DNA of 64,000 nucleotides, taken from NCBI GenBank assembly GCA_963664405.1, contig OY761158.1, positions 3,808,001 to 3,872,000 on the forward strand, written 5' to 3'. Positions 1-64,000 of this stretch are shown here, piece after piece. The DNA comes from Thermoanaerobaculia bacterium (lineage in GTDB: Bacteria > Acidobacteriota > Thermoanaerobaculia > Multivoradales > Multivoraceae). Position numbers and translations under genes: made by a program. The stretch's first letter is position 1. The number at the start of each line of letters is the position of its first letter. The notes below the pieces were generated by a model. The model was given only the letters and a program-made list of their open reading frames with translations, was not told the DNA's origin and ran no database searches.

Positions 1-2
1 TG

Positions 3-2264
3 TCCGGAGCCCAGGCAAGGGCGCTGCGCCGCATCGCTCGTCCGGCCCACTACGGCAAGGGTGAGGAGACCCTTCTCGATCCCGAGGTGCGCGACACCTG
101 GAAGGTCGCCAAGAACCGGGTGAGGATCGACCGGCGGTGGTGGAACCGGACGCTGCTGCCGGTGCTCGAGGCCCTCCGCTCGGAGCTGGGTCTGCCCGAC
201 GGCACCAGGTTGAAGGCCGAGCTCCACGCCATGCTGCTCTACGGTCCGGGTCAGTTCTTCGCTCCCCACCAGGACTCGGAGAAGTCGGACGACATGGTCG
301 GTACCCTGGTAGTCCTCCTTCCTTCTTCGTTCCGCGGCGGCTCCCTGATCGTCGAGCACCGGGGCGAGACGGTCACCTATCGCGGATCGAAGACGAAGCT
401 GACGTTGGTTGCGTTCTACGCAGACTGCCGGCACGAGGTGAGACCGGTCCGATCCGGGTTCCGGATCGCTCTGACTTACAATCTGATGCTCGCCGGCGGA
501 TCCCGGGAGCCGGGAGCACTCGAGGGAGAGCTCGACCCAGCCATCGTCGGTTCTCTGAGCCGACGCCTCCGCGAGCACTTCGAGACACCGCCGCCCGCGC
601 GCCGATACGCGCTTCGCGAAGCAGGTGCGTACCGCCCGCCGCCGAGCCGGTTGGTCTACCTCCTCGACCACCAGTACACCCCGCGGGGCCTCGCCTGGCA
701 TCGTCTCAAGGGAAGCGACCGGGTCCGCGCGGCGGCGCTTCGCGAGGCGGCCGAGCGAGCCGACTGCGAGCTCGTCCTGGCGTTGGCCGAGGTCGAGGAG
801 AAGTGGAGCTGTTTCGAGCCGGGTTGGGACGACCGCTGGCGGCGGCGGCACCGTTCCTGGGTGCGCGACGAAGATGAGATCTGGATCGAGGACGACCCGA
901 TCGTGGACGATCCGAGCAGCTACGAGCTCGAAGAGCTCCTGGACTGGGGGATCACCCTCGAGTCCTGGATCGATCCCACAGGGACGAAGGCCGACCCGAT
1001 CGCCACCGCGGTCTCCGAGGACGAGGTCTGCTCGACGACACCGTCCTCGGAGCTCGAGGCCTATGCCTCCGAGTACGAGGGCTACATGGGCAACTACGGC
1101 AACACCATGGACCGCTGGTATCGCCGAGCAGCGGTCGTCCTCTGGCCCAGGGAGCGCTCTTTCGCCGTGCACGCCGAGGCGGCGCCAGCGTGGGCCGTGT
1201 GCGAGCTGCAGGAGCGGCTTCGAAACGACGGGCTGGCCGAGGCGCGCGAGTTGGCTGCGACCCTGGCCCCCTTCTGGGAGACCGCCGTCGGCCGAGTCGA
1301 GGCCGCCGGCTTCCTTCTCGAGGTCGCGAGGGTGGCCGAAGGGCTCGACGATGCCGATCTCGCGAAGACCCTCCTGCGGCCCTTCTGGTTGGAGCAGCTG
1401 TCACCCCGCAGCGCCCGAGCGCTCCTGCGGCTCGTCGGACGCTACGGCGAGAACTGGTGGAAGGAGCTTCTCGCCGCATGGTCCGCGTCGGATTTCCGTC
1501 GAGGTCTGCGAACACGACCCGACGAGCTACGGTGGATCGCCTCGATCCCTCGTCTCTGCCGAGCTCTGGTCGCGGTCTCGGACCCGGACGCGACCGACAG
1601 CGAGCCGACCGGAGTCAGAGTCGCTCGCATCCTCCTGCAGAACCGGTGGGCACTTCTGAAAGAGGAAGTGCGGAGTGCGGTCCGAACGCGGCCGCCGAGT
1701 CGGCGGGAGAAGGCTGCGGCCAGGCTCGCGAGTCCGATTCGGGGAATCCTCGCCGCGTCGCAAACCGCTGCAGCGACTGGTGTGGGGGACGCTGTGGTAG
1801 CGGCCTTTCGTGAGCACGACGACGACGCGCTGCTCTCGTGTCTCGTCCGCGTCCTTCGCGATTCAGTGGGCAAGGGCGAGGCGGGGGCCGGGACCTCACC
1901 GCCGCTCGCCGAGCTCCGCGACCATGCCGTTGAAACCCTGAGGGCTCGGCTCGAGCGTCCCGAGCGGGCCGACACCGACTGGTCGCTCCCGCTCCCGCCG
2001 GGCTGCGACTGCAAGCTGTGCGCCGAGCTCGAGAGCTTCCTAGCGGATGCGGACCGCGTACGCTTCGAGTGGACGATCAACAAGCAACGCCGTCAGCACG
2101 TCCACCGGAGAATCGACGACGACGGGATTCCAGTGCGCCACCAGACGCGACGCTCGGGCAGTCCCTACATCCTGGTGCTCGAGAAGAGGAAAGAGCTCTT
2201 CGAGAGCGAGGTCAACCAGCGCCGGTCCTGGCGAGCCGAGTTGGAGTGGCTCACCCGGAGCTGA
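3..2264 (+). CDS. 2OG-Fe(II) oxygenase family protein, 5'-truncated by the window edge
   Basis: Frame is open from base 3 (SGAQARALRRIARPAHYGKGEETLLDPEVRDTW). Motifs: HQDSEK (HxD), FYADCRHEVRPV (distal His), RIALTYNL, YMGNYG and a C-terminal CDCKLC. Confidence 0.85.
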   Translation, partial: SGAQARALRRIARPAHYGKGEETLLDPEVRDTWKVAKNRVRIDRRWWNRTLLPVLEALRSELGLPDGTRLKAELHAMLLYGPGQFFAPHQDSEKSDDMVGTLVVLLPSSFRGGSLIVEHRGETVTYRGSKTKLTLVAFYADCRHEVRPVRSGFRIALTYNLMLAGGSREPGALEGELDPAIVGSLSRRLREHFETPPPARRYALREAGAYRPPPSRLVYLLDHQYTPRGLAWHRLKGSDRVRAAALREAAERADCELVLALAEVEEKWSCFEPGWDDRWRRRHRSWVRDEDEIWIEDDPIVDDPSSYELEELLDWGITLESWIDPTGTKADPIATAVSEDEVCSTTPSSELEAYASEYEGYMGNYGNTMDRWYRRAAVVLWPRERSFAVHAEAAPAWAVCELQERLRNDGLAEARELAATLAPFWETAVGRVEAAGFLLEVARVAEGLDDADLAKTLLRPFWLEQLSPRSARALLRLVGRYGENWWKELLAAWSASDFRRGLRTRPDELRWIASIPRLCRALVAVSDPDATDSEPTGVRVARILLQNRWALLKEEVRSAVRTRPPSRREKAAARLASPIRGILAASQTAAATGVGDAVVAAFREHDDDALLSCLVRVLRDSVGKGEAGAGTSPPLAELRDHAVETLRARLERPERADTDWSLPLPPGCDCKLCAELESFLADADRVRFEWTINKQRRQHVHRRIDDDGIPVRHQTRRSGSPYILVLEKRKELFESEVNQRRSWRAELEWLTRS

Positions 2265-2359
2265 TGCACAGTCTTGGCCAATTGCAGAACCTCCCGCAGC
2301 ACCCTGCCTTATCCATGGGTTTCTGCTGTAGTTTCTGCGCTCCGTCGCAATCTACTCGG

Positions 2360-2545
2360 TGACGATGCCCGCGGAGCCACGTGTGTTGGCGACGGCCTGA
2401 GCATCTGACCCCTTAGGGTGCTCCTTAGTCGCACCTCCGGGTAGTAGCCGATGACTCTCTTCAGGTATCGGAGAAAGCGGCGCTTAAAGTGCCGCGGGTT
2501 CCTGTAGGCACAGCCGAAGTGGAGCTGAAGCGAGTCCCAGGGAAA
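2360..2545 (-). pseudogene. C-terminal remnant of a plasmid replication protein (RepA_C-like)
   Basis: PWDSLQLHFGCAYRNPRHFKRRFLRYLKRVIGYYPEVRL...LRPSPTHV resembles the W..L..QFG..Y...R.FK..F...L..V...YP...L.PSP tail of plasmid RepA proteins; the rest of the gene is absent. Confidence 0.6.
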
Positions 2546-2713
2546 CGCTTGCTCGTACCAAAGGCTTAGGATGACGACCGCGGCCCCGGCGGTCACGCCT
2601 GCGACGCGAAAAGTTTTTCTGCCCAGGGTCACCTCCGGCTGAGCGGCTAGTGACACCGAGATGGATAGGGCGACAGCCAAGATCAGGATCGAGGCTTTGA
2701 TTGCTCGCCTCAC
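2546..2713 (-). pseudogene. 5' fragment of a secreted-protein gene fused in frame to the RepA remnant
   Basis: GTG at 2713 preceded by GGGAGGGG; encodes a signal-peptide-like VRRAIKASILILAVALSISVSLAAQ. Confidence 0.35.
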
Positions 2714-3111
2714 GGCAAGACCCCTCCCACGATGACCCCCTGTCCCTACTAGAGCCTCGAAGGGTCCGATAACTGACAAGATCTCCGAGAAGACAGTGTC
2801 TTTGAAGCCGAGAACCCCTGATGAGGAGCGCGGGAAGTAGGGGAGAAAGGGCGGCTGCAAGGTCGACGAGGCGGCCCCGCTTCTTGTCCACCGTTTTGCC
2901 GATCAGCTGCTCTTCGGCCCTCGGGGCTTTCGCCGAGCTCACCACTCTCGCAGTCCGGCTCCAGCATTGTTTTGCCTGAGCCTCGCGACGTCGGGATCCC
3001 TGGGAGCGGAGGATCGCCGTTTCGTGCGAGACGATCCCCAAAGTGGTGCTGGACTTCGGCACCACTTCCGAAAGGCTTCTGAGCAACGGTGTCTCTACGC
3101 TTCGCCGTGCC

Positions 3112-3130
3112 GTGGCACAATTCTGGCACA
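3112..3130. repeat. Short direct repeat TGGCACA-N4-TGGCACA, putative integrase arm-type site
   Basis: gtggcacaattctggcaca lies ~120 bp before the tRNA-Ser fragment. TAAGCTGTTGAAT (~3188) and AATCAGTCACTTGA (3321) flank the fragment. Confidence 0.4.
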
Positions 3131-3248
3131 CTAACGCCCGAGAATCGCCAACAGAGCGCGACAAAGCTCAACGAGACTGCCGACCCTAAGCTGTTGAATC
3201 CATTTCGGTTATCGGTTGTACCCTACTGTGGGTGATTGGGCTCGGCCC

Positions 3249-3308
3249 GTCTTGAAAACCGGCGACCGTTAACGCGGTCCGTGGGTTCGAATCCCACCCC
3301 CTCCGCCA
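3249..3308 (+). other. 3' half of tRNA-Ser(UGA), att-site remnant of an integrative element
   Basis: gtcttgaaaaccggcgaccgttaacgcggtccgtgggttcgaatcccaccccctccgcca gives anticodon loop, long variable arm, T-arm, acceptor 3' strand and CCA. No matching GGAGGGG 5' acceptor strand lies upstream. Confidence 0.85.
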
Positions 3309-3328
3309 TTACTACAATAGAATCAGTC

Positions 3329-3514
3329 ACTTGAGAGGGCTCTAGCTCGATCCAGTCGAGCTCGCCGGCCGTGCCTCTCCCCTCAGCGCTGGCGCCATCG
3401 GCCTTCGAGCATCAGGCCGCGCTCATCAACCCGCGTCCGGCGGGCTCCGGCGCCGGTACAGGATCGCGATCGTGGTGGCGCCGAAGATGAGAACCAGCAC
3501 CAGCATCGTTCCGC
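3329..3514. repeat. ~190-bp imperfect direct repeat, copy 1 (encodes a truncated IPTL-CTERM tail on the - strand)
   Basis: Aligns by eye with 5492-5681 (acttga..gctctag..ctcgccggccgtgcct..catcaacccgcgtccggcgggctccg..cagcatcgttccgc). Confidence 0.9.
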
Positions 3515-3718
3515 TGAAAGGGCAAGGAATGCTGAGTGGGGAGATAGCGAGACGGTTTGAAAGGTACAGAGGGATCGCAGTCGAAGGCATTGCACTGTGC
3601 ATCGTGCCTCGTGGAAGCTTTCGCGGCGTAACGAACCTCGAGGACCTGACAGCAATGTCAGATTAAGCAAACTTCGATATCACTAACATTCTAGTATGAT
3701 CATTAGGAAAGGTCTGTA

Positions 3719-5167
3719 TTGCTTATGTACGACATACCCAGGAGTCAGGTCCTCCACCGAATCCGGCTGGAGAACCCCTGGTGGCAGGCGCCCTATGAGA
3801 TCCCCGAGTTGATCTCAAGGTTGACGCCGCGACCATATTTGGATCTCTTTCAGCCACTCGTGACCAATAGGGACGTGCGTCGTGCTGTCGTCCTCATGGG
3901 GCCGCGTCGCGTCGGCAAGACCGTCCTTCTCCATCACTGTATCCGGGCGCTGCTCAACCAGAATGTCCGCCCGTCCCACATCTGCTACCTCTCGATTGAC
4001 AACCCCGTGTACAACAAGCTCTCACTGGAGGCGCTGCTCTCCCTCTATGGACACGCTGTCAATTTGCCTGTGACCAAGGAGTCCGTCTACATCTTCTTCG
4101 ACGAGATTCAGTATCTGCCGGACTGGGAGCGCCACCTTAAGTCCCTTGTGGACAGCTTCCCTGGTATCAAGTGCATCGCCTCCGGTTCAGCAGCAGCCGC
4201 GCTGCGCCTTAAGAGCACCGAGTCCGGCGCCGGCCGGCTTACCGACTTTCTGCTGCCTCCCTTGACCTTCTACGAGTATCTCTTGCTGCTAGATCGAAAA
4301 GATCTTGTGCGCGAGGAGGAAAGGGAGGGAAAGCGTTGGTACTCGACTGACGACATCGATGCTCTCAACGACGAGTTCGAGAGCTACCTCAACTTTGGAG
4401 GCTACCCGGAGGCCGCCTTCTCGGAGGAAATCCAGAAGAATCCTGGCATCTTCATCAAGAGCGACATCGTCGATAAGGTCCTCCTGCGGGACTTACCTTC
4501 GCTTTACGGCATCACAAACGTTCAGGAGCTGAACTCGCTCTTCACGTCCCTGGCCTTCAACTCCTCCGGCGAGGTCTCCCTCGAAAACCTGTGTCAGGGG
4601 TCTGGTATCGCGAAGCCAACAATCTCAAAGTACATCGAATACCTAGAAGCAGCCTTCCTGCTGCGTGTCGTCCGACGGGTCGACGAGAATGCCCGGCGAT
4701 TCCAGCGCCAACGCAACTTCAAGGTCTACCTCTCAAACCCGTCAATTCGGACAGCTCTTTTCGGGACGCTCGGGCAGGATGATGAGGAGTTCGGGTCGTT
4801 CGTGGAAACAGGCGTGTTCGCCCAATGGTTCCATTCTCCTCCGCCCTTGCTGTTGCACTACGCACGTTGGAGCAAGGGGGAGATCGACATTCTCCGCATC
4901 CACCCCGACCAGACAATCGACCGCGCGGTCGAAGTGAAGTGGAGCGATCGCTACGTCACCCGCGAAAAGGAACTCGCCGAAGCGATACAGTTCTGCAGCC
5001 AGAACAACGTTTCGCGACTAGTCGTGACGACTAGGACCAAGGTCCGGCGAACAAAGATTAGCAACGTCGAACTGCATTTCTGGCCCGCCGCACTTTATAC
5101 CTATGCCGTGGGCCTCGATGCTATTGACCGTCTCTCCCGAAGTGACCAAGTTCCTAGGGAGTTTTAG
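3719..5167 (+). CDS. AAA+ ATP-binding protein (AAA_14 + DUF4143 type)
   Basis: Walker A GPRRVGKT, Walker B IFFDEIQ, ASGS, GGYPE, KVYLSNP, and a C-terminal nuclease-like EIDIL...EVKW. The start may be the ATG at 3725. Confidence 0.9.
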   Translation: MLMYDIPRSQVLHRIRLENPWWQAPYEIPELISRLTPRPYLDLFQPLVTNRDVRRAVVLMGPRRVGKTVLLHHCIRALLNQNVRPSHICYLSIDNPVYNKLSLEALLSLYGHAVNLPVTKESVYIFFDEIQYLPDWERHLKSLVDSFPGIKCIASGSAAAALRLKSTESGAGRLTDFLLPPLTFYEYLLLLDRKDLVREEEREGKRWYSTDDIDALNDEFESYLNFGGYPEAAFSEEIQKNPGIFIKSDIVDKVLLRDLPSLYGITNVQELNSLFTSLAFNSSGEVSLENLCQGSGIAKPTISKYIEYLEAAFLLRVVRRVDENARRFQRQRNFKVYLSNPSIRTALFGTLGQDDEEFGSFVETGVFAQWFHSPPPLLLHYARWSKGEIDILRIHPDQTIDRAVEVKWSDRYVTREKELAEAIQFCSQNNVSRLVVTTRTKVRRTKISNVELHFWPAALYTYAVGLDAIDRLSRSDQVPREF

Positions 5168-5459
5168 TCAGAGCGACTGACTCGGCGGTTGTGGTCGAAG
5201 GCCCGAGCTTCTGGGCGTGCCGTCAGAGCAGAAGACCGCATTCGCGGATCTGTCCGGCGATGACGACAACGACGATGATGATGACGGCGACGACCGGGCG
5301 CGCAGGGCCACGTTCCATCTCCAGATCTGTGGCCCTCACGCAACTCGATGGAGACGGCGGAAGTACCGGACTCTGAGATCCGGGCCTAACTGCCTGATCC
5401 TGATGTAGTTGCTGCTCGCCTCGCGGTGAATCGCGGTGGCTGATAGCGCCCTGGCCGGA

Positions 5460-5491
5460 TTGAAAACCGGCGTCGGTTCACGCCGACCGTG
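5460..5491 (+). other. Second, shorter tRNA-Ser(UGA) fragment (anticodon loop + variable arm)
   Basis: ttgaaaaccggcgtcggttcacgccgaccgtg parallels 3252-3283, with compensatory changes in the variable stem. Confidence 0.65.
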
Positions 5492-5681
5492 ACTTGAGGG
5501 GGCTCTAGTTGGATCCAGCCGAACTCGCCGGCCGTGCCTTTTCCCCTCGTCAGCGCTGGCGCGATCGGCCTTCGCGCATCAGGTCGCGCTCATCAACCCG
5601 CGTCCGGCGGGCTCCGACGCCGGTACAGGATCGCGATCGCGGTGGCGCCGAAGATGAGGATCAGCACCAGCATCGTTCCGC
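5492..5681. repeat. ~190-bp imperfect direct repeat, copy 2
   Basis: Aligns with 3329-3514. Confidence 0.9.
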
Positions 5682-5772
5682 CGGAGAGGGTCGGGATCTC
5701 CGGTACGCCCCCGCCGGACGTCGGAGTGACCGTCGGCGTGGGGGTGATCGTCGGTGTGGGGATGATCGTCGG
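5593..5772 (-). pseudogene. C-terminal remnant of an IPTL-CTERM sorted surface protein, truncated by IS3
   Basis: Pro/Thr linker PTIIPTPTITPTPTVTPT, then VPEIPTLS, a hydrophobic helix and RRR. Confidence 0.8.
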
Positions 5773-5833
5773 TGAGCCGTAGCGGGCTTGGTGGACCGAG
5801 ATTGGCCTGAGAATGGGCCGAGGAGGTGTTCGA

Positions 5834-6089
5834 ATGAGTTCGAAGCGACGGCGATTCGATCGAGAGTTCAAGACTCAGGCAGTTCGTCTGGCGAGCGAAG
5901 AGGGGCAGAGCGGAGCTGCTTCGTCGCTGGAAGAGGGTCTTCGCCGAGGAAGGAGCGCGTGCGTTTCCGGGCGAGGGGCGCGCTCGTGACGAGGACATGG
6001 CTCGCCTGCGTCGAGACCTTCGTCGGGTGACAGAAGAGCTCGACATTCTAAAAAAAGCGGTGGCGATCTTCTCGGAGCGCCGGCGATGA
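5834..6089 (+). pseudogene. IS3 orfA, with internal deletion/frameshift
   Basis: AGGAGG RBS, then MSSKRRRFDREFKTQAVRLASEEGQS; shifts frame into LLRRWKR...AFPGEG...EELDILKKAVAIFS. Confidence 0.8.
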
Positions 6090-6676
6090 AGTTCCGGTTC
6101 ATTCATGAGCACGTCCAGGAGTTCTCGGTGCGCGTGATGTGTCGGGTCCTTGCCGTGTCGCGAAGCGGCTACTACGCCTGGTGTTCTCGCCCTGAGAGCA
6201 CCCGGAGCCGGGAGGATCGCCGTCTGCTTGCCAAGATCCGTGCTTTCCACCATCGAAGCCGTGGCAGCTACGGTTCGTCGAGGATTCATGCCGATCTGCG
6301 CGAGGATGGAGAGAGCTGCGGTCGGCACCGTGTAGCTCGGCTGATGCGCGACGATGGGCTCGCCGGCAAGAAAGCCCGGCGGTTCAAGACGACAACGGAC
6401 TCGGAGAATTCGGATCCGGTTGCCCCGAACCTGTTGGCGCAAGACTTCTTCGTTGCGACCCCCGACACCGTTTGGGCGGGCGATATCACCTATCTGCGAA
6501 CCCGCGAAGGATGGCTCTATCTGGCGGTGTTGCTGGATCTGTACTCGCGCTTCGTTGTGGGTTGGTCGCTGTCATCGAGCTTGGATCGTTCGCTCCCCCT
6601 TGAAGCACTCGAGAACGCTGTTCGCCGGCGTCGACCCGGCCGAGGTCTCCTGCATCACTCGGATCGCGGGAGTCAA
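6086..6676 (+). pseudogene. IS3-A orfB, part 1
   Basis: MCRVLAVSRSGYY, YGSSRI, WAGDITY, LDLYSRFVVGW; ends at HHSDRGSQ. Confidence 0.9.
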
Positions 6677-6677
6677 A

Positions 6678-6755
6678 CTTGGGTTCAAGGGGTCGTCGCA
6701 ACGTTGCCTTGGTGAGCAGAGTGTACAAACTCATCGAAGACTTCGGCAGGGGTTC
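6678..6755 (-). mobile_element. Terminal ~78 bp of an IS30-family element
   Basis: Near-identical to 7170-7247, including the IR cttgggttcaag.gtcgtcgca. Confidence 0.85.
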
Positions 6756-7169
6756 TGAGCGGTCACGGTTTCGTGGACACCAAGTTAAGCCCCATCGGGG
6801 CAGTTCCTATTCTGCATCAGTTCGGGTAGTCAGCTTCGGACGAGGCTGTGCGAGGTTCGGGGAGCGCAGCCTCCCTTCGGATCCGACCGCCGGTCGCGCG
6901 TGAGTTCACGCTGCCCCTTCGAAGGCCTCGGGGCTCAGGAATCCGAGCGTCGAATGCTGGCGTCTCAGGTTGTAGAACACTTCGAGGTAAGAAACCGCTT
7001 CGTCGTGAGCTCGCTGACGAGTCTCGAAGGGTCGGTCCCAGACCTCGGTCTTGAGACTGTCGAAGAAGCTCTCCAAGACCGCATTGTCATAACAATTTCC
7101 GACGCCGGACATGCTGCAGCGAAACCGCAGCTCAGCCAGCCGATCCTGGTAAGCCTTCGAGGCGTACTG
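6756..7169 (-). mobile_element. 3' part of a second IS3 element (IS3-B), inverted
   Basis: IR TGAGCGGTCACGGTTTCGTGGACACC at 6756. orfB tail QYASKAY...GNCYDNAVLESFFDSLKTE...FYNLRRQHSTLGFLSP, stop at 6906. Confidence 0.85.
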
Positions 7170-8621
7170 CTTGGGTTCAAGGAGTCGTCGCAGCGTTGCC
7201 TTGGTGAGCAGAGTGTACAAGCTCATCGAAGACTTCGGCAGGGGTTCTCCAGCCGAGGGTCTTGCGGGGTCGGCCGTTGAGTGCGAGCGCGACCGCGGCG
7301 AGGTCGTCGCAGGAGTATCTGACAAGGTCGGTGCCCTTCGGGAAGTACTGGCGTAGTAGTCCGTTGGTGTTCTCGTTGGTGCCCCGCTGCCAGGGGCTGT
7401 GCGGGTCGCAGAAGTAGATCGCGAGGCCGGTATCGACGCGGAGTTGAGCGTGTTGAGCCATCTCGGCGCCCTGGTCCCAGGTCAAGGACCGGCGGAGCTG
7501 CTCGGGCAGCGTGGTGATTGACACCGCGATCGCGTCACGGACGGCTTCGGCGCCGTGCCCGGCGAGGGCCGGCCCGTTCTTCACCCTCGATTCGGTCCCG
7601 TGCCCTTCCATGCGGGGCAGGTGCAGCAGCATCGTGAACCGCGTAGTGCGTTCGACGAGGGTCCCGATCGCTGAGCTCTCGAGCCCGACGATCAGGTCGC
7701 CTTCCCAGTGACCCGGCACGGCCCTGTCGCCGGCTTCGGCGGGGCGTTCGCTGATCATGATCTCCGGAGTTACAAATTTCTTGCCTCTCCCCCGGGTTCG
7801 CGCATGCGGCACTCGTAGCGCTCGCCCGGTTCGCAGGCACGCGACGAGCTCGCGTTTGAGGGCTCCTCGACCTTGGATGTAGAGCGCTTGGTAGATCGCC
7901 TCGTGAGAGATCCGCATCGACTCATTATGGGGGAAATCAATCCGAAGCCGGTTCGAGATCTGCTCCGGACTCCAGGATTTCGCCCAACGCCGATCCTGGC
8001 GACGGCCGTGCCGACGGCCGATCCAACGCACATCCGGACCCGGCACCAGCTCCCCGTCAGGCCTTGCGATCACGCCGGCGAGGCGGTTCTGCACGTACTC
8101 ACGCAAGGCATCGTTCGCGGCAAGCTTGGAGACCTTCGGACGGCTGGCGCGCCGCTCCGCGTGCCACTGCGCAGTCGTGGCCCGATAAGTTACGGCACGG
8201 CTGCGAGTCGCCGCGTTGCGGCGCAGCTCCCGCGAAATCGTCGACGGTGAACGACCCAGGCGGCGAGCGATCTCACGTACCCCAACATGCTGAGCGTGAA
8301 GGATGGCGATCTCTTCACGCTCGGCGAACGACAGATAACGCCCCGACACCGGAGCCAACGAGATAGGTCGCATTCCACCAGCTTGCCTGAACCATCTCGA
8401 CCCGACAGCCGGCGACACCCCAGCCTCTGTTGCGGCGTCCTCGCTGGACGCCCCACGAGCGATCGTCTCCCAGAACCGGATCCGGTCCTCGCGCCGCGCT
8501 GTCGAGGGCCGGCCAGGTGACCGCATCTGGCCACGCATCGCTCGAATCGCACCCTGACACTTGCCAACTCCCATCGAAACACCTCCATCACGAGATGTTG
8601 CGACGACCAGTTGAATCCGCC
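7170..8621 (-). mobile_element. IS30-family insertion sequence
   Basis: IRs cttgggttcaaggagtcgtcgcagc / ggcggattcaactggtcgtcgcaac; single intact transposase. Confidence 0.9.
7177..8574 (-). CDS. IS30-family transposase
   Basis: RSPSTISRELRRN, WSPEQIS, ISHEAIYQ, PGHWEGDL, TWDQGAEM, PWQRGTNENTNGLLRQYFPKG. The true start is probably slightly downstream (MRGQMRSPG). Confidence 0.95.
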   Translation of the reverse strand: MGVGKCQGAIRAMRGQMRSPGRPSTARREDRIRFWETIARGASSEDAATEAGVSPAVGSRWFRQAGGMRPISLAPVSGRYLSFAEREEIAILHAQHVGVREIARRLGRSPSTISRELRRNAATRSRAVTYRATTAQWHAERRASRPKVSKLAANDALREYVQNRLAGVIARPDGELVPGPDVRWIGRRHGRRQDRRWAKSWSPEQISNRLRIDFPHNESMRISHEAIYQALYIQGRGALKRELVACLRTGRALRVPHARTRGRGKKFVTPEIMISERPAEAGDRAVPGHWEGDLIVGLESSAIGTLVERTTRFTMLLHLPRMEGHGTESRVKNGPALAGHGAEAVRDAIAVSITTLPEQLRRSLTWDQGAEMAQHAQLRVDTGLAIYFCDPHSPWQRGTNENTNGLLRQYFPKGTDLVRYSCDDLAAVALALNGRPRKTLGWRTPAEVFDELVHSAHQGNAATTP

Positions 8622-8821
8622 CAATACACTTGCGAGGACTACCGGGATCGTCTGGCCGAGCTCGGCATGACCGCGAGCATGAGCCGCAAAGGCAACTGCT
8701 TTGACAACGCGGTCGTCGAAAGCTTCTTCGATTCGCTCAAGACCGAGATCGACCAGCAGGTGTTCGAAAGTCGCGAGCAAGCGCGCCAAAGGGTGTTTGA
8801 CTACATCGAGATTTTCTACAA
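8622..8821 (+). pseudogene. IS3-A orfB, part 2
   Basis: QYTCEDYRDRL...SMSRKGNCFDNAVVESFFDSLKTE...DYIEIFY resumes exactly where part 1 stopped. Confidence 0.9.
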
Positions 8822-8846
8822 GTGGGATTCACAATGCTTCACCTCA

Positions 8847-10937
8847 CTATGTGCTTGATATGTGGAGAGTTAGCTGATCGACATCACGTCCTGCGGGGTC
8901 AGTTCGGCTTCCGAGGCCCTCTCGAAACCGCCGCTGGAGGGTCGGATTGTCCAGGTCGCTGCAGTTAAAGACCCATGGACCGTCCTTGAGCGGGTGTTTC
9001 GCCGGTACATCGCCCCGCTCGGCAGCCCGTCGTAGCGTCTTCGCGGCGACACCGAGATGGGCTGCCGCGGCGGTCAGATTCATCCATCCTTCGGCCTGGC
9101 GTATCGCGGACGAGTACACCGGTATGCCACGGTTGTTGCGCAAGGAGGTCACGGCCAGGGCAGACCATCGATTCCCGCGTGCGGTGAGAAGGCCGTTGCG
9201 GGTGAGGTAGCCGGCGATCAAACGGTCCTTGCAGATGCGAGCCAGCTCGCGGATCGCATCGACCACGTCGGGACTCGTGTGCGATGCGCTCTGGCCCCTG
9301 CGGCGCCGTGGGATACGCAGCTCGCTGTGCAGCCCTCCCTTCCAATGAATGGCGAGGGTGACCTCACTCTGCACAGCGTCGATGTCGACGACAATCTCTT
9401 CGATCAAAGCTCGGAGGACGCGCTTCTTGAGACGCGGGTCCGTTTCCGGCGCATTCCACATCCGGTCGAGGTCGAGCTCGAGATCTGCCAAATCGAGGGG
9501 GTCCGGTGCCCTCGATTTCTCGCCCGAGGGTCCCTGCTCGAGCTTTCGCTCCAGCTCGCGTACCTTCTGCAAGGCCTCGTCCCAGCGCCGCTCCAACTCG
9601 CCCGCAACGAGACGATTATCGGGATCCATCGCGTCGTAGCGACGACGGGCCAGCTCCGCCGCGTAGTGGGCTGCTTCCAACTCCATGGACAGAGCTTGGA
9701 TCCGCTCCTGGCGTCGAAGTGCCTCTTGCGAAACCGCGAGCCTCGCAGCCTCGACCGCGCAGGGTCGCACCACCTTGAGAATCTCTTCCGCAACGGCTTG
9801 GTCCACCGACAGCCCGCCAAAGGAGATGCATTTCGGAGCCATCTGGTCGAGTCGGGCGCGATGGCACAGGTACCGAGGGACCGCGGCATTCTTACCCGAG
9901 TAACCAACCATCAACTTGCGACCGCAACGACCGCAACGCAAGAGTCCTGCAAGCAATGCAGCTCCCCGTTTCGGCGCCCCACGACGGCGAGCTGACTGGA
10001 ATTGAGCGACATTGTCATCGAGCATCTGTTGGACCTTCTGAAACCGATCCCACCCAATGTAGCCCTCGTGATGATCGGGGATCAACACCGTCCACTCGTC
10101 AAGGGGCTTGCGCACGACCCTTTTGCGCAGGGATCCATCGACGAGCTCGGTCTTGGACGTCGTACGGCCGTAGGCGTAGGCACCGGCGTAGGTCGGCTCT
10201 TTCAGGATGCCGATAACGGCGTGATAGGCCGGCCGCTTCCACCAGGTCTCCCAGCCCGCGACGCCGCGCCGTTTCGCGGGTAGATCCACACCGTTTTCGA
10301 GAAACCACAGCCCGGCCTGCCGAGCGGTCCCCAACTCGAAGAACTTCGTGAAGACTAGCTCGATGGCCTTCTGCACGCGAAGGTCAGGGTCCTTCTCCAG
10401 GCGTTGATCCGCGGTCTTCACGAAACCCACTGGGGCCTCGATCACCAACTCGCCGCGCTTGGCCTTGGCCCACCGAGCCTCCACCGAGCGTTGGCGCAGA
10501 AGATCCAGCTCGTACTCGCTCATCGTGCCTTTCAGACCCAGCAGCAATCGATCGTTCGCTCGACGAGGATCGTAGATCGTGTCGTGATCGATGAGCAACG
10601 TTTCGACCATGGCGCACATCTCGATCAACTGATGCCAGTCGCGGTTATTGCGTGCGAAACGGGACACCTCGATCGCCGCTACGGCACCGATCCGCCCTAG
10701 ACAAACCTCGGCCACCAAGCGCTGAAACCCGGTGCGACCGTGTGTCGATGTCGCGGAAAGCCCTTGATCCTCATCAATGACCTCGGTCTCTTGCCAGCCC
10801 AGGTCCCGTACGCGCTGCTCCATCGAGTACTGCAGACGCCGGCTCTCGGTGTTGTGCACTAGCTGGTGGTGCGACGACTGGCGCACATAGATCAGCGCCC
10901 GACGCTCGAGATGTCGAACCGTGAGCTTCTCACTCAT
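8847..10937 (-). CDS. Large serine recombinase (resolvase + recombinase + Zn ribbon + coiled coil + C-terminal HTH)
   Basis: ALIYVRQSS catalytic Ser, VIDEDQGLS, EVSRFARN, LLRCGRCGRK, HEGYI; AAGGAGGGG RBS. Confidence 0.95.
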   Translation of the reverse strand: MSEKLTVRHLERRALIYVRQSSHHQLVHNTESRRLQYSMEQRVRDLGWQETEVIDEDQGLSATSTHGRTGFQRLVAEVCLGRIGAVAAIEVSRFARNNRDWHQLIEMCAMVETLLIDHDTIYDPRRANDRLLLGLKGTMSEYELDLLRQRSVEARWAKAKRGELVIEAPVGFVKTADQRLEKDPDLRVQKAIELVFTKFFELGTARQAGLWFLENGVDLPAKRRGVAGWETWWKRPAYHAVIGILKEPTYAGAYAYGRTTSKTELVDGSLRKRVVRKPLDEWTVLIPDHHEGYIGWDRFQKVQQMLDDNVAQFQSARRRGAPKRGAALLAGLLRCGRCGRKLMVGYSGKNAAVPRYLCHRARLDQMAPKCISFGGLSVDQAVAEEILKVVRPCAVEAARLAVSQEALRRQERIQALSMELEAAHYAAELARRRYDAMDPDNRLVAGELERRWDEALQKVRELERKLEQGPSGEKSRAPDPLDLADLELDLDRMWNAPETDPRLKKRVLRALIEEIVVDIDAVQSEVTLAIHWKGGLHSELRIPRRRRGQSASHTSPDVVDAIRELARICKDRLIAGYLTRNGLLTARGNRWSALAVTSLRNNRGIPVYSSAIRQAEGWMNLTAAAAHLGVAAKTLRRAAERGDVPAKHPLKDGPWVFNCSDLDNPTLQRRFREGLGSRTDPAGRDVDQLTLHISST

Positions 10938-11118
10938 GCTTCCCCTCCTTTGCGAGGCTCGGCGATGACGGTGGGCTCTGCTCTGTCAGGATCTGCGCCA
11001 GCAGAGAGATCACCGCTTCGCGAGTCGTCGCGGGCAGCTCTCGCCAGCTCGGCCGATCGGTCTCGGTCGCGAAGAGCTCGGCTTGGTAGGTAACCCGTTG
11101 GGCGCGTCGATGTCGCAT
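10930..11118 (-). CDS. Small hypothetical protein upstream of the recombinase
   Basis: 62 aa with Q.ELF...P.W.ELP...R..V..LLA.IL, a pattern I recall upstream of such recombinases; overlaps the 157-aa ORF in another frame. Confidence 0.5.
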   Translation of the reverse strand: MRHRRAQRVTYQAELFATETDRPSWRELPATTREAVISLLAQILTEQSPPSSPSLAKEGKHE

Positions 11119-11407
11119 CGTTTCCCTCCGTAGTCGGTGGAAGACGATTCTCTATCGCGCCCGGACCCTCCTGCTGACGGGTGTCTCTGAGTAATTGCCA
11201 ACAATCGACAAGCGCTTCCCAACGTACGTTGGGCGAAGTCGTTGCCTGCATCCGAGAGCACAGCTCCCGATCAAACATCCATTTGGGAATCTCGAGCTTC
11301 GCGCGCGTCTCGTCATCGTTGACTTGACATCGATAGACCCCGCCGCCCTTCTTCTTGCCGTGGACAACGACTTCCTGCCCGTATTGCGGGTGCCAGCGGT
11401 ACTGCAC
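10934..11407 (-). CDS. Y4bD/Y4pK-like accessory protein; its N-terminus appears to be supplied only after excision
   Basis: YRWHP.YG..V and EIPKWMFD...C motifs; the stop overlaps the recombinase start (ATGA). Confidence 0.6.
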   Translation of the reverse strand: MQYRWHPQYGQEVVVHGKKKGGGVYRCQVNDDETRAKLEIPKWMFDRELCSRMQATTSPNVRWEALVDCWQLLRDTRQQEGPGAIENRLPPTTEGNDATSTRPTGYLPSRALRDRDRSAELARAARDDSRSGDLSAGADPDRAEPTVIAEPRKGGEA

Positions 11408-11448
11408 CCGACGAATCTCGGTCCTGTGATCACTGTGATCGGGACTTG

Positions 11449-11529
11449 TACAATCGGTCCCGGCGCCATTCGACGTTGGGATATGTCAGCCCCGCGACCT
11501 TCGAGCAGCAGCTCCAGGAGGCCGCGTGA
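11449..11529 (+). pseudogene. IS3-A orfB, part 3
   Basis: YNRSRRHSTLGYVSPATFEQQLQEAA-stop. Confidence 0.9.
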
Positions 11530-11876
11530 GAATGAGGGACCAGCTCCCTCGCCGGCTATCGCCGGCTCACTACGCTGGTCCCTCCTCTACTTTTCTGCCA
11601 CCATGGGTGGCTAAACCAGGTGTCCATCAAACCCGGGCAGGTCCACTGTCTACTCTGGGTGATGTATCGGCCGATGAGACTGGTCGCCACTGTCCCCAAG
11701 ACTGTCCCTGAGAGGGGAGAGACAGCCCGAAATCTCGTAATCCTCGTAACGGGTCTAAGCCCTCTATTCAATACCAGATCCACGCAAACCCCTTTGCTTG
11801 CAGGGCGAGCGGATTTGTCCCTGTGCCGAAGTGGCGCGTCTCTCCCGAAGTGGGTGGTACCTATTCGGGGGGGTAC

Positions 11877-13648
<1,772 letters not shown>

Positions 13649-13652
<4 letters not shown>

Positions 13653-14353
13653 CGTCTGTCGGAAGGCGTGTCCGAGAGACGGAAGCGATAGCCCACACCG
13701 ATCACGGTCTCGATGCGATCCGCCTCGTCTCCCAATTTCTTGCGCAGTCGCCGGATGTGGGTGTCGACGGTTCTGCTGTCGACATCGTGCGAGTAGCCCC
13801 ATACATCGGAGAGCAGAGTCTCACGGGTCTGCACCGCACGGTGCCGCTCCATCAGGATCTGCAACAGCTTGAACTCGGTTGCGGTCAGCGGCGTCTCTAC
13901 ACCTCCCACGGTCAGATGGTGGCTGCTGGTATCGAGATGGATCCCGCCGGCTTCGAGGAAATCTGCCAGCTGAGGGGGCGGCTCGGCGCGCCGCAGGATC
14001 GCCTTGACTCGGAGTACGACTTCTCTGGGACTGAACGGCTTCTGTATGTAATCGTCCGCCCCCAGCTCGAGACCGACGATGCGGTCGATCTCCTCGCTCT
14101 TGGCGGTGAGGACGACGATCGGAATCGATGCGGTCTCCGGCTCGCGGCGCAGGGCGCGGAGCACGTCGAGCCCGTCGATGCCCGGCAGCATGAGATCGAG
14201 CAGGATCAAGTCGGGCTTCTGCTCCCGCACTGCCCTGAGACCCTCGTCGCCCCGTTCTTCAACCGACGGTTTGAAGCCTTCTTGAAGGAGGTTGTACTCG
14301 AGAACCTCGGCGATCGCGGCCTCATCCTCGATGATCAGAATCTTGGCGCTCAT
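13649..14353 (-). CDS. phoB: PhoB/OmpR-family response regulator
   Basis: ILIIEDE, LLDLMLP, LTAK, GADDYIQKPFSPRE, SRTVDTHIRRLRKKL; adjacent to phoR and pst remnants. Confidence 0.85.
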
Positions 14354-14452
14354 AGATTTCGAGTAGCTTCTACCAAGGCCTCCCGATTATTTCAGAGGTC
14401 ACTCTGTGACAGAGCGTCTCCGTGGCCCAAGCTTGGGAGCCGAGGCCTATAG

Positions 14453-14619
14453 ATCGCCAACGCCAGCCGCAAGATGAAGGGCGCAGAGCTCGAGCAGGCG
14501 GGAGCGAATGGGGTCCACCCCAAAGAGCTCGTGGTCGGCTTCGATGCCCTCGCGGTTTTCTCCACCCGGAGAACCCGATCGGCGAGATGACGATCGCCGA
14601 CCTTGCGGAGATCCACTGA
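14453..14619 (+). pseudogene. pstS: Internal fragment of phosphate-binding protein PstS
   Basis: IANASRKMKGAELEQA...PKELVVGFDALAVF, frameshift, LHPENPIGEMTIADLAEIH-stop. Confidence 0.75.
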
Positions 14620-14624
14620 GATGT

Positions 14625-14687
14625 CAGATGTTCGTCACTCCTGAGACTCAGGAGACCGCGGACTACATCGAAGGGCGCTACGGTCGA
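14625..14687 (+). pseudogene. pstB: Last ~20 codons of phosphate ABC ATPase PstB
   Basis: QMFVTPETQETADYIEGRYG matches the PstB C-terminus (.F..P....T.DYI.GRFG); CGA stands where the stop is expected. Confidence 0.7.
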
Positions 14688-14767
14688 TTCCGACCAGGTC
14701 TGCGAGCCATGAGCGGAGCTCGCAGGCTATGATGGCGCGTCGCTACCGACCTTCGAAAGGAGTCTGG

Positions 14768-16163
14768 ATGTCCGAGACCGCCGAGCAGGCCTCGCCTGAG
14801 GTAGAGCGAGAGTCGCTTTACCCGGCACCGGCCTACGCCTGGTACTGCGTCTTCATCTTGATGGGGATCTATCTGAATTCCTTTCTCGATCGGCAGATCC
14901 TCGGCCTCCTCGTCGACCCGATCAAGGCCGACATGAACATCTCGGACACCCAGATGGGTTTCCTGATGGGCCCCTCGTTTGCGATCTTCTACATCATTGC
15001 CGGCCTACCGATCGGCTGGCTCGCGGATCGGATGAGCAGGCGCTTCCTGATCGCCATTGGCCAGTTCTTCTGGTCGCTTGCCTCGATCAGTTTCGGATTG
15101 GGGCGGACCTACGCTCAGCTTTTAGGGTCGCGCGTGGCCGTCGGCGTCGGCGAAGCGTCGCTCTCGCCTTCGGCCTACTCGCTGATTACCGACCTCTTCC
15201 CGCCCAAGCGCTTGTCAACGGCTCTGAGTGTCTACGGTATGGGGATCTTCCTGGGTGGCGGTCTCGCCAAATCTGGCGGGCGGCTATGTCCTCGACTTCA
15301 CCGGAACCGGCGCGATTTACGATCTGCCGCTGGTCGGTGAGCGCAAATCTTGGCAGATGGTCTTTTTCTTCATCGCCGCGCCCACTATTCCGCTCACCCT
15401 CTTGCTCCTGTCCATGCGCGAGCCGATTCGCAAGGGAGTGCGCAAGGTAGTGGGAGAGGACGGCACGGCGCGCGCGGTCAAGGTGCCGATCTCGGCGTTC
15501 TTTCGCTACGCGCGTCGCAACGCCAAGACCGTTCTGACCCACAACATCGGCTTTGCCTGGCTCTCCTTCGCCGGCTACGGCGCCGCCGCCTGGGCGCCGT
15601 CGCTGTTTATCCGTGTCCACGGCTGGGAGCCCGCCTTCACCGGGAAGATGCTAGGTGTCATCGGTATCACCGTCGGTCCCATCGGGATCCTGACCGGTGG
15701 CTGGCTCGGCGACAAGCTAGGGGAGCGCGGCTACCGTGACGGCAAGATCCGCGTCGGTCTGTTCGCAGCTTGCGCTGCCCTGCCCGTGGTCGTTGCCTAC
15801 CCACTGGTAACGAACGCGAATCTAGGAATCGTGCTCTACGCAGTCGCCGCCTTCTTCTCGGCAATGCCGTGGGGGGTTGCGCCGGCGGCGATTCAGGAGA
15901 TGATGCCGAATCAGATGCGCGGGCAGGCGTCGGCTGTGTATCTGTTCATCGTCAATCTTCTCGGCTTGGCCCTTGGCCCGCAGATACTGGCGATCTTCAC
16001 CGACTACGTCTTCAAGGACGAGATGATGGTGCACTACTCGCTGGCATCGACCGCGTTTCTAGCGAAGCTCCTCTCCGTGGTCCTCTTGGCGATCTGTCTA
16101 CGCCACTATACGAAGAGCTTGGATCGACTCGAGACCTGGTCCGAGGATCTAGATCCCGATTGA
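14768..16163 (+). CDS. MFS transporter (spinster-like) with one apparent frameshift near 15270
   Basis: FLDRQIL, GWLADRMSRR, GVGEASLSPSAYSLITDLFP continue into the 15228..16163 ORF if one A in gccaaatctg is removed. Confidence 0.8.
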
Positions 16164-16184
16164 TCGAGCTCTGACGCCCTCAGG

Positions 16185-17456
16185 CTACTCCGGTATCGGC
16201 TCTTCGAGGCGGGCCAGAACCCAATCGTAGATCAGCCGGTTGAAATCTTCGCCGTCGCGATCGCGGTCGCCGCCGACGATCGAGATCGAGAACTTGGTGA
16301 TTCCGTGGAGCGCACATTCCTTGAATTCGGGGTTCTTGGAGATGTTTGCCGGCCGGTCGACGCACACCTTGTGGGAGACGCTGGCTCCGCCGGGGTTGTT
16401 CTTCTCCAGCGCGGCGGCGAAGGCGTGGTGCATGATCCACTGGCCCTGACCCGTTATCGTGCCACCGTCCCGGGTCGGGATGGTGTAGACCTCTTCACCA
16501 CAGACCGAGTGCTCGTTGCGACTCCATACCTCGAAGATCGGGGTCGAGACCTGTCCGGCGGAAACGAGCTGGTCCGGCATGTTCTCCGGGAGTGCGTAGT
16601 GGCCGATGCGCTCGAAAGCGCCGCGCAGGTCGAGGTCGCCGAACTCCGTACATCCGTGGTCCCCAAGTGCGGGGAAGTGCTCGCTGGTGGTCCCGGTGTC
16701 CGGGATCACACCGCTGAGGCGCCGGTTCTCGGCCCCCAGCGCCAAGGCGAGGGTGGTGACCCCGATGCCGCCTGCGCTCGTGCCTTGGGCGAAGATGTGG
16801 GTCGTCGAGTAGTTCGCACGCGTGTAGGCGAGTGCCTCGCGCACGGCCAGGAGTCCGTCGACCAAGCGGGGACGGCCGTCCTCCGAGGGGTATTGATTGA
16901 GATGATCGACAGCTCCGATGCCCGAATACAGATCGTTGTCGCAGCCTGACGGCATCATCAGCCGGAACGAAGCTGGGTGCCCACCGATCATCTTCATGAG
17001 GCCGGTCTCTTCGAGCAGCACTGTGAGCTGTCTGCGCTCTTCCTGAATATTGGTCATCTTCCCAGTGGCAAACTCACCGTCGGGAAGGAACCAGCCGACG
17101 CCGCCGCCGTGGAAGCGCATCCAGAGAGGCGCCTCCTGGGTGGTCGCGAGTCCTGGCCGGGAGGAGACGAGAAAGGTGTGGTAGCCCGACTGGCTACAGC
17201 TGCGACGATGATTGCGGTAGAGGTCGAGACGCCAGCCGTCTTTGTCCCAGCTCTCCACGAGCTCGATCTCGCCGGTGTCCAGGCTCTTCAAGTCGTCGGC
17301 ACCGCTCGGGGTGCGATCCGCATTGGGCGGCGCGGCCGCCGCCGCTCCGACCATGACCGGCAAGAGAATGGCCAATACCGCAGGGACAGGGACCGAAAAG
17401 AGTCGCCGCGAGCGTCCGGGCATGTCTGTCCTCCTCGGTTTCGAGAGGCTCATCAT
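16185..17456 (-). CDS. Secreted alpha/beta-hydrolase-like protein
   Basis: Signal peptide, FHGGG oxyanion-like motif, GTSAGG nucleophile elbow. Start uncertain. Confidence 0.6.
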   Translation of the reverse strand: MMSLSKPRRTDMPGRSRRLFSVPVPAVLAILLPVMVGAAAAAPPNADRTPSGADDLKSLDTGEIELVESWDKDGWRLDLYRNHRRSCSQSGYHTFLVSSRPGLATTQEAPLWMRFHGGGVGWFLPDGEFATGKMTNIQEERRQLTVLLEETGLMKMIGGHPASFRLMMPSGCDNDLYSGIGAVDHLNQYPSEDGRPRLVDGLLAVREALAYTRANYSTTHIFAQGTSAGGIGVTTLALALGAENRRLSGVIPDTGTTSEHFPALGDHGCTEFGDLDLRGAFERIGHYALPENMPDQLVSAGQVSTPIFEVWSRNEHSVCGEEVYTIPTRDGGTITGQGQWIMHHAFAAALEKNNPGGASVSHKVCVDRPANISKNPEFKECALHGITKFSISIVGGDRDRDGEDFNRLIYDWVLARLEEPIPE

Positions 17457-17575
17457 ACTCCTGACGATTAGCTGACGGTTGTTTTCTATCCTCTGGCTAC
17501 TCTCCTAACCCTAGAGTCGGACCGGGGCCTCGGATCGACAGGGGGGGATCCGTGGCCCCGATATTCCGTTCCATC

Positions 17576-17929
17576 TCATCTGGGCGAGTAGATCGAGAAC
17601 ACGTTCCCGTCGAGGTCGTAAAACGTCGCGTACATCTCGCTGGGGCCGAGCGCGGGAGCATGGACCACCACAGCACCTGCTTCTTCCAGCATTGCCGCTA
17701 CAGCCTCGACGTCGTCGACCCTGTAGGCGACCGCGACACGCCCCAGCGTCGCGTTCCCTTCGTCGCCGGCGCCGAGAGCGATGGTGATTCCGCCTCCATC
17801 GAGGGTGCAGAACCGATCTCCGTCGCGAGACTTGATCGGCAAGCCGAGTACCCCCTGGTAGAGCTCCAAGGCTCGATCGAGGTTCTTCACCGGATGCATG
17901 ACCATCCCCGCTCGCTCAACCTTGGCCAT
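17576..17929 (-). CDS. VOC/glyoxalase family protein
   Basis: VKNLDRALELYQGVLGL, VAYRVDDVEA, ATFYDLDGN; GGAG RBS before the ATG at 17929. Confidence 0.85.
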   Translation of the reverse strand: MAKVERAGMVMHPVKNLDRALELYQGVLGLPIKSRDGDRFCTLDGGGITIALGAGDEGNATLGRVAVAYRVDDVEAVAAMLEEAGAVVVHAPALGPSEMYATFYDLDGNVFSIYSPR

Positions 17930-17952
17930 TTCGCTCTCTCCGATCAAAAGAA

Positions 17953-18825
17953 TCAAGGGCGAGCACGAAGTACGAAGAGGTGAGAGAGGACGAGCGGCCA
18001 GCGCTCGCCGAAGATCCCGTGGCCTCCCCTTGCGACGACATCCGCAGCACGCTGAAGGACGCTCCGCAGACCTCCGTCTCGTCCCGAGGGCGCGGGGCGC
18101 ACCAACTCCACCGAGAGTCCGTTGCGCTCGGCTTGGAGGCGAAGCCCTTGCGGAGAGGTTAGACAGGTATGCCATGGAGGCGCCAGCATGCTGAACATCT
18201 CCGGCAGCGGCCTGCGCGGCCGCAGCGCGCTGAGCAGGCGCCCCACCAGGCGAGGAATCCCTGGTGTGGGAGAGAGAATGAGGATCGCACCGTCCTCCGG
18301 GTCCAACCTCGCGGCCATCTCCCGCAGCAGCTCTTCTTGATCCAGCAGGTGCTCATATACGGCGACAAGCACGAAGGTGCGAATGGCGCTCGGAAGGCTC
18401 ACTTCGTGGAGAAAGCCCGAGTGCACGTCGAGCCCCTTGGATCGTGCGTACTCAGCCATATCCGCCGACGGCTCGATTCCCTGGTAGGGAATCTCGCGCT
18501 TCACCAGCTCCGAGCCGAGGGACCCCCAGCCGGCTCCGATCTCGACCACGAATCGCGGGTCGTCAGGAGGATGGAGGCCGACGATGAGATCAGCCAGGGC
18601 ACGGTCCACGTTCGCACGCCTGCGGGCGTCCACCTCGGCATCGCCACACCAGTGGCCCGACTGGCGGTAGCCCTCTCGATACGCCTGCTCCAGTGCCTCG
18701 GGGCTTGGAAGAGTGGCAAGCTGGACCGTTCCACAACTCGAGCAGACGGCGTAGTCACCTCCCGGGCGAGTGCCCAGAGCTCGAACGGCCCCCGGACAGA
18801 CGAGACAGGATCCGACCACGTTCAC
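17953..18825 (-). CDS. Class I SAM-dependent methyltransferase with N-terminal CxxC..CxxC
   Basis: CLVC, CSSC, VVEIGAGWG, IEPS, VYEHL, PPWH. Start estimated. Confidence 0.8.
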   Translation of the reverse strand: MNVVGSCLVCPGAVRALGTRPGGDYAVCSSCGTVQLATLPSPEALEQAYREGYRQSGHWCGDAEVDARRRANVDRALADLIVGLHPPDDPRFVVEIGAGWGSLGSELVKREIPYQGIEPSADMAEYARSKGLDVHSGFLHEVSLPSAIRTFVLVAVYEHLLDQEELLREMAARLDPEDGAILILSPTPGIPRLVGRLLSALRPRRPLPEMFSMLAPPWHTCLTSPQGLRLQAERNGLSVELVRPAPSGRDGGLRSVLQRAADVVARGGHGIFGERWPLVLSHLFVLRARP

Positions 18826-18844
18826 AACTTGGAGCTTGCTTGGA

Positions 18845-20602
18845 CTAGCGGCCCCCGCCGGAGGTATTTCGCCGCGCCAGAGTGCTGGCGAGACTCTCTC
18901 CAGCAAGGCCTTGGCCTGTTCCCCGCACCTCGGCCAAAGTGTCGAGCGAGAGCTCTCTGCCGAAGAAGACCTCACCGCTGAGAGTCGATCCATCTTCCGA
19001 CTTCGCCACTACAAAGCTCATAGGCAATCGGGCTCCGCCGGCGCCGGTGATGATGCTTCCGTTGAGGATGATCTCGTTTTGGGTGCGGATTATGTCGGAA
19101 ATACTGGTCGAGAACATGAGCTTTCCCACCAGCATGTAGAGCTCGCCGGGCTCACCTTCGAGCTCAGGCACGACCAAACCCCACTTACCGCCGAAGCCCA
19201 TGCCCTCGACACCCACGAGATAGCCTTCGCGCGGTTCGTGCCGCGCCAGCAGTCGCTCGACCTGAGGCGTCGACGGGACCGGTCGGGTCTTCTTGCCCTT
19301 GGCGTCGATGTAGTCGATGAAGCCGACCAGCATCTCGTGGTTGGTGCCGTCGCCCCATCGGACGTCGACCGTGGAGTCGGGGTTGTCGGGGTTGTCGGCC
19401 GAGTTGTCCCAGCTCGCGTCGACCTTGACCAGGGAGCCTGCCGGGGCGTCGACCGGCTCCCGGAAGCGATAGATATTCTGCCAGTTGTAGTCGTATTTCG
19501 GCACATCGAGAAGCACTTCCTCGCTTCCGTCTGGACGCTCGAGGACGTACTTCATCGACTTGCCGCGATTGTGCATATGCGGCATGAGCGACAGGATCTG
19601 ACTGTCCTGACCGAATAGGTAGACGGCATCGGCGCGATAATCGGCATCGCCGGCGGGAATGTGGATACCGGTGTCGACGGCAAAGGCGGTTGTGATCTCT
19701 TTGGTGATCTCGCCCTCTCCGTAATACACCCCGAGCTTCGAGGCGTCGGTGCCCGAGTTGCCGCTGGGGTGGTAGTGCATATTGAAGGAGAAGAGCTCGT
19801 TTGCCGCCACCGGTTGACCGGTCCCGGTACGAAACTCAGAGGGTGGGCTGCCGGCGACCCAGACTCCGCCGATGCGCGGCGTTTCGACCATGCCGATCGG
19901 GCGGCGGGCGGCTTCGTTGAGGTAGATGGTCTTCTGGATCCCGGCGTTGGAGTACTGCGTCTCTTCTTCGCCGATGCCGAAGGGTCCGAGATAGATGACG
20001 ACGTGGTGGAGAACGTCAGTGTTCCCCGGCAGCAGCTCGATCGCCTGGATCCACTTCCCTTCAGGGACATCCGAGCCGAAGATCTGGGTGAAGAAGAGAT
20101 CGGGTCCGTCGGCGGGCACCTCGACCGGCGCCAGCTCGATCATGTAATCAGGCTCCCGACCCATCTTCCAGCTTCCCGCCGCCGGCAGCTCGGGAGTAGC
20201 GGGCAGGCTGGCGCGGTCTCCTTCTACGGCTCCCTGGGCGACCCAGCGTTCGATGAGGGCGATCTCATCGTCGGCGAGAGAGATGTCGTTCTCGAAGTCG
20301 CCGTAACGACGGTCCGCGTCCCAGGGAGGCATGTCGCGCGCCACGACGGTGCGGGCGATCGACTTGGCCCAGGGGCGAGCGGCCTCGTAGCTCAAGAGCG
20401 ACATGGGAGCGACATCGTTGGGTCGATGACAGGAGATGCAGTGGTCGAAGAAGACAGGTGCGATGTGCTCGCTGAAGGTCACCTGCCGGGGGAGATCTCT
20501 GGTGTTGACGGCCGCGGCTAAGGTCGGCGCGGCGGTTGCGACGAAGGAAATCGCGAAGAAAGGCATCAAGGCCGTTTTGTAAAGGCAGGCGGTTACTCTC
20601 AT
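18845..20602 (-). CDS. Secreted cytochrome c / copper type II monooxygenase-like protein
   Basis: Signal peptide, CISCH heme motif, MPPW, VLHHV, MHYH, PHMH, YDYNWQ, NHEM. Confidence 0.75.
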   Translation of the reverse strand: MRVTACLYKTALMPFFAISFVATAAPTLAAAVNTRDLPRQVTFSEHIAPVFFDHCISCHRPNDVAPMSLLSYEAARPWAKSIARTVVARDMPPWDADRRYGDFENDISLADDEIALIERWVAQGAVEGDRASLPATPELPAAGSWKMGREPDYMIELAPVEVPADGPDLFFTQIFGSDVPEGKWIQAIELLPGNTDVLHHVVIYLGPFGIGEEETQYSNAGIQKTIYLNEAARRPIGMVETPRIGGVWVAGSPPSEFRTGTGQPVAANELFSFNMHYHPSGNSGTDASKLGVYYGEGEITKEITTAFAVDTGIHIPAGDADYRADAVYLFGQDSQILSLMPHMHNRGKSMKYVLERPDGSEEVLLDVPKYDYNWQNIYRFREPVDAPAGSLVKVDASWDNSADNPDNPDSTVDVRWGDGTNHEMLVGFIDYIDAKGKKTRPVPSTPQVERLLARHEPREGYLVGVEGMGFGGKWGLVVPELEGEPGELYMLVGKLMFSTSISDIIRTQNEIILNGSIITGAGGARLPMSFVVAKSEDGSTLSGEVFFGRELSLDTLAEVRGTGQGLAGESLASTLARRNTSGGGR

Positions 20603-20604
20603 TG

Positions 20605-22401
20605 TCAGCTTCTCGGTCGGATCCAGATCGGCGAAGACCAGGCCCGCTCCTGGAGGGTGGTGGCAAGATCCGGGCGCGGATCAACGCCGGCCTTGATTGC
20701 GTCCCAGGTCGACCAGCGGCAGGTCGGGTTTTCGAGCACTCTAACGTAGTAGACCGCCCGCTGGCTGGCGTCGAAGTCTGGATCGCTCCAGACCGCGCTG
20801 AGCTCGCTATCGCCGACACCGCTGGTGATACTGCAATCGGTGATGTCTACTGCCGCGCCGTTATCCGGGCAGCGATGGGTCGTGGGGTCGGGATTGCCTC
20901 CGTCGGAGCAGGCGACGTCGTAGACCATCTCGGAGTTACCGCCATCCTCCTGCCAGCCCTTGATGATCTGGAGACGCTGCAGAGAGGCTCCGGTCGGGTC
21001 TTTGACTGCCCATGCGACGAAGCGTGGCTCTCCGCGCCGTTGCGCCTCGAGATCGCTGCCCATGGCGACTCCGTTCTCGTAGGCCGGCCCGACCCAGTCG
21101 GATCCGAGGTCGAGATCGGCAGGCACCTCATAGCCGGCGAAGAATCGCACCTGCATCCGCGGGCCGCTGGTGGCGAAGGTCTCTTGACGGCGGAAAGCAT
21201 CGAAGATCGATTCTCGAGTGTTCTCCTCGGCCCACACGCCGGTCAGTCCCGACGCCCCCCAGTAGCGGTAGTAGGTCTCCTTATAGGCGGGCTGTTCGCC
21301 TCTGGCGTCCCACGAGAAGGGCACCGATCCCCGATTCTGTGCGATTCCGTCGAGTAGGCCCACCTTCGAGGTGAAGTTTGATTCATCAAAGGATCCGCCG
21401 CCGTTGTGGGTATCCGAGGCGCCGATGATGCCGAAACGGTAGGGATTGACGCCGAGCTGCTGCTCGAGGCGGAGTCCGTTGATGAGGGCTTCCCTCACAT
21501 AGCTGCCGCTGGGGTTGCTGCGCGCATAGCTGGCGATTTGGTAGGGGAAGATCTCGAAGTCCGCCCACTCGTCGTTGGGTGAAAGAAAGGGGTGGGTGGC
21601 GGAGGTTCCTTTGACCTGGGTGATCTCGACCAGGGTCTCGTTGCGGATTCTCTGCTCGGCCCACGCTCGTGTCAGCGGATCGCCGTCGAAGGTCTCGAGA
21701 TCGAACATCTGACCGTTCGAACCGTTGGCGTTGTGGGGTATGGCGAGTAGCTCCATGCCCTGGGCGCGTTGCGCGTCCATCCAGTCCCAGAGGTCTTCGG
21801 GGTTCAGCGAGTCGGCGCGGCTGAAGGGACGATCGGGTGCCTGGCTGCCGTTGAAGATGACGTTGCGGTGCAGGTTTCCTCCGCGGCCGGAGGTGAATTC
21901 GTAAGCGATGAAGGTGGTGAGCATTCCGGGCTTGTTGTGGCGCTCGGCGGCCGCGATCGTTTCGGCCCAAGCCGACTTCACTACTTCGAGGTCGAGGTTG
22001 GCGTTTACTAGCCCGCCACCGGTGCGGAAGGCGCGGATCTTCTCGGGAATGGTCCTGGCTTCGGTTACGAGCTCACGCCCCTCGAGCTTCGACAGAGGAT
22101 GATTCGGGTTCGACATCGCCCGCAGCATGCCGAGGGTGGAGGCGTGGTCTGTGACGGCGTAGAAATCGAGCGGGCGATCGAGCTGCAGCTTGTAGCCGGC
22201 GGGGTGGTCGATCGCCTCGCCGCGAGCGAAGCGGTAGGCATCGTCCGGTGTCGTCAGGGTGCCGAAGATGAAAGCATCGAAGGAAAAGCTGGTGTGAATG
22301 TGGAGATCGCCGAAGAGAGCCCTGCGCTCGCTCTGAGCGCCGAGCGCAGACGAAACGATCAGGGTGGCTGCGACGAGAAGGAAAACTCGAAGGGATCTCA
22401 T
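20605..22401 (-). CDS. DUF3604 (PHP-like metallohydrolase) protein
   Basis: FGDLHIHTSFSFDA, AVTDH, NLHRNVIF, IPHNANGSNG, GASDTH, QERAWSSPIW. Confidence 0.9.
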   Translation of the reverse strand: MRSLRVFLLVAATLIVSSALGAQSERRALFGDLHIHTSFSFDAFIFGTLTTPDDAYRFARGEAIDHPAGYKLQLDRPLDFYAVTDHASTLGMLRAMSNPNHPLSKLEGRELVTEARTIPEKIRAFRTGGGLVNANLDLEVVKSAWAETIAAAERHNKPGMLTTFIAYEFTSGRGGNLHRNVIFNGSQAPDRPFSRADSLNPEDLWDWMDAQRAQGMELLAIPHNANGSNGQMFDLETFDGDPLTRAWAEQRIRNETLVEITQVKGTSATHPFLSPNDEWADFEIFPYQIASYARSNPSGSYVREALINGLRLEQQLGVNPYRFGIIGASDTHNGGGSFDESNFTSKVGLLDGIAQNRGSVPFSWDARGEQPAYKETYYRYWGASGLTGVWAEENTRESIFDAFRRQETFATSGPRMQVRFFAGYEVPADLDLGSDWVGPAYENGVAMGSDLEAQRRGEPRFVAWAVKDPTGASLQRLQIIKGWQEDGGNSEMVYDVACSDGGNPDPTTHRCPDNGAAVDITDCSITSGVGDSELSAVWSDPDFDASQRAVYYVRVLENPTCRWSTWDAIKAGVDPRPDLATTLQERAWSSPIWIRPRS

Positions 22402-22497
22402 GGGCGTCTCCGTTCTGGTCTGAGTACCGGAGATCGCACTTTATCCCAGAGTCCTCAGGGAACCTTGGCTCGGCTGATGGCGAGGCGAGACGCTGGT

Positions 22498-23136
22498 CTA
22501 GTGAGGGGCGCTACCCCAAATCCCCTTCAGCACGCGATCCCTGCCGCAGCCGGTGCGGTAGAGCTTGTAGCGCACAGGGTTCTTCTTGTAATAGTCCTGG
22601 TGATACTCCTCGGCGGCATAGAAGGGTGTCGCCGGGACCAACTGGGTGACTACCGGCTTGTCGAGAACACCGCTCTCTTCGATCTTGCTCAAAGAGGCTT
22701 GGGCGAGCGCCTTCTGCTCTTCGTCGTGAAAGAAGATCGCCGATCGGTATTGCGGCCCACGGTCACAGAATTGGCGATTGGCGGTGGTGGGATCGATGTT
22801 CCTCCAGAAGACTTCCAGAAGCTCGCCATAGCTGACCTTGGTCGGGTCGTAGCGGATCTCCACGGCCTCTGCGTGCCCTGTTCGCCCCGATGAGACCTGC
22901 TCGTAGGTCGGGTTCTTCTCCGGCCCGCCGACATAGCCCGAGGTGGTTGAGAACACTCCGTCGATAGCGTCGAAGGGAGGCTCCATGCACCAGAAGCAGC
23001 CACCGGCAAAGGTGGCCGTGGCGGCGCCTTCGGCATTCGCAGCCGATTTCGGGTCGTTACTGTTTCGCGGAGCCGCTGCGATCAAGACCGCGCCGAGGAG
23101 AACGATGGCTAAGACGACAATGATGCTTGTTCTCAT
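22498..23136 (-). CDS. msrA: Peptide-methionine (S)-S-oxide reductase, secreted
   Basis: FAGGCFWCME, GHAEAV, AEEYHQDYY; N-terminal signal peptide. Confidence 0.95.
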   Translation of the reverse strand: MRTSIIVVLAIVLLGAVLIAAAPRNSNDPKSAANAEGAATATFAGGCFWCMEPPFDAIDGVFSTTSGYVGGPEKNPTYEQVSSGRTGHAEAVEIRYDPTKVSYGELLEVFWRNIDPTTANRQFCDRGPQYRSAIFFHDEEQKALAQASLSKIEESGVLDKPVVTQLVPATPFYAAEEYHQDYYKKNPVRYKLYRTGCGRDRVLKGIWGSAPH

Positions 23137-23230
23137 GGTGTTCCTCTCTTTCTCGATGACTATAGTGCTTGTCAGTGCTTGTTGGTTCTTTTCGCTCCCA
23201 AGTCGGGTTCCCGAGAGCCTCTAGATCTTG

Positions 23231-23256
23231 GATGCAGCCGGGTCCCCATAGGTTTC
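23231..23256 (-). promoter_or_regulatory. Putative ECF sigma promoter for msrA (GAAAC-N16-GCATC)
   Basis: The - strand reads GAAAC ctatggggacccggct GCATC; same motif and spacing as upstream of msrB. Confidence 0.65.
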
Positions 23257-23281
23257 GTGGGGCCCGTAGTAATGTGAGCTG

Positions 23282-23866
23282 ATGTCGGAAGGGGATCTCG
23301 TCGCTCGCGTACGAAGCGGCGACGCCGAGGCTGCATCCGAGCTCGTTTTGAGGCATGGCGGCCGGATGCTGGCGGTGGCGCGGCGTATCCTGCACAATGA
23401 GGAGGATGCCCGAGACGCGGTCCAGGATGCCTTCCTCAGCGCTTTCAGGGCACTCGGAAGCTTTCGCGCCGGTTCTCGACTGTCGACTTGGCTCCATCGG
23501 ATCACGGTCAACGCCTCGCTGATGCGGATCCGCCGTGCCGCCTCCCGCCCGGAAGAGCCGATTGAGGATTTTCTTCCCAGCTTTCTCGACGATGGGCACC
23601 GAGCCTCTCCCGGCGACGCCTGGGGGGAGCGCGCCGACCGCCTTCTCGAGCGCAAGGAAGCCTGCGAAGGCGTGCGTCGCGCGATCGACCGATTGCCTGA
23701 GAGCTATCGTTTGGTTCTCCTCGCCCGAGACATCGAAGGGCTCTCCGGTTCCGAAGTGGCAGAGGCCCTTGGGATTAGTACGAATGCTGTCAAGATCCGT
23801 CTTCATCGGGCTCGGCAGGCTCTGCGAGAGCTTCTCGATGCCCGAGTACGAGAGGTAGAGCCATGA
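23282..23866 (+). CDS. ECF sigma-70 factor
   Basis: DARDAVQDAFL, STWLHRITVN, EVAEALG..VKIRLHRAR. Confidence 0.95.
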   Translation: MSEGDLVARVRSGDAEAASELVLRHGGRMLAVARRILHNEEDARDAVQDAFLSAFRALGSFRAGSRLSTWLHRITVNASLMRIRRAASRPEEPIEDFLPSFLDDGHRASPGDAWGERADRLLERKEACEGVRRAIDRLPESYRLVLLARDIEGLSGSEVAEALGISTNAVKIRLHRARQALRELLDARVREVEP

Positions 23867-24120
23867 GCGCGCGGTTGACTTGCAGAGAGCTGATCGATTT
23901 CATTGTCGACTTCTTCGACGGCCGACTGCCTCCAGCCCAAAATGCCCACTTCGAGAGCCATCTCGAAGTCTGCCCGGACTGCGTCAACTATCTGGACAGC
24001 TACACTCAGACGGTGCGTATTGCCAAGGAAGCCTTTGGCCAGGAAGAGGATGCGGTCACGGCGGGTGTGCCGGAAGAGCTGGTGACGGCTGTTCTTCGGG
24101 CGAGGGTGCCTGGCTCTTGA
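23863..24120 (+). CDS. Zinc-binding (zf-HC2/ZAS) anti-sigma factor, soluble
   Basis: LTC..., HLEVCPDC (HxxxCxxC); ATGA overlap with the sigma gene. Confidence 0.9.
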   Translation: MSARLTCRELIDFIVDFFDGRLPPAQNAHFESHLEVCPDCVNYLDSYTQTVRIAKEAFGQEEDAVTAGVPEELVTAVLRARVPGS

Positions 24121-24144
24121 AACCCCCGGCCGCCCCGGCGCATC
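24119..24144 (+). promoter_or_regulatory. Putative ECF sigma promoter for msrB (GAAAC-N16-GCATC)
   Basis: GAAAC ccccggccgccccggc GCATC, ~50 bp before the msrB start. Confidence 0.65.
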
Positions 24145-24192
24145 AGAGTAGGTGAAGGCACTCCAATGACTCTCGACACAAGGAACATCACT

Positions 24193-24747
24193 ATGAAGAA
24201 AGTACTTGTACTAGCGGGCCTCTTGGCGGGCGCTACTTGGTTTTGGACTTCTCCTCAGACCCAGGCTGCCGATCGAAGGGGGGGCTCCGGCGGGGGTGAG
24301 TTCACCAGACCGAGTGACGACGTCTTGCGCGAGAAACTGACCCCCATCCAGTATCAAGTTACGCAGAAAGACGGCACCGAGCGCCCCTTTGCTAATGAAT
24401 ACTGGGACAACAAAGAAGCCGGCATCTATGTCGACGTCGTCAGCGGCGAGCCTCTGTTCAGCTCGACCGAGAAGTACAAATCCGGCACCGGCTGGCCTTC
24501 GTTCTGGGCTCCGCTCGACAAGAGTAATATCGTCGAGAAAAAGGACCGAACCCTCTTCATGGTGCGAACCGAAGTGCGCTCGAAGCACGGCGACTCACAT
24601 TTGGGCCACCTCTTTGACGACGGCCCCAAGCCAACGGGACTGCGGTATTGCATGAACTCGGCAAGCCTCCGCTTCGTCCCTGTTGAGAAGCTCGAGTCGG
24701 AGGGCTACACAGAGTGGCTTCACCTCTTTGGCGACGAGGGAGACTAG
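24193..24747 (+). CDS. msrB: Peptide-methionine (R)-S-oxide reductase, secreted
   Basis: [30 protein letters not shown]; signal peptide; no zinc CxxC motifs. Confidence 0.95.
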
Positions 24748-24823
24748 GGACCTCGCGTCCCCAGCCTTACGCCGTCTCGAGCCGTATGTCGATGTGACAT
24801 GAAGTAGAATCGTCTGGACGCTG

Positions 24824-25771
24824 ATGCGCTGTGCGACGACCCTCTTTCTTGTCCTGGTAATCCCCGCTTGGCTGGGAGCGCAGGAGGACTGCGCCGACGG
24901 TCTGGTCTACGACGACGGCACTTTCGAGAACGGATATGGTGCCAGTTTGGAGCAGGGGGATACGGCCTCCGAGTACGTGATGCGCATCGACCCGCCGCCC
25001 AACGCGCGCGGCCTGGAGAAGATCTGCGTCTGTTGGACCAAGAATGGCGCGGATTCGAGCGTGGTTTTCGATCTGAACTTCTACGCGGTCGCCCAGGATG
25101 GCACCCCGGGAGCCCTTTTGGCATCGCACTCTACTGCTGCCTTCGGAGTGCCGAGCTTCAGCGGCCACCGTTTCTACGCCTACGACTTGAGAGCCCTGCT
25201 TCTGCCCGCCGATGAGCCCTTGTTCATCGGGCCCTCCTGGGATCCGGGGCTGGACGAGCGTTTGTTCATCTGTGCTGACGAGGACGGCCCCTCGAGCCAG
25301 ACCGGCTACCACACCAAGGACATAGCGACCGGGGGGCCAGACCGGAAGTTGGGCGAGGTTGATGCCTGGGTGGACTATAGGAATCTGGGTGTTCGCGCGC
25401 TCTACGACGTGACCTGCTTCGCCGGAGCCGAGACCCTCTGTCTCAACGACAATCGATTCAAGGTGGAGCTCGAGTGGAGTCGACCCAACGGTAGTGAGGG
25501 CCGAGGCCAGGCGGTGAGCGTGGAGGGGCGGGAGGACTCCGGCCTGTTCTGGTTCTTCGACGAGGGGAATCTGGAGATGCTGGTCAAGGTGCTTGATGCC
25601 TGCGGCAGCAGCTTCGACAGCTACTGGGTGTTTTACGCCGCCACCACCAACGTCTACTTCAAACTGACGATCACCGACACCGTAACCGACGTGGTCAAGA
25701 TCTACGAGAATCCGTTGGGCATGGCCGCGACGCCGGTACAGGACACCCAGGCTTTCAAGACCTGTTCGTAG
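24824..25771 (+). CDS. Secreted hypothetical protein with lineage-typical C-terminal domain
   Basis: Signal peptide, YDDGTFE, LCLNDNRF...GLFWFFDEGNLEMLVKVLDAC...YWVFYAATTNV. Confidence 0.75.
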   Translation: MRCATTLFLVLVIPAWLGAQEDCADGLVYDDGTFENGYGASLEQGDTASEYVMRIDPPPNARGLEKICVCWTKNGADSSVVFDLNFYAVAQDGTPGALLASHSTAAFGVPSFSGHRFYAYDLRALLLPADEPLFIGPSWDPGLDERLFICADEDGPSSQTGYHTKDIATGGPDRKLGEVDAWVDYRNLGVRALYDVTCFAGAETLCLNDNRFKVELEWSRPNGSEGRGQAVSVEGREDSGLFWFFDEGNLEMLVKVLDACGSSFDSYWVFYAATTNVYFKLTITDTVTDVVKIYENPLGMAATPVQDTQAFKTCS

Positions 25772-25791
25772 CGCCGGAGGTTCCGGAGCCG

Positions 25792-27801
25792 TCACTTCCC
25801 GAGACGAGTGCGAACCTTTTCAGCGACGCTTTCCCCGGTGAAGCCGAAGTGCTCTGCGAGATCCGCTGTCGGCGCGGAAGCACCGAAGCCCTCCTGCGCG
25901 ATGATCTGGCCGTTGTCACCGACCCATCGCTCCCAGCCCATGGGCGATGCCGCTTCGATGGCGACGCGCGGGCACTCTCCTGGTAGTAGCACCTGTTCGC
26001 GATACTCGGACCTCTGCTTCCCGAAGAGCTCCCAAGACGGGAGGCTCACCACTCGGGCCTGGACCCCATCTGCTTCGAGGAGCGCCTGGGCTTGGATGGC
26101 GATGTGGACCTCCGATCCTGTGGCGATCAAGGTCACCTCCGGGTCGGCGGCGGCTTCGGCCACGACATAGCCGCCTTGCGGCACACCCCGCTCCGCGGCG
26201 CCGTCTCCTGTGCCAGCCAGCACTGGGATCTTCTGACGGGTGAGCACCAGCGCGGTGGGGCCCGAGATGTTGTCGAGCGCGGCCTGCCACGCGGCGACCG
26301 TTTCGTTTGCGTCGGCGGGTCGAAGCACGGTCAGCCCCGGAATCGATCGCAGCGACACGAGCTGACTGATCGGCTGGTGAGTCGGGCCGTCTTCGCCGAG
26401 CAGTACCGAGTCATGGGTGAAAACGTAGATGACCGGTAGCCCCATCAGCGCAGCTAAACGGATCGATGGGCGCATGTAGTCCGAGAAGATCAGGAAGGTG
26501 CCCCCATAGGGGCGCAGCAAGCCGGAGAGGGCCATGCCGTTGAGAATGGCTCCCATCCCATGCTCTCGGATACCGAAGCGCAGATTTCTACCGCTGCGTG
26601 CCTGAGCCGAGAAGTCCGGAGATCCCTTGATCAGAGTGTTGTTGGATCCAGTGAGATCGGCGGAGCCACCGACAAGCTCGGGAATCGCGCCGGCGACGGC
26701 ATTGAGGACAGCACCGGATGCCGCACGGGTAGCGACCGGCGGGTCGTTGCTTCCGGGCTGCCGGATCTGCGAACGCCAGCCCTGCGGCAGCTGCGCGCCG
26801 CGCCGTCGCTCCAGTTCGGCGGCCAACTCGGGATGAGCGCCTTGGTAGGACGTCCACATCTCTTCCCACTGACTACGGAGGCTCTTGCCTCTGCTTGCCG
26901 CCTCCGCGAATGGGATGCGGGCCTCGTCAGGGACCAGGAACTCCGGCTGCAGCGGCCAGCCCAGGTTCTCCTTCGTCGCTTTCACCTCATCGCCGCCCAG
27001 CGCCTCACCGTGGGCTCCGGAAGTGTCCTGCTTGTTGGGGCTGCCGAAACCGATGTGGGTACGGACCAGGATCAGGGATGGGCGCGCGACTTCAGCGATC
27101 GCGGCTTCGGTGGCAGAGCCGAGGGCTTCGAGATCGTTGCCGTCGTCCACCACCAGGGTGTGCCAGCCATAGGCTCTGTAGCGAGCTACGACATCCTCGG
27201 AGAAGGTGAGCGATGTTTTGCCGTCGATGGTGATCTCGTTGGCGTCGTAGAAGACATTCAGCTTTCCCAGCGCCTGATGCCCGGCGAACGAGCTGGCCTC
27301 CGATGCCACCCCCTCCATGATGTCTCCATCGCTGGCGACGACCCAGGTGCGATAGTCGAAGAGAGGGAAACCCTCGCGATTGAAGCGATCGCCAAGCATC
27401 TGCTCGGCGAGGGCGATACCGACGGCGTTGCCGAGACCCTGCCCGAGCGGGCCGGTAGTGGTTTCGACGCCGGCCGTATGCCCGCGCTCCGGGTGCCCCG
27501 GGGTCTTCGAGCCCAGCTGTCGGAAGGCGCGTAGCTCGTCCAGGCTCAGACCATACCCGGCGAGGTGTAGCAGTGCATATAGAAGAGCCGAGGCGTGACC
27601 GCAAGAGAGCACGAAACGATCGCGGTTGAGCCACTCGGGTGCGGTGGGGTCGAAGCGGAGATGCTGCGTCCAGAGTTGGTAGGCGAGCGGTGCCTGGGCC
27701 ATCGGGGCACCAGGGTGGCCGCAGCCAGCGGCCTCCACCATGTCGACTGCCAGGAAGCGGATGGTGTCGATCGCGGCGCGCGCCGCCTTTACCTGTTGCA
27801 A
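25792..27801 (-). CDS. tkt: Transketolase
   Basis: [42 protein letters not shown]; GGAGG before a TTG start. Confidence 0.97.
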
Positions 27802-27943
27802 GAGCCGTGACCTCCCCGATAAAAACGCTGAGCTCGCGAGACGCGCCGAGTTTAACCTGTGGAAGCTGAATTGCCAGGGGGTCTGGAGATGAAAACAGTC
27901 CCGGCTCTCCGCGGCCCGTGTAGAATGCCCCGTCGACGCCTCC

Positions 27944-28035
<92 letters not shown>

Positions 28036-28053
28036 GAACACTCGAGAATCCAA

Positions 28054-29505
28054 GTGAGCACGGATCCACAGCAGTCGGTACGGGTGCGTTTTGCTCCATC
28101 GCCGACCGGATACCTCCACGTAGGCGGCGCTCGCACCGCGATCTACAACTTTCTTCTGTGCCGGAACACCGGCGGCGAGCTGATTCTTCGCATTGAAGAT
28201 ACCGACCGAGCACGCTCGGATCCGGCGATGACCCGCCAGATCCAGGATGCGATGACCTGGCTTGGCATCACTTGGGACGAGGGGCCGCATCTGCAGAGCG
28301 ACAATGTCGAGCGGCACGTCGCCAGAGCCCATGAGCTGCAGGAGAAGGGGCAGGCCTACCCGTGCTTCTGCTCGTCGGCGAAGCTGGACGGAATGCGCGA
28401 AGAGGCGCGCAAGAGGGGCGACGGTTTTCTCTACCCTCGCACCTGTCTGGAGCTCCCCGAAGACGAGGTGGAGCGGCGACTGGCAAGTGGCGAGCCGCAC
28501 ATCGTCCGCTTCTTGATGCCGCGCGAGAACACGCGCTTCAACGATCTCATTCGTGGTGAGATGGACGTGCCGCCCGACGCGCTCGACGACTTCATCCTGG
28601 TGCGCTCGGATCGCTCTCCCACCTATCACTTGAGCGTTGTCTGCGACGACATCGACATGGGTGTCACCCATGTGGTGCGAGGCGAGGATCACCTCTCGAA
28701 TACCCCGAAGCATCTCCGCCTCTTCGAGGCGATGGGAGCGCCGGTGCCCCTCTTCGCGCATCTGCCTTTGATCCTCGGGCCTGATCGCAAGCGCCTTTCC
28801 AAACGTGTGGGGGCGACTTCTGTGGAGGAGTTTCGCGCCCAGGGTATTTTGCCTCAGGCCCTCTTCAACTATCTTGCTTTGCTGAGCTGGACGCCCCCTG
28901 GAGAAGAGGAAGTTCTTTCCGTCGACGAGGCGATCTCGCTCTTTTCGCTCGACCGCCTCAGTCCGTCGGCGGCGATCTTCGACGCCGACAAGCTGGCCTG
29001 GTTCAACGGCAAGTATCTTTCGACCCTTCCCCTCGACCGGGTGCTCCACCCTCTGCGGCCTTTTCTCGACGACCTCGGGCTCCGGTCGGTGGACGAGAGT
29101 CAGCTGGAGAAAGCGGTCGACCTGCACCGCACGCGACCCAAAACCCTGGTCGACCTCGCCCAGTCGGTACGTCCCTATTTCGTAGACGAGCTCGAGTACG
29201 ACGAGGAGCTGTGCAGCGGATTCCACGAGCAGCCCGAGCTTCGTGGTTATCTCGGCGCGCTCAAGGGGCGCTTCGCGCAAGTCGCGGAATGGGAGAGTGA
29301 AGCCTTGGAGGGGGCGCTCCGCGACCTGGCGACGGAAAAAGAAGTCAAAGCCGGAGTCCTCATCCATCCGACTCGAATGGCGTTGACCGCCGCCAAGGCC
29401 GGGCCGAGCCTCTTCGAAGTCGTCGAGGCGATGGGGAAGGAAGCGACTTTTCGCCACCTCAACAATTTCATGGCCTATCTTCACGCAGGATCGGCTGGAT
29501 CCTAG
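28054..29505 (+). CDS. gltX: Glutamate--tRNA ligase
   Basis: RFAPSPTGYLHVGG, RIEDTD, RGEDHLSNTPKH, RLSKR. Confidence 0.97.
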   Translation: MSTDPQQSVRVRFAPSPTGYLHVGGARTAIYNFLLCRNTGGELILRIEDTDRARSDPAMTRQIQDAMTWLGITWDEGPHLQSDNVERHVARAHELQEKGQAYPCFCSSAKLDGMREEARKRGDGFLYPRTCLELPEDEVERRLASGEPHIVRFLMPRENTRFNDLIRGEMDVPPDALDDFILVRSDRSPTYHLSVVCDDIDMGVTHVVRGEDHLSNTPKHLRLFEAMGAPVPLFAHLPLILGPDRKRLSKRVGATSVEEFRAQGILPQALFNYLALLSWTPPGEEEVLSVDEAISLFSLDRLSPSAAIFDADKLAWFNGKYLSTLPLDRVLHPLRPFLDDLGLRSVDESQLEKAVDLHRTRPKTLVDLAQSVRPYFVDELEYDEELCSGFHEQPELRGYLGALKGRFAQVAEWESEALEGALRDLATEKEVKAGVLIHPTRMALTAAKAGPSLFEVVEAMGKEATFRHLNNFMAYLHAGSAGS

Positions 29506-29667
29506 ACCAGCGTTTCCAAAGTTCGTGTACATAGGTCGAGGTCATTCTGTTCGCTGGCCAGGCGCGCCGACGCAGGCATATTGGGCAATATGTCGAGGAG
29601 GCGAAACGCCGTCAGCGGGCAGAAGGGGCCGAGATATGTGCGCGAACTTTGGAAAACGCTGGTCTAG
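29502..29667. repeat. ~165-bp MITE-like palindromic element, copy 1
   Basis: Terminal IRs CTAGACCAGCGTTTCCAAAGTTCG / CGAACTTTGGAAAACGCTGGTCTAG; central GCATATTGGGCAATATG hairpin. Confidence 0.9.
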
Positions 29668-29700
29668 GAGCTTGCGGGCCAAGACTCAGGATTCGTCGTC

Positions 29701-29730
29701 TTGACCCCTGCGGGGTCGAGCCGATAACGT
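29701..29730 (+). promoter_or_regulatory. Sigma70-type promoter for tRNA-Gln
   Basis: TTGACC-N18-TAACGT ending 12 bp before the tRNA. Confidence 0.5.
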
Positions 29731-29742
29731 GCGAAGCCGCGT

Positions 29743-29816
29743 TGGGACGTCGTCTAACGGTAGGACATACGGCTCTGGACCGTAGAATCGGGGTTCAAAT
29801 CCCTGCGTCCCAGCCA
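29743..29816 (+). tRNA. tRNA-Gln(CTG)
   Basis: TGGGACG/CGTCCCA acceptor, tacgg-CTCTGGA-ccgta anticodon arm, GGTTCAAATCC, CCA. Confidence 0.95.
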
Positions 29817-30169
29817 ACCCCAGCTTTCAGGGCCCTGAGCTGGATCGTACGCTGAACCGGTGACGCCTTTTTCGCGCCAGTGCGCCTCGGTGAAGCTGAC
29901 GACCGTGGCCTGAAAATCGCGCAGGAGCCGATCACTTCTTCTTCGCGCTCGCGTCCTGGAATCTCGACTTGCGGTACGCCGTAGGCGAAGTGCCGGCCCA
30001 GCGACGGAATGCCGTTGTGAACGACGAGAGCTGGCGCGAGCACCGGGATCACCAGAATGCGGCTCAAACGGCGCTCGCGCAAGCAGAGTCCCTCGCCCAG
30101 CTTACAGTGTCGATTCTCGAGCCTGCCGCGTCTCGCCCCTTCGAGCCGGGCATGTGCTCTTATGATTAG

Positions 30170-33100
30170 TTGATGGGGTATCGCCGCACTCTGGCCTTCT
30201 CCGCAATAGCCGCGGTAGCCATGCTCCTCGTCATCTACGTTTCCCGCGATCTGCCACGGCGCTGGCTCGAGACTTATGCCTCGCGCCTTCTCAATGCCGA
30301 GGTCCACATCACCAGGCTCGAGGTCCACCGCCTCGGCGACATTCGCCTCCACGGCATGCGCGTCAGGTCGCTGGTCGAGTGGCCGCAGATCGAAGCCATC
30401 GAGATTGGAGTGGCAACGGTGCACTTCGAGCCGCGTCGCCTCTTTGAGGGCGATGTCCAGAGTCTGATTCTCGATCGACTCCGAGTCGATCTGACATCAC
30501 CGTGCGACTCTCCGACATTCCCTCGGCGGCAACCCTTCGAGGGCCACATCGGCGAGCTCGTGGTGCGAGGAGGTGTAGTGCACCTGTCGTCTTCCGAGCT
30601 GGCCTCCGAGGTCGAGTTTGAAGCTCGGCTCACCGATGTCAGCGCGCAAAGTGCTCGGGGAGAGATCACTCTGGCAGCAGGGCTGCTCGGTCAGAGCGAT
30701 TTGACGAGGCTTCTGTCGGCATCGGCTGTCTGCGTTGACGACACCGCCGCGGGGCAGCTCGACGCGCTGACGCTACGAGATGCCAGGTCACGAGTCCTCT
30801 TCGACTTGGCAGCCGGTGTTGCCGAAGCCGAAGTCGAAGCGGTTGCCCTGACGGCCGAGATGTTTGACGTCGAGATCGAACTTGCGGCGCCACGATTGCG
30901 GCTGCGTACCAAGTCGGGCGGTGAGACCGCCTTCGATGACTACTTCGGCGGGACGGGCGATCTCACCATCGATCGGCTGCGAGTGAGTCGAGGTGGCCGC
31001 GAAGTGATCGGCTCGGCGACTCGTCTCGAGCTCGAGCTCGAGACGGGGGCAGAAGGTGGCCCTACTCTGCAAGCTCGCTCCGCCCTTTCACCGCTAGGGA
31101 CTGTCGAAGTCTCGGCGAGTTGGCCGCCGAGCTCCTCGCTTCCCGAGTTTCTTTCTGTCGACATCGGGGAGCTCGATGTCGGACTCTGGGGCGCACTCCT
31201 TCCTGTCGATCTGGGGTTGAGCGACCTTCAAGGACGGGCGGAGCTTCATCTGGAAGGGCCCATCGACGAGCTCGACTACGCCTTGGAGGTTCATCTTGAC
31301 GATGCCGCATGGCAGCGGGCTGATGTGCGTGTCGATATAGCGGCCGGGCACATCCTTCACAACGGCCGCTTCTCCAACACATCGCTGAGTGGGCCGCTCG
31401 AGGTCGAGCTTGTGGTCGAAGAGCTCTCCGGCAGCGGCGAGGTCGTGATTCCGGCGGCCTTGCTACCTCTGTCCGCGACGCTGGCCGGAGAGGCTGCCCT
31501 CGGCGCGGAGTCGACTATTACGGGCTTGGTGACACTGCCCTCCTCTCGATTGGGCTCGGGCTCGGTGGCCGGGCGCGTTTCCTTCGCCGGCGAAGAAGTC
31601 CAGGGGGACTTGCGCTGGGATTGGCGCATCGTTGATACCGGACCCCTTCTGACGGAGCTTCCTTTCTCGATCCCGGGCTGGCTCGACGGCTCCATAGCTG
31701 CCAGTGGACACCTTCGAGGCCCTCTCTTTGACCCTCGCCTCACGGCCGTGATCGAGCTGTCGGAGGGTGGGTGGACCGACGACGCTCTCACCCCCTGGCG
31801 ATGGCGGGGGGCTCCGCACTTCGTTGTGGTGCGCGACCAGGGCTCCTCGCAGGTCTCTCTTCGCCTCGAGGAGAGCACTGGCGTGGTTCGCCTGGTTCCA
31901 GGCGGTCGTGAGCTCGCCTATGAGCTGGCGGGGCGAGGTCGCTTAGGGCTTGACAGCCGAGCCTTCGAGGTCGACGAGGTCGAGGTCCATCTCGCCGAGC
32001 TCATGGACGCTCGCATCTCCGGGCGCTGGGAAGATGGGGAGGTGACCGGGGAGGCGCGCATCCAGGCCCGCGATCCTGAGCGCTGGAGCACGGAGCTGGG
32101 ATTTGGCGTCCTGCTGCCGGACTACGAAACCACCGGCAGTCTCGAGGCAGCGCTGACTGGAGAGAGGTCTGCTGCCGGCGAGATCGCCGCCGAGGGGGCC
32201 GTGTCGGTGAGTGGGGGGCTCGCTTCGGACGATGGCTCGAAGGTTCTCGCTGGGCTCAGCGGAGAGTACCGGGTGACCGCCACCTTCGACGGTGGCGATC
32301 TCGAAGCGCGTGCCGTCGGCGAGCTCGGTGGCTTCGAGGCTCTCGTCGGTGAGCTCTACGCCGACTATCAGGAACGCTCGGTGTCGATGGACTTGAAGCT
32401 CGGGTCGAGAGTCGTGGGCGGAGACCGGCTGTGGACGGCGGCCGGGGAGGCTTGGGTGCCGGAGGGTGCGGTCCGTGCTGAGGGCTCCGTGACTCGCTCA
32501 GTGGACGGGGGTATCGACTACAGCTTGGCCGCGTCTGTCGAGGATCTCGGCGCTGCTCTCGGCTATCTGGTCCAGACCCCGTTCCAGGGCTCGGTCCCGC
32601 AGATCGCCGACCTTCGAGCGAGTGGAAGTCTCGAGCTCACGGCGGCTGGACGCTTCGACGACGAGAGCGATCATGAGATCGAGGGTCGTCTGCGGGTGAC
32701 AGAGGGCGCCGTCGAAGCACCGGGCGGAAGCTACGGGGCCGACAGGCTGGACCTCGACTTGCCCTTTCATTTGCGTTGGAAAGAGGGCGACCTCGTCGCC
32801 TCGCCTGCCGAGGAGGCGCTCTTCGGCCGACTCGGTTTCGGGCGGATCCGCTTCGCCGGCCTCGAGATATCTCCGACGGCGGCGAACCTTCGCGTTCTTG
32901 ATGACTCTGTCGATTTCGATCGCCACGTTTCTTTTCCCTTTCTGTCGGGAAATGTGACCCTGGAGAGCTTGTCCCTGGAAGGACTGCTTCGGCCTCAGCG
33001 AGGCCTTTCGAGCGCCGTTCGCCTGCGCGGCCTCCAGTTGGGCGATCTGTCGAAGGCGATGGGATGGTTGCCTCTCGAAGGTCAGGTGGAAGGGTACTTC

Positions 33101-33721
33101 CCGTCGGTCCATCTGACCCCCGAGAGCCTCGTTGTGCTCGGCGAGAGTCGAGTCGCTCTTTTCGATGGCACTGTCGTGGTCGAGAACATCTCGGGTAGCG
33201 ATTTGCTCTCGCGTTTTCCGAAATTGGGGTTCTCGGCTCGCTTCTTCGACATCGATCTCGGAGCCCTTACTCGCACCATCGAGTTCGGTGCGATCACCGG
33301 CAAGCTGCAGGGCTACGTCCGCGACGTAGAGCTATTCCGAGATGTTCCGGTGCGTTTCTCGGCCCGCTTCGAGACCGTGCCTCGGCGGGGCGAGCGACAG
33401 ACAGTCAGCGTGAAAGCGATCAGCAATCTCGCTCTCGTGAGTGGCGGGCGCCGTGTGAGCCTTTTCGATCGAGGTCTCTACAGCTTCTTCCGACGTTACC
33501 GATACCGCAGTCTCGGCGTTCAGGTCTTGCTGAACCAAGACCGCTTTCTGCTACGCGGCCTGGAGCAGCGCGCCGGGAAGGAGCTCATCTTGCGCGGCCG
33601 CTCTCCGCGCCGCCTTGACATCGTCAATGTGCGGCCGGGACGCACGGTGTACTTCCAGACAATGCTCGAGCGTCTGGGCAACCTCGATGTTCGCACCGGC
33701 GGCGAGGACGAGCGACCCTGA
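30170..33721 (+). CDS. YdbH/AsmA-like large beta-rich envelope protein
   Basis: N-terminal TM helix, 1183 aa beta-rich; C-terminal ..FGAITG..GY..VSVKAISNL..Y..LG; adjacent to a YdbL-like gene. Confidence 0.6.
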   Translation: MMGYRRTLAFSAIAAVAMLLVIYVSRDLPRRWLETYASRLLNAEVHITRLEVHRLGDIRLHGMRVRSLVEWPQIEAIEIGVATVHFEPRRLFEGDVQSLILDRLRVDLTSPCDSPTFPRRQPFEGHIGELVVRGGVVHLSSSELASEVEFEARLTDVSAQSARGEITLAAGLLGQSDLTRLLSASAVCVDDTAAGQLDALTLRDARSRVLFDLAAGVAEAEVEAVALTAEMFDVEIELAAPRLRLRTKSGGETAFDDYFGGTGDLTIDRLRVSRGGREVIGSATRLELELETGAEGGPTLQARSALSPLGTVEVSASWPPSSSLPEFLSVDIGELDVGLWGALLPVDLGLSDLQGRAELHLEGPIDELDYALEVHLDDAAWQRADVRVDIAAGHILHNGRFSNTSLSGPLEVELVVEELSGSGEVVIPAALLPLSATLAGEAALGAESTITGLVTLPSSRLGSGSVAGRVSFAGEEVQGDLRWDWRIVDTGPLLTELPFSIPGWLDGSIAASGHLRGPLFDPRLTAVIELSEGGWTDDALTPWRWRGAPHFVVVRDQGSSQVSLRLEESTGVVRLVPGGRELAYELAGRGRLGLDSRAFEVDEVEVHLAELMDARISGRWEDGEVTGEARIQARDPERWSTELGFGVLLPDYETTGSLEAALTGERSAAGEIAAEGAVSVSGGLASDDGSKVLAGLSGEYRVTATFDGGDLEARAVGELGGFEALVGELYADYQERSVSMDLKLGSRVVGGDRLWTAAGEAWVPEGAVRAEGSVTRSVDGGIDYSLAASVEDLGAALGYLVQTPFQGSVPQIADLRASGSLELTAAGRFDDESDHEIEGRLRVTEGAVEAPGGSYGADRLDLDLPFHLRWKEGDLVASPAEEALFGRLGFGRIRFAGLEISPTAANLRVLDDSVDFDRHVSFPFLSGNVTLESLSLEGLLRPQRGLSSAVRLRGLQLGDLSKAMGWLPLEGQVEGYFPSVHLTPESLVVLGESRVALFDGTVVVENISGSDLLSRFPKLGFSARFFDIDLGALTRTIEFGAITGKLQGYVRDVELFRDVPVRFSARFETVPRRGERQTVSVKAISNLALVSGGRRVSLFDRGLYSFFRRYRYRSLGVQVLLNQDRFLLRGLEQRAGKELILRGRSPRRLDIVNVRPGRTVYFQTMLERLGNLDVRTGGEDERP

Positions 33722-33723
33722 GG

Positions 33724-33890
33724 CTAGACCAGCGTTTCCAAAGTTCGCGCACATATCTCGGGCCCTTCTGCCCGCTGGCGTCGTTTCGCCTCCTCGACAT
33801 ATTGCCCAATATGCCTGCGTCGGCGCGCCTAGCCAGCGAACAGAATGACCTCGAGCTATTGCAGCACGAGCTTTGGAAACGCTGGTCTTG
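33724..33890. repeat. ~165-bp MITE-like palindromic element, copy 2 (inverted relative to copy 1)
   Basis: Reverse complement of 29502-29667 with several substitutions; same terminal IRs. Confidence 0.9.
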
Positions 33891-33908
33891 TGGGCGTATA
33901 CTGAGCTC

Positions 33909-34535
33909 GTGAAGCGCTTGTTCCCCTACGCCCCAGCGCCCCTACTCCTGCTCGCCGCCGCGTGCGTGACGGTCAATGTCTACTTTCCCGAGGGTGAGAT
34001 CCGAGACCTGTCACGACAGATCGAAGAAGAGATCCGGCAGCAGGCAGCCGAGGAGGCCGCTGCCGAGCCCGAGGAGGGACAGTTTCCCCAGTCCTCCTCG
34101 CTCAGGTTGGGAGCGAGGCTCCGGCGGGCAGCCTTCGCCGTGGTTTCCGGGATCCCAGTGCAGGCCCAGGAAAAGGTGCCGGATCCGGGGGTCTCCAATC
34201 CGGCGATTCGCAAGATCATCGATTCCCGGGCCCAGCGCCTGGGGGCGATCAACGGCTTCAAAGCTGGCGGTGCGGTGGGGGAGAACAATAAGGCGTTGCT
34301 GGAGCTGAGAGCGCTCGACGCGGTGTCGGACCTTCGCCAGCGCGCCGAGCTACAACGCCTGGTAAAGGAGGAGAACGCCGACCGCGAGAATTTGTTCAGG
34401 GAGATCGCCGTCGCCACCGCCGTTGACCCCTCCGAGATCCCGCGAATTCGTCAGACCTACGCGGCGACTCTTCGCGAGGAGGCGAACAGGGGTGACTGGA
34501 TCCAGATGCCCGACGCCAGCTGGCGCCAGAAGTAA
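33909..34535 (+). CDS. YdbL/DUF1318-family lipoprotein
   Basis: Lipobox LAAAC-VTVNVYFP, GAVGENN, LVKEENADR, GDWIQ..D..W. Confidence 0.75.
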   Translation: MKRLFPYAPAPLLLLAAACVTVNVYFPEGEIRDLSRQIEEEIRQQAAEEAAAEPEEGQFPQSSSLRLGARLRRAAFAVVSGIPVQAQEKVPDPGVSNPAIRKIIDSRAQRLGAINGFKAGGAVGENNKALLELRALDAVSDLRQRAELQRLVKEENADRENLFREIAVATAVDPSEIPRIRQTYAATLREEANRGDWIQMPDASWRQK

Positions 34536-34609
34536 CTCGCTGCCCGCCGGTGAGTCGGTTCGCAGCCGGCGAGATCGCTCACCGCCGCCGGCGATGTTAG
34601 CCGCCGTAG

Positions 34610-35725
34610 TTACTGCAGACGCAGTCGAACCTCTTTTTCTTGGCCGTTGCGAAGGTATTTCACCGTCACCAGATCGCCGATTTCTCTCTTCTCGAGGATC
34701 AGGGTCAGATCTCCACGTGAGAGGACGGATTGACCGTCGATGGCGGTGATGACGTCTCCGAGCCGCCAGCGGCCCTGGCGGTCCCGGCGGATCGGGCGGA
34801 GACCCGCCTCGGCTGCCCCGCCGTCGGGGTCGATTCTGTCGAATATGAGGCCTTTGATACCGTTTCGCCTCGCCAGGGCATCACTAACGGGGTAGATGCC
34901 CAGCTTCGGTCGCATGATGCGGCCGTACTCGATGAGGTCAGGCACCACCCAGTTCACGGTATCGGCTGGGATGGCGAAGCCGATTCCGGCCGAGGCACCG
35001 CTCGGGCTGTAGATCTGCGTATTGACGCCGATGAGACGTCCTTCGCTGTCGAGGAGTGGCCCGCCGGAGTTGCCGGGGTTGATGGCGGCATCGGTCTGGA
35101 TCACGTCTTCGATGCGGGTACGATCGCGATCGCGCGACTCGATCTCACGCCCCAAGGCGCTGACGACTCCGGTGGTTAGAGAGTGGTCGAGCCCGAAAGG
35201 GTTACCGATGGCGAACGCTTTCTGGCCCACCAGCAGATCGGAAGAGCTGCCGCGAGGCAACGGCTTCAGCTTTTCCTCCGGCGCGTCGATACGCAGCACC
35301 GCGAGATCTTTCTCGGCGGCAAAGCCGATGGGCTGGGCGGTCCAGGTCGTTTGGTCGGCTAGAGTTACTTGTGCCGCCTCCGCGCCCTCGATCACATGGT
35401 AGTTGGTGACGATATGGCCCTGCTCGTCCCAGATGAATCCCGAGCCGGAGCCACTGGGGACGGCGTACTCGTTCACTGTCCAGGGCTGGCGTCTGACGTC
35501 GATGGTGGTGATGAAGACCACCGAAGGGGCTGAGCGGCGGAACAACTCGACCGTGGTGAGCTCGTCGGCGTGGAGAGGACCGCGAGGCGCGATCGGAGCG
35601 AGCTCCGGCTGCGCCGCGAGCGCGATCGGAACGCTTCCCGGAGCCAGCCGTCCTTGCCATAGCAGGCCGAAGTAAAAGGCGCCGCCTATGGCTACGATGA
35701 AGAGTGAGGTTTGGGCAAGTCGCAC
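34610..35725 (-). CDS. HtrA/DegP-like S1C serine protease with PDZ domain
   Basis: GSGSGFIWD, VTNYHV, DLAVL, IQTDAAINPGNSGGPL, GDVITAIDG. Start estimated. Confidence 0.92.
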   Translation of the reverse strand: MRLAQTSLFIVAIGGAFYFGLLWQGRLAPGSVPIALAAQPELAPIAPRGPLHADELTTVELFRRSAPSVVFITTIDVRRQPWTVNEYAVPSGSGSGFIWDEQGHIVTNYHVIEGAEAAQVTLADQTTWTAQPIGFAAEKDLAVLRIDAPEEKLKPLPRGSSSDLLVGQKAFAIGNPFGLDHSLTTGVVSALGREIESRDRDRTRIEDVIQTDAAINPGNSGGPLLDSEGRLIGVNTQIYSPSGASAGIGFAIPADTVNWVVPDLIEYGRIMRPKLGIYPVSDALARRNGIKGLIFDRIDPDGGAAEAGLRPIRRDRQGRWRLGDVITAIDGQSVLSRGDLTLILEKREIGDLVTVKYLRNGQEKEVRLRLQ

Positions 35726-35749
35726 GTCCCAGCGATTATAGTGGCGTTC

Positions 35750-37468
35750 GTGCCGAGTTATGTGCTGCCTGATGCCAAGGCTCATTTGTCGGTTGAGGCG
35801 CTCGGGGCTTTCGAGGAGGCGATCGCCCGTTGGGATGGCCGCCGTGGCAACGAGCTCTTGTGGCAGCGCCAAGCCTCGCTGTGGACCGGCGGTAGTGAGA
35901 GTCTCCGGCTCGGTTGGCTCGAGCCTGACCGGCTTACGTCGCTCGACGAGCTCGAATCTTTCGCCACGGAGATCCGAGAGGAGCAGATCCGCTGGGTCGT
36001 GCTGTTGGGTATGGGAGGGTCCAGCCTTGGCGCCGATCTACTGGCGGAGGCGTGTAGCCCTTCCCGAGGCCCGACCCTGCTGGTTCTCGACTCTACCGAT
36101 CCGGACGAGATTCGCAGCGTCGAGGCCCGCATTGAGCTCGAGCGCACGCTCTTCGTAGTCGCAAGCAAGTCGGGAACGACCGAGGAGACCGTTTCCCTCG
36201 AGTCCTACTTCTTCGACCTTCTCGGCAAACGCATGCCGTCGTCCGATGCCGCCTCGCATTTCGTGGCCATCACCGATCCGTCGACGCCCTTATTGACACG
36301 AGCGAAAGAGAGGGGCTACCGAGGGATCTTCGTCGGGGCTGAGGATGTCGGTGGCCGCTACTCGGTGCTCTCTGTGTTCGGACTCGTTCCAGCGGCGGCA
36401 CTGGGTTGTGACTGCCGATCGCTGCTCGCTTCGGCACGAGCGGTACAGAGCGAGATCGGCGCTGATCGGTCGGCCGCGGAGAGCCCTGGCATCGGGTTGG
36501 GATTGCTCCTGGGCACACTCGCGGCTCGGGGGCACGACAAGCTGACTCTAGGGCTGCCCGACTCCCTCGAGGCGCTGGGCTGGTGGTTGGAGCAGCTGAT
36601 CGCGGAATCGACCGGTAAAGACGAAAAGGGCATCCTGCCGGTAGTAGGAGAGCCTCGGCGCGAGGTCTCGAGCTACGCCACGGATCGCGTGCTCGTCGAC
36701 TGGCGGGGCGAAGATCCATCCGCGGAAGTCGTTTCCGGTGCGACTCGAATCTCTCTTGCCGCCCCGGGGGTGGAGAACCTCGGCGCTGAGCTCTACCGCT
36801 GGCAGCTGGCTACGGCGGTGGCCGGGTCGGTTCTCGCTCTCAACCCCTTTGATCAGCCCGACGTGGATGCGAGTAAAGTGGCGACTCAGCAGCTTGTCGG
36901 CGATCGTAAGACTGTTGCCCCCGAACCTCGAGTCGTCGAAGTGTTGGCGGATGAGAACGGGCGTTGGTTCGGGGGCTCGGCCTTGGCGGGGGCGCGTGAC
37001 CGCTCTGAGGTCGTCCGCTCGTGGCTGCATCGTCTTGCACCTGGCGGCTTCTTCGCCACGCTGGCTTATCTACCCCGAGAGCCGGCCTTCGAGGATCTTC
37101 TGGTGCGGCTGCGCACCGCGGTGCACGAAGGGACCGGGGTGGTTACCACTCTCGGCTTCGGCCCTCGATATCTCCACTCGACCGGGCAGTTCCACAAGGG
37201 CGGTCCGAACTACGGCACTTTCCTGATCCTCACGCGGGAGGAGAGGGAGACGTTACCTATCCCGGGCCGAGCTCTCTCTTTCGGCCAGCTCGAAGACGCC
37301 CAGGCTCGAGGTGACGTTCAGGTCCTCCACCAGCGTGGTCGCAACGTTCTTCAGGTCCATCTTCTCGGGCGGGTAGAGGAGGCACTGGAGAGTCTGGTAC
37401 ATACCGTGGAGCTTGCGCTTCGAGAGATGGAACCGAGCTTTCCACTGGGCCGTGAACTGCCCTCCTGA
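35750..37468 (+). CDS. pgi: Glucose-6-phosphate isomerase-like protein (Pgi half of Tal/Pgi type)
   Basis: LGMGGSSL, DSTDP, ASKSGTT, GGRYSVLS, EQLIAESTGK, NPFDQPDV, YLHSTGQFHKGGP. Start uncertain. Confidence 0.8.
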   Translation: MPSYVLPDAKAHLSVEALGAFEEAIARWDGRRGNELLWQRQASLWTGGSESLRLGWLEPDRLTSLDELESFATEIREEQIRWVVLLGMGGSSLGADLLAEACSPSRGPTLLVLDSTDPDEIRSVEARIELERTLFVVASKSGTTEETVSLESYFFDLLGKRMPSSDAASHFVAITDPSTPLLTRAKERGYRGIFVGAEDVGGRYSVLSVFGLVPAAALGCDCRSLLASARAVQSEIGADRSAAESPGIGLGLLLGTLAARGHDKLTLGLPDSLEALGWWLEQLIAESTGKDEKGILPVVGEPRREVSSYATDRVLVDWRGEDPSAEVVSGATRISLAAPGVENLGAELYRWQLATAVAGSVLALNPFDQPDVDASKVATQQLVGDRKTVAPEPRVVEVLADENGRWFGGSALAGARDRSEVVRSWLHRLAPGGFFATLAYLPREPAFEDLLVRLRTAVHEGTGVVTTLGFGPRYLHSTGQFHKGGPNYGTFLILTREERETLPIPGRALSFGQLEDAQARGDVQVLHQRGRNVLQVHLLGRVEEALESLVHTVELALREMEPSFPLGRELPS

Positions 37469-37506
37469 GGTGAGCTGTCCGTTCGCGGACAGCCTCCAGC
37501 CCGCTG

Positions 37507-40005
37507 CTACGGATAGTAGCCGCGCATAGCCTTCGGCTCGAGGCCTGGGCCCTCCACTAGCACTTCGACTTCTCGGAAAGCGCGCGAGCCGTCGGTATTG
37601 GAGGACTGGTAGCCGATGAGGTAGCGCGAACGGATCTCCTCCTGGATGGTGGCGTAGATCGCGCTGAGCTCGGTGGCGTCGGAGATGAAGAAGCTACGCC
37701 CGCCGGTCTCTTCGGCAATCTGCGTCAGGCCCTTCTTAGCGGGTCCAGATCCCTTTCCTTCGATGTCGAGGCCGATTGCGTAGATCGAGACTCCGGTACG
37801 CCTAGCGTACTCGCGGGCGTCTTCGAACTCGAAGCGGCTGCTCTCGTCTTTGCCGTCGGAGAGCAGCAGCAGGACCCGCTGACCTTTGACACCGTTGAAG
37901 TAATAGAGAGCGAAGATGAGACTGTCGTAGAGCGCCGTTCCGCGCTCCGCCTTGATCGCAGCCAGCCCGGCGGCGAGGTCGCCGACATCGTTGGAGAACT
38001 TCATCGCCAGCTGCGGGTGGTCGTTGAAGGTAAAGAGAGCGGCCCGATCTTTGGGGGTGATCGTTTCCTGGAAAAAGCGGAGGGCGGCCTGCTTGGTGGC
38101 TTCGATGTGCGGTGTCATCGAAGCTGAGACATCGAGCATGATGCCGGCGTGAATCGGCAGGTTCTTGACCAGGTCGAAGCGGACGATCTGCTGTTGGACG
38201 CCGTCCTCGAAAGCGGTGAAGTCCTCTTCCTTCAGCACCAGGACCGGGCGCTTCTGTTTGTCGAGGACGGTGGTGTAGAGCTCGACGAACTCCACCTCGA
38301 CCTCTTCCAGATAGTCGGGGGCGTTGATGAAAACCAGATCCTCGGTCGAGTTGCCGTCTGGGCGATAGGCCACGGCTCGCACGTAGCCGAGACTGCCTGC
38401 TTCCGGCAGTCGGATCGCTTGAGTGAAGGGCGGTTGATAGAGGGTCGCGGCAAGGTCTTCGTTGAGATAGAACTCGACCCGCTCGACAACCGAATCTTCG
38501 GGTACTGAGACGTCGGCCGTGGCGGTGACTTCGTTGGTGTAGGTCACGCCCGGCAGAGGCTCGATCAGGCGTACTCCGAAACGATGGACACCCCCATTGA
38601 TGAGCAACTCATCGGTAGCGACCTGCTCACCCTCCGCGTTGAAAGCGACTGCACGCAGCTCGTGGGTGCTCGGTACCTCTCCGAGGTCGAACTCTACGCT
38701 CCAAGGTGGGCGCCTCTTGCGTAGTGCGGTGTGGTCGTTGAGAGAGAACACGACCTCGACGATGTCGTCACCAGTAGTGAGGGTGTCGAAGCGCACCATC
38801 CCCGATTGCATGTCTCCACGCGGCGGAATCAGCTCCAAGGTCGTCGCGTCGAAGGTCAGAGCGGCGGTTGCCGCGGCGAAGATCTCGGCGCTCTCGGCAT
38901 CGGGAGGGGGTCTGGGAGCCGACCCGTCGAGGACGGGAACCTCGATGTCTCGCTCGCTCCTGAAGAAGCTCCCGTTGGACATGTCCTCGAGCTTGAGAAC
39001 GAGTCGGTAGGACCCGGGTCGCAGCCGGCGTTGGAAGCTCATGGGGATGGTGTTGGTGCCGACGCTTTCGGCGGGGAAGTCGAATTTGTAGCGAAAGTTC
39101 TCGAACAGAGTTGTTTCTCTGAGAATCTCGCCCGAGAGAACGAAGTTGTACGAGGCTTTTCCGGCCAGTTCGGTCTTTCCCACCTTCGTCGGGTCGACCT
39201 TGACGGTGCCGTTCATCACGGTGCGGCTCTGATAGCGTTCCGGAAAGTCCAAGGCAAGCTCCGCCGGGAATACTGCCGCGCCTTCCGGAAGGTCGGTGGA
39301 ATAGGACTCGAAGGTTGCGACCCACTCCGGCGATGGCGAGACCGCCGGTTGACTCAGCCTCGCCTCCAACAGGTCCCACTCGAAAGGATTGGCGAGGAGC
39401 GCTCGCAGCACTCGGGCGACGATGTCTCCGTCTCTGCAGGCTTCGAGGTCGAACCAGAAGTTCTGGTCGACGCCGTTACTCAAGTTGTCTAAGAGCTCTC
39501 CGATGCCGTCACGGGGGCGAAAGATATAGAAGCGTCTTCCACCGTACTTCTTCACAAAAACGAGGAAGAACTCGTGGGGGATCTTCTCACTGCCGTCGTA
39601 GAACCAGACTTCCAGTGGCCAGGTATGGGCAGTGCAGACGAATTCAATACGCCCATCCGGAGCGCCGTTCATGAGCAGCATCTGCGAACGATCTTCGTTG
39701 AGGTCTCCGAACAGCTCCTGGGCGTCGGCAATGAGGTTCAGATAGCGGTCCCTGAACTCGTTGCGCGTGCTGTCGGGATAGGGGTCGCGGATGCGCCACC
39801 ACTTCTCGATGAAGGCGTCACGCTGGTAGTCCTTCTCGAGCTCCAGGAAGGCCGCTAGCTCTTCCTTGCTGATCAGAAGCTCGACGGTCTCCAGCCAAAC
39901 CTGGTAGCCGGCCGGCAGTTCTCCGATCCGCTTGTCCTTCTTGGCGGCCGCAAGTGCCGCAATCAGGACCAGAAGGATGGGTACGAGAAATCGAAGACGG
40001 CGCAT
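37507..40005 (-). CDS. GWxTD-domain / Ig-like / VWA protein, secreted
   Basis: RDAFIEKWWRIRDPYP..NEFR..EDR, MIDAS DVSASM, TALYD, LLSDGKD, TGGR. Confidence 0.85.
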   Translation of the reverse strand: MRRLRFLVPILLVLIAALAAAKKDKRIGELPAGYQVWLETVELLISKEELAAFLELEKDYQRDAFIEKWWRIRDPYPDSTRNEFRDRYLNLIADAQELFGDLNEDRSQMLLMNGAPDGRIEFVCTAHTWPLEVWFYDGSEKIPHEFFLVFVKKYGGRRFYIFRPRDGIGELLDNLSNGVDQNFWFDLEACRDGDIVARVLRALLANPFEWDLLEARLSQPAVSPSPEWVATFESYSTDLPEGAAVFPAELALDFPERYQSRTVMNGTVKVDPTKVGKTELAGKASYNFVLSGEILRETTLFENFRYKFDFPAESVGTNTIPMSFQRRLRPGSYRLVLKLEDMSNGSFFRSERDIEVPVLDGSAPRPPPDAESAEIFAAATAALTFDATTLELIPPRGDMQSGMVRFDTLTTGDDIVEVVFSLNDHTALRKRRPPWSVEFDLGEVPSTHELRAVAFNAEGEQVATDELLINGGVHRFGVRLIEPLPGVTYTNEVTATADVSVPEDSVVERVEFYLNEDLAATLYQPPFTQAIRLPEAGSLGYVRAVAYRPDGNSTEDLVFINAPDYLEEVEVEFVELYTTVLDKQKRPVLVLKEEDFTAFEDGVQQQIVRFDLVKNLPIHAGIMLDVSASMTPHIEATKQAALRFFQETITPKDRAALFTFNDHPQLAMKFSNDVGDLAAGLAAIKAERGTALYDSLIFALYYFNGVKGQRVLLLLSDGKDESSRFEFEDAREYARRTGVSIYAIGLDIEGKGSGPAKKGLTQIAEETGGRSFFISDATELSAIYATIQEEIRSRYLIGYQSSNTDGSRAFREVEVLVEGPGLEPKAMRGYYP

Positions 40006-40158
40006 GAGGTGAAGTCACCGGCCGATGCCGGTAGAGCGATTCTCTCAACTCTACTACGTTGGCGGTGTCGAGCATGGATGGCGTCGCCCCTGTGTCGACG
40101 GCCGGGCCGCTCCAGGATTGGTCACCATTCTCGGATCGGAGGTACAATTTGGGGCTCG

Positions 40159-41310
40159 ATGGCGACCTACCTCGACAATAATGCGACCACGCCGCTCGAT
40201 CCGCGAGCTCGGGAGGCAATGCTGGAATGGCTGGGCAGGCGCCATGGCAACCCCTCGTCGGCTCACCGTTTCGGTCAGGACGCTCGTGAGGCTGTCGAAG
40301 TCGCCCGGGCAGAGGTCGCGACTCTTCTCGGTGGGCGCCCCGAAGAAGTGGTGTTCATGGGCTCCGGTACCGAGGCAAATAACGCCGTTCTTTGGAGCGC
40401 CGCCAGGCGTTACGGTTTCTCGGGCCATCTGGTGATCTCGGCTCTGGAGCATCCCTCGATTCGTGTTGTTGCCGAGGATCTTGTCGAGTTGGGGATGGAG
40501 CTCACGGTGCTGGCTCCCAGCGTTGAGGGCGTGCTCGACCCGGCGGCTGTCGGCGCTGCAATAAGGCCCGATACGCGGTTGGTCTGCCTGATGTCGGCGA
40601 ATAACGAAGTCGGTACCCTGCAGCCGGTAGCCGAGGTGGCGACTATCTGCCGCCGCCGGCGGGTGGCGCTCCACTGCGATGCCGCACAGGCTGCCGGCAA
40701 GGTCCCCACCAGCGTCGAGACTCTCGAGGCTGACACGGTGACCTTGGCGGCTCACAAGTTTCATGGGCCGCTCGGTGCCGCGGCGCTTTGGATAGGCAGC
40801 GATACGGAGTTCCGCGCCCACATCTTGGGCGGAGGTCAGGAGCGCCGCCGCCGAGCGAGCACCGAGAATGTTGCCGCCCTGGTCGGTTTCGGGGAGATCG
40901 CGATGTGGGCTGGCCGAGAGCTGGAGGAGCGCCAAGAGCACTTGCGTTCGTTGCGCGATCGCTTCGAGCAGAGCTTGGGCCAGATCGACGATGTGCGCAT
41001 CCACTGCCAGGGCAGTCCGCGGCTTCCCCATACTTCTCACGTCGCTTTCATGGGGGTCGAAGGGGAAGCCCTGACCATTCGTCTCGATCTCGCCGGCTTT
41101 GCGGTGTCCACCGGCTCCGCCTGCGCCTCGGGGGCGGTCGAGCCCAGTCCCGCCCTTCTCGCCTTGGGCCTTTCGCCGGAGGAGGCTCTGGCTTCGGTGC
41201 GGATCAGCTTCGGCATGGCCAACACCCTGGACGAGGTCGAGCCCTTTGTCGCGGCTCTGAGCCAGGAGGTCGGTGCCTTGCGTCGACTTGCCCCCTCGTT
41301 GGAGACTTGA
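40159..41310 (+). CDS. iscS: Cysteine desulfurase (IscS/NifS family)
   Basis: YLDNNATT, GNPSS, ANNEVG, AHKFHGP, STGSACASG. Confidence 0.92.
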   Translation: MATYLDNNATTPLDPRAREAMLEWLGRRHGNPSSAHRFGQDAREAVEVARAEVATLLGGRPEEVVFMGSGTEANNAVLWSAARRYGFSGHLVISALEHPSIRVVAEDLVELGMELTVLAPSVEGVLDPAAVGAAIRPDTRLVCLMSANNEVGTLQPVAEVATICRRRRVALHCDAAQAAGKVPTSVETLEADTVTLAAHKFHGPLGAAALWIGSDTEFRAHILGGGQERRRRASTENVAALVGFGEIAMWAGRELEERQEHLRSLRDRFEQSLGQIDDVRIHCQGSPRLPHTSHVAFMGVEGEALTIRLDLAGFAVSTGSACASGAVEPSPALLALGLSPEEALASVRISFGMANTLDEVEPFVAALSQEVGALRRLAPSLET

Positions 41311-41313
41311 CCG

Positions 41314-42441
41314 ATGATCGCAGTGGCGATGAGTGGTGGTCTCGATTCGTCGTTGGTGGCGGCGATGCTGGCCGATTCCGACGAAGAGCTGGTTGGGCTC
41401 TCGATGTTGCTCTGGGACCAGTCGACCGTGAGTCGCAACGGCCGCTGCTGCGGCTCTCTGGATCTAGGTGATGCGAGGCGAGTGGCGCAGCAGATCGGTA
41501 TTCCCCACTATACGGTCCGTCTCGAAGAGGAGTTCAACCGCCATGTGGTGACTCCTTTCGTTCAGGATTACGCCGCGGGTCGGACCCCGAGCCCCTGTAT
41601 TCGCTGCAATACTTGGATCAAGTTCGACGTGTTTCTGCAACGTGCTGTCGAGCTGGGAGCCGACCGCATCGCGACAGGTCACTATGCTCGTATTCGCCAG
41701 GGTGAGAATGGGCTCGAGCTCCATCGTGCAGCGGATGAGACCAAGGACCAGAGTTACTTTCTTTTCGAGCTGACTCAACAACAGCTCGCCAGATCGATCT
41801 TCCCCCTCGGGGAGATGCGCAAGTCGGAGGCTCGAGCGGAGGCGCGCCGTCGAGAGCTGGTGGTCGCGGAGAAGGGCGAGAGCATGGACATCTGCTTTGT
41901 CTCCGGCAGCGTCAAGGAGTTCGTCGAAGAGCACTCAGCCGAGCTCGACACGATGGCCCCGAGCGCCGTGATCGACCGTGACGGCCGGCGGCTGGGAAGT
42001 GCTGGACCTTACTACTCCTATACGGTGGGCCAGCGCAAAGGCCTGGGAATCGCGGCATCGGAGCGCCTTTACGTGCTCGAGGTTCAACCGCGCGAGAACC
42101 GCTTGGTCGTGGGGCCTCAGGAGGAGCTATTCGAGAGTGGGTTCTACGGCGAGCGGCTGAGCTGGATCGGCGGTGAGCCTGGCGGAGAGGTCGAAGCGGA
42201 GGTGCGGATCCGCTCGCGAGATGCCGGCGTGCGATGTCGACTGAGGCCTCTATCCGGTAGCCGTGTCGAGGTTGAGCTCGCAGAGCCCCAGGCCGCGGTG
42301 TCGCCCGGGCAGGCGGCTGTCTTCTACTCCGGCACGCAGGTCTTGGGCGGCTGTTGGATCTCAGCGCCCGAGCCCGCGCCAATGACGATGACGAACTCGC
42401 CTTTCAGAGAGTCTCGCCGCGCGAGCGTCTCTCGGAGCTGA
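41314..42441 (+). CDS. mnmA: tRNA 2-thiouridine(34) synthase
   Basis: AMSGGLDSS, GRCC, TPSPCIRCN, ATGHYAR, KDQSYFL, ESMDICF, TVGQRKGL, PGQAAVFY. Confidence 0.96.
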   Translation: MIAVAMSGGLDSSLVAAMLADSDEELVGLSMLLWDQSTVSRNGRCCGSLDLGDARRVAQQIGIPHYTVRLEEEFNRHVVTPFVQDYAAGRTPSPCIRCNTWIKFDVFLQRAVELGADRIATGHYARIRQGENGLELHRAADETKDQSYFLFELTQQQLARSIFPLGEMRKSEARAEARRRELVVAEKGESMDICFVSGSVKEFVEEHSAELDTMAPSAVIDRDGRRLGSAGPYYSYTVGQRKGLGIAASERLYVLEVQPRENRLVVGPQEELFESGFYGERLSWIGGEPGGEVEAEVRIRSRDAGVRCRLRPLSGSRVEVELAEPQAAVSPGQAAVFYSGTQVLGGCWISAPEPAPMTMTNSPFRESRRASVSRS

Positions 42442-43061
42442 GAGAGATCTCCGCGGAGTATCTCTTCGTGCATCTTGGTGAGCTCGCGCGCGACCGCCGC
42501 GGGCCGATCTCCAAAGACGGCGGTGGCATCTTCGAGACCGGCCAATAGCCGGTGGGGCGACTCGAAGAGGACGAGAGTGTGCTCCAAGTGCGCATAGCGC
42601 TCGAAGAAACGTCGTCTTCGGCCCGAGCGCGGAGGCGGGAAGCCGAGGAAGGTGAAAGGGTAAGGAGGGAGTGCGGACGCCACCAGGGCGGCGAGGAGTG
42701 CCGACGGTCCGGGTACGGGCTCGACTCGAATCCCCCGGGCTGCGGCCTCGCGTACGATCACGAAGCCGGGATCCGAGACCAGCGGCGTCCCAGCATCGCT
42801 GACGATGGCCACGCCCTGGCCACTCTCGAGATGTCTCAGTAACGGCTCGGTGCGGGATCGCTCGTTGTGGTCGTGGAGCGAGAGCAGCTTGCTCTTGACC
42901 CCAATTCCCGCCAGTAGGCGGCCCGTGCGTCGGGTATCTTCGCAGGCGACCAGCTCGACCGACTCGAGCACCTCTCGAGCTCGTGGTGAAAGGTCGCCGA
43001 GGTTTCCGATCGGGGTCGAGATCAGATAGAGAGTGCCCCCGACCGCGTTCTGAGTCGTCAC
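42324..43061 (-). CDS. rsmI: 16S rRNA (cytidine1402-2'-O)-methyltransferase
   Basis: TPIGNLGD, ACEDTR, SDAGTPLVSDPG, FESPHR, ARELTKMHEE. Confidence 0.95.
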   Translation of the reverse strand: MTTQNAVGGTLYLISTPIGNLGDLSPRAREVLESVELVACEDTRRTGRLLAGIGVKSKLLSLHDHNERSRTEPLLRHLESGQGVAIVSDAGTPLVSDPGFVIVREAAARGIRVEPVPGPSALLAALVASALPPYPFTFLGFPPPRSGRRRRFFERYAHLEHTLVLFESPHRLLAGLEDATAVFGDRPAAVARELTKMHEEILRGDLSQLRETLARRDSLKGEFVIVIGAGSGAEIQQPPKTCVPE

Positions 43062-43065
43062 ACGA

Positions 43066-45309
43066 TCACCGACCGATCTGGGTGTAGATCTCGCGATATT
43101 GGCTTTGCGCCTTGAGTACTCGCTCGAGGTAGGCCCGTGTCTCCCCGAAGCTGACCTTGGTGAAGAACTCTTCCGGCTCGCTCGAGTAACAGTGGCTCCG
43201 CCACAGCATGGCCTGCGCTTCTCCGGCGTTGTAGGCGGCCACCATTGTCGGGGTGACGCCTTTGAAGCGGCTCTCCAGCTCCGCCAGGTAGGCGCCTCCT
43301 AGCTCGATCGAGATCTGCGGGTCGTTCAGATCCTCTTCGTCGAGGGGTCCCATCGCGTGTTTGGCCGCAAGACGCTGTGCTGTGGGCATGATGAACTGGC
43401 CGAGGCCCCGTGCCGAGGCGGGAGAAACCGCTTCGGGGTCGAAGCGGCTCTCTTCGCGGAAGATGGCGAGAAGCAGGGAGGGGTCGACGTCGTGGACGCG
43501 AGTGGCGGCGAGGATCTCCTCCTCGAAGGGAAAGGGGTAAAGAACAGCGCGCAGTTGGTGGGGAAGTAGAGCGTCAGGCAGATCTTTAGCGATTCGCTTG
43601 TGCAGGATCTCGGCGATGTAGAGGGCCCGTCGCGTACTCCCTTCTTGGGCGAGCTCGCAACTGGCGGTCAGGGCTAATGCTGGCCTGCTAACCGGGAAAT
43701 GGCGGAGAACCACTCGATTTCCCTCAGTCCACAGTCCCAGTGCCAGGAGCTTTTCCTCGGGGTCGGCGAGCTCTCGCTCCCAGATCGGCCAATCCTGGCT
43801 GGCGAGCGGGGCGAGACTGAGGAAGGTACTGTTTGACCGACTCTTGGAGAGGCGCTGGATGAGCCGATCCTTTGCTGCTTGGCCAGCCGGGTGTGAGTTA
43901 CCGAGGGCGCGCCAAGCCGCGGCGAGCTCTCGAGTGCGACTGGACTGGGCCAGATTGGAGGCGATCTCGATCGTTTGATTTCTCAGCGGAGCGAGACTGC
44001 GAAGACGCTGCTGGGCGGCCAGCGAAAGCGGGTGGTAAGGGTCGAGTCCGAGCGCCTCGAGGTAGTGAGCGACCGCGGTCTTGGTATCGGAAGCGAGCTC
44101 GGCGAGGCGGCCCCGCCAGTAGATCACTTCGATAGAGCCTCGCCCGAGGCTCTGCTCGCTCTGGCTGAGCCAAGCGTCGGCGCGATCTCGGCGTCGGCGC
44201 ACAATGTCGGAGCTGGCGAGGAAGAGCCGCGCGCGGCCGTTCTCTTGTCGCCAGGCGCGTTGGGTGGGTAGGAGGTCGATCAGCTCTTGCGCTGCGGCCT
44301 CCTTACCTGTTCGCCAGTCGAGCCGTAGTGCCGAGATCAGACCGGCCGACGCGAAGCGGCCACTTGTGTCTGCCAGGTAGGCACGTCGGTAAGTAGCTGA
44401 AGCTCGAGTCCAGTCGCCCATCAACTCAAAGCTTCGGCCTTGTTGATATAGAGCCCGAGCTTTCTCCTCCGGCTTGCGAGCCCGCTCCGCAAGCTCGCCA
44501 AAGGCCTTCGAAGCCTCGACGAGTCGGCCACTCCAAAACCATGATCTTGCTAGTCGGTAGTAGGTCTCGATGTCTTCGCGTCGCTCCAGCTGTTGTGGAA
44601 GGCTCTCCGTCGCGGCTCCGAGGTAGTGGGCAGCGAGGTCGAAGTTGCGGAAGTGATGGTGGGTAGAGCCAAGGATCGCGGAGGCTTCGGGATCGAGATT
44701 CTGCACAAATCGTAGTGACAGCCGGTCTACGGCGAGCCGAGCCGAGATGTCGGTCTGGTCTTCCTTGACCAGGGCGAAGAGCTCGGTATCGACTTCCACC
44801 GCCCCACCTTCGAGACGGCAGACGATCTGTGCCACGCTCAATCTTCTGCGAGTTTCGCCGGGAAGGTGCTGCACGGAAATCTGCTCGAGCACTCTGCAGT
44901 CGCCGCCGAGCTCTAAGCTTTGGGTTAGAAGTCGCTCTCCAGGCTGTATGAGCACTCGAGGCACGGGCCCGCTCAGAAACGAGACAAGGAGGCCGGCGGC
45001 GAGCTCGGGGTGCCCGAGGCGAATCTGGCTCTCGGCGACACGAAGGACGGCGAAGGGAGCCAGAGGTGGGTTGGAGCGCATCACGCCGACGTAGGCCGCG
45101 ATGGCCTCGCGCGGCTTGCCGAGGTCTTCCAGCAGGTGACCTTCGAGATAGTCGATGCCAAGATCTCTGGCCGTTTTCGGATCCTCCGAGAGGAGGTTTC
45201 CAGCGAGCTCGAGGGCTTGTTGGCTCTGACTCTGGCCTTGGAGCTCGACTAGCTCGATGCGAGGATCCTTAACGGCTAGAAGGACGAGTAGGAGTGGCAG
45301 CAGTGTCAT
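43066..45309 (-). CDS. Soluble lytic murein transglycosylase with TPR-like N-terminus
   Basis: AIFREESRF, ARGLGQ, AAYNAG, ETRAY. Confidence 0.88.
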   Translation of the reverse strand: MTLLPLLLVLLAVKDPRIELVELQGQSQSQQALELAGNLLSEDPKTARDLGIDYLEGHLLEDLGKPREAIAAYVGVMRSNPPLAPFAVLRVAESQIRLGHPELAAGLLVSFLSGPVPRVLIQPGERLLTQSLELGGDCRVLEQISVQHLPGETRRRLSVAQIVCRLEGGAVEVDTELFALVKEDQTDISARLAVDRLSLRFVQNLDPEASAILGSTHHHFRNFDLAAHYLGAATESLPQQLERREDIETYYRLARSWFWSGRLVEASKAFGELAERARKPEEKARALYQQGRSFELMGDWTRASATYRRAYLADTSGRFASAGLISALRLDWRTGKEAAAQELIDLLPTQRAWRQENGRARLFLASSDIVRRRRDRADAWLSQSEQSLGRGSIEVIYWRGRLAELASDTKTAVAHYLEALGLDPYHPLSLAAQQRLRSLAPLRNQTIEIASNLAQSSRTRELAAAWRALGNSHPAGQAAKDRLIQRLSKSRSNSTFLSLAPLASQDWPIWERELADPEEKLLALGLWTEGNRVVLRHFPVSRPALALTASCELAQEGSTRRALYIAEILHKRIAKDLPDALLPHQLRAVLYPFPFEEEILAATRVHDVDPSLLLAIFREESRFDPEAVSPASARGLGQFIMPTAQRLAAKHAMGPLDEEDLNDPQISIELGGAYLAELESRFKGVTPTMVAAYNAGEAQAMLWRSHCYSSEPEEFFTKVSFGETRAYLERVLKAQSQYREIYTQIGR

Positions 45310-46568
45310 GGCGGACCGGAGACGCGCTCTACGCGTGCACCCAGATCCTGCAATTTCAGTTCCATCTTTTCGTAGCCGCGGTCGAGGTGGTAGATGCGAT
45401 CGATGATCGACTCGCCCTTGGCGACCAGACCGGCCAGCACCAGACAGGCCGACGCTCTTAGATCGGTCGCCATGACATGGGCCCCAGAGAGTGTGCTGGG
45501 ACCGGAAACGCGGGCGAAACTCCCATCGAGCGCGATGTTGGCGCCCATTCGGGCCAACTCTGGGACGTGCTGAAAGCGATTCTCGAAGACTGTTTCGCAG
45601 ATGGTGGCGTGGCCCGCGGCCTGGGTCATCATGGCGAGGTACTGGGCCTGCAGATCGGTAGGGAAGCCCGGATGGGGGGCGGTGACCATGTCGCGCGGGA
45701 GCAGCTCGCCTTCTCGCTTGACCCGAATAGACTGCCCGCTGCCTTCGACATCGACGCCGGCCTCTTCTAGCTTTTCGAGAAGGGGCCGCAGCGTTTCGGC
45801 ATCGATGCCCTCGATAGTGACGTCCCCGCCGCTCATTGCCGCGGCGATGAGGTAGGTGCCTGCCTCGATTCGATCCGCGACGATGTGATGCTCGGCGCCA
45901 TGAAGGCGGTTGCTGCCTTCGATGCGGATAGCGTCTTCGCCTGCGCCTTCGATTTTGGCACCCATGGCGACGAGCAAAAGTGCCAAATCGACCACTTCTG
46001 GCTCACGGGCGCAATTTTCGAGCACGGTTTCCCCTCGAGCGAGGGCGGCCGCCATCATCAGGTTCTCGGTGCCGCCAACCGTCGGCTGGGAAAAGCGAAA
46101 GCGGGTCCCGACCAGCTGCGAAGCGGTTGCCTCTACATAACCCTCACGGAGCTCCACGGTAGCGCCCAGAGCCTCGAGGCCGGCGAGATGCTGGTCGATG
46201 GGGCGCACCCCGATTGCGCAGCCTCCCGGTAGCGAGACCCGGGCTCGTCCGCGCCGAGCGAGAAGCGGGCCGAGAACCAGCACACTGGCTCGCATCGTCT
46301 TCACCAACTCGTACGGTGCTTCGCTGGGAGCCGTCGTTGACGAAGGGGTGAGCTCGATCGCGTCGCCCCGGGAGTCGCTGAGCACACCGTCGTGGGCGAG
46401 AAGGCGTCGCATGGTGCGGATGTCGGCCACCTGGGGCGCGCCATGCAGAATCAGAGCATCGTCGGTAAGCAGACTGGCAGCGAGAGCCGGAAGGGCCGCG
46501 TTTTTTGCCCCGCTCGCGCGGATTTTCCCCTGCAGGCGTGTGGGGCCGAGGATGCGGAAGCGATCCAT
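45306..46568 (-). CDS. murA: UDP-N-acetylglucosamine 1-carboxyvinyltransferase
   Basis: SGAKNAALP, LPGGCAIG.RPIDQH, PGFPTDLQAQ, ATDLRASA, HLDRGY. Confidence 0.97.
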   Translation of the reverse strand: MDRFRILGPTRLQGKIRASGAKNAALPALAASLLTDDALILHGAPQVADIRTMRRLLAHDGVLSDSRGDAIELTPSSTTAPSEAPYELVKTMRASVLVLGPLLARRGRARVSLPGGCAIGVRPIDQHLAGLEALGATVELREGYVEATASQLVGTRFRFSQPTVGGTENLMMAAALARGETVLENCAREPEVVDLALLLVAMGAKIEGAGEDAIRIEGSNRLHGAEHHIVADRIEAGTYLIAAAMSGGDVTIEGIDAETLRPLLEKLEEAGVDVEGSGQSIRVKREGELLPRDMVTAPHPGFPTDLQAQYLAMMTQAAGHATICETVFENRFQHVPELARMGANIALDGSFARVSGPSTLSGAHVMATDLRASACLVLAGLVAKGESIIDRIYHLDRGYEKMELKLQDLGARVERVSGPP

Positions 46569-46582
46569 CTCGAGGTGCGACG

Positions 46583-47422
46583 CTAGGCAGTTCGAAGAAC
46601 GAGCACTCGTTGGTGGCCGGCGTAGTCGAAGATGCGCTCCACCAGATGAAGATCATACTGTGCCGCCAGCTCGACGGTGGCTTGCGCCTGACCCGCTCCG
46701 ACCTCTAGGAAGAAGAGTGCCCCCGATGCGAAGAGGCTCGCCTGCGCAAAGAGCCCTCGGTAGTAGCGCAGACCGCCCTCTGCGGCAAAGAGAGCGGTCG
46801 GCGGCTCCCAATCCCGCACTTCCGGAGACAGGTCGACGGCTTCTCTCTGGTCGATGTAGGGAAGGTTTGCGACGACGACTTCGGCCGGTGTCGGGCCGAG
46901 ACTATCGAGAAGAGTCGAAGCGTAGAAGGTCACTCTTGCCCCCAGGCGGTCCCGGTTCTCAGCAGCCAAGGCGAGCGCGGCGATCGAGATGTCGTTGGCG
47001 CAGATCCGGGAGCTCGGCGATTCCAGAGCGAGAGTAATGGCGATACATCCTGAGCCTGTACCGACGTCGAGAATTGTGGCTCCGCTCGCCGGCAGGCGGT
47101 CGAGAACCGCTGTTACAAGGTGCTCGGTCTCCGGGCGTGGCACCAGAACCCGGCGGTCGACCATGAACGGTCGCCCGTAGAACTCCTTCTCTCCAAGGAG
47201 GTAGGCCACCGGCTCGGCTCGTAGACGACGGTCGACGAGAGAGCGGAAGTGCTCCTCTTCGTCTGCGCTCAGTTCTCGGTCGGGGTTGGCCAGCAACTGC
47301 GCTTCCGAGATCCCGCAGCAGTGGGAGAGAAGGAGTCGCGCTTCGCGACGGGAAGGTTGGAAGGACGCGCTCCCGAGCTCGCTTCGGGCATAGCGGAGAA
47401 GCTCCTCCACTTTACGGCCCAC
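46583..47422 (-). CDS. prmC: Release factor glutamine methyltransferase
   Basis: VLVPRPETE, LDVGTGSG, ANLPY; directly follows prfA. Confidence 0.93.
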   Translation of the reverse strand: MGRKVEELLRYARSELGSASFQPSRREARLLLSHCCGISEAQLLANPDRELSADEEEHFRSLVDRRLRAEPVAYLLGEKEFYGRPFMVDRRVLVPRPETEHLVTAVLDRLPASGATILDVGTGSGCIAITLALESPSSRICANDISIAALALAAENRDRLGARVTFYASTLLDSLGPTPAEVVVANLPYIDQREAVDLSPEVRDWEPPTALFAAEGGLRYYRGLFAQASLFASGALFFLEVGAGQAQATVELAAQYDLHLVERIFDYAGHQRVLVLRTA

Positions 47423-47454
47423 TGCCGTTCAAGCAGCGCTCGAGACGGTGGCCA

Positions 47455-48519
47455 TCATTGACCTGCGGTCTGGAAGTGCTTGGCCAGTGGGTCGATGAGT
47501 GGGTCGAGGTCGCCCTCGAGCACGTTGCCGAGTTGGTGCACCGTGAGGCCGATGCGGTGGTCGGTGACCCGGCTCTGAGGGAAGTTGTAGGTGCGGATCT
47601 TCTCCGACCGATCCCCGCTCCCGACCATTTTTCGTCGCTGTTCGGTCTCGGCCGATTGCGCCCTCTCGCGCTCGATCTCGAGCAGGCGCGCCTTGAGCAC
47701 ACGTAGGGCTTTGGCTTTGTTCTTGATCTGGCTGCGCTCATCCTGGCAGGTCACGACCAACCCGGTGGGCTCGTGAGTGAGCCTCACCGCCGAGTAGGTT
47801 GTGTTGACTCCCTGACCGCCGGGGCCGGAGGCGCAGTAGCGGTCGATACGCAGATCTTTCTCGTCGATCTGGACCTCGACGTCGTCGGCTTCGGGCAGTA
47901 CCGCCACAGTGACCGCGGAGGTGTGGATTCGCCCTGAGGCCTCGGTCTCGGGAACTCTCTGCACGCGGTGTACGCCGCCTTCGTACTTGAGCCGTTTATA
48001 GGCACCTTTGCCTTCGACGATGGCGGAGATCTCTTTGAGGCCTTTCACTCCGGACTCCGAGAGATCGAGGATCTCGATCCTCCAACTTTGAGCCTCCGCG
48101 AAGCGCGAGTACATACGAAAGAGCTCGGCGGCGAACAGCGTTGCTTCGTCGCCGCCTGTGCCGGCGCGAATCTCGAGTACCACGTTGCGCTCGTCGTTGG
48201 GGTCCTTGGGCGTCAGCTCGCGCTGCAAACGCTCTTCGAGGTCGACGGCGTCACTTTCGAGCTGGTCCAACTCGTTTTTGGCGAGGTCATATAGCTCGTC
48301 GTCTTTCGCCAGCTCTTCGAGCATTTCTCGAGTGCTGTCGCGCTCCTCGCGAGTCTTCTTGTAGCGCTGATAGAGCTCGACCGTCAGCCGAATATCCGCA
48401 AGCTCCTTCCCGGTGTCTCGGAATAGATTGTGGTCCGCGAGCACGGCTGGGTCGGCCAGCTTGTTGCTCAGCTCGGCATGCTTCGCCTCGATCTCCTGTA
48501 GGTGCTCGATCATGGTCAT
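47455..48519 (-). CDS. prfA: Peptide chain release factor 1
   Basis: EIRAGTGG, HRVQRVPETE (PxT), GPGGQGVN, DRSEKIRTYN. Confidence 0.97.
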   Translation of the reverse strand: MTMIEHLQEIEAKHAELSNKLADPAVLADHNLFRDTGKELADIRLTVELYQRYKKTREERDSTREMLEELAKDDELYDLAKNELDQLESDAVDLEERLQRELTPKDPNDERNVVLEIRAGTGGDEATLFAAELFRMYSRFAEAQSWRIEILDLSESGVKGLKEISAIVEGKGAYKRLKYEGGVHRVQRVPETEASGRIHTSAVTVAVLPEADDVEVQIDEKDLRIDRYCASGPGGQGVNTTYSAVRLTHEPTGLVVTCQDERSQIKNKAKALRVLKARLLEIERERAQSAETEQRRKMVGSGDRSEKIRTYNFPQSRVTDHRIGLTVHQLGNVLEGDLDPLIDPLAKHFQTAGQ

Positions 48520-49895
48520 GATGCCAGGCTCTCCGGAGAGATATTCAGTCTCTTCATCATCTCATGCAGAGTGGTCGGCTTCACGTTGAGTAGGGCTGCC
48601 GCCTTCTTTTGCACTCCTCCAGACGCCCGCAAGGCCTTGACGATGAGCTGACGCTCATAGGTGGCTACCGCTTCTTTCAGAGAGAGACCGCTGGTAGGAA
48701 GAGAAGCGAGGGGTGCGCTGAGCTCAGCCGGCTGGCGGACGGTGGCGGGCAAGAGCTCGACCCCGAGGATTCTCCCTGTCGAGAGCACGACGGCGCGCTC
48801 TACTGCGTTTTCGAGCTCGCGAACATTTCCGGGCCAGCGGTAGTCCATCAGTAGCTGCATCGCGTTTGGAGAGATATCGGCGATGGGTTTTTTATTTTCC
48901 GTAGCGTACCTGGCGAGAAACGAGTGGGCCAAGAGAGGGATATCTTCGGCGCGTTTGCGCAGCGGAGGGAGGTTGATGGTGATGACGTTGAGCCGGTAGT
49001 AGAGATCTTCTCGAAAGGCGCCGTTCGCCACTAGTTTTTCGAGGTTCGCGTTGGTGGCCGCGATGATTCGCACCTCTGCTGTGAGCACCTCGACTCCGCC
49101 GAGACGCATGAACTCTTTCTCCTGGATGACGCGCAGGAGCTTCGCCTGGGTCTCGAGCGGAATGTTGCCGATTTCGTCGAAGAAGATGGATCCGCCGTGG
49201 GCAAGCTCGAAGAGGCCCTTCTTGTTGGAGATCGCACCGGTAAAAGAGCCCTTGACGTGACCGAAGAGATTGCTTTCGAGAAGGTCGGCGGGCATCGACC
49301 CTGAGTTCACGGTGACGAAGGGTCCATCTCTGCGTTTCGAGTTGTGATGGATCGCCTTGGCGACGAGCTCTTTGCCGGTGCCGCTCTCCCCCAACACCAA
49401 GATGTTGCTCCTCGATGGCGCCGCGAGTCGGATCAGATCGAAGACCTGCTGAATGACCTTGCTCTTGCCGATAATGCGCTCGAAGCCGAAGCGGCCGTGT
49501 AGCTGCTCCTTGAGCGATCGGTTCTCCTCCTCGAGTTGACGCCGCTCCAGCCCCTTCTGGATGATGAGGCTTACTTCGACGTTCTTGAAGGGCTTCGGGA
49601 TGTAGTGGAAGGCACCCAGTTTCATCGCGTCGATCGCTCCCTCGATCGAGGAGAATGCGGTGATGAGCACTACAACCTGATCCGGATCGCGTGCTTTGAT
49701 CTGGGTGAGGACCTCCATTCCCGACATCCCAGGCAGCATCAGATCGAGGAAGATCAGGTGAACATCCTCTTGGCTGAGAATCGTCAGCGCCTCCTCGCCG
49801 GTGCGGGCGACGAGGGGCTCGTGACCCTCTTCTCGCACCAGGCTTGCCAGGACGTCCTGGAGGACCTCTTCGTCGTCGACGATGAGAATGTTCAT
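48516..49895 (-). CDS. Sigma54-dependent (NtrC-family) response regulator
   Basis: REC domain, [14 protein letters not shown] loop, [17 protein letters not shown]-terminal HTH. Confidence 0.95.
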
Positions 49896-52684
49896 GCCTG
49901 GCTCTGCACTCGTCGAAGCTTGACGCGGAAGCGGCACCCTTCCGCCACCTCGCCGTTCTCGAGTTGGAGCTCACCGCCGTGCCGTCGGATGATCTCATGA
50001 CTGATCGACAGCCCCAGCCCGCTTCCGCCACTGCTCTGTTTGGTCGAGAAGAAGGGCTCGAAGATGCGCTCCCGTTCAGCGCTGGCGATCCCCGGACCGG
50101 AATCTCTGACGATAACGTTGACAAAGTCGTCGTCTTCTTCGATGTCGACCCTGAGCCGCCCCCCTTCGCCCTTCATCGCTTCAATGGCATTCAGAAAGAG
50201 GTTGGTGAACACTTGCTGAAGCTGGTCGTCGGAGCCTGCTACCACTGAGGCGGCCTCTGGCGCGCGGAGCTCGGCCTCGACCCTGTTTGTTTGCATCTGT
50301 TCCTGGACCAGCTCCAGAGACTCCTCGATCAGCTCGTGCAGATCCACTGGCTCCAAGTCGATCTCTTGATCGCGCGCCAGGCTGAGTAGGCTATTGACGA
50401 TGCGCGAGGCGCGGAAGCTCTGGCGCTCTACCTTGCGGAGCAAGGAATAGCGGGGATCGTCAGGGTCGGTGTCCTGGATCAACATCTGGGCGTAGCTCGA
50501 GATGCCTGTGATCGGCGTATTGACCTCGTGAGCGATGCCCGCGGCCATGACCCCTAGAGCGGCCAGGCGGTCCTTCTCTTTGAGCGCGAGCTCCATGGCG
50601 ACGCGTTCCGTGATGTCATTGGCGACGAGCACGCTGAGGTCGGAGGCCGGTGAGCCGGAGAAGGCCGCGACGCTGATCTGCAGCGAGCGCACCTTTCCCT
50701 GCTCATCCTCGATAGAGAGGTCGACCAGTCCGTCGCTGGGTCGCGGCACTGTAGTGAGCGGCAGGATCTCGAGCAGCTTCTTTCGCCGTAGGGCCCCGGT
50801 TTCGGCGCCGCACAGAGCCGCGAAGGCTATGTTCGCCGAGACTACTCGCCCCATCCCATCGAGTACGGCGATTCCGGCGGGAGAGGCTTCGATGATTCCC
50901 TCGTTGTACTGCTTGAGCCGCCGGACCTCTCTTAGCTGGTTTTGTAATCGGTCGAGAAGATGTGCATTCTCGATGGCGAGCGAGGCCTGGTTCATGAACT
51001 GTCTGACCAGGTCGAGGTCGTCACTCGACAGCGGCACGTCGCCGAAGCGGTGGCTGCACACCAGGGCGCCGACACGCCGGCCGCGGACCGAAAGCGGAAA
51101 GGCGTAGCGGTAACCCTGCATGAAGAGGCGTTGAGCCGGCGATGCGATTGCGTCGGGAAGAGCAACTCCACTCAACTGGCGGTATTCGTCTTGCCAGAAG
51201 CCGGTGTCGAGGAAGTCGGGCAGGATCTCCCCGAGATCCGGCTGTTCTTGGCGAAGGGGAACGAGATGCTCTTCTTCGCTGACCAGCAAGTTTGCGCGCT
51301 CCAGGCTAAGCGCTTCTTCGAGACGCAACAAGAGCTTGTTGGAGAGGCTGGCGAGATCGCGGTCGTGGAGAAGCTCGCGGCCGAGATGGGCGAGAGTTCT
51401 TCGTTTCGCGAAGCTATGGCGATACTGCACCCGTTCGAGAGTGGAGCTGATGCCCTGACGAGCGGGGACGAGCAGGCCGCCCATGACCAGTACAGCGGCG
51501 AGAGAGAGGATGTTGCGTGTGAGGCCCTCGCTTGCGGGTATGCCGCGCTGCACCAGGATCTCTAGGAAAGTGAAGCCGAGGAGCCCGAAGAGCAAGGTCA
51601 AGGTGTAGGTTGCGACATCGCGGGCGATGACCGAGATGTCCCATAGTCGATAGCGGAGAATGGCGTAGGCGAAGGTCAGTGGCACCATCGCCAGTGGTAG
51701 AACGGCCAGAATCTCGAGCGCGGGCGGGCCGTGGAGGCCTAAGGACCAGGGGATCAGGTACAGCACCAGGAATGGCAGATAGCCACCTGCCATGCCAATG
51801 GCGATCCACGCCAGCTGTCGCTTACCCTCGGCCTCCTCTCCCCAATGCAGTCGACCCAAGAGCAGGCCTCCGGCGGCGAACGCAAAGACCACGAAAAGGA
51901 AGAGCTCGACTCGATCCAGTTGCTGGATGATGGTGGCGATCTCGCGGCCTCGAGGAGAGCCGAAGAGCCACTGGCCTCGATTGAAGATGAGGTCGCTCTG
52001 CAGAGCGATCAGGATCGCGGACGGGAGGTATAGAAAAGGTACCAAGCGGGCCACTCGATGCCTGGATGCGAGCTCTTTGGGAAAGGTGATGAAGAAATGA
52101 AGGGTGAGAGCCGGAAGCACGAGCCGCACCGCCTCTTCGAGTACATAGAGTGCTCGTCCAGTGCTATCGACCAGCAGCTGATTCGCCGGTGTTGAGACCA
52201 GGACGTAGAAGCTGGTCGAGACCAGGCACCAAAAGTAGAAGACCAGACTCTGCCGGCGCTCTTCCTTCAGAATGGTGTAGAGGCCGATAAACAGATAGAT
52301 GCCGCCGATCACCGCCTGGATCAGATAGGAGTAGTCGATCTCCAGGGGTGGACGGACATAGCCGAGCGTGAGGGCCTCGTCTCCGCGCATGACCACCACT
52401 TCGGTGCTCGGTTGCGCTCGTAATGTCTCGAGCGCCTGCTGTAACCCTGAAACGGTGTTGCCACCGATGAGGAGAACGCGGTCACCCCGGCGGAGCTGGG
52501 GATGCAAAGCGGGATCAGCGGTTGCGACTAGTAACTGCTCGGCGGGGGCTTCACGTAGGATCAGCCCCGCTGTCTGAAAAGTCGCCAGCTTGCGCTTAAA
52601 GCTGACACCGGCGGTCAGAAGAGTGGCTGCCGCAAGGGCTATAGCCAGCGAGAGGGTTGCTTTGCGACGAAAAGTGGGAGTCAT
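49892..52684 (-). CDS. Multi-pass membrane sensor histidine kinase (PDZ-like, TM, GAF, PAS, HisKA, HATPase)
   Basis: YAILRYRLWD, AGIAHEVNTP, QVFTNLFLNA, DSGPGI, GSGLGL. Confidence 0.92.
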   Translation of the reverse strand: MTPTFRRKATLSLAIALAAATLLTAGVSFKRKLATFQTAGLILREAPAEQLLVATADPALHPQLRRGDRVLLIGGNTVSGLQQALETLRAQPSTEVVVMRGDEALTLGYVRPPLEIDYSYLIQAVIGGIYLFIGLYTILKEERRQSLVFYFWCLVSTSFYVLVSTPANQLLVDSTGRALYVLEEAVRLVLPALTLHFFITFPKELASRHRVARLVPFLYLPSAILIALQSDLIFNRGQWLFGSPRGREIATIIQQLDRVELFLFVVFAFAAGGLLLGRLHWGEEAEGKRQLAWIAIGMAGGYLPFLVLYLIPWSLGLHGPPALEILAVLPLAMVPLTFAYAILRYRLWDISVIARDVATYTLTLLFGLLGFTFLEILVQRGIPASEGLTRNILSLAAVLVMGGLLVPARQGISSTLERVQYRHSFAKRRTLAHLGRELLHDRDLASLSNKLLLRLEEALSLERANLLVSEEEHLVPLRQEQPDLGEILPDFLDTGFWQDEYRQLSGVALPDAIASPAQRLFMQGYRYAFPLSVRGRRVGALVCSHRFGDVPLSSDDLDLVRQFMNQASLAIENAHLLDRLQNQLREVRRLKQYNEGIIEASPAGIAVLDGMGRVVSANIAFAALCGAETGALRRKKLLEILPLTTVPRPSDGLVDLSIEDEQGKVRSLQISVAAFSGSPASDLSVLVANDITERVAMELALKEKDRLAALGVMAAGIAHEVNTPITGISSYAQMLIQDTDPDDPRYSLLRKVERQSFRASRIVNSLLSLARDQEIDLEPVDLHELIEESLELVQEQMQTNRVEAELRAPEAASVVAGSDDQLQQVFTNLFLNAIEAMKGEGGRLRVDIEEDDDFVNVIVRDSGPGIASAERERIFEPFFSTKQSSGGSGLGLSISHEIIRRHGGELQLENGEVAEGCRFRVKLRRVQSQA

Positions 52685-52720
52685 GATCAAAAGGCCCCTA
52701 CATCGGCCACTAGAGGTCAA

Positions 52721-52736
52721 AGCAGGTTTCGTGCCA
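52721..52736 (-). promoter_or_regulatory. Sigma54 (-24/-12) promoter
   Basis: The - strand reads TGGCACGAAACCTGCT = GG-N10-GC, ~37 bp before the kinase ATG. Confidence 0.75.
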
Positions 52737-52798
52737 GCGTGACGGTTTCTTGAATGGGCCGGAGATATCTCTGAAGACGAGAGTTAGGTCGAACTGTT

Positions 52799-52827
52799 CA
52801 TATTTTTGGATGTTGTCCAAAAATATG
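52799..52827. promoter_or_regulatory. Perfect 12-bp inverted repeat, candidate enhancer (UAS)
   Basis: CATATTTTTGGA-tgttg-TCCAAAAATATG; AT-rich in a high-GC context, ~65 bp upstream of the sigma54 box. Confidence 0.6.
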
Positions 52828-52998
52828 GATCCAATGAATAGTGCGTGTGACGCCGGCTCGAGTGCACTCGGAGCCACCTGGAACGGTCCAGACTCCGAAA
52901 GAGGCGTGTCCGGCCAGGGTAGAAGCTACGAACCAGGGCCGAGGTCGCGGGGAGCGACTGTTAGGCTCGAGCGCGCCCTCGGGAGACCGACGCCGCTG

Positions 52999-54864
52999 CT
53001 AGAAGCGAACTGCGATGCCGCCGGCCACGCGGCGGTGCAGATCGTTCTCTTGACTATCAAGAGCGTAAGGCACCGCCCCGCGGCTGAGCTCTATGTTGAG
53101 AAGAAGGGCCCAATCGCTCGCCATTGGCATGAAGAAACCGAGGTCCTGCGTCACTTTGACCTGTAGCTTGTCGACTTCGAGGTCATTTACCTCGAGTCCA
53201 CCGGCGACTGTCGGAGTCAGATGTTGCTCCACACGATGGACTGCCAGAAACAAAGCGGTCTCGGTGCGCTGGAACTTGGTGTCCAGCGAGGTCACCATAT
53301 ATCGAACTTTGTTCTCGTATGAGGTGTGGTTGTCGGTGCGGAAGATGCCTCCGCCTCCCGAGCCCACGTTGGATTCCAGAGTGGCAAGGATTCCACGTGA
53401 GAGCCTGCGAGTGAGAGCTACCTGTAGCTCCGGTAACTGGTCACCGCGGACCAGATAGACACTCTCGATCTGATCGAAGAAGTCCTCGGTGAAGAAGACG
53501 CGAAGAGTATCTCCGATTTCTCTATGGGCGGCTGCCACCTTGAAGACTTCGTCCTTACCGAGCTGACGAGTGAGGCCGACTCGATAGTAATGCTGCTCGG
53601 TGGAGGTGTTGTTTTCGAGATTGCGATAGTGGGCAAGAGAGAAGTTCGGTAGCTTCGGCTCCTCGGAGCTAATACGCTGCCGCACGACCGTCTCAGCCTG
53701 CCACTCTTGGCCAAGGTTCATCACCAAGCCTGCGTGTGGGCTCATCGAGACGCTGCCGTCGAGAAGCGTGGAGAAGAGCCCATACTCGACGAGCAGAGCC
53801 GGGCTCAGCTGGGTGGATGCGATGCCGTAAGCGTTGACTTGCTGGCGTGCGGCGCCCGGTAGCAGGTTGCCGATCTCGGTGTCGGCGATTAGTTCCTGAT
53901 AGCTGACTCCGGTGCGCACGGCCATGCTCTCGCCGATCTCTTGGCTGTAGGAGCCGTCGACCAGCAGAGTGCGCGATGCCAGCGGAACACCCACCGGGCT
54001 CACCATACTCTGAGTGTTGAAGCCACGCTCTTCGATGTACTGGGCAGATACGGCCGAATGCGCTCGCGCACCATGATCCTGCGACCACAGGAATTGATAG
54101 CGATCCATATCGACAGGGCTGCTGTGAAGATAGCTCGAGTCGAGCGAGTGACTGACGGTGTTGAGCTGTATCGATGCGCTGCCCGCTCCTCGCATGCTCA
54201 GCGCTAGTGCGTCAGTCCGGCCGGACGCCCGTCCCTCGGCGGCAGCCGTGAGAGCCTCGGGACGCATTTCGTCAAAGCGCCCGTCTACGCTCAAGCGCAT
54301 GCCTCCGACCTGGCTCTCTACTCCAATGCGGCCATGAGTGACTTGAGACGGACCCGCGTTGGCGTACTTTCTGGTGCCGGCTGTCAGCTCGGTCTCAACC
54401 GAGAATTCGGGCTCGACGACGCCATGGTCTTCGAATGCGGCACCCTCTGCGACTCGGATCTCCCTGAGCACGTCACCGGGGATCTTGCTGCGGATGGACC
54501 AGAAATCGTCTTCCTGGTCGAAGGATGCGTCGGTCTCTTCGCTGAGTCGGAATTCGAGGAAGTCACTGGCCGACTCTGTGGCCCGCGTGAAGAGGACGAT
54601 GGCGGGAACGAAGCCCACCTTGTGGGCAATGACCTTGTACACGCCGGCCGGCAGCGTGCGAAAGAGAAAACGACCGTCACGACTAGTACTGACGCGCGTC
54701 AGGCTGACGTCGTGCGTGCGGTAGGCATAGACCGCCGCGTGCTCCAGCGGGCCCTGGCCGTGCCGGACAACGCCCGACAAACCGGACGCGAGCTCGTGGT
54801 CGGTGGCTGCCGATACCGGCAGTCCTCCCAGGAGTACAACTATTAGAAGAGCAACAAAGCGCAT
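52999..54864 (-). CDS. Carboxypeptidase-regulatory-like domain + predicted outer-membrane beta-barrel protein
   Basis: Signal peptide, TSRDGRF.F..LPAGVY.V.A.K.GF, amphipathic strands, C-terminal Phe. Confidence 0.65.
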   Translation of the reverse strand: MRFVALLIVVLLGGLPVSAATDHELASGLSGVVRHGQGPLEHAAVYAYRTHDVSLTRVSTSRDGRFLFRTLPAGVYKVIAHKVGFVPAIVLFTRATESASDFLEFRLSEETDASFDQEDDFWSIRSKIPGDVLREIRVAEGAAFEDHGVVEPEFSVETELTAGTRKYANAGPSQVTHGRIGVESQVGGMRLSVDGRFDEMRPEALTAAAEGRASGRTDALALSMRGAGSASIQLNTVSHSLDSSYLHSSPVDMDRYQFLWSQDHGARAHSAVSAQYIEERGFNTQSMVSPVGVPLASRTLLVDGSYSQEIGESMAVRTGVSYQELIADTEIGNLLPGAARQQVNAYGIASTQLSPALLVEYGLFSTLLDGSVSMSPHAGLVMNLGQEWQAETVVRQRISSEEPKLPNFSLAHYRNLENNTSTEQHYYRVGLTRQLGKDEVFKVAAAHREIGDTLRVFFTEDFFDQIESVYLVRGDQLPELQVALTRRLSRGILATLESNVGSGGGGIFRTDNHTSYENKVRYMVTSLDTKFQRTETALFLAVHRVEQHLTPTVAGGLEVNDLEVDKLQVKVTQDLGFFMPMASDWALLLNIELSRGAVPYALDSQENDLHRRVAGGIAVRF

Positions 54865-54985
54865 CGGTTCACCGAAAGCGTCAGGTGATTATACCGGGGT
54901 CTGACATCACCATCAAATCGAGATATGTCTCTGTTTCCAATACGGCGCTGAAGAGTCCAGGGTTTTCTGCTGGTCGTCTTAGGTC

Positions 54986-55714
54986 TCACTCGCGTCTGTT
55001 CGGCGTCAGCGCCGAGACAGCTGCAGTGATCAGGTCGGCTCCGGCGCTCTTGAGGGTACGACTTGCTGCGTCGAGAGTGGCGCCGGTCGTCGCTACATCA
55101 TCAATCAACAGCACGCGTGCCCCTTGAATTTCCACCCCTCTGCGACAGCGAAAGATGTCTTCAACGTTGGAGCGACGCTCTCTAGCGCCCAGCGTTGTCT
55201 GCGGAGCCGAGGAAGCGGATCGAATCAGCAGCCTGCGGTAGGGCAGCCCGAGCCGCCGGGCGAGGGGCTTGGCGATGAGCTGGGCCTGGTTGTAACCGCG
55301 CTCGAGTCGCCTTCGCCAGTGGAGTGGCACTGCCGTCACAACGTCATGCTCGGTCTCGAGGCCGGGAAGGTCCGCTGCCATCCCGCGCGCCAGGTCGTCG
55401 GCGAGGAACTCGAGACGATGGTACTTGAGGCCACGAATGACTTCGTCGAAGGGAGGCTCGTAGCTCCACTCCGCATGGAGGCCGTCAAAGGCGGGCGGGG
55501 CGAGCCTGCACGCGGCGCAGAGCCAGGCGCCCGGCCTCGTCGAGGCGACCGCGCCACAGAGAGGGCACCGCTCTCGCCGTGGCCGTTTCAGCTTCGCTCG
55601 GCAGGCTCTACAGAGGCACAGTGCCGGGTCTCGTCGAGAGAGGGGCTTCTCGCAACCGAGGCACCAGGCGGGGAGCAGAAAGTGAACCAGATGGTCTAGG
55701 ACGCTGGGGCGCAT
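54986..55714 (-). CDS. comF: ComF family amidophosphoribosyltransferase-like protein
   Basis: Double zinc ribbon (CLGC, CRAC, CPLC, CAAC), VPLH..R..ERGYNQA, LIDDVATTGAT. Confidence 0.9.
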   Translation of the reverse strand: MRPSVLDHLVHFLLPAWCLGCEKPLSRRDPALCLCRACRAKLKRPRRERCPLCGAVASTRPGAWLCAACRLAPPAFDGLHAEWSYEPPFDEVIRGLKYHRLEFLADDLARGMAADLPGLETEHDVVTAVPLHWRRRLERGYNQAQLIAKPLARRLGLPYRRLLIRSASSAPQTTLGARERRSNVEDIFRCRRGVEIQGARVLLIDDVATTGATLDAASRTLKSAGADLITAAVSALTPNRRE

Positions 55715-55828
55715 TCGTGCGTAAGATTCGTAGGACCGCTCCATATGTGTGCGAGCCTTCTTCTGCTCGAAGAAGACGTCTTTCTCTGGGGTAGACTTGC
55801 GCCGGCTTCGGAGCCAGGAGAAAAAAAC

Positions 55829-56368
55829 GTGCGACACAGGCTACCTTTTTATGTCTTTCTGCTTCTTGTTGCTCTAGCGGCCACGGCATCCGCTCAGCCC
55901 TCCAAATCGTTTCGAGCCAGTGCCTTTGTCGGCCTTGGCGGCGGGTTGGATTCGGAGCCGGACAGCGGGGTCGACAACTCTTCCTTTCAACTGGGCTTTT
56001 CCTGGATCGTCGAGCCCGGCGTCCTGGTTGGAGTTCGCTACGGAGAGCTTGGCCTCGACGGCACCGATTTTGTTGGGGATCGAGTCGACTCCGATCTTTC
56101 CTACCTGACAGTTGCCGGTGAGTACCTTTTCAACGATGGCTACTATCAATCGGGCGTCTACATCGGGCTCGGCTTTTACGATCTCGAAACTTCTCGTGGA
56201 CCCTTTGCCGGCTCCGACAGCTCTGTGGGATTGGCGGTAGGCGTGACCGGCGACTTCGAGATCAATCGGCGCTTCTCGGTCCTGCTCGAGTTCTCCGCTC
56301 ACTACGCTGAGCTCGAGCCGACGAGCCTGTTCGCCATGGGCCACGTCGGCGTTGGGTACCACTTTTAG
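55829..56368 (+). CDS. Small outer-membrane beta-barrel protein
   Basis: AGGAG RBS, signal peptide, YIGLG, terminal GVGYHF. Confidence 0.8.
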   Translation: MRHRLPFYVFLLLVALAATASAQPSKSFRASAFVGLGGGLDSEPDSGVDNSSFQLGFSWIVEPGVLVGVRYGELGLDGTDFVGDRVDSDLSYLTVAGEYLFNDGYYQSGVYIGLGFYDLETSRGPFAGSDSSVGLAVGVTGDFEINRRFSVLLEFSAHYAELEPTSLFAMGHVGVGYHF

Positions 56369-56433
56369 GCTTGGTGTGTGCTGAGTACGACGTGAGCCGC
56401 ATCGACTGCCTGAAGCCAAGAGAAGGAGATTCC

Positions 56434-56880
56434 ATGTCACACTTTCTGCGCACCATGGCAGGCTTGCTCCTGGTGCTGGTATTTGCGTTTCTGGGCCCGG
56501 GAAGTATCGCTGAGGAGCCCTCTGCGGGCGCCGTTGGAGAAGTCATTACCACTAAGAGCGGTCTTCAATACGTCGACCTCGTGATCGGAGAGGGCCCGGA
56601 AGTAAGGCGGGGAGACACGGTCCGCGTGCACTACATCGGCAGGCTGGATGACGGCACGGTTTTCGATTCGAGCCGGCCCCGAGGCCAGCCCTTTGCCTTT
56701 CCGGTCGGGCGAGGCAAGGTGATCCGTGGTTGGGACGAAGGTGTGGTCGGCATGCAGATCGGCGGCAAGCGGAAGCTGGTCATCCCATCAAAGCTGGCCT
56801 ACGGCAAGAGTGGCTTTGGTAATGTCATTCCCCCCAACTCCACCCTCACCTTCGAGATCGAGCTGCTCGGTTTGAGCTAG
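56434..56880 (+). CDS. FKBP-type peptidyl-prolyl isomerase, secreted
   Basis: VHYIG.L.DG.VFDSS, VIRGWDEG, IPSKLAYG, IPPNSTL.FEIEL. Confidence 0.95.
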   Translation: MSHFLRTMAGLLLVLVFAFLGPGSIAEEPSAGAVGEVITTKSGLQYVDLVIGEGPEVRRGDTVRVHYIGRLDDGTVFDSSRPRGQPFAFPVGRGKVIRGWDEGVVGMQIGGKRKLVIPSKLAYGKSGFGNVIPPNSTLTFEIELLGLS

Positions 56881-56949
56881 CCGCGGCGGGAAGGCCGACG
56901 GCGATTTCGGGTGGATGCGCTCGCGTGTCGGCGGTACCCTTGCCTCCAA

Positions 56950-57183
56950 GAGGGCAACGTCGAGATCTTTATCAAGATGGTCGATGCCTGCTCTAGCGGT
57001 TTCAACTCATTCTGGGTGTTTGCGGCCGGGGCCACCAATGCCGAGACAGTGATTCTGATCCGGTACACCTGGACCGATCAGGTGTACCGGATCGACAACC
57101 CCAGAGGTGTCGATGTCTTCTTTGCGCCGGATACCCAGGCGTTCAAGACCTGCGATGCTGTGCAGCCGCTGCCGCCGGTGTAA
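56950..57183 (+). pseudogene. Orphan C-terminal fragment paralogous to the 24824-25771 domain
   Basis: EGNVEIFIKMVDACSSGFNSFWVFAAGATN...DTQAFKTC versus EGNLEMLVKVLDACGSSFDSYWVFYAATTN...DTQAFKTC. Confidence 0.75.
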
Positions 57184-58147
57184 TGAGATCCCGCACTTTG
57201 GCTTCGATCCATCGGTATGTCTCAGCTAGCCCGGAGCGCAGTGACCGGGTGGGCCGCCAGCCCAACTGTTCGTGGATGAGGCGATTGTCCGAGCTTCTAC
57301 CGCGGACCCCGAGGGGCCCGGGTATGTGGTCGAGACGGATCGTCTTTTCCGCGATCGATGCGATCGAGAGCGCGAGCTCATTGATCGTGACCTTTTCCGA
57401 GGAGCCGATATTGACCGGCCCGGCAAAATCCGAGCGCATCAATCGGACCGTACCTTCGAGTGCCTCCTCGACATAGAGGAACGATCGCGTCTGGAGGCCG
57501 TCTCCGAAGATCTCGATGCTGTCGCCTTCGGTCGCCTCCGCTACTTTGCGGCAGAGGGCCGCCGGTGCCTTCTCTCGACCTCCGGTCCACGTTCCTTCGG
57601 GTCCGAAGACGTTGTGGTAGCGAGCGACGCGCGCCTCTAATCCGTGATTGCGAGCGAAGGCGAAATAGAGGCGCTCTGAGAAAAGCTTCTCCCAACCGTA
57701 TTCGCTGTCAGGCGCTGCCGGATAGGCCGAGGCTTCGTCGGTTCTGGGGTCATCCGGATCGAGTTGGTTGTGCTCCGGGTAAACGCAGGCGGAAGAGGCG
57801 TAGAAAATCCGTCCCACGTTGCCCGACCTGCGAGCGGCGTCGAGAACGTTGAGGTTGATGAGGGCCGAGTTGTGGAGAATGTCGGCGTCGTTTTCTCCGG
57901 TGAAAATGAACTCGGCGCCGCCCATGTCGGCGGCCAGTTGGTAGACCTCGTCAAAATTCCGGTCGAGCGCCTCCAGCGCTGTGCTTGGGTCTCGCAGGTC
58001 GGCGACAACAAAGTCCTCCGCGGCAGACGGCGAGAAATCGGGTTGCTTCAGGTCGACGCCGCGCACCCAAAAGCCTTCGCCGGCAAGCCTCTTCACCAGA
58101 TGGCTGCCGATGAAGCCACCAGCCCCAAAAACGAGCGCTCTTTTCAT
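57143..58147 (-). CDS. NAD-dependent epimerase (GDP-mannose 3,5-epimerase-like)
   Basis: GAGGFIG, QLAADMGG, SSACVYPE, YGWEK, EKAPAALCRK, GVRGR.SDN. Confidence 0.9.
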   Translation of the reverse strand: MKRALVFGAGGFIGSHLVKRLAGEGFWVRGVDLKQPDFSPSAAEDFVVADLRDPSTALEALDRNFDEVYQLAADMGGAEFIFTGENDADILHNSALINLNVLDAARRSGNVGRIFYASSACVYPEHNQLDPDDPRTDEASAYPAAPDSEYGWEKLFSERLYFAFARNHGLEARVARYHNVFGPEGTWTGGREKAPAALCRKVAEATEGDSIEIFGDGLQTRSFLYVEEALEGTVRLMRSDFAGPVNIGSSEKVTINELALSIASIAEKTIRLDHIPGPLGVRGRSSDNRLIHEQLGWRPTRSLRSGLAETYRWIEAKVRDLITPAAAAAQHRRS

Positions 58148-58250
58148 CGTGCTTCTCCTTGCCCCCGTAGCTCCTCGTGTCCGGCTCGAGCCTCCTTGGG
58201 CGACGCCCCACCCCCGCGGAAATGATAGCCATCATTTCCGGAGGCTAGCG

Positions 58251-61700
<3,450 letters not shown>

Positions 61701-62271
61701 CGTTCGGCCTCTGCGTCGTCTGCGCCGCGCCGCCTGCCCTCCTTTTGTTAGCTCAGTCACGTTTGTTGTGTTGGGCTGCCATCGCTTCTTAGCCTGGCCT
61801 GCAGTTCTCGCGCCGCGGCGCGTAAAGTGGGGGCAAAAGGCTGCCCCGCAATCTGACTCTTGTGTCTTCCCCGAGCTCGGAAGGCCGAAGTGCCTGCGCG
61901 CGGAGACGACACAGGGCCCCCCGTCATGAGAGTCGAGTAGAGCACTTGGCTCGGCGACCCGGCTCCAGCGGAAAACCAACCGCGTGCTGAAGATAACACG
62001 TTAGCTTGCATTTCCGTAGGCTAGATCCAGTCGGAGTCTCCGAACGCGTAGTGGAATCGGAGGTTCCGCCGGCCGAGGAGCGCGTATGAATCGTCAGGAA
62101 GGTAGCCGGGCCGTGATGTCAGTAGCACTCTTGAGCGGGTGTCTACAAAGCCCCGACCGAGGAGGGTGCGCTGCCGCTGCCCGCCCTAGGTGCCAGCCAC
62201 CTCGGAAACGGAAGGAGGTAGCTCAGGGAAGTGTGCAAGGAGATCGCTCGAGAACTCGTCTATAAGAAGAG

Positions 62272-63237
62272 ATGGGACGTGATCTCAGGCACATTCCGCA
62301 GGATCTTCTCGCTTCTTCGGGCCCTCTCGGCCCCTTGATCGAAGTGACGACACGAACCATGCAGGGGCGTCTTCTGCTTCGACCCTCGCCTGCGCTCAGA
62401 GAGATCATCATTGGCATCCTCGCCCGTTCTGCCCGGATGTATAAGGTGTCGGTGGTTGGCTTCGTTTATCTGTCAAACCACTTTCATCTCCTGCTCCGAA
62501 CCCGCGATGTGAGGGAGCTGTCGGCTTTCATGTGTTTTGTCAACGGGAATGTGGCCCGGGAGGCGGCGCGGTTGCATGGCTGGCCTGAGAAGTTTTGGTC
62601 ACGACGCTTCACTGCGATCTTGATCAGTAACGAGGAGGACAAACAACTTGAGAAGCTCCGTTATCTCTTCGCACAGGGCTCCAAGGAGGGTCTGGTTCAG
62701 CACCCCGAGGAATGGCCTGGCGCGAGCTCCGTCCAGGCGCAGATGAGAGGGGAGGGTCTTTCGGGAGTCTGGTTCGATAGGACCGCCGAGGGTGACGCTC
62801 GACGATGCGGACGGAAGCCGAGCAAGTACGAGTTTGCGTCACGGGAGACGTTGAAGCTCTCCCCCCCGCCCGTTTGGGACGGCATTGAGCCGAAGGAGGC
62901 CTGTCGAAGGGTTTGCGAGATGGTCTGCGAGGTCGTAGCCGAGACTAGCGCCGCTCTTCGAGAGCGGGGTGATAGACCTCTGGGGGTTCAAAGGATTCTG
63001 CGCCAGCATCCCCACTCGAGACCGATAGCTCTGAAGCGATCACCCGCGCCCCGTTTCCATGCCTCTAGCTGGGACGTCCGCAAGCGGCTAGAGGAAGCCT
63101 ACAAAGCCTTCCTTGTCGCCTACCGGCAGGCAGCGGCTCAGCTTCGGAGTGGCGAGCTGGGGGTCGAGTTTCCAGCGCAGTGTTTCCCTCCAGCCCTTCC
63201 TTCCGTCAGGGGTCCGACCCTCATCTCAGCTTCCTAG
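62272..63237 (+). CDS. RAYT-like HUH/Y1 transposase (IS200-related)
   Basis: EVTTRT.QGR.LLRP, YLSNHFHLL, KFWSRRF, LRY....KEGLV..P.EWPG. Confidence 0.8.
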   Translation: MGRDLRHIPQDLLASSGPLGPLIEVTTRTMQGRLLLRPSPALREIIIGILARSARMYKVSVVGFVYLSNHFHLLLRTRDVRELSAFMCFVNGNVAREAARLHGWPEKFWSRRFTAILISNEEDKQLEKLRYLFAQGSKEGLVQHPEEWPGASSVQAQMRGEGLSGVWFDRTAEGDARRCGRKPSKYEFASRETLKLSPPPVWDGIEPKEACRRVCEMVCEVVAETSAALRERGDRPLGVQRILRQHPHSRPIALKRSPAPRFHASSWDVRKRLEEAYKAFLVAYRQAAAQLRSGELGVEFPAQCFPPALPSVRGPTLISAS

Positions 63238-63297
63238 TTCCGAGTCGAAGGAACGACAAGGGGATGTGGGAGGCTCAGCTCCATTCGAAGGCGATCC

Positions 63298-63813
63298 TTA
63301 CTCAGACACCGTGATGCTTACCATGCGGATCGGGCTGGCGGGCCGATCGCTGCCATCGGTGGGCGTGGATTCGATCTTCTGGACCACGTCCGCTCCCGCG
63401 GTGACCTTGCCGAAGACCGGGTGCTTGGATGGGCCCGGTGAGAACCAGTCGAGGTGAGCGTTGTGGACAGTGTTGACAAAGAATTGAGAACCACCACTGT
63501 TCGGTTGGCCGGTGTTCGCCATCGATAGCGTAAACGGTTCGTTGGAGATCTGGTGCTCGGCCGGGTGCTCATCGGCAATGGTACCGCCCGGGGGGCCGCC
63601 CGTGCCGGCGCGCGGACTGCGGGGGTCGCTGCTGAAGGGGCAGCCGAACTGCAGCATGAATCCGTTGATCACTCGGTGAAAGTGAAGCCCGTCGTAGAAG
63701 CCCGATTTGGCCAGCTCGACGAAGTTAGCGGCGGTAATTGGCATCTGGTCGGCGTAGATCTCGGCCTCGAAGGTGCCCAAAGACGTCTCGAAAGTGGCTG
63801 TTGGATTTGACAT
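63298..63813 (-). CDS. Cyclophilin-type peptidyl-prolyl isomerase
   Basis: [38 protein letters not shown]. Confidence 0.95.
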
Positions 63814-64000
63814 TTCTCTCCCCGGAAAAAGCGCTGGCGCTGCGTTGGCAGCAACCTCAGTTGCTCGAAACTACGACGCCATCGGCCCGGGCACAACCCC
63901 CAAATGAGGCGAACGATTCAAGGAAGGTGGCTGATGCCGCCGCCCGATGCTGGTTCGAAGTGGATGGCACCTCGTGTTATCGATTCGCTGAGGTACTTCG

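Follow-up and report, generated by a model that had tools for sequence, protein, structure and literature searches.

How a mobile element could express a gene whose translation start and body lie at its two opposite ends, and what such a gene might do for the recombinase beside it, are the questions raised by a small locus in a Thermoanaerobaculia genome. The window, meaning the whole 64,000-nucleotide stretch that was analysed, carries on its minus strand at 8817-11450 a 2,632-bp element with the gene order orfA, orfB and large serine recombinase (Table 1). It is probably a minimal IS-like serine-recombinase element that has its attP inside orfA and forms a complete orfA only when its ends are joined.

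Table 1. Coordinates of the element, its attachment-site features and the interrupted target gene in the window
Feature	Position	Strand	Remarks
Upstream part of the split IS3-type transposase gene (target, low-coordinate flank)	8430..8816	+	ORF 8430..8858 matches rve_2 and rve_3
Low-coordinate junction TACAA	8817..8821		Common to 11449-11453; inferred crossover core TA at 8817-8818
11-nt inner attP arm	8819..8829	-	Doubles as codons 2-4 and two bases of codon 5 of circle-form orfA
GTG start codon, circle form of orfA	8830..8832	-	Also within the attP half-site motif
Shine-Dalgarno-like GAGGTG	8840..8845	-	1 nt past the recombinase stop, 7 nt 5' of the GTG
Large serine recombinase, 696 aa	8847..10937	-	Pfam Resolvase, Recombinase and Zn_ribbon_recom above cut-offs
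orfB, conserved small protein, 62 aa	10930..11118	-	Own GGAGGG-N5-ATG; stop 5 nt inside the recombinase gene
orfA body	10934..11448	-	DUF5372-like conserved domain at ~11407-11150; frame open to 10934; no start or ribosome-binding site upstream of GTG 11407
attP arm at the orfA end	11427..11448	-	Mirror of arm 8819-8840
High-coordinate junction TACAA	11449..11453		Common to 8817-8821; core TA at 11449-11450
Downstream part of the split IS3-type transposase gene	11451..11529	+	Ends with TGA 11527-11529; contiguous with 8816 after excision
In-frame TGA closing the orfA frame in the flank, integrated state	11486..11488	-	

Element extent and target site

The element is inserted in an IS3-type transposase gene, the two flanks being halves of one gene (rve_2/rve_3) whose ORF resumes at 11451 once the element is excised in silico; the joined flanks then give an unbroken alignment to 14 paralogous IS copies of the same genome. 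The empty site itself is present in contigs of two public runs, which join 8816 to 11449 and omit 2,632 bases, with a depth of 28.8 in X3 and 2.7 in X10. Five letters (TACAA) fit either side of this joint. The empty site is precise, the shared overlap being the only duplicated target sequence, and the position of the TA core within this overlap was set by attP symmetry and family geometry. Excision of relatives in silico likewise brings back conserved motifs of their target genes and thereby provides an independent check on the called ends. A 98% identical copy in genome G164 has the same IS3 flank and was rejected as an independent insertion; its recombinase is frameshifted and another IS truncates its 3' end.

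The recombinase matches the Pfam families PF00239 (E 6.5e-20), PF07508 (E 1.5e-16) and PF13408 (E 6e-07), with a weaker HTH_17 match at its C-terminus. Between it and orfA, in a frame different from that of orfA, lies orfB, which jackhmmer detected in 29 of 80 genome loci.

Predicted assembly of orfA across the joined ends

Read along the minus strand, the recombinase end consists of the recombinase TAG (8849-8847), GAGGTG (8845-8840), 7 nt, GTG (8832-8830), 11 nt (8829-8819) and TA (8818-8817). At the other end, the frame that starts from the high-coordinate TA, with its first full codon at 11449-11447, enters GTG 11407-11405 of a 157-aa ORF (11407..10934). When the ends are joined, the reading from GTG 8832 through one TA copy covers 19 codons ahead of GTG 11407, staying in frame and meeting no stop, for a total of 176 aa, and the crossover core falls within codons 5-6 of the joined gene, that is, inside an ORF of the element. 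As read from the sequence, the two DNA states encode different orfA products, and the part lost on integration is the N-terminus together with the initiation signals.

An earlier note on this DNA had placed the ribosome-binding site, the GTG and the TA ends at these positions and had counted 19 added codons and 176 aa; the coordinates were all reproduced and the recount agrees. It had also held that the integrated frame runs to a TGA in the flank with no earlier start and that the orfA stop overlaps the recombinase ATG, both of which are borne out: no ATG, GTG or TTG occurs between TGA 11488-11486 and 11407, and the orfA TGA (10936-10934) overlaps the ATG (10937-10935). Its gene content was right for orfA and the recombinase but lacked the conserved orfB, and its 157-aa ORF exists as a frame, of which the folded part of OrfA takes up ~100 aa, the remainder overlapping orfB and probably not being meaningful.

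Because the two parts of orfA are separated and divergent in the chromosome, the integrated gene has no ribosome-binding site, and most relatives also have no start codon. Full-length OrfA is therefore, on strong grounds, expected to be translated from the joined form only; for the window copy, some translation from GTG 11407 may occur while the element is integrated. Another route to expression in the chromosome would be entry from outside, with ribosomes or transcripts of the target gene reading into orfA as a fusion or by read-through. In many loci the orfA frame does extend 45-300 nt into the flank before it closes, and an in-frame start is present in a few flanks. Such entry is nevertheless most improbable: the window frame is shut by its TGA without any start, the flank lacks an in-frame start in 25 of the 35 in-frame genome loci, all 13 loci with an identified target motif or family have the target gene on the strand opposite to orfA, and the flanks vary by site, so that they offer no conserved signal.

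Frame conservation in relatives

Relatives of the element, which come from many bacterial phyla, were gathered with a recombinase alignment, the OrfA alignment having no sufficiently conserved stretch. The family is abundant, with at least 600 matched stretches in each of the genome and metagenome scans (at least 595 and at least 592 of them, respectively, encoding a relative) and 462 matching plasmid records, mostly from rhizobia. Cultured carriers include Acidiphilium cryptum JF-5 (plasmid pACRY02), Rhizobium leguminosarum bv. trifolii CC278f and Novosphingobium guangzhouense SA925. Ends were called in a genome set of 66 loci (63 contigs plus the window element, L009 and L025) by a palindrome search blind to frame, in which the right core was fixed at start + 14 and only the left side was searched; a free two-sided search was dropped after it proved wrong on three elements with known ends. 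An independent metagenome set of 56 loci was scored without manual fixes.

Among the top calls, 48 of 66 genome loci are in frame, with 10 and 8 falling in the remaining frames, as are 44 of 56 metagenome loci, with 8 and 4 in the others, and the out-of-frame calls (18/66 and 12/56) are mostly low-scoring or have unlike cores. An identical core dinucleotide at both ends was found in 36/66 genome and 35/56 metagenome loci, 71 in total, compared with 12% of mismatched right/left pairs. Within this same-core group the joined frame is conserved and stop-free in 35/36 genome and 35/35 metagenome loci (70/71), the lone exception, L032, being out of frame with a stop present. The scored loci are homologous and share ancestry rather than being independent. 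The test proposed in the earlier note, namely rejoining the ends of homologues and asking whether the frame, ribosome-binding site and start across attP are conserved, gave a positive outcome. A start codon stands at the attP position in 71 of 78 readable genome loci, motif and start being counted in the interval -12..+40 around the recombinase stop, and in 66 of 70 metagenome loci; a Shine-Dalgarno match of at least 5 nt is present on the recombinase-side arm in 21/35 and 20/35 loci.

A related element in the same genome repeats the arrangement. It is present as five identical 3,355-bp copies in different sites, which suggests recent movement, and has a TT core and a recombinase 35-37% identical to that of the window. 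A Shine-Dalgarno sequence and GTG at its recombinase end open a frame that continues into a gene matching Pfam DUF5372 (E 1.6e-20) and lacking a start of its own. Two other candidate sources of evidence were set aside: three copies in one Myxococcota MAG (L049, L050, L078) are uninformative about ends, their flanks being common to all, and an orfA match downstream of the recombinase in L184, considered as a junction, is the left end of a different second element ~270 nt on.

Attachment-site symmetry and the translation start

The joined ends form ACTTG-TA-CAAGT, a perfect 12-nt palindrome, and the attP palindrome score of the window element is 13 of 22, the runner-up reaching 9. The layout goes beyond chance, the geometry of start codon, 11 nt and 2-nt core being repeated in relatives with recombinases 35-55% identical to that of the window. 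Since the start codon also belongs to a symmetric half-site of the recombinase, the fact that it is conserved cannot by itself count as proof, and the recombinase by itself could maintain it, the mirror triplet on the opposite arm being ATG or GTG in 33/35 loci. This raises the possibility that the GCAnnATG motif and its purines are a recombinase binding site only, that translation of orfA in the chromosome begins at an internal or atypical codon such as GTG 11407, and that the frame is inherited from a common ancestor without function. Along with the mirror triplet, this explanation draws on the 1,304 mismatched right/left pairs, whose top candidate is still in frame in 49%, the left-arm motif being conserved family-wide, and on in-frame GTG, TTG or ATG codons inside the element before the domain, which occur in the window copy and in 10/35 genome and 11/35 metagenome relatives, mostly no more than 12 nt from the domain.

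Several features of the family argue against a mere by-product of symmetry. The larger share of relatives (25/35 genome and 24/35 metagenome loci, 49/70) have no in-frame ATG, GTG or TTG between the element end and the conserved domain. The core-to-domain distances (40, 43, 46, 49, 52, 55 and 76 nt) are all 1 mod 3 and vary even within recombinase clusters, so that spacer changes come in multiples of three, and none of the 70 joined stretches contains a stop. The Shine-Dalgarno-like runs are one-sided, with matches of at least 5 nt on the mirrored left arm in 6/35 genome and 0/35 metagenome loci against the 21 and 20 on the recombinase side, a contrast slightly inflated by a right-end start-picking score that favoured purine runs. 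In 4 of 71 loci the start codon overlaps with the stop of the recombinase gene (offset -1); a spacing of +17 is the most frequent. Finally, in an AlphaFold model of OrfA (pLDDT 82.7), strand 1 comprises residues 11-14 and the GTG 11407 codon is residue 15; as strand 1 is encoded upstream of that codon, a product begun there would be predicted to miss it. Taken with the points in its favour, the symmetry explanation is improbable, and a gene assembled by end joining is the preferred reading.

The OrfA protein and its predicted partner

Whether orfA encodes a working protein was approached through its family and fold. Against PDB, Foldseek returned nothing for the OrfA model at E 0.001 or better, the weak matches being to SH3-like or KOW-like barrels (E 0.13-0.4), and a word-indexed protein search with window OrfA, covering 47-151 aa, yielded no candidate. 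Window OrfA has no match to Pfam DUF5372 (PF17342) at E up to 1, and the family is matched at E 0.01 or better by 18 of 35 aligned OrfA proteins; window OrfA appears to be a divergent DUF5372-like protein, tied to DUF5372 through its relatives only. The gene might accordingly be viewed as a decaying remnant, or simply as DNA bound by the recombinase, a view to which Pfam's blindness to window OrfA lends itself, as does the one annotated record inspected, whose incomplete gene table lists orfB and the recombinase with no CDS for orfA. Gene callers would be expected to overlook a gene that has no start. A profile built with window OrfA places the domain upstream of the recombinase in 68/80 genome and 72/80 metagenome loci, invariant H and P residues occur in the alignment, the fold is confidently predicted, and the domain extends ~250 nt past any plausible attP arm. 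A non-working orfA is, in light of these features, scarcely credible.

Complex prediction was run for the recombinase and OrfB with OrfA as partner. The score was 0.58 (best of three controls 0.00), in a range, 0.60 or under, that holds 7 of 80 solved complexes and both mismatched pairs that passed; the mark applied is reached by 58/80 solved complexes and 2/110 mismatched pairs. At least 64% of contacts are shared between runs, the partner pLDDT is at least 63, and swapping out the recombinase while retaining OrfB gave 0.00. The prediction hints weakly at an association between OrfA and the recombinase.

Searches for circles and junction promoters

No go-back joint of the kind a circle would produce was found in contigs of four public runs (X1, X3, X4, X10), contigs being assemblies that drop rare forms. 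The sequence collection searched contained predicted attP 26-mers for 0/35 elements and no circular contigs with matching ends. No sigma-70-like promoter was found in the integrated element, and across the joined ends 1/35 elements has such a site; it lies on the opposite strand, in an element other than that of the window, and in both scans the consensus may not fit these phyla. A two-half promoter of the Tn4451 or IS911 type is thus not apparent at the junction, and the predicted expression signal that exists only in the joined form consists of the Shine-Dalgarno sequence and start codon joined to the ORF body.

Relation to known systems

Expression signals created by end joining have precedents. 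In Tn4451/Tn4453 of Clostridium, mobilized by TnpX, the circular intermediate is said to form a promoter for tnpX, as Lyras and Rood reportedly described in 2000. These elements resemble that of the window in being transposon-like, in using a large serine recombinase and in acquiring through end joining a signal that is absent when integrated; they differ in that end joining there unites promoter halves and activates the recombinase's own gene, whereas in the window a Shine-Dalgarno sequence, start and first codons would be joined to a separate accessory gene. Junction promoters are also formed on circles of IS911, IS2, IS30 and IS21.

Among integrative elements, circle-junction promoters include Pcirc of ICEclc and P3'end of ICEKp1 (PMC13023037). 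IS circles, ICEclc and ICEKp1 share with the window element a circle that puts the signal of one end beside the gene of the other, an arrangement undone by integration; their signal, however, is transcriptional and precedes an intact gene, whereas here the crossover lies inside the coding sequence and translation initiation would be assembled. In mycobacteriophage BPs, attP lies inside the repressor gene 33 and immunity is integration-dependent: integration alters the C-terminus and the prophage yields a shorter, stable and active repressor, both forms being translated (PMC4557955). Gene 33 is like orfA in that attP lies within an ORF of the element and the DNA state decides the protein and the regulatory state. 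Unlike this C-terminal change, integration in the window removes the N-terminus, Shine-Dalgarno sequence and start, predicting little or no protein. The skin element in sigK restores a host gene by developmental excision (PMC5025042); it likewise assembles an ORF through excision by a large serine recombinase, although that ORF is the host's and forms at attB, whereas the window ORF is the element's own and forms at attP. In the window element the two kinds of assembly may be simultaneous, the target transposase gene being restored as well. In the literature searched, no description of this split-gene layout and no paper with the word DUF5372 was found.

Proposed mechanism and implications

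In the proposed mechanism, the recombinase end carries the Shine-Dalgarno sequence, the start codon and the opening 4 2/3 codons, the rest of orfA beginning right after the TA core at the opposite end. While the element is integrated, these two parts lie 2.6 kb apart and face away from each other. End joining, in a circle or any head-to-tail junction, would create a complete orfA 14 nt past the recombinase stop and, with it, a closed gene loop of recombinase, orfA, orfB and recombinase; re-integration would sever orfA again, inside codon 5. Translation of the assembled gene may additionally lift the output of orfB and the recombinase through the overlapping stop and start codons, an effect that would resemble that of IS-circle junction promoters, with orfB as a candidate excision factor.

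What OrfA would do in the joined state is a more tentative matter. It could be a cofactor of the circle phase, one that binds the recombinase and promotes or permits re-integration, as the predicted complex weakly suggests, although the balance lies somewhat against this role. A broader scheme would have OrfB, made in both states, act as the excision factor, and OrfA, which becomes possible only once attP exists, bind the recombinase and shift it to integration mode, then vanish after integration because integration cuts its gene. Members of the family would on this account target conserved motifs in genes that belong to other mobile elements, among them the IstB Walker A motif, a motif of the reverse transcriptase of group II introns, and conserved parts of genes for tyrosine recombinases and for IS91 and IS3 transposases. 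Taken whole, with a split gene that senses topology and so gives a serine recombinase its direction in an undescribed class of IS-like serine transposons, this scheme is doubtful.

Known cases of state-dependent expression concern promoters and, in a few phages, protein C-termini. Here a recombination site parts the translation start of an element's own gene from the gene body, and since the two are split in this way, the DNA state would itself be an on/off switch that needs no regulator. The layout could be used as a ready-made design for recombinase state reporters, and the family is a source of many natural attP/attB pairs, several within highly conserved protein-coding motifs. For the family itself, OrfA may bear on what decides whether a transposon-like serine recombinase excises or inserts; if it acts on the recombinase, it would represent a new means of giving serine recombination direction.

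A gene divided between the two ends of a mobile element

The serine-recombinase element at 8817-11450 on the minus strand carries its first gene, orfA, in two parts. The Shine-Dalgarno (SD) sequence, the start codon and 4 2/3 codons lie at the right end, on the recombinase side, and the left end holds the remainder of orfA; only the head-to-tail junction of the ends (attP of the circle) brings the two together. At the right end, the recombinase stop codon (TAG, 8849-8847) is followed by GAGGTG (8845-8840), 7 nt, GTG (8832-8830), 11 nt and the TA core (8818-8817), the crossover dinucleotide. Re-reading of the sequence bore out all the positions that an earlier note gives, together with its two claims about the reading frame: from GTG 8832 through a single TA into 11448 downward, the frame across attP runs without stops to GTG 11407 and adds 19 codons, and in the integrated form the same frame ends at TGA 11488-11486, with no ATG, GTG or TTG between.

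Genes of the window element and copies of a related element in the source genome (contig G000:C1)
Feature	Coordinates	Strand	Remarks
orfA	open frame 11449 to 10934	minus	157-aa ORF of the earlier note begins at GTG 11407
orfB	11118..10930	minus	62 aa; GGAGGG-N5-ATG at its start
Large serine recombinase	10937..8847	minus	696 aa; Pfam domains
3,355-bp relative	G000:C1 2342094-2345448 (L009:1001-4355)		four other copies end or begin at C1 3326271, 3062968, 2711059 and 6344034

The recombinase matches Resolvase, Recombinase and Zn_ribbon_recom above Pfam cut-offs, with a weaker C-terminal HTH_17 match. Its element interrupts a single plus-strand IS3-type transposase gene (Pfam rve_2/rve_3), in which 8816 continues into 11451 and which terminates at TGA 11527-11529; TACAA is present at each junction (8817-8821 and 11449-11453). 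The ends are fixed by three observations. The joined flanks can be aligned unbroken, at 68% identity over 280 nt spanning the joint, with 14 paralogous copies of the IS in this genome, the joined inner arms form a perfect 12-nt palindrome centred on TA, and a joint of 8816 to 11449, which leaves out 2,632 bases and has 5 letters assignable to either side, occurs in contigs of two public sequencing runs, X3 (depth 28.8) and X10 (depth 2.7). These contigs were matched to the window at 90% likeness, and the shorter side of the X3 joint comprises 23 letters only. Since the filled form is found in X3 at a depth of 4.9, the empty-site contigs are most likely uninterrupted IS copies rather than excision products. 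An IS30-type transposase gene (7177-8574, minus strand, 465 aa; HTH_38, weak rve) is nested in the same IS3 copy, and a 205-nt stretch adjoining it recurs 14 more times in the genome at 98.6-100% identity.

Target sites of related elements

Elements were removed in silico, open frames and known motifs were sought across the joint, and the flank halves were then searched with Pfam. Removal restored open frames that contain a Walker A motif in L025, L084 and L030, a tyrosine-recombinase motif in L040, an IS91 transposase motif in L079 and a reverse-transcriptase motif in six loci, which supports the called ends independently. The flank halves matched IstB_IS21 (L025, L084), Phage_integrase (L040), Zn_Tnp_IS91 and Y2_Tnp (L079), RVT_1 and GIIM (L092, L094, L099) and DDE_Tnp_1_4 (L038); those of L030 and L056 matched no Pfam family. 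Insertions in conserved motifs of other mobile elements' genes are seen in L025, L030, L038, L040, L079, L084 and L092-L100 and in the window flanks (8430-8816/11451-11529), the targets being IstB Walker A, the group II intron reverse-transcriptase motif, and tyrosine recombinase, IS91, DDE and IS3 transposase genes. In every case with an identified target, the element has the antisense orientation, and the target frame is regained on removal.

Conservation of the frame across attP

A scan with the recombinase alignment, using one genome per species, yielded at least 600 stretches matching the pattern, at least 595 of which encode a relative; 80 loci from many phyla (39-55% identity in the best segment) were taken among the matches listed. 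A GCAnnATG-like motif with a start codon lies within -12 to +40 of the recombinase stop in 71 of the 78 loci readable there (ATG 63, GTG 7, TTG 1), most commonly at +17 and with stop/start overlap in 4, and the OrfA domain, detected with a profile made with the window OrfA, precedes the recombinase in 68/80. The end geometry (start codon, 11 nt, 2-nt core, 11 nt, mirrored motif) was derived manually from three elements with known ends; the right core was set at start + 14, and the left core was sought frame-blind, by palindrome score alone. Right-end starts were adjusted manually in three loci (L035, L092, L067).

Scoring covered 66 loci, namely 63 of the 80 together with the window element, L009 and L025. 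The top frame-blind call kept the frame at 48 of them, with 10 and 8 falling in the two remaining frames. In 36, both ends carried an identical core dinucleotide, a criterion independent of frame. Conservation of the frame in rejoined homologues, which the earlier note had named as a check on its reading, holds in 35 of these 36, all stop-free; only L032 deviates, with an odd distance of 120 nt, and its ends are probably miscalled. No ATG, GTG or TTG lies within the element ahead of the domain in 25 of the 35; in nine of the remaining ten, candidate starts lie 0-12 nt ahead of it, and L027 has them additionally at 60 and 69 nt. In L028, L031, L034, L054, L068, L071 and L076, the left arm stands at the usual in-frame 43 nt with unlike core dinucleotides (GT and GG in L034), which could reflect insertion at mismatched-core sites or subsequent mutation.

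A separate scan of metagenome contigs supplied 80 further loci among the matches listed, analysed by the same script with zero manual fixes. The right-end motif was found in 66 of 70 readable loci; of the 56 scored, 44 kept the frame and the remainder divided 8 and 4 between the alternative frames. All of the 35 with the same core at both ends were in frame and stop-free, and 24 of these have no internal start.

Selection or inheritance

Because the loci are homologous, they cannot count as separate trials. Pairing the right end of one locus with the left end of another (1,304 pairs) still gave an in-frame top call in 49%, owing to family-wide conservation of the left-arm motif, whereas the same core occurred in only 12% of mismatched pairs against 55% of real ones. 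Core-to-domain distances are 40, 43, 46, 49, 52, 55 and 76 nt, every one 1 mod 3, and they vary also within recombinase clusters (clustering at 60% recombinase identity places the 35 elements in 20 groups). All 70 joined stretches are free of stop codons. SD matches of at least 5 nt precede the right-end start in 21/35 genome and 20/35 metagenome loci but occupy the mirrored place on the other arm in 6/35 and 0/35, a contrast slightly biased by a start-picking score that favoured purine runs. Together with the lack of an alternative start in most relatives, these sequence patterns argue for selection having acted, and not inheritance alone. The position of the start codon within a symmetric half-site counts against this argument, the mirror triplet on the other arm being ATG or GTG in 33/35 loci; one sequence seems to serve two purposes in the element.

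Related copies, remnants and distribution

A 3,355-bp relative is present in the source genome (6.78 Mb, one contig) as five identical copies at different sites. It encodes a DUF5372 protein, an HTH_32/HTH_29 protein, a 107-aa ORF and a serine recombinase with 35-37% identity to that of the window; its ends and TT core were deduced by copy-to-copy comparison. The first ORF matches Pfam DUF5372 (E 1.6e-20), and an in-frame start is lacking ahead of its conserved motif. The opposite end has a GGAGGAGG run and a GTG that overlap the recombinase gene end, the core follows 11 bases on, and the frame from this GTG runs past the core into the DUF5372 ORF. All five copies are inserted in other repeated genes, and the relative looks recently active.

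Two remnants lie in the same contig. L002 (2054649-2054985) matches the window element's orfA end at 90% identity, shares its IS3 flank and is frameshifted, and L010 (4512216-4512991) retains an orfA-like stretch and the initial 108 codons of a recombinase (45% identical). L021 (G164:C5:1327500-1335500), from another family of the phylum, contains the window element and the same IS3 flank at 98% identity, which suggests transfer of an IS3-plus-element composite between lineages; its recombinase is frameshifted and its 3' end truncated by another IS. In L184 (2800-3238), a second DUF5372 element, distinct from the first, has its left end about 270 nt past the first one's right end, both in the same group II intron reverse-transcriptase gene.

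An annotated relative (L186) is carried by Acidiphilium cryptum JF-5 plasmid pACRY02 (NC_009468.1 108094-113160; recombinase 53% identical). Its gene table, which is incomplete and may differ from the original record, lists orfB as a hypothetical protein and the recombinase, with no orfA CDS; orfA is nevertheless present, and an ATG at the opposite end reads into it in phase through a TA core. Recombinase relatives at E 1e-50 or better occur in 462 plasmid records, mostly from Rhizobium, Sinorhizobium and Bradyrhizobium, and a single Microvirga plasmid has them in 9 places.

Encoded proteins

DUF5372 was matched by 18 of 35 aligned OrfA members and not by the window OrfA. An AlphaFold model of OrfA from the 35-row alignment (pLDDT 82.7) has four strands followed by helices, strand 1 (residues 11-14) lying ahead of the GTG 11407 codon (residue 15); Foldseek returned weak SH3-like/KOW-like matches only. 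As orfA ends at about 110-140 aa in several relatives, the window's 157-aa frame beyond the domain is probably open by chance. The orfB protein is conserved in its own frame in 29/80 genome loci, ending at the recombinase gene start. The family (60-75 aa) has a W..LP...LLA.L pattern and often a terminal HE, and its gene always lies directly 5' of that for the recombinase; its members are candidates for a small directionality factor.

With OrfA as partner of recombinase plus OrfB, complex prediction scored 0.58 (best of three controls 0.00), in a range (up to 0.60) containing only 7/80 solved complexes and both passing mismatches; the calibration mark is attained by 58/80 solved complexes and 2/110 mismatched pairs. 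Runs agreed in at least 64% of contacts, partner pLDDT was at least 63, and swapping the recombinase while retaining OrfB gave 0.00. The modelling weakly supports a predicted contact of OrfA with the recombinase/OrfB complex.

Parallels and proposed mechanism

Junction promoters offer a parallel to the split gene: Tn4451 reportedly has one, and IS circles carry them. The ICE promoters Pcirc and P3'end are a further parallel (PMC13023037). Phage BPs offers another likeness, its attP lying within the repressor gene (PMC4557955). Promoter scans of the integrated element and the joined ends found no junction promoter, and the literature search found no paper describing the split-gene layout or containing the word DUF5372.

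In the circle, a transcript through the recombinase gene would cross attP and bear complete orfA 14 nt past the recombinase stop; ribosomes may then be handed on to orfB and the recombinase where stop and start codons overlap. Integration would sever orfA within codon 5, and OrfA synthesis would stop. No circle junction was found in the run contigs or the other sequences searched. Since OrfA would be produced only once excision has taken place, it cannot serve as a classical excision factor, and orfB is the better candidate for that role. Tentatively, OrfA might instead partner the recombinase during the circle phase and favour re-integration.

Follow-up and report, generated by a model that had tools for sequence, protein, structure and literature searches.

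The window analysed here, a 64,000-nucleotide stretch of DNA from a Thermoanaerobaculia bacterium, contains what is very probably a minimal insertion sequence (IS)-like element, moved by its own large serine recombinase (LSR) and aimed at the Y-N-x-x-R-x-H codons of rve-type transposases. The unit comprises 2,632 bp (positions 8817-11448 plus one TA; 11449 minus 8817 gives 2,632) and splits an IS3-type orfB between DYIEIFY and NRSRRHS, as the earlier note had claimed. The sequence TACAA is common to both junctions, which read ...GATTTTC-TACAA-GTGGGATTCACA on the left (TACAA at 8817-8821) and ...TGTGATCGGGACTTG-TACAA-TCGGTCC on the right (TACAA at 11449-11453), and removal of one unit restores D-Y-I-E-I-F-Y-N-R-S-R-R-H-S-T-L-G-Y, open to the stop at 11527-11529. 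The same note had stated that excision repairs the reading frame, which agrees with the sequence and with an empty-site joint found in two other public runs, X3 and X10. Joined to each other, the element ends give TGTGAtcgggACTTG TA CAAGTgggatTCACA; the palindromic attP proposed at that time stands in an imperfect form, with complementarity at 10 of the 15 inner arm positions by a hand count on the sequence. The TA crossover dinucleotide lies at 8817-8818 in the left junction (attL in the window orientation) and at 11449-11450 in the right one (attR), and the crossover can be fixed at TA because in two relatives, L023 and L104, TA alone is common to both junctions; the joint 8816->11449 in the two runs agrees with both positions. 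One attP arm is the left end of the element (CAAGTGGGATTCACA..., 8819-8846), conserved in relatives and bounded by the core and the stop codon of the recombinase, while the right end (...TGTGATCACTGTGATCGGGACTTG, 11408-11448) forms the other arm, as read from the sequence and from the junctions of relatives. Over 19 distinct sites the attP consensus is GAAGcA.TgTGAAaCgCA.TTG TA CAAc.CCC..ACACAaTaCCCA, both arms being conserved.

The element carries mobility genes and no cargo. The minimal content described previously stands with one correction, in that the proposed recombinase with one or two small ORFs becomes a set of three genes, namely a DUF5372-like ORF1, ORF2 and the recombinase. The last of these (696 aa; 8847-10937, minus strand) shows an N-terminal catalytic domain at residues 14-163 (Pfam Resolvase, PF00239, E-value 6.5e-20), followed by Recombinase (PF07508, residues 189-309, 1.5e-16), the zinc-ribbon domain Zn_ribbon_recom (PF13408, residues 328-386, 6e-07) and a weak coiled-coil-like match (Tropomyosin) at residues 401-468, and it also matches HTH_17 (5.9e-05). 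The stretch ...YVRQSS... occupies what we take to be the usual place of the serine recombinase nucleophile motif. ORF2 (62 aa; 10930-11118, minus strand) overlaps the recombinase start and bears the pattern ...LF...P.W..LP...v..LLAqlL, which 25 of 26 loci compared conserve at the same position; it has no family match in Pfam or NCBIfam, and two RefSeq plasmids list its counterpart as a hypothetical protein of 65 aa. In ORF1 (11141-11407, minus strand) an alignment of 48 sequences defines a conserved domain of about 85-100 aa with the pattern V.YRWHPL.G...PaWM.D...C..M...P.V...AL..Lr.LL, in which Y3, H6, W43 and L66 are invariant; the open frame extends to 10934, with a tail beyond the conserved domain that is not conserved. 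We classify this domain as divergent and DUF5372-like: PF17342 (DUF5372) was matched by 20 of the 48 homologues (best E-value 4.7e-09) and not by the window ORF1 itself, and the atlas feature score of ORF1 against DUF5372 clusters was 0.93, with 226 of 256 features shared. The AF2 model of ORF1 reached a pLDDT of 85.2 and had no PDB match at E<=0.001. Both small proteins may be directionality factors or accessory DNA-binding factors, which is a guess, and the orphan family DUF5372 would gain a genomic context through ORF1.

The gene struck in the window is itself a rve-type (DDE, retroviral-integrase-like) transposase, with an rve core and an rve_2/rve_3 C-terminal region, and it lies on the plus strand in three parts. 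The 5' part (6086-6677, to ...HHSDRGSQ) gives the rve (5.6e-18) and HTH_21 (2e-17) matches, which fall on frame 6086-6715. The middle part (8622-8818, YTCEDYRDRL...DYIEIFY) gives those to rve_2 (3.5e-08) and rve_3 (2.2e-06), and on the left flank (8622-8819) these two break off at the junction, at 34/56 and 51/67, respectively. The 3' end (11449-11529, (Y)NRSRRHSTLGYVSPATFEQQLQEAA, then stop) is in frame with 8622-8818. A second, unrelated insertion in the same orfB is a 1,944-bp IS30-family IS (6678-8621, minus strand; Pfam HTH_38 and rve; transposase at 7177-8574), present in the genome as 13 full copies of 99.8-100% identity. The intact equivalent site that had been noted in 'IS3-B' does exist as a sequence (gtgttctacaacctg, 6966-6980, minus strand), but it belongs to a relic (6906-7170) within this IS30-family IS and not to a free IS3. 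Despite that site the element was found in 0 of the 13 full IS copies, since genome-wide it amounts to one full copy and one 285-bp remnant, the latter adjoining Y^NRRRRHSSIGYFSP of another IS3 with the same type of junction as in the window (^ marks the point of insertion). The exact restoration of the orfB frame, the single copy in the genome, the best NCBIfam match to XisF and the closest solved relative, SPbeta YokA/SprA (E 2e-09), would also suit a domesticated excision switch of the sigK skin, fdxN XisF or SPbeta type, which turns the transposase gene on and is no longer selfish. We regard this as highly improbable, given that the XisF score of 93.6 bits is far under the cut-off of 375, that orfB is broken by the IS30-family IS as well, so excision would yield no working gene, and that the strikes of one motif in 24 distinct genes of many phyla, together with the multi-copy relatives, are the behaviour of a mobile element.

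The empty site appears in the two runs as a joint that leads from 8816 to 11449, skipping 2,632 bases with a 5-base ambiguity. It was carried by one contig in each run, at a depth of 28.8 and with a shorter side of 23 nt in X3, and at a depth of 2.7 with a side of 36 nt in X10. Contigs were matched at 90% likeness and one side is under the 31-nt rule; the joints are thus moderate support on their own, because the sides are short and the likeness threshold is 90. In run X3 the IS3 flanks had depths of about 25-27 and the element 4.9, and this run contains the same IS3 both with and without the element. No circle (attP) joint was seen among the run contigs compared with the window, and contigs drop rare forms. 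We infer that the window copy may be active at the present day; being single-copy here, and with a related MAG record (L021) carrying the same insertion, it may also be old and inactive.

The comparison of recombinase homologues indicates what the element aims at. The close-relative set comprised 44 loci with a recombinase identity of at least 53%, 34 of them with a readable upstream flank, and the clade that holds the window recombinase had a support of 100 (SH-aLRT) on the LSR tree. The earlier note had proposed to tabulate the flanks of homologues, where unrelated targets would speak against its reading, and this test did not refute it: the motif Y/F-N/H-x-x-R-x-H of rve-type transposases occurred at 29 of the 34 readable junctions, in 24 distinct target peptides, a locus count that overstates independence because many rows are near-copies (seven identical Mesorhizobium rows, for example). 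The same note had taken an IS3 coding motif as the landing pad, and of this the motif is upheld while the restriction to IS3 is not, since rve-type transposases of several IS families are represented among the targets. The strict motif, [YFH][NLH]..[RHKG].H[SQLMHT], scanned on the strand opposite the recombinase, accounted for 28 of the 34 loci, to which L022 adds a case on the other side and in the opposite orientation; L119, L123 and L137 are near-matches by eye, and two of the 34 (L101 and L120) have no motif at the junction. As a control, 35 downstream flanks were scanned in their forward frames, with a single match, the true reversed case. The blastx reference set was derived from the same loci, and Pfam confirmed the target families of the representative loci, L020 included. 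Two relatives appear to be independent insertions with flanks different from those in the window: L020, with 81% DNA identity over the whole element, sits at ...RWRWQY^NRRRLHSALGY, and L100, with 85% recombinase identity and matching ends, at Y^NHVRPHQALGY (N side). Plasmids are struck as well, at ...AEWTDDY^NRFRPHSSLGY in Rhizobium johnstonii 3841 pRL10 and at ...AAWRHDY^NHHRPHSSLG in Acidiphilium cryptum JF-5 pACRY02, where the elements are annotated merely as 'recombinase family protein' and 'hypothetical protein'.

A concentration of insertions in transposase genes could also arise if an LSR of relaxed specificity, like TnpX or TndX, used many TA sites and the survivors in dispensable IS genes mimicked homing. 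LSR transposases with short target motifs do exist, TndX-like enzymes being placed in a multi-targeting clade in the part of Durrant 2022 that deals with it, and in our data attB shows little conservation in its Y-side half. However, the same codon pair is used in the 24 distinct genes with no scatter along IS genes or intergenic DNA, the N-side half keeps conserved bases (GTG, CG and GTTG next to TA), the Pfam scan of the LSR found no DUF4368, the mark of most multi-targeting LSRs, and sister clades each use a different single motif. Relaxed specificity thus seems unlikely to us, although slightly less so than a domesticated switch, and we retain targeting of the Y-N-x-x-R-x-H codons as the preferred reading.

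The junctions are those expected of an LSR, with a 2-bp overlap, no target-site duplication and an attP that forms an imperfect inverted repeat around the core. The same dinucleotide was found at both ends in 17 of the 19 distinct sites with both junctions called (16 TA and 1 AA), the remaining two being anchor errors of the script. The polarity of insertion appears to fit the serine recombinase prediction that core symmetry decides the freedom of orientation. Sites with non-palindromic cores (GT or GG in the IstB clade, AA in the paralogue from the same genome) are occupied in a single orientation, and all 101 of the 101 IstB flank matches are antisense. Palindromic cores (TA, and GC in the IS66 clade) occur in both orientations, with 18 and 1 flank matches for rve and 36 and 8 for IS66 TnpC; even so, 28 of the 29 motif-bearing junctions share one orientation, although a palindromic TA core should allow both equally.

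Beyond the close relatives, a wide family seems to share the gene order DUF5372-like ORF1, small ORF2 and LSR; it is found in many phyla, and relatives occur in 462 plasmid records. Taken together, the sequences describe the window unit as a real, site-specific, IS-like element and its family as apparent parasites of jumping genes, because each relative interrupts some transposase gene at a conserved motif. The targets of distant clades are the IstB Walker A motif, IS66 TnpC, IS66 TnpB and another recombinase gene, and mobile-element genes of these kinds adjoin 132 of the 148 loci with readable flanks. On the LSR tree, a quick search with support by SH-aLRT alone, target labels are clade-specific, with 19 changes against a shuffled mean of 38.9; none of the 200 shuffles gave so small a number. 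The genome of the window also houses a paralogue, 37% identical, in five copies, all of which lie in a DDE transposase gene just before the codon for the catalytic glutamate and have differing flanks, and in one MAG identical LSRs occupy five loci, with at least three kinds of sequence downstream of them; both suggest that relatives have moved recently. Many 2.5-3.5-kb contigs look like collapsed repeats.

It could be asked whether such elements move by themselves at all, or whether one or a few ancient insertions were carried passively by ISs or by homologous recombination between IS copies. The L021 insertion, 98% identical and located in the same IS3 as that of the window, and the seven identical Mesorhizobium loci are what passive carriage would leave, and in two of the paralogue copies the left flank does not pair with the right one, which points to recombination between copies. 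Against this, very different targets are cut at the same codon (for instance, IS3/IS407-like ...DY^N versus HL..L..Y..YY^H types) within unrelated flanking DNA, the gene that holds the L020 element is a different one, X3 contains one IS3 in both the empty and the occupied state and, for the family, the five paralogue copies are 99.0-99.8% identical in four target types. Passive carriage is accordingly the explanation to which we give the least credence, and movement by the LSR remains the preferred one. On balance we favour the broader view of a large superfamily of 2.5-3.4-kb 'transposase hunters', hyperparasites on ISs and plasmids whose LSR has been repeatedly re-aimed at motifs of mobile-element genes. 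The motifs it would aim at are Y-N-x-x-R-x-H of rve, N/K-G-K-x-E-R of DDE transposases (beside the catalytic glutamate), Walker A of IstB and NDRLLLG(M/L)K^GTMSE of LSR genes within the same family; IS66 would be struck in TnpB and, at two sites, in TnpC. Literature searches returned no description of such an element.

By analogy with canonical LSR integration, the excised element would be circular, and the junction of its two ends would constitute attP (~46 bp, imperfectly palindromic about TA). As attB the LSR would use the codons for Y-N-x-x-R-x-H close to the C-terminus of rve-type (DDE) transposases, and recombination of the two sites would cut at TA within the Tyr codon; the target would not be duplicated, and excision would give back the reading frame. 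The attB half encoding N-x-x-R-x-H is the half conserved at the DNA level, and therefore landing sites may be available wherever IS3-, IS481- or related ISs are present, plasmids included. Insertion into an IS would come without cost to the host, and each clade of the family would have turned to a different conserved motif within a mobile-element gene.

If this is correct, mobile elements would live on mobile elements by way of codons that their victims cannot easily change, and these 'transposase hunters' would inactivate ISs on insertion and might limit IS activity in IS-rich genomes. Their presence would also explain the common 'recombinase family protein' genes between the halves of transposase pseudogenes. 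The family could likewise be regarded as a natural experiment in the re-aiming of serine integrases, with enzymes 40-85% identical, known attP and many natural attB variants, and with cores that differ by lineage (TA, AA, GC, GT and GG) and are followed by the orientation behaviour. It would thus offer a natural series of matched LSR/attP/attB sets showing how serine-integrase specificity evolves, of use in integrase specificity work and genome engineering.

Among known systems, the transposons Tn4451/Tn4453 (TnpX) and Tn5397 (TndX) of clostridia move as a circular form with an LSR as their sole mobility enzyme, by a 2-bp crossover without target duplication, at targets that resemble the joint of their ends. 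The window element is like them in having an LSR as its only mobility enzyme and in a 2-bp crossover that leaves the target unduplicated, and it would also share the circular form and a target similar to its joined ends. Those transposons carry cargo (resistance genes, for example) and use many loose sites, and DUF4368 marks most of their clade (63% in the portion of Durrant 2022 considered here), whereas the window element has no cargo, no DUF4368, a DUF5372-like ORF and a single codon-precise transposase motif. SPbeta SprA (YokA), SpoIVCA of the sigK skin element and XisF of the Anabaena fdxN element share the enzyme class, the domain order and a precise, gene-restoring excision, but each is bound to one host gene and tied to development, while the window family occupies many target genes in many phyla.

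A repeated target is also known from phiRv1 of Mycobacterium tuberculosis, an LSR element whose attB lies in REP13E12 repeats, which gives it several landing sites per genome. It is prophage-like, about 10 kb long and confined to one lineage, in contrast to the 2.6 kb and three genes of the window element, and its target is a repeat where the window family uses a conserved transposase coding motif and has sister clades re-aimed at other transposase motifs. Members of the IS607 family have the size of an IS and depend on a serine recombinase for movement; they lack inverted-repeat transposase ends and do not duplicate the target (PMC6188088, PMC4058570). IS607 TnpA is, however, a serine recombinase of the small type, which has its DNA-binding domain at the N-terminus and minimal specificity for its target, unlike the highly specific 696-aa LSR with Recombinase and zinc-ribbon domains found here. 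Tn5053/Tn402 'res hunters', IS1111-type ISs in attC or REP sites and group II introns in IS genes already use mobile elements as safe, portable landing pads. They do so by DDE or DEDD transposases or by retrohoming, at sites that are non-coding or less bound to a motif, whereas the window family would direct an LSR at those codons of the victim's own transposase that specify catalytic or structural motifs, following a logic comparable to that of inteins and homing endonucleases, which are aimed at host enzymes.

The element lies in a plus-strand IS3-type orfB of which three pieces survive. The first (6086-6677), with Pfam matches to rve and HTH_21, ends in ...HHSDRGSQ; the second (8622-8818) reads YTCEDYRDRL...DYIEIFY and matches rve_2 and rve_3, both profile matches ending at the element junction; the third (11449-11529) reads (Y)NRSRRHSTLGYVSPATFEQQLQEAA and then meets a stop codon. 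Since TACAA at 8817-8821 is repeated at 11449-11453, the inserted unit measures 2,632 bp (8817-11448) and its removal restores the orfB frame, while the joined element ends, that is the attP, read TGTGAtcgggACTTG TA CAAGTgggatTCACA. Our analysis confirmed the earlier note in every part of this observation, namely the split orfB, the shared TACAA, the 2,632-bp unit, the restored frame and the TA-centred joined ends. All three genes of the element are carried on the minus strand: a large serine recombinase (LSR) of 696 aa (8847-10937) with Resolvase, Recombinase, Zn_ribbon_recom and C-terminal HTH_17 domains, ORF2 (10930-11118) and ORF1 (about 11141-11407). An automatic inverted-repeat search for the element ends proved too noisy and was abandoned.

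The first gap in this same orfB, at HSDRGSQ^Y (carets mark cut points throughout), is a 1,944-bp IS30-family insertion sequence (6678-8621; transposase at 7177-8574, minus strand), present in 13 full copies in the genome at 99.8-100% identity. Its ~85-bp end recurs internally (6678-6760 versus 7170-7250), and on the minus strand at 6906-7170 it contains the 3' relic of an IS3-type orfB with the peptide EVFYNLRRQHS, a site that stands unoccupied in the 13 copies. Because this relic lies inside the IS30-family sequence, the site that had been taken for a separate IS3 under the name 'IS3-B' is instead part of that insertion.

No close copy of the LSR was found in 40 genomes of kin, where the top identity was 40%, and relatives were drawn from 160 element-family loci on genome contigs (L020-L099) and metagenome contigs (L100-L179). 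One of them, L021 (98% DNA identity), carries the insertion of the window in that very IS3 and is thus not independent. L020 retains 81% DNA identity across the entire element with different flanks, and its attB restores ...GEIFYTLKEVQVLTERWRWQY^NRRRLHSALGY in a gene with rve and rve_3. At L022 the junction reads ...FVEYY^NNVRLHSAIGF with target and recombinase on one strand, the opposite orientation, and at L023 it reads ...LISYYLLYY^HHDRTHLGLG, the two junctions having only TA in common. Junction counts were restricted to loci of at least 53% recombinase identity, 44 in all, and the upstream flank was readable in 34 of them. The strict motif stood at the junction in 28 of the 34 and on the other side in one (L022); three were near-matches by eye (L119, L123, L137) and two had no motif (L101, L120). 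These strict matches comprised 24 distinct target peptides, ranging from IS3-like YN..R.HS.LGY to YH..R.H.SL..D.P and YL.ER.HQG types, and the same scan of 35 forward downstream flanks gave, as a control, a single match, which was the true reversed case. The proposal of the earlier note, an LSR element that integrates into IS3 transposase genes, was thereby put to the test of unrelated flanks in close homologues and is supported, the motif being present in 29 of the 34 readable junctions. The same arrangement occurs on plasmids pRL10 of Rhizobium johnstonii 3841 (...AEWTDDY^NRFRPHSSLGY) and pACRY02 of Acidiphilium cryptum JF-5 (...AAWRHDY^NHHRPHSSLG), on both of which annotation of the element stops at a 'recombinase family protein' and a hypothetical protein of 65 aa.

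Both junctions could be called at 19 distinct sites. The crossover dinucleotide, or core, was TA at both ends in 16 of them and AA in one (L113, whose target is F^N), and the other two are offset errors of the anchor script; the AA core with an F^N target marks a sub-lineage formed by L113 and probably L116 and L129. Across these sites the attP arms were conserved on both sides. Within attB, DNA conservation was confined to the half encoding N-x-x-R-x-H (GTTG beside the core, then CG, then GTG), and the Y-side half showed none. By eye, an attP arm resembles this N-side half with a 3-nt shift, which may be chance. In the TA-core clade the recombinase was antisense to its target in 28 of 29 motif-bearing junctions, a strong 28:1 bias, although a palindromic TA core should permit both orientations.

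In its own genome (6.78 Mb, one contig) the element is represented by one full copy and one remnant, the latter being a 95%-identical 285-bp stretch of the right end. The remnant junction reads ...GGGACTTGTACAA and then codons for (Y)NRRRRHSSIGYFSP, the same motif in a different IS3-type gene. An intact host IS3 that could serve as empty site was not found in this genome, which holds only 74%-identical relics. Contigs of four public sequencing runs were also mapped onto window positions 8400-11900, and one contig in each of two runs, X3 and X10, joined 8816 to 11449, a joint that leaves out 2,632 bases and is ambiguous by 5 bases. The X3 contig has a depth of 28.8 and a shorter side of 23 nt, and the X10 contig a depth of 2.7 and a side of 36 nt. 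The IS3 flanks are covered in X3 by contigs of depth ~25-27, against 4.9 for those covering the element; as contig word depths, these figures support only the placement of flanks and element on different contigs. The joint, though its sides are short, is the empty site, exactly where predicted. A circle (attP) joint was absent among the joints listed from the contigs of the four runs, but since contigs lose rare forms this does not count against a circle. Within the recombinase gene, at 10389-10622, contig word depth rose 10- to 60-fold in all four runs, with loose contig ends at 10485 and 10517; this rise probably reflects words common to other LSR-family members in the same samples.

Transposase genes are also the targets of a second LSR in this genome, 37% identical to the first and carried on a 3,357-bp element in five copies of 99.0-99.8% identity (near 2343368, 2707887, 3059796, 3327542 and 6340865 of the genome contig). 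The flanking genes code for DDE transposases, each interrupted within a motif N/K-G-K-x-E-R at an Asn or Lys codon that shortly precedes the one for the catalytic glutamate: an IS481-like gene (RPRT^NGKAERF), another rve gene (SPWQ^NPYAERVIG), IS21 IstA (RGNE^KGRVERAIRF) and, at one left flank, an IS3-type gene (MSRKGDCWD^). Every copy has an AA core and a recombinase antisense to its target; in two of the five, left and right flanks come from different genes. One copy lies in an insertion nest (6337979-6346671), where about 6.7 kb around it split a copy of the IS30-family sequence, its own flanks being IS21 IstA. A third, truncated relative (4512216-4512991) retains ORF1 and 108 N-terminal residues of an LSR (45% identity). 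Its upstream end adjoins an IstB-like Walker A (..G^PTGIGKSYLA), and its LSR is cut off by an apparent further transposase gene.

Targets in the wider family were assigned by tblastn and blastx with references from the own genome and the loci, each Pfam-checked; naming flanks by the longest ORF was noisy in high-GC DNA and was replaced by blastx against these references. A clade at ~45-49% identity is always in IstB_IS21, where insertion with a GT or GG core interrupts the Walker A codons G-G/P-(P/T)^G-x-G-K (profile position ~100 of 238), IstB being antisense to the recombinase in all 101 flank matches. Another, at ~41-44% identity and mostly from rhizobia, is in DDE_Tnp_IS66 at ...ERALRG(I/V)A^.GRKN with a GC core, and both orientations were seen (36 and 8 flank matches). 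Single lineages have moved to a second TnpC site (LFAGSD^; L055), to IS66 TnpB (L059) and to a gene that is IS4-like but has no Pfam support (L066). At L062 (1864-6648) one family element interrupts the LSR gene of another at the conserved motif NDRLLLGM(K)^GTMSE, and Pfam confirms this target with matches to Resolvase, up to position 116 of 145, and then to Recombinase, Zn ribbon and HTH_17. L068 and L072, with probably L075, form a small clade within the IS66-targeting group. Their downstream flank places this clade in a gene (...TEALRDLA^DN...) that Pfam does not recognise and that may not encode a transposase.

Twelve of the 160 loci had no readable flank. Among the other 148, 132 adjoin rve, IstB, IS66 TnpC, IS66 TnpB or LSR genes, three adjoin genes that are IS4-like or of unknown kind, and no class was assigned to 13; L025 is tallied under IS66, which truncates its recombinase, yet its upstream junction has the YN motif. 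Target labels were strongly clustered on a quick maximum-likelihood tree of the LSRs, changing 19 times where shuffled labels changed 38.9 times on average (none of 200 shuffles being as low), and on this tree the clade of the window's LSR has an SH-aLRT of 100. Family relatives occur in 462 plasmid records, 277 of them typed conjugative. Given the 2-bp crossover without duplication, the palindromic attP and a polarity that tracks core symmetry across lineages, canonical serine-integrase recombination fits the anatomy of the element, which may pass through a circular intermediate and could be currently active.

As regards the small genes, an alignment of 48 ORF1 sequences delimits a conserved domain of ~85-100 aa, and 20 of the 48 homologues match Pfam DUF5372, a family for which no paper was found in the literature searched (subscription journals outside). 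The window's own ORF1 and ORF2 had no match in Pfam or NCBIfam, and a protein atlas grouped ORF1 with DUF5372 clusters at a score of 0.93. A homologue search with the 157-aa ORF1 frame, limited to proteins of 86-275 aa, returned nothing at E<=0.001, which says little because the conserved part spans only ~85-100 aa. In the AlphaFold model of ORF1 (pLDDT 85.2) helices follow three short strands; compared with the PDB, this model had no counterpart at E<=0.001, and the rows obtained were weak and SH3-like or Tudor-like. ORF2 is conserved among relatives in position and sequence pattern. Inspection of the circle junction by eye revealed no convincing sigma-70-like hexamers.

No description of LSR elements homing into transposase genes was found in the literature searched (ISfinder and subscription journals outside). 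In the passages of the Durrant 2022 main text consulted (PMC10083194) the LSR targets are magnesium chelatase, prolyl isomerase and competence genes, not transposases, and PMC12927932 is unrelated to the element. This view of the literature is partial, and the supplementary target Pfam enrichment of Durrant 2022 may bear on the novelty of such homing. The window's LSR matches SPbeta SprA at E 2e-09 and phiC31 integrase marginally, and its XisF score falls under the family cut-off; by these comparisons the enzyme is an LSR far from the characterised ones. Tn4451 and Tn5397 are LSR transposons with relaxed targets, DUF4368 and cargo, whereas the element is without all three. These transposons are nonetheless among the closest behaviours, together with phiRv1, which resides in REP13E12 repeats, and other elements that hunt mobile elements.
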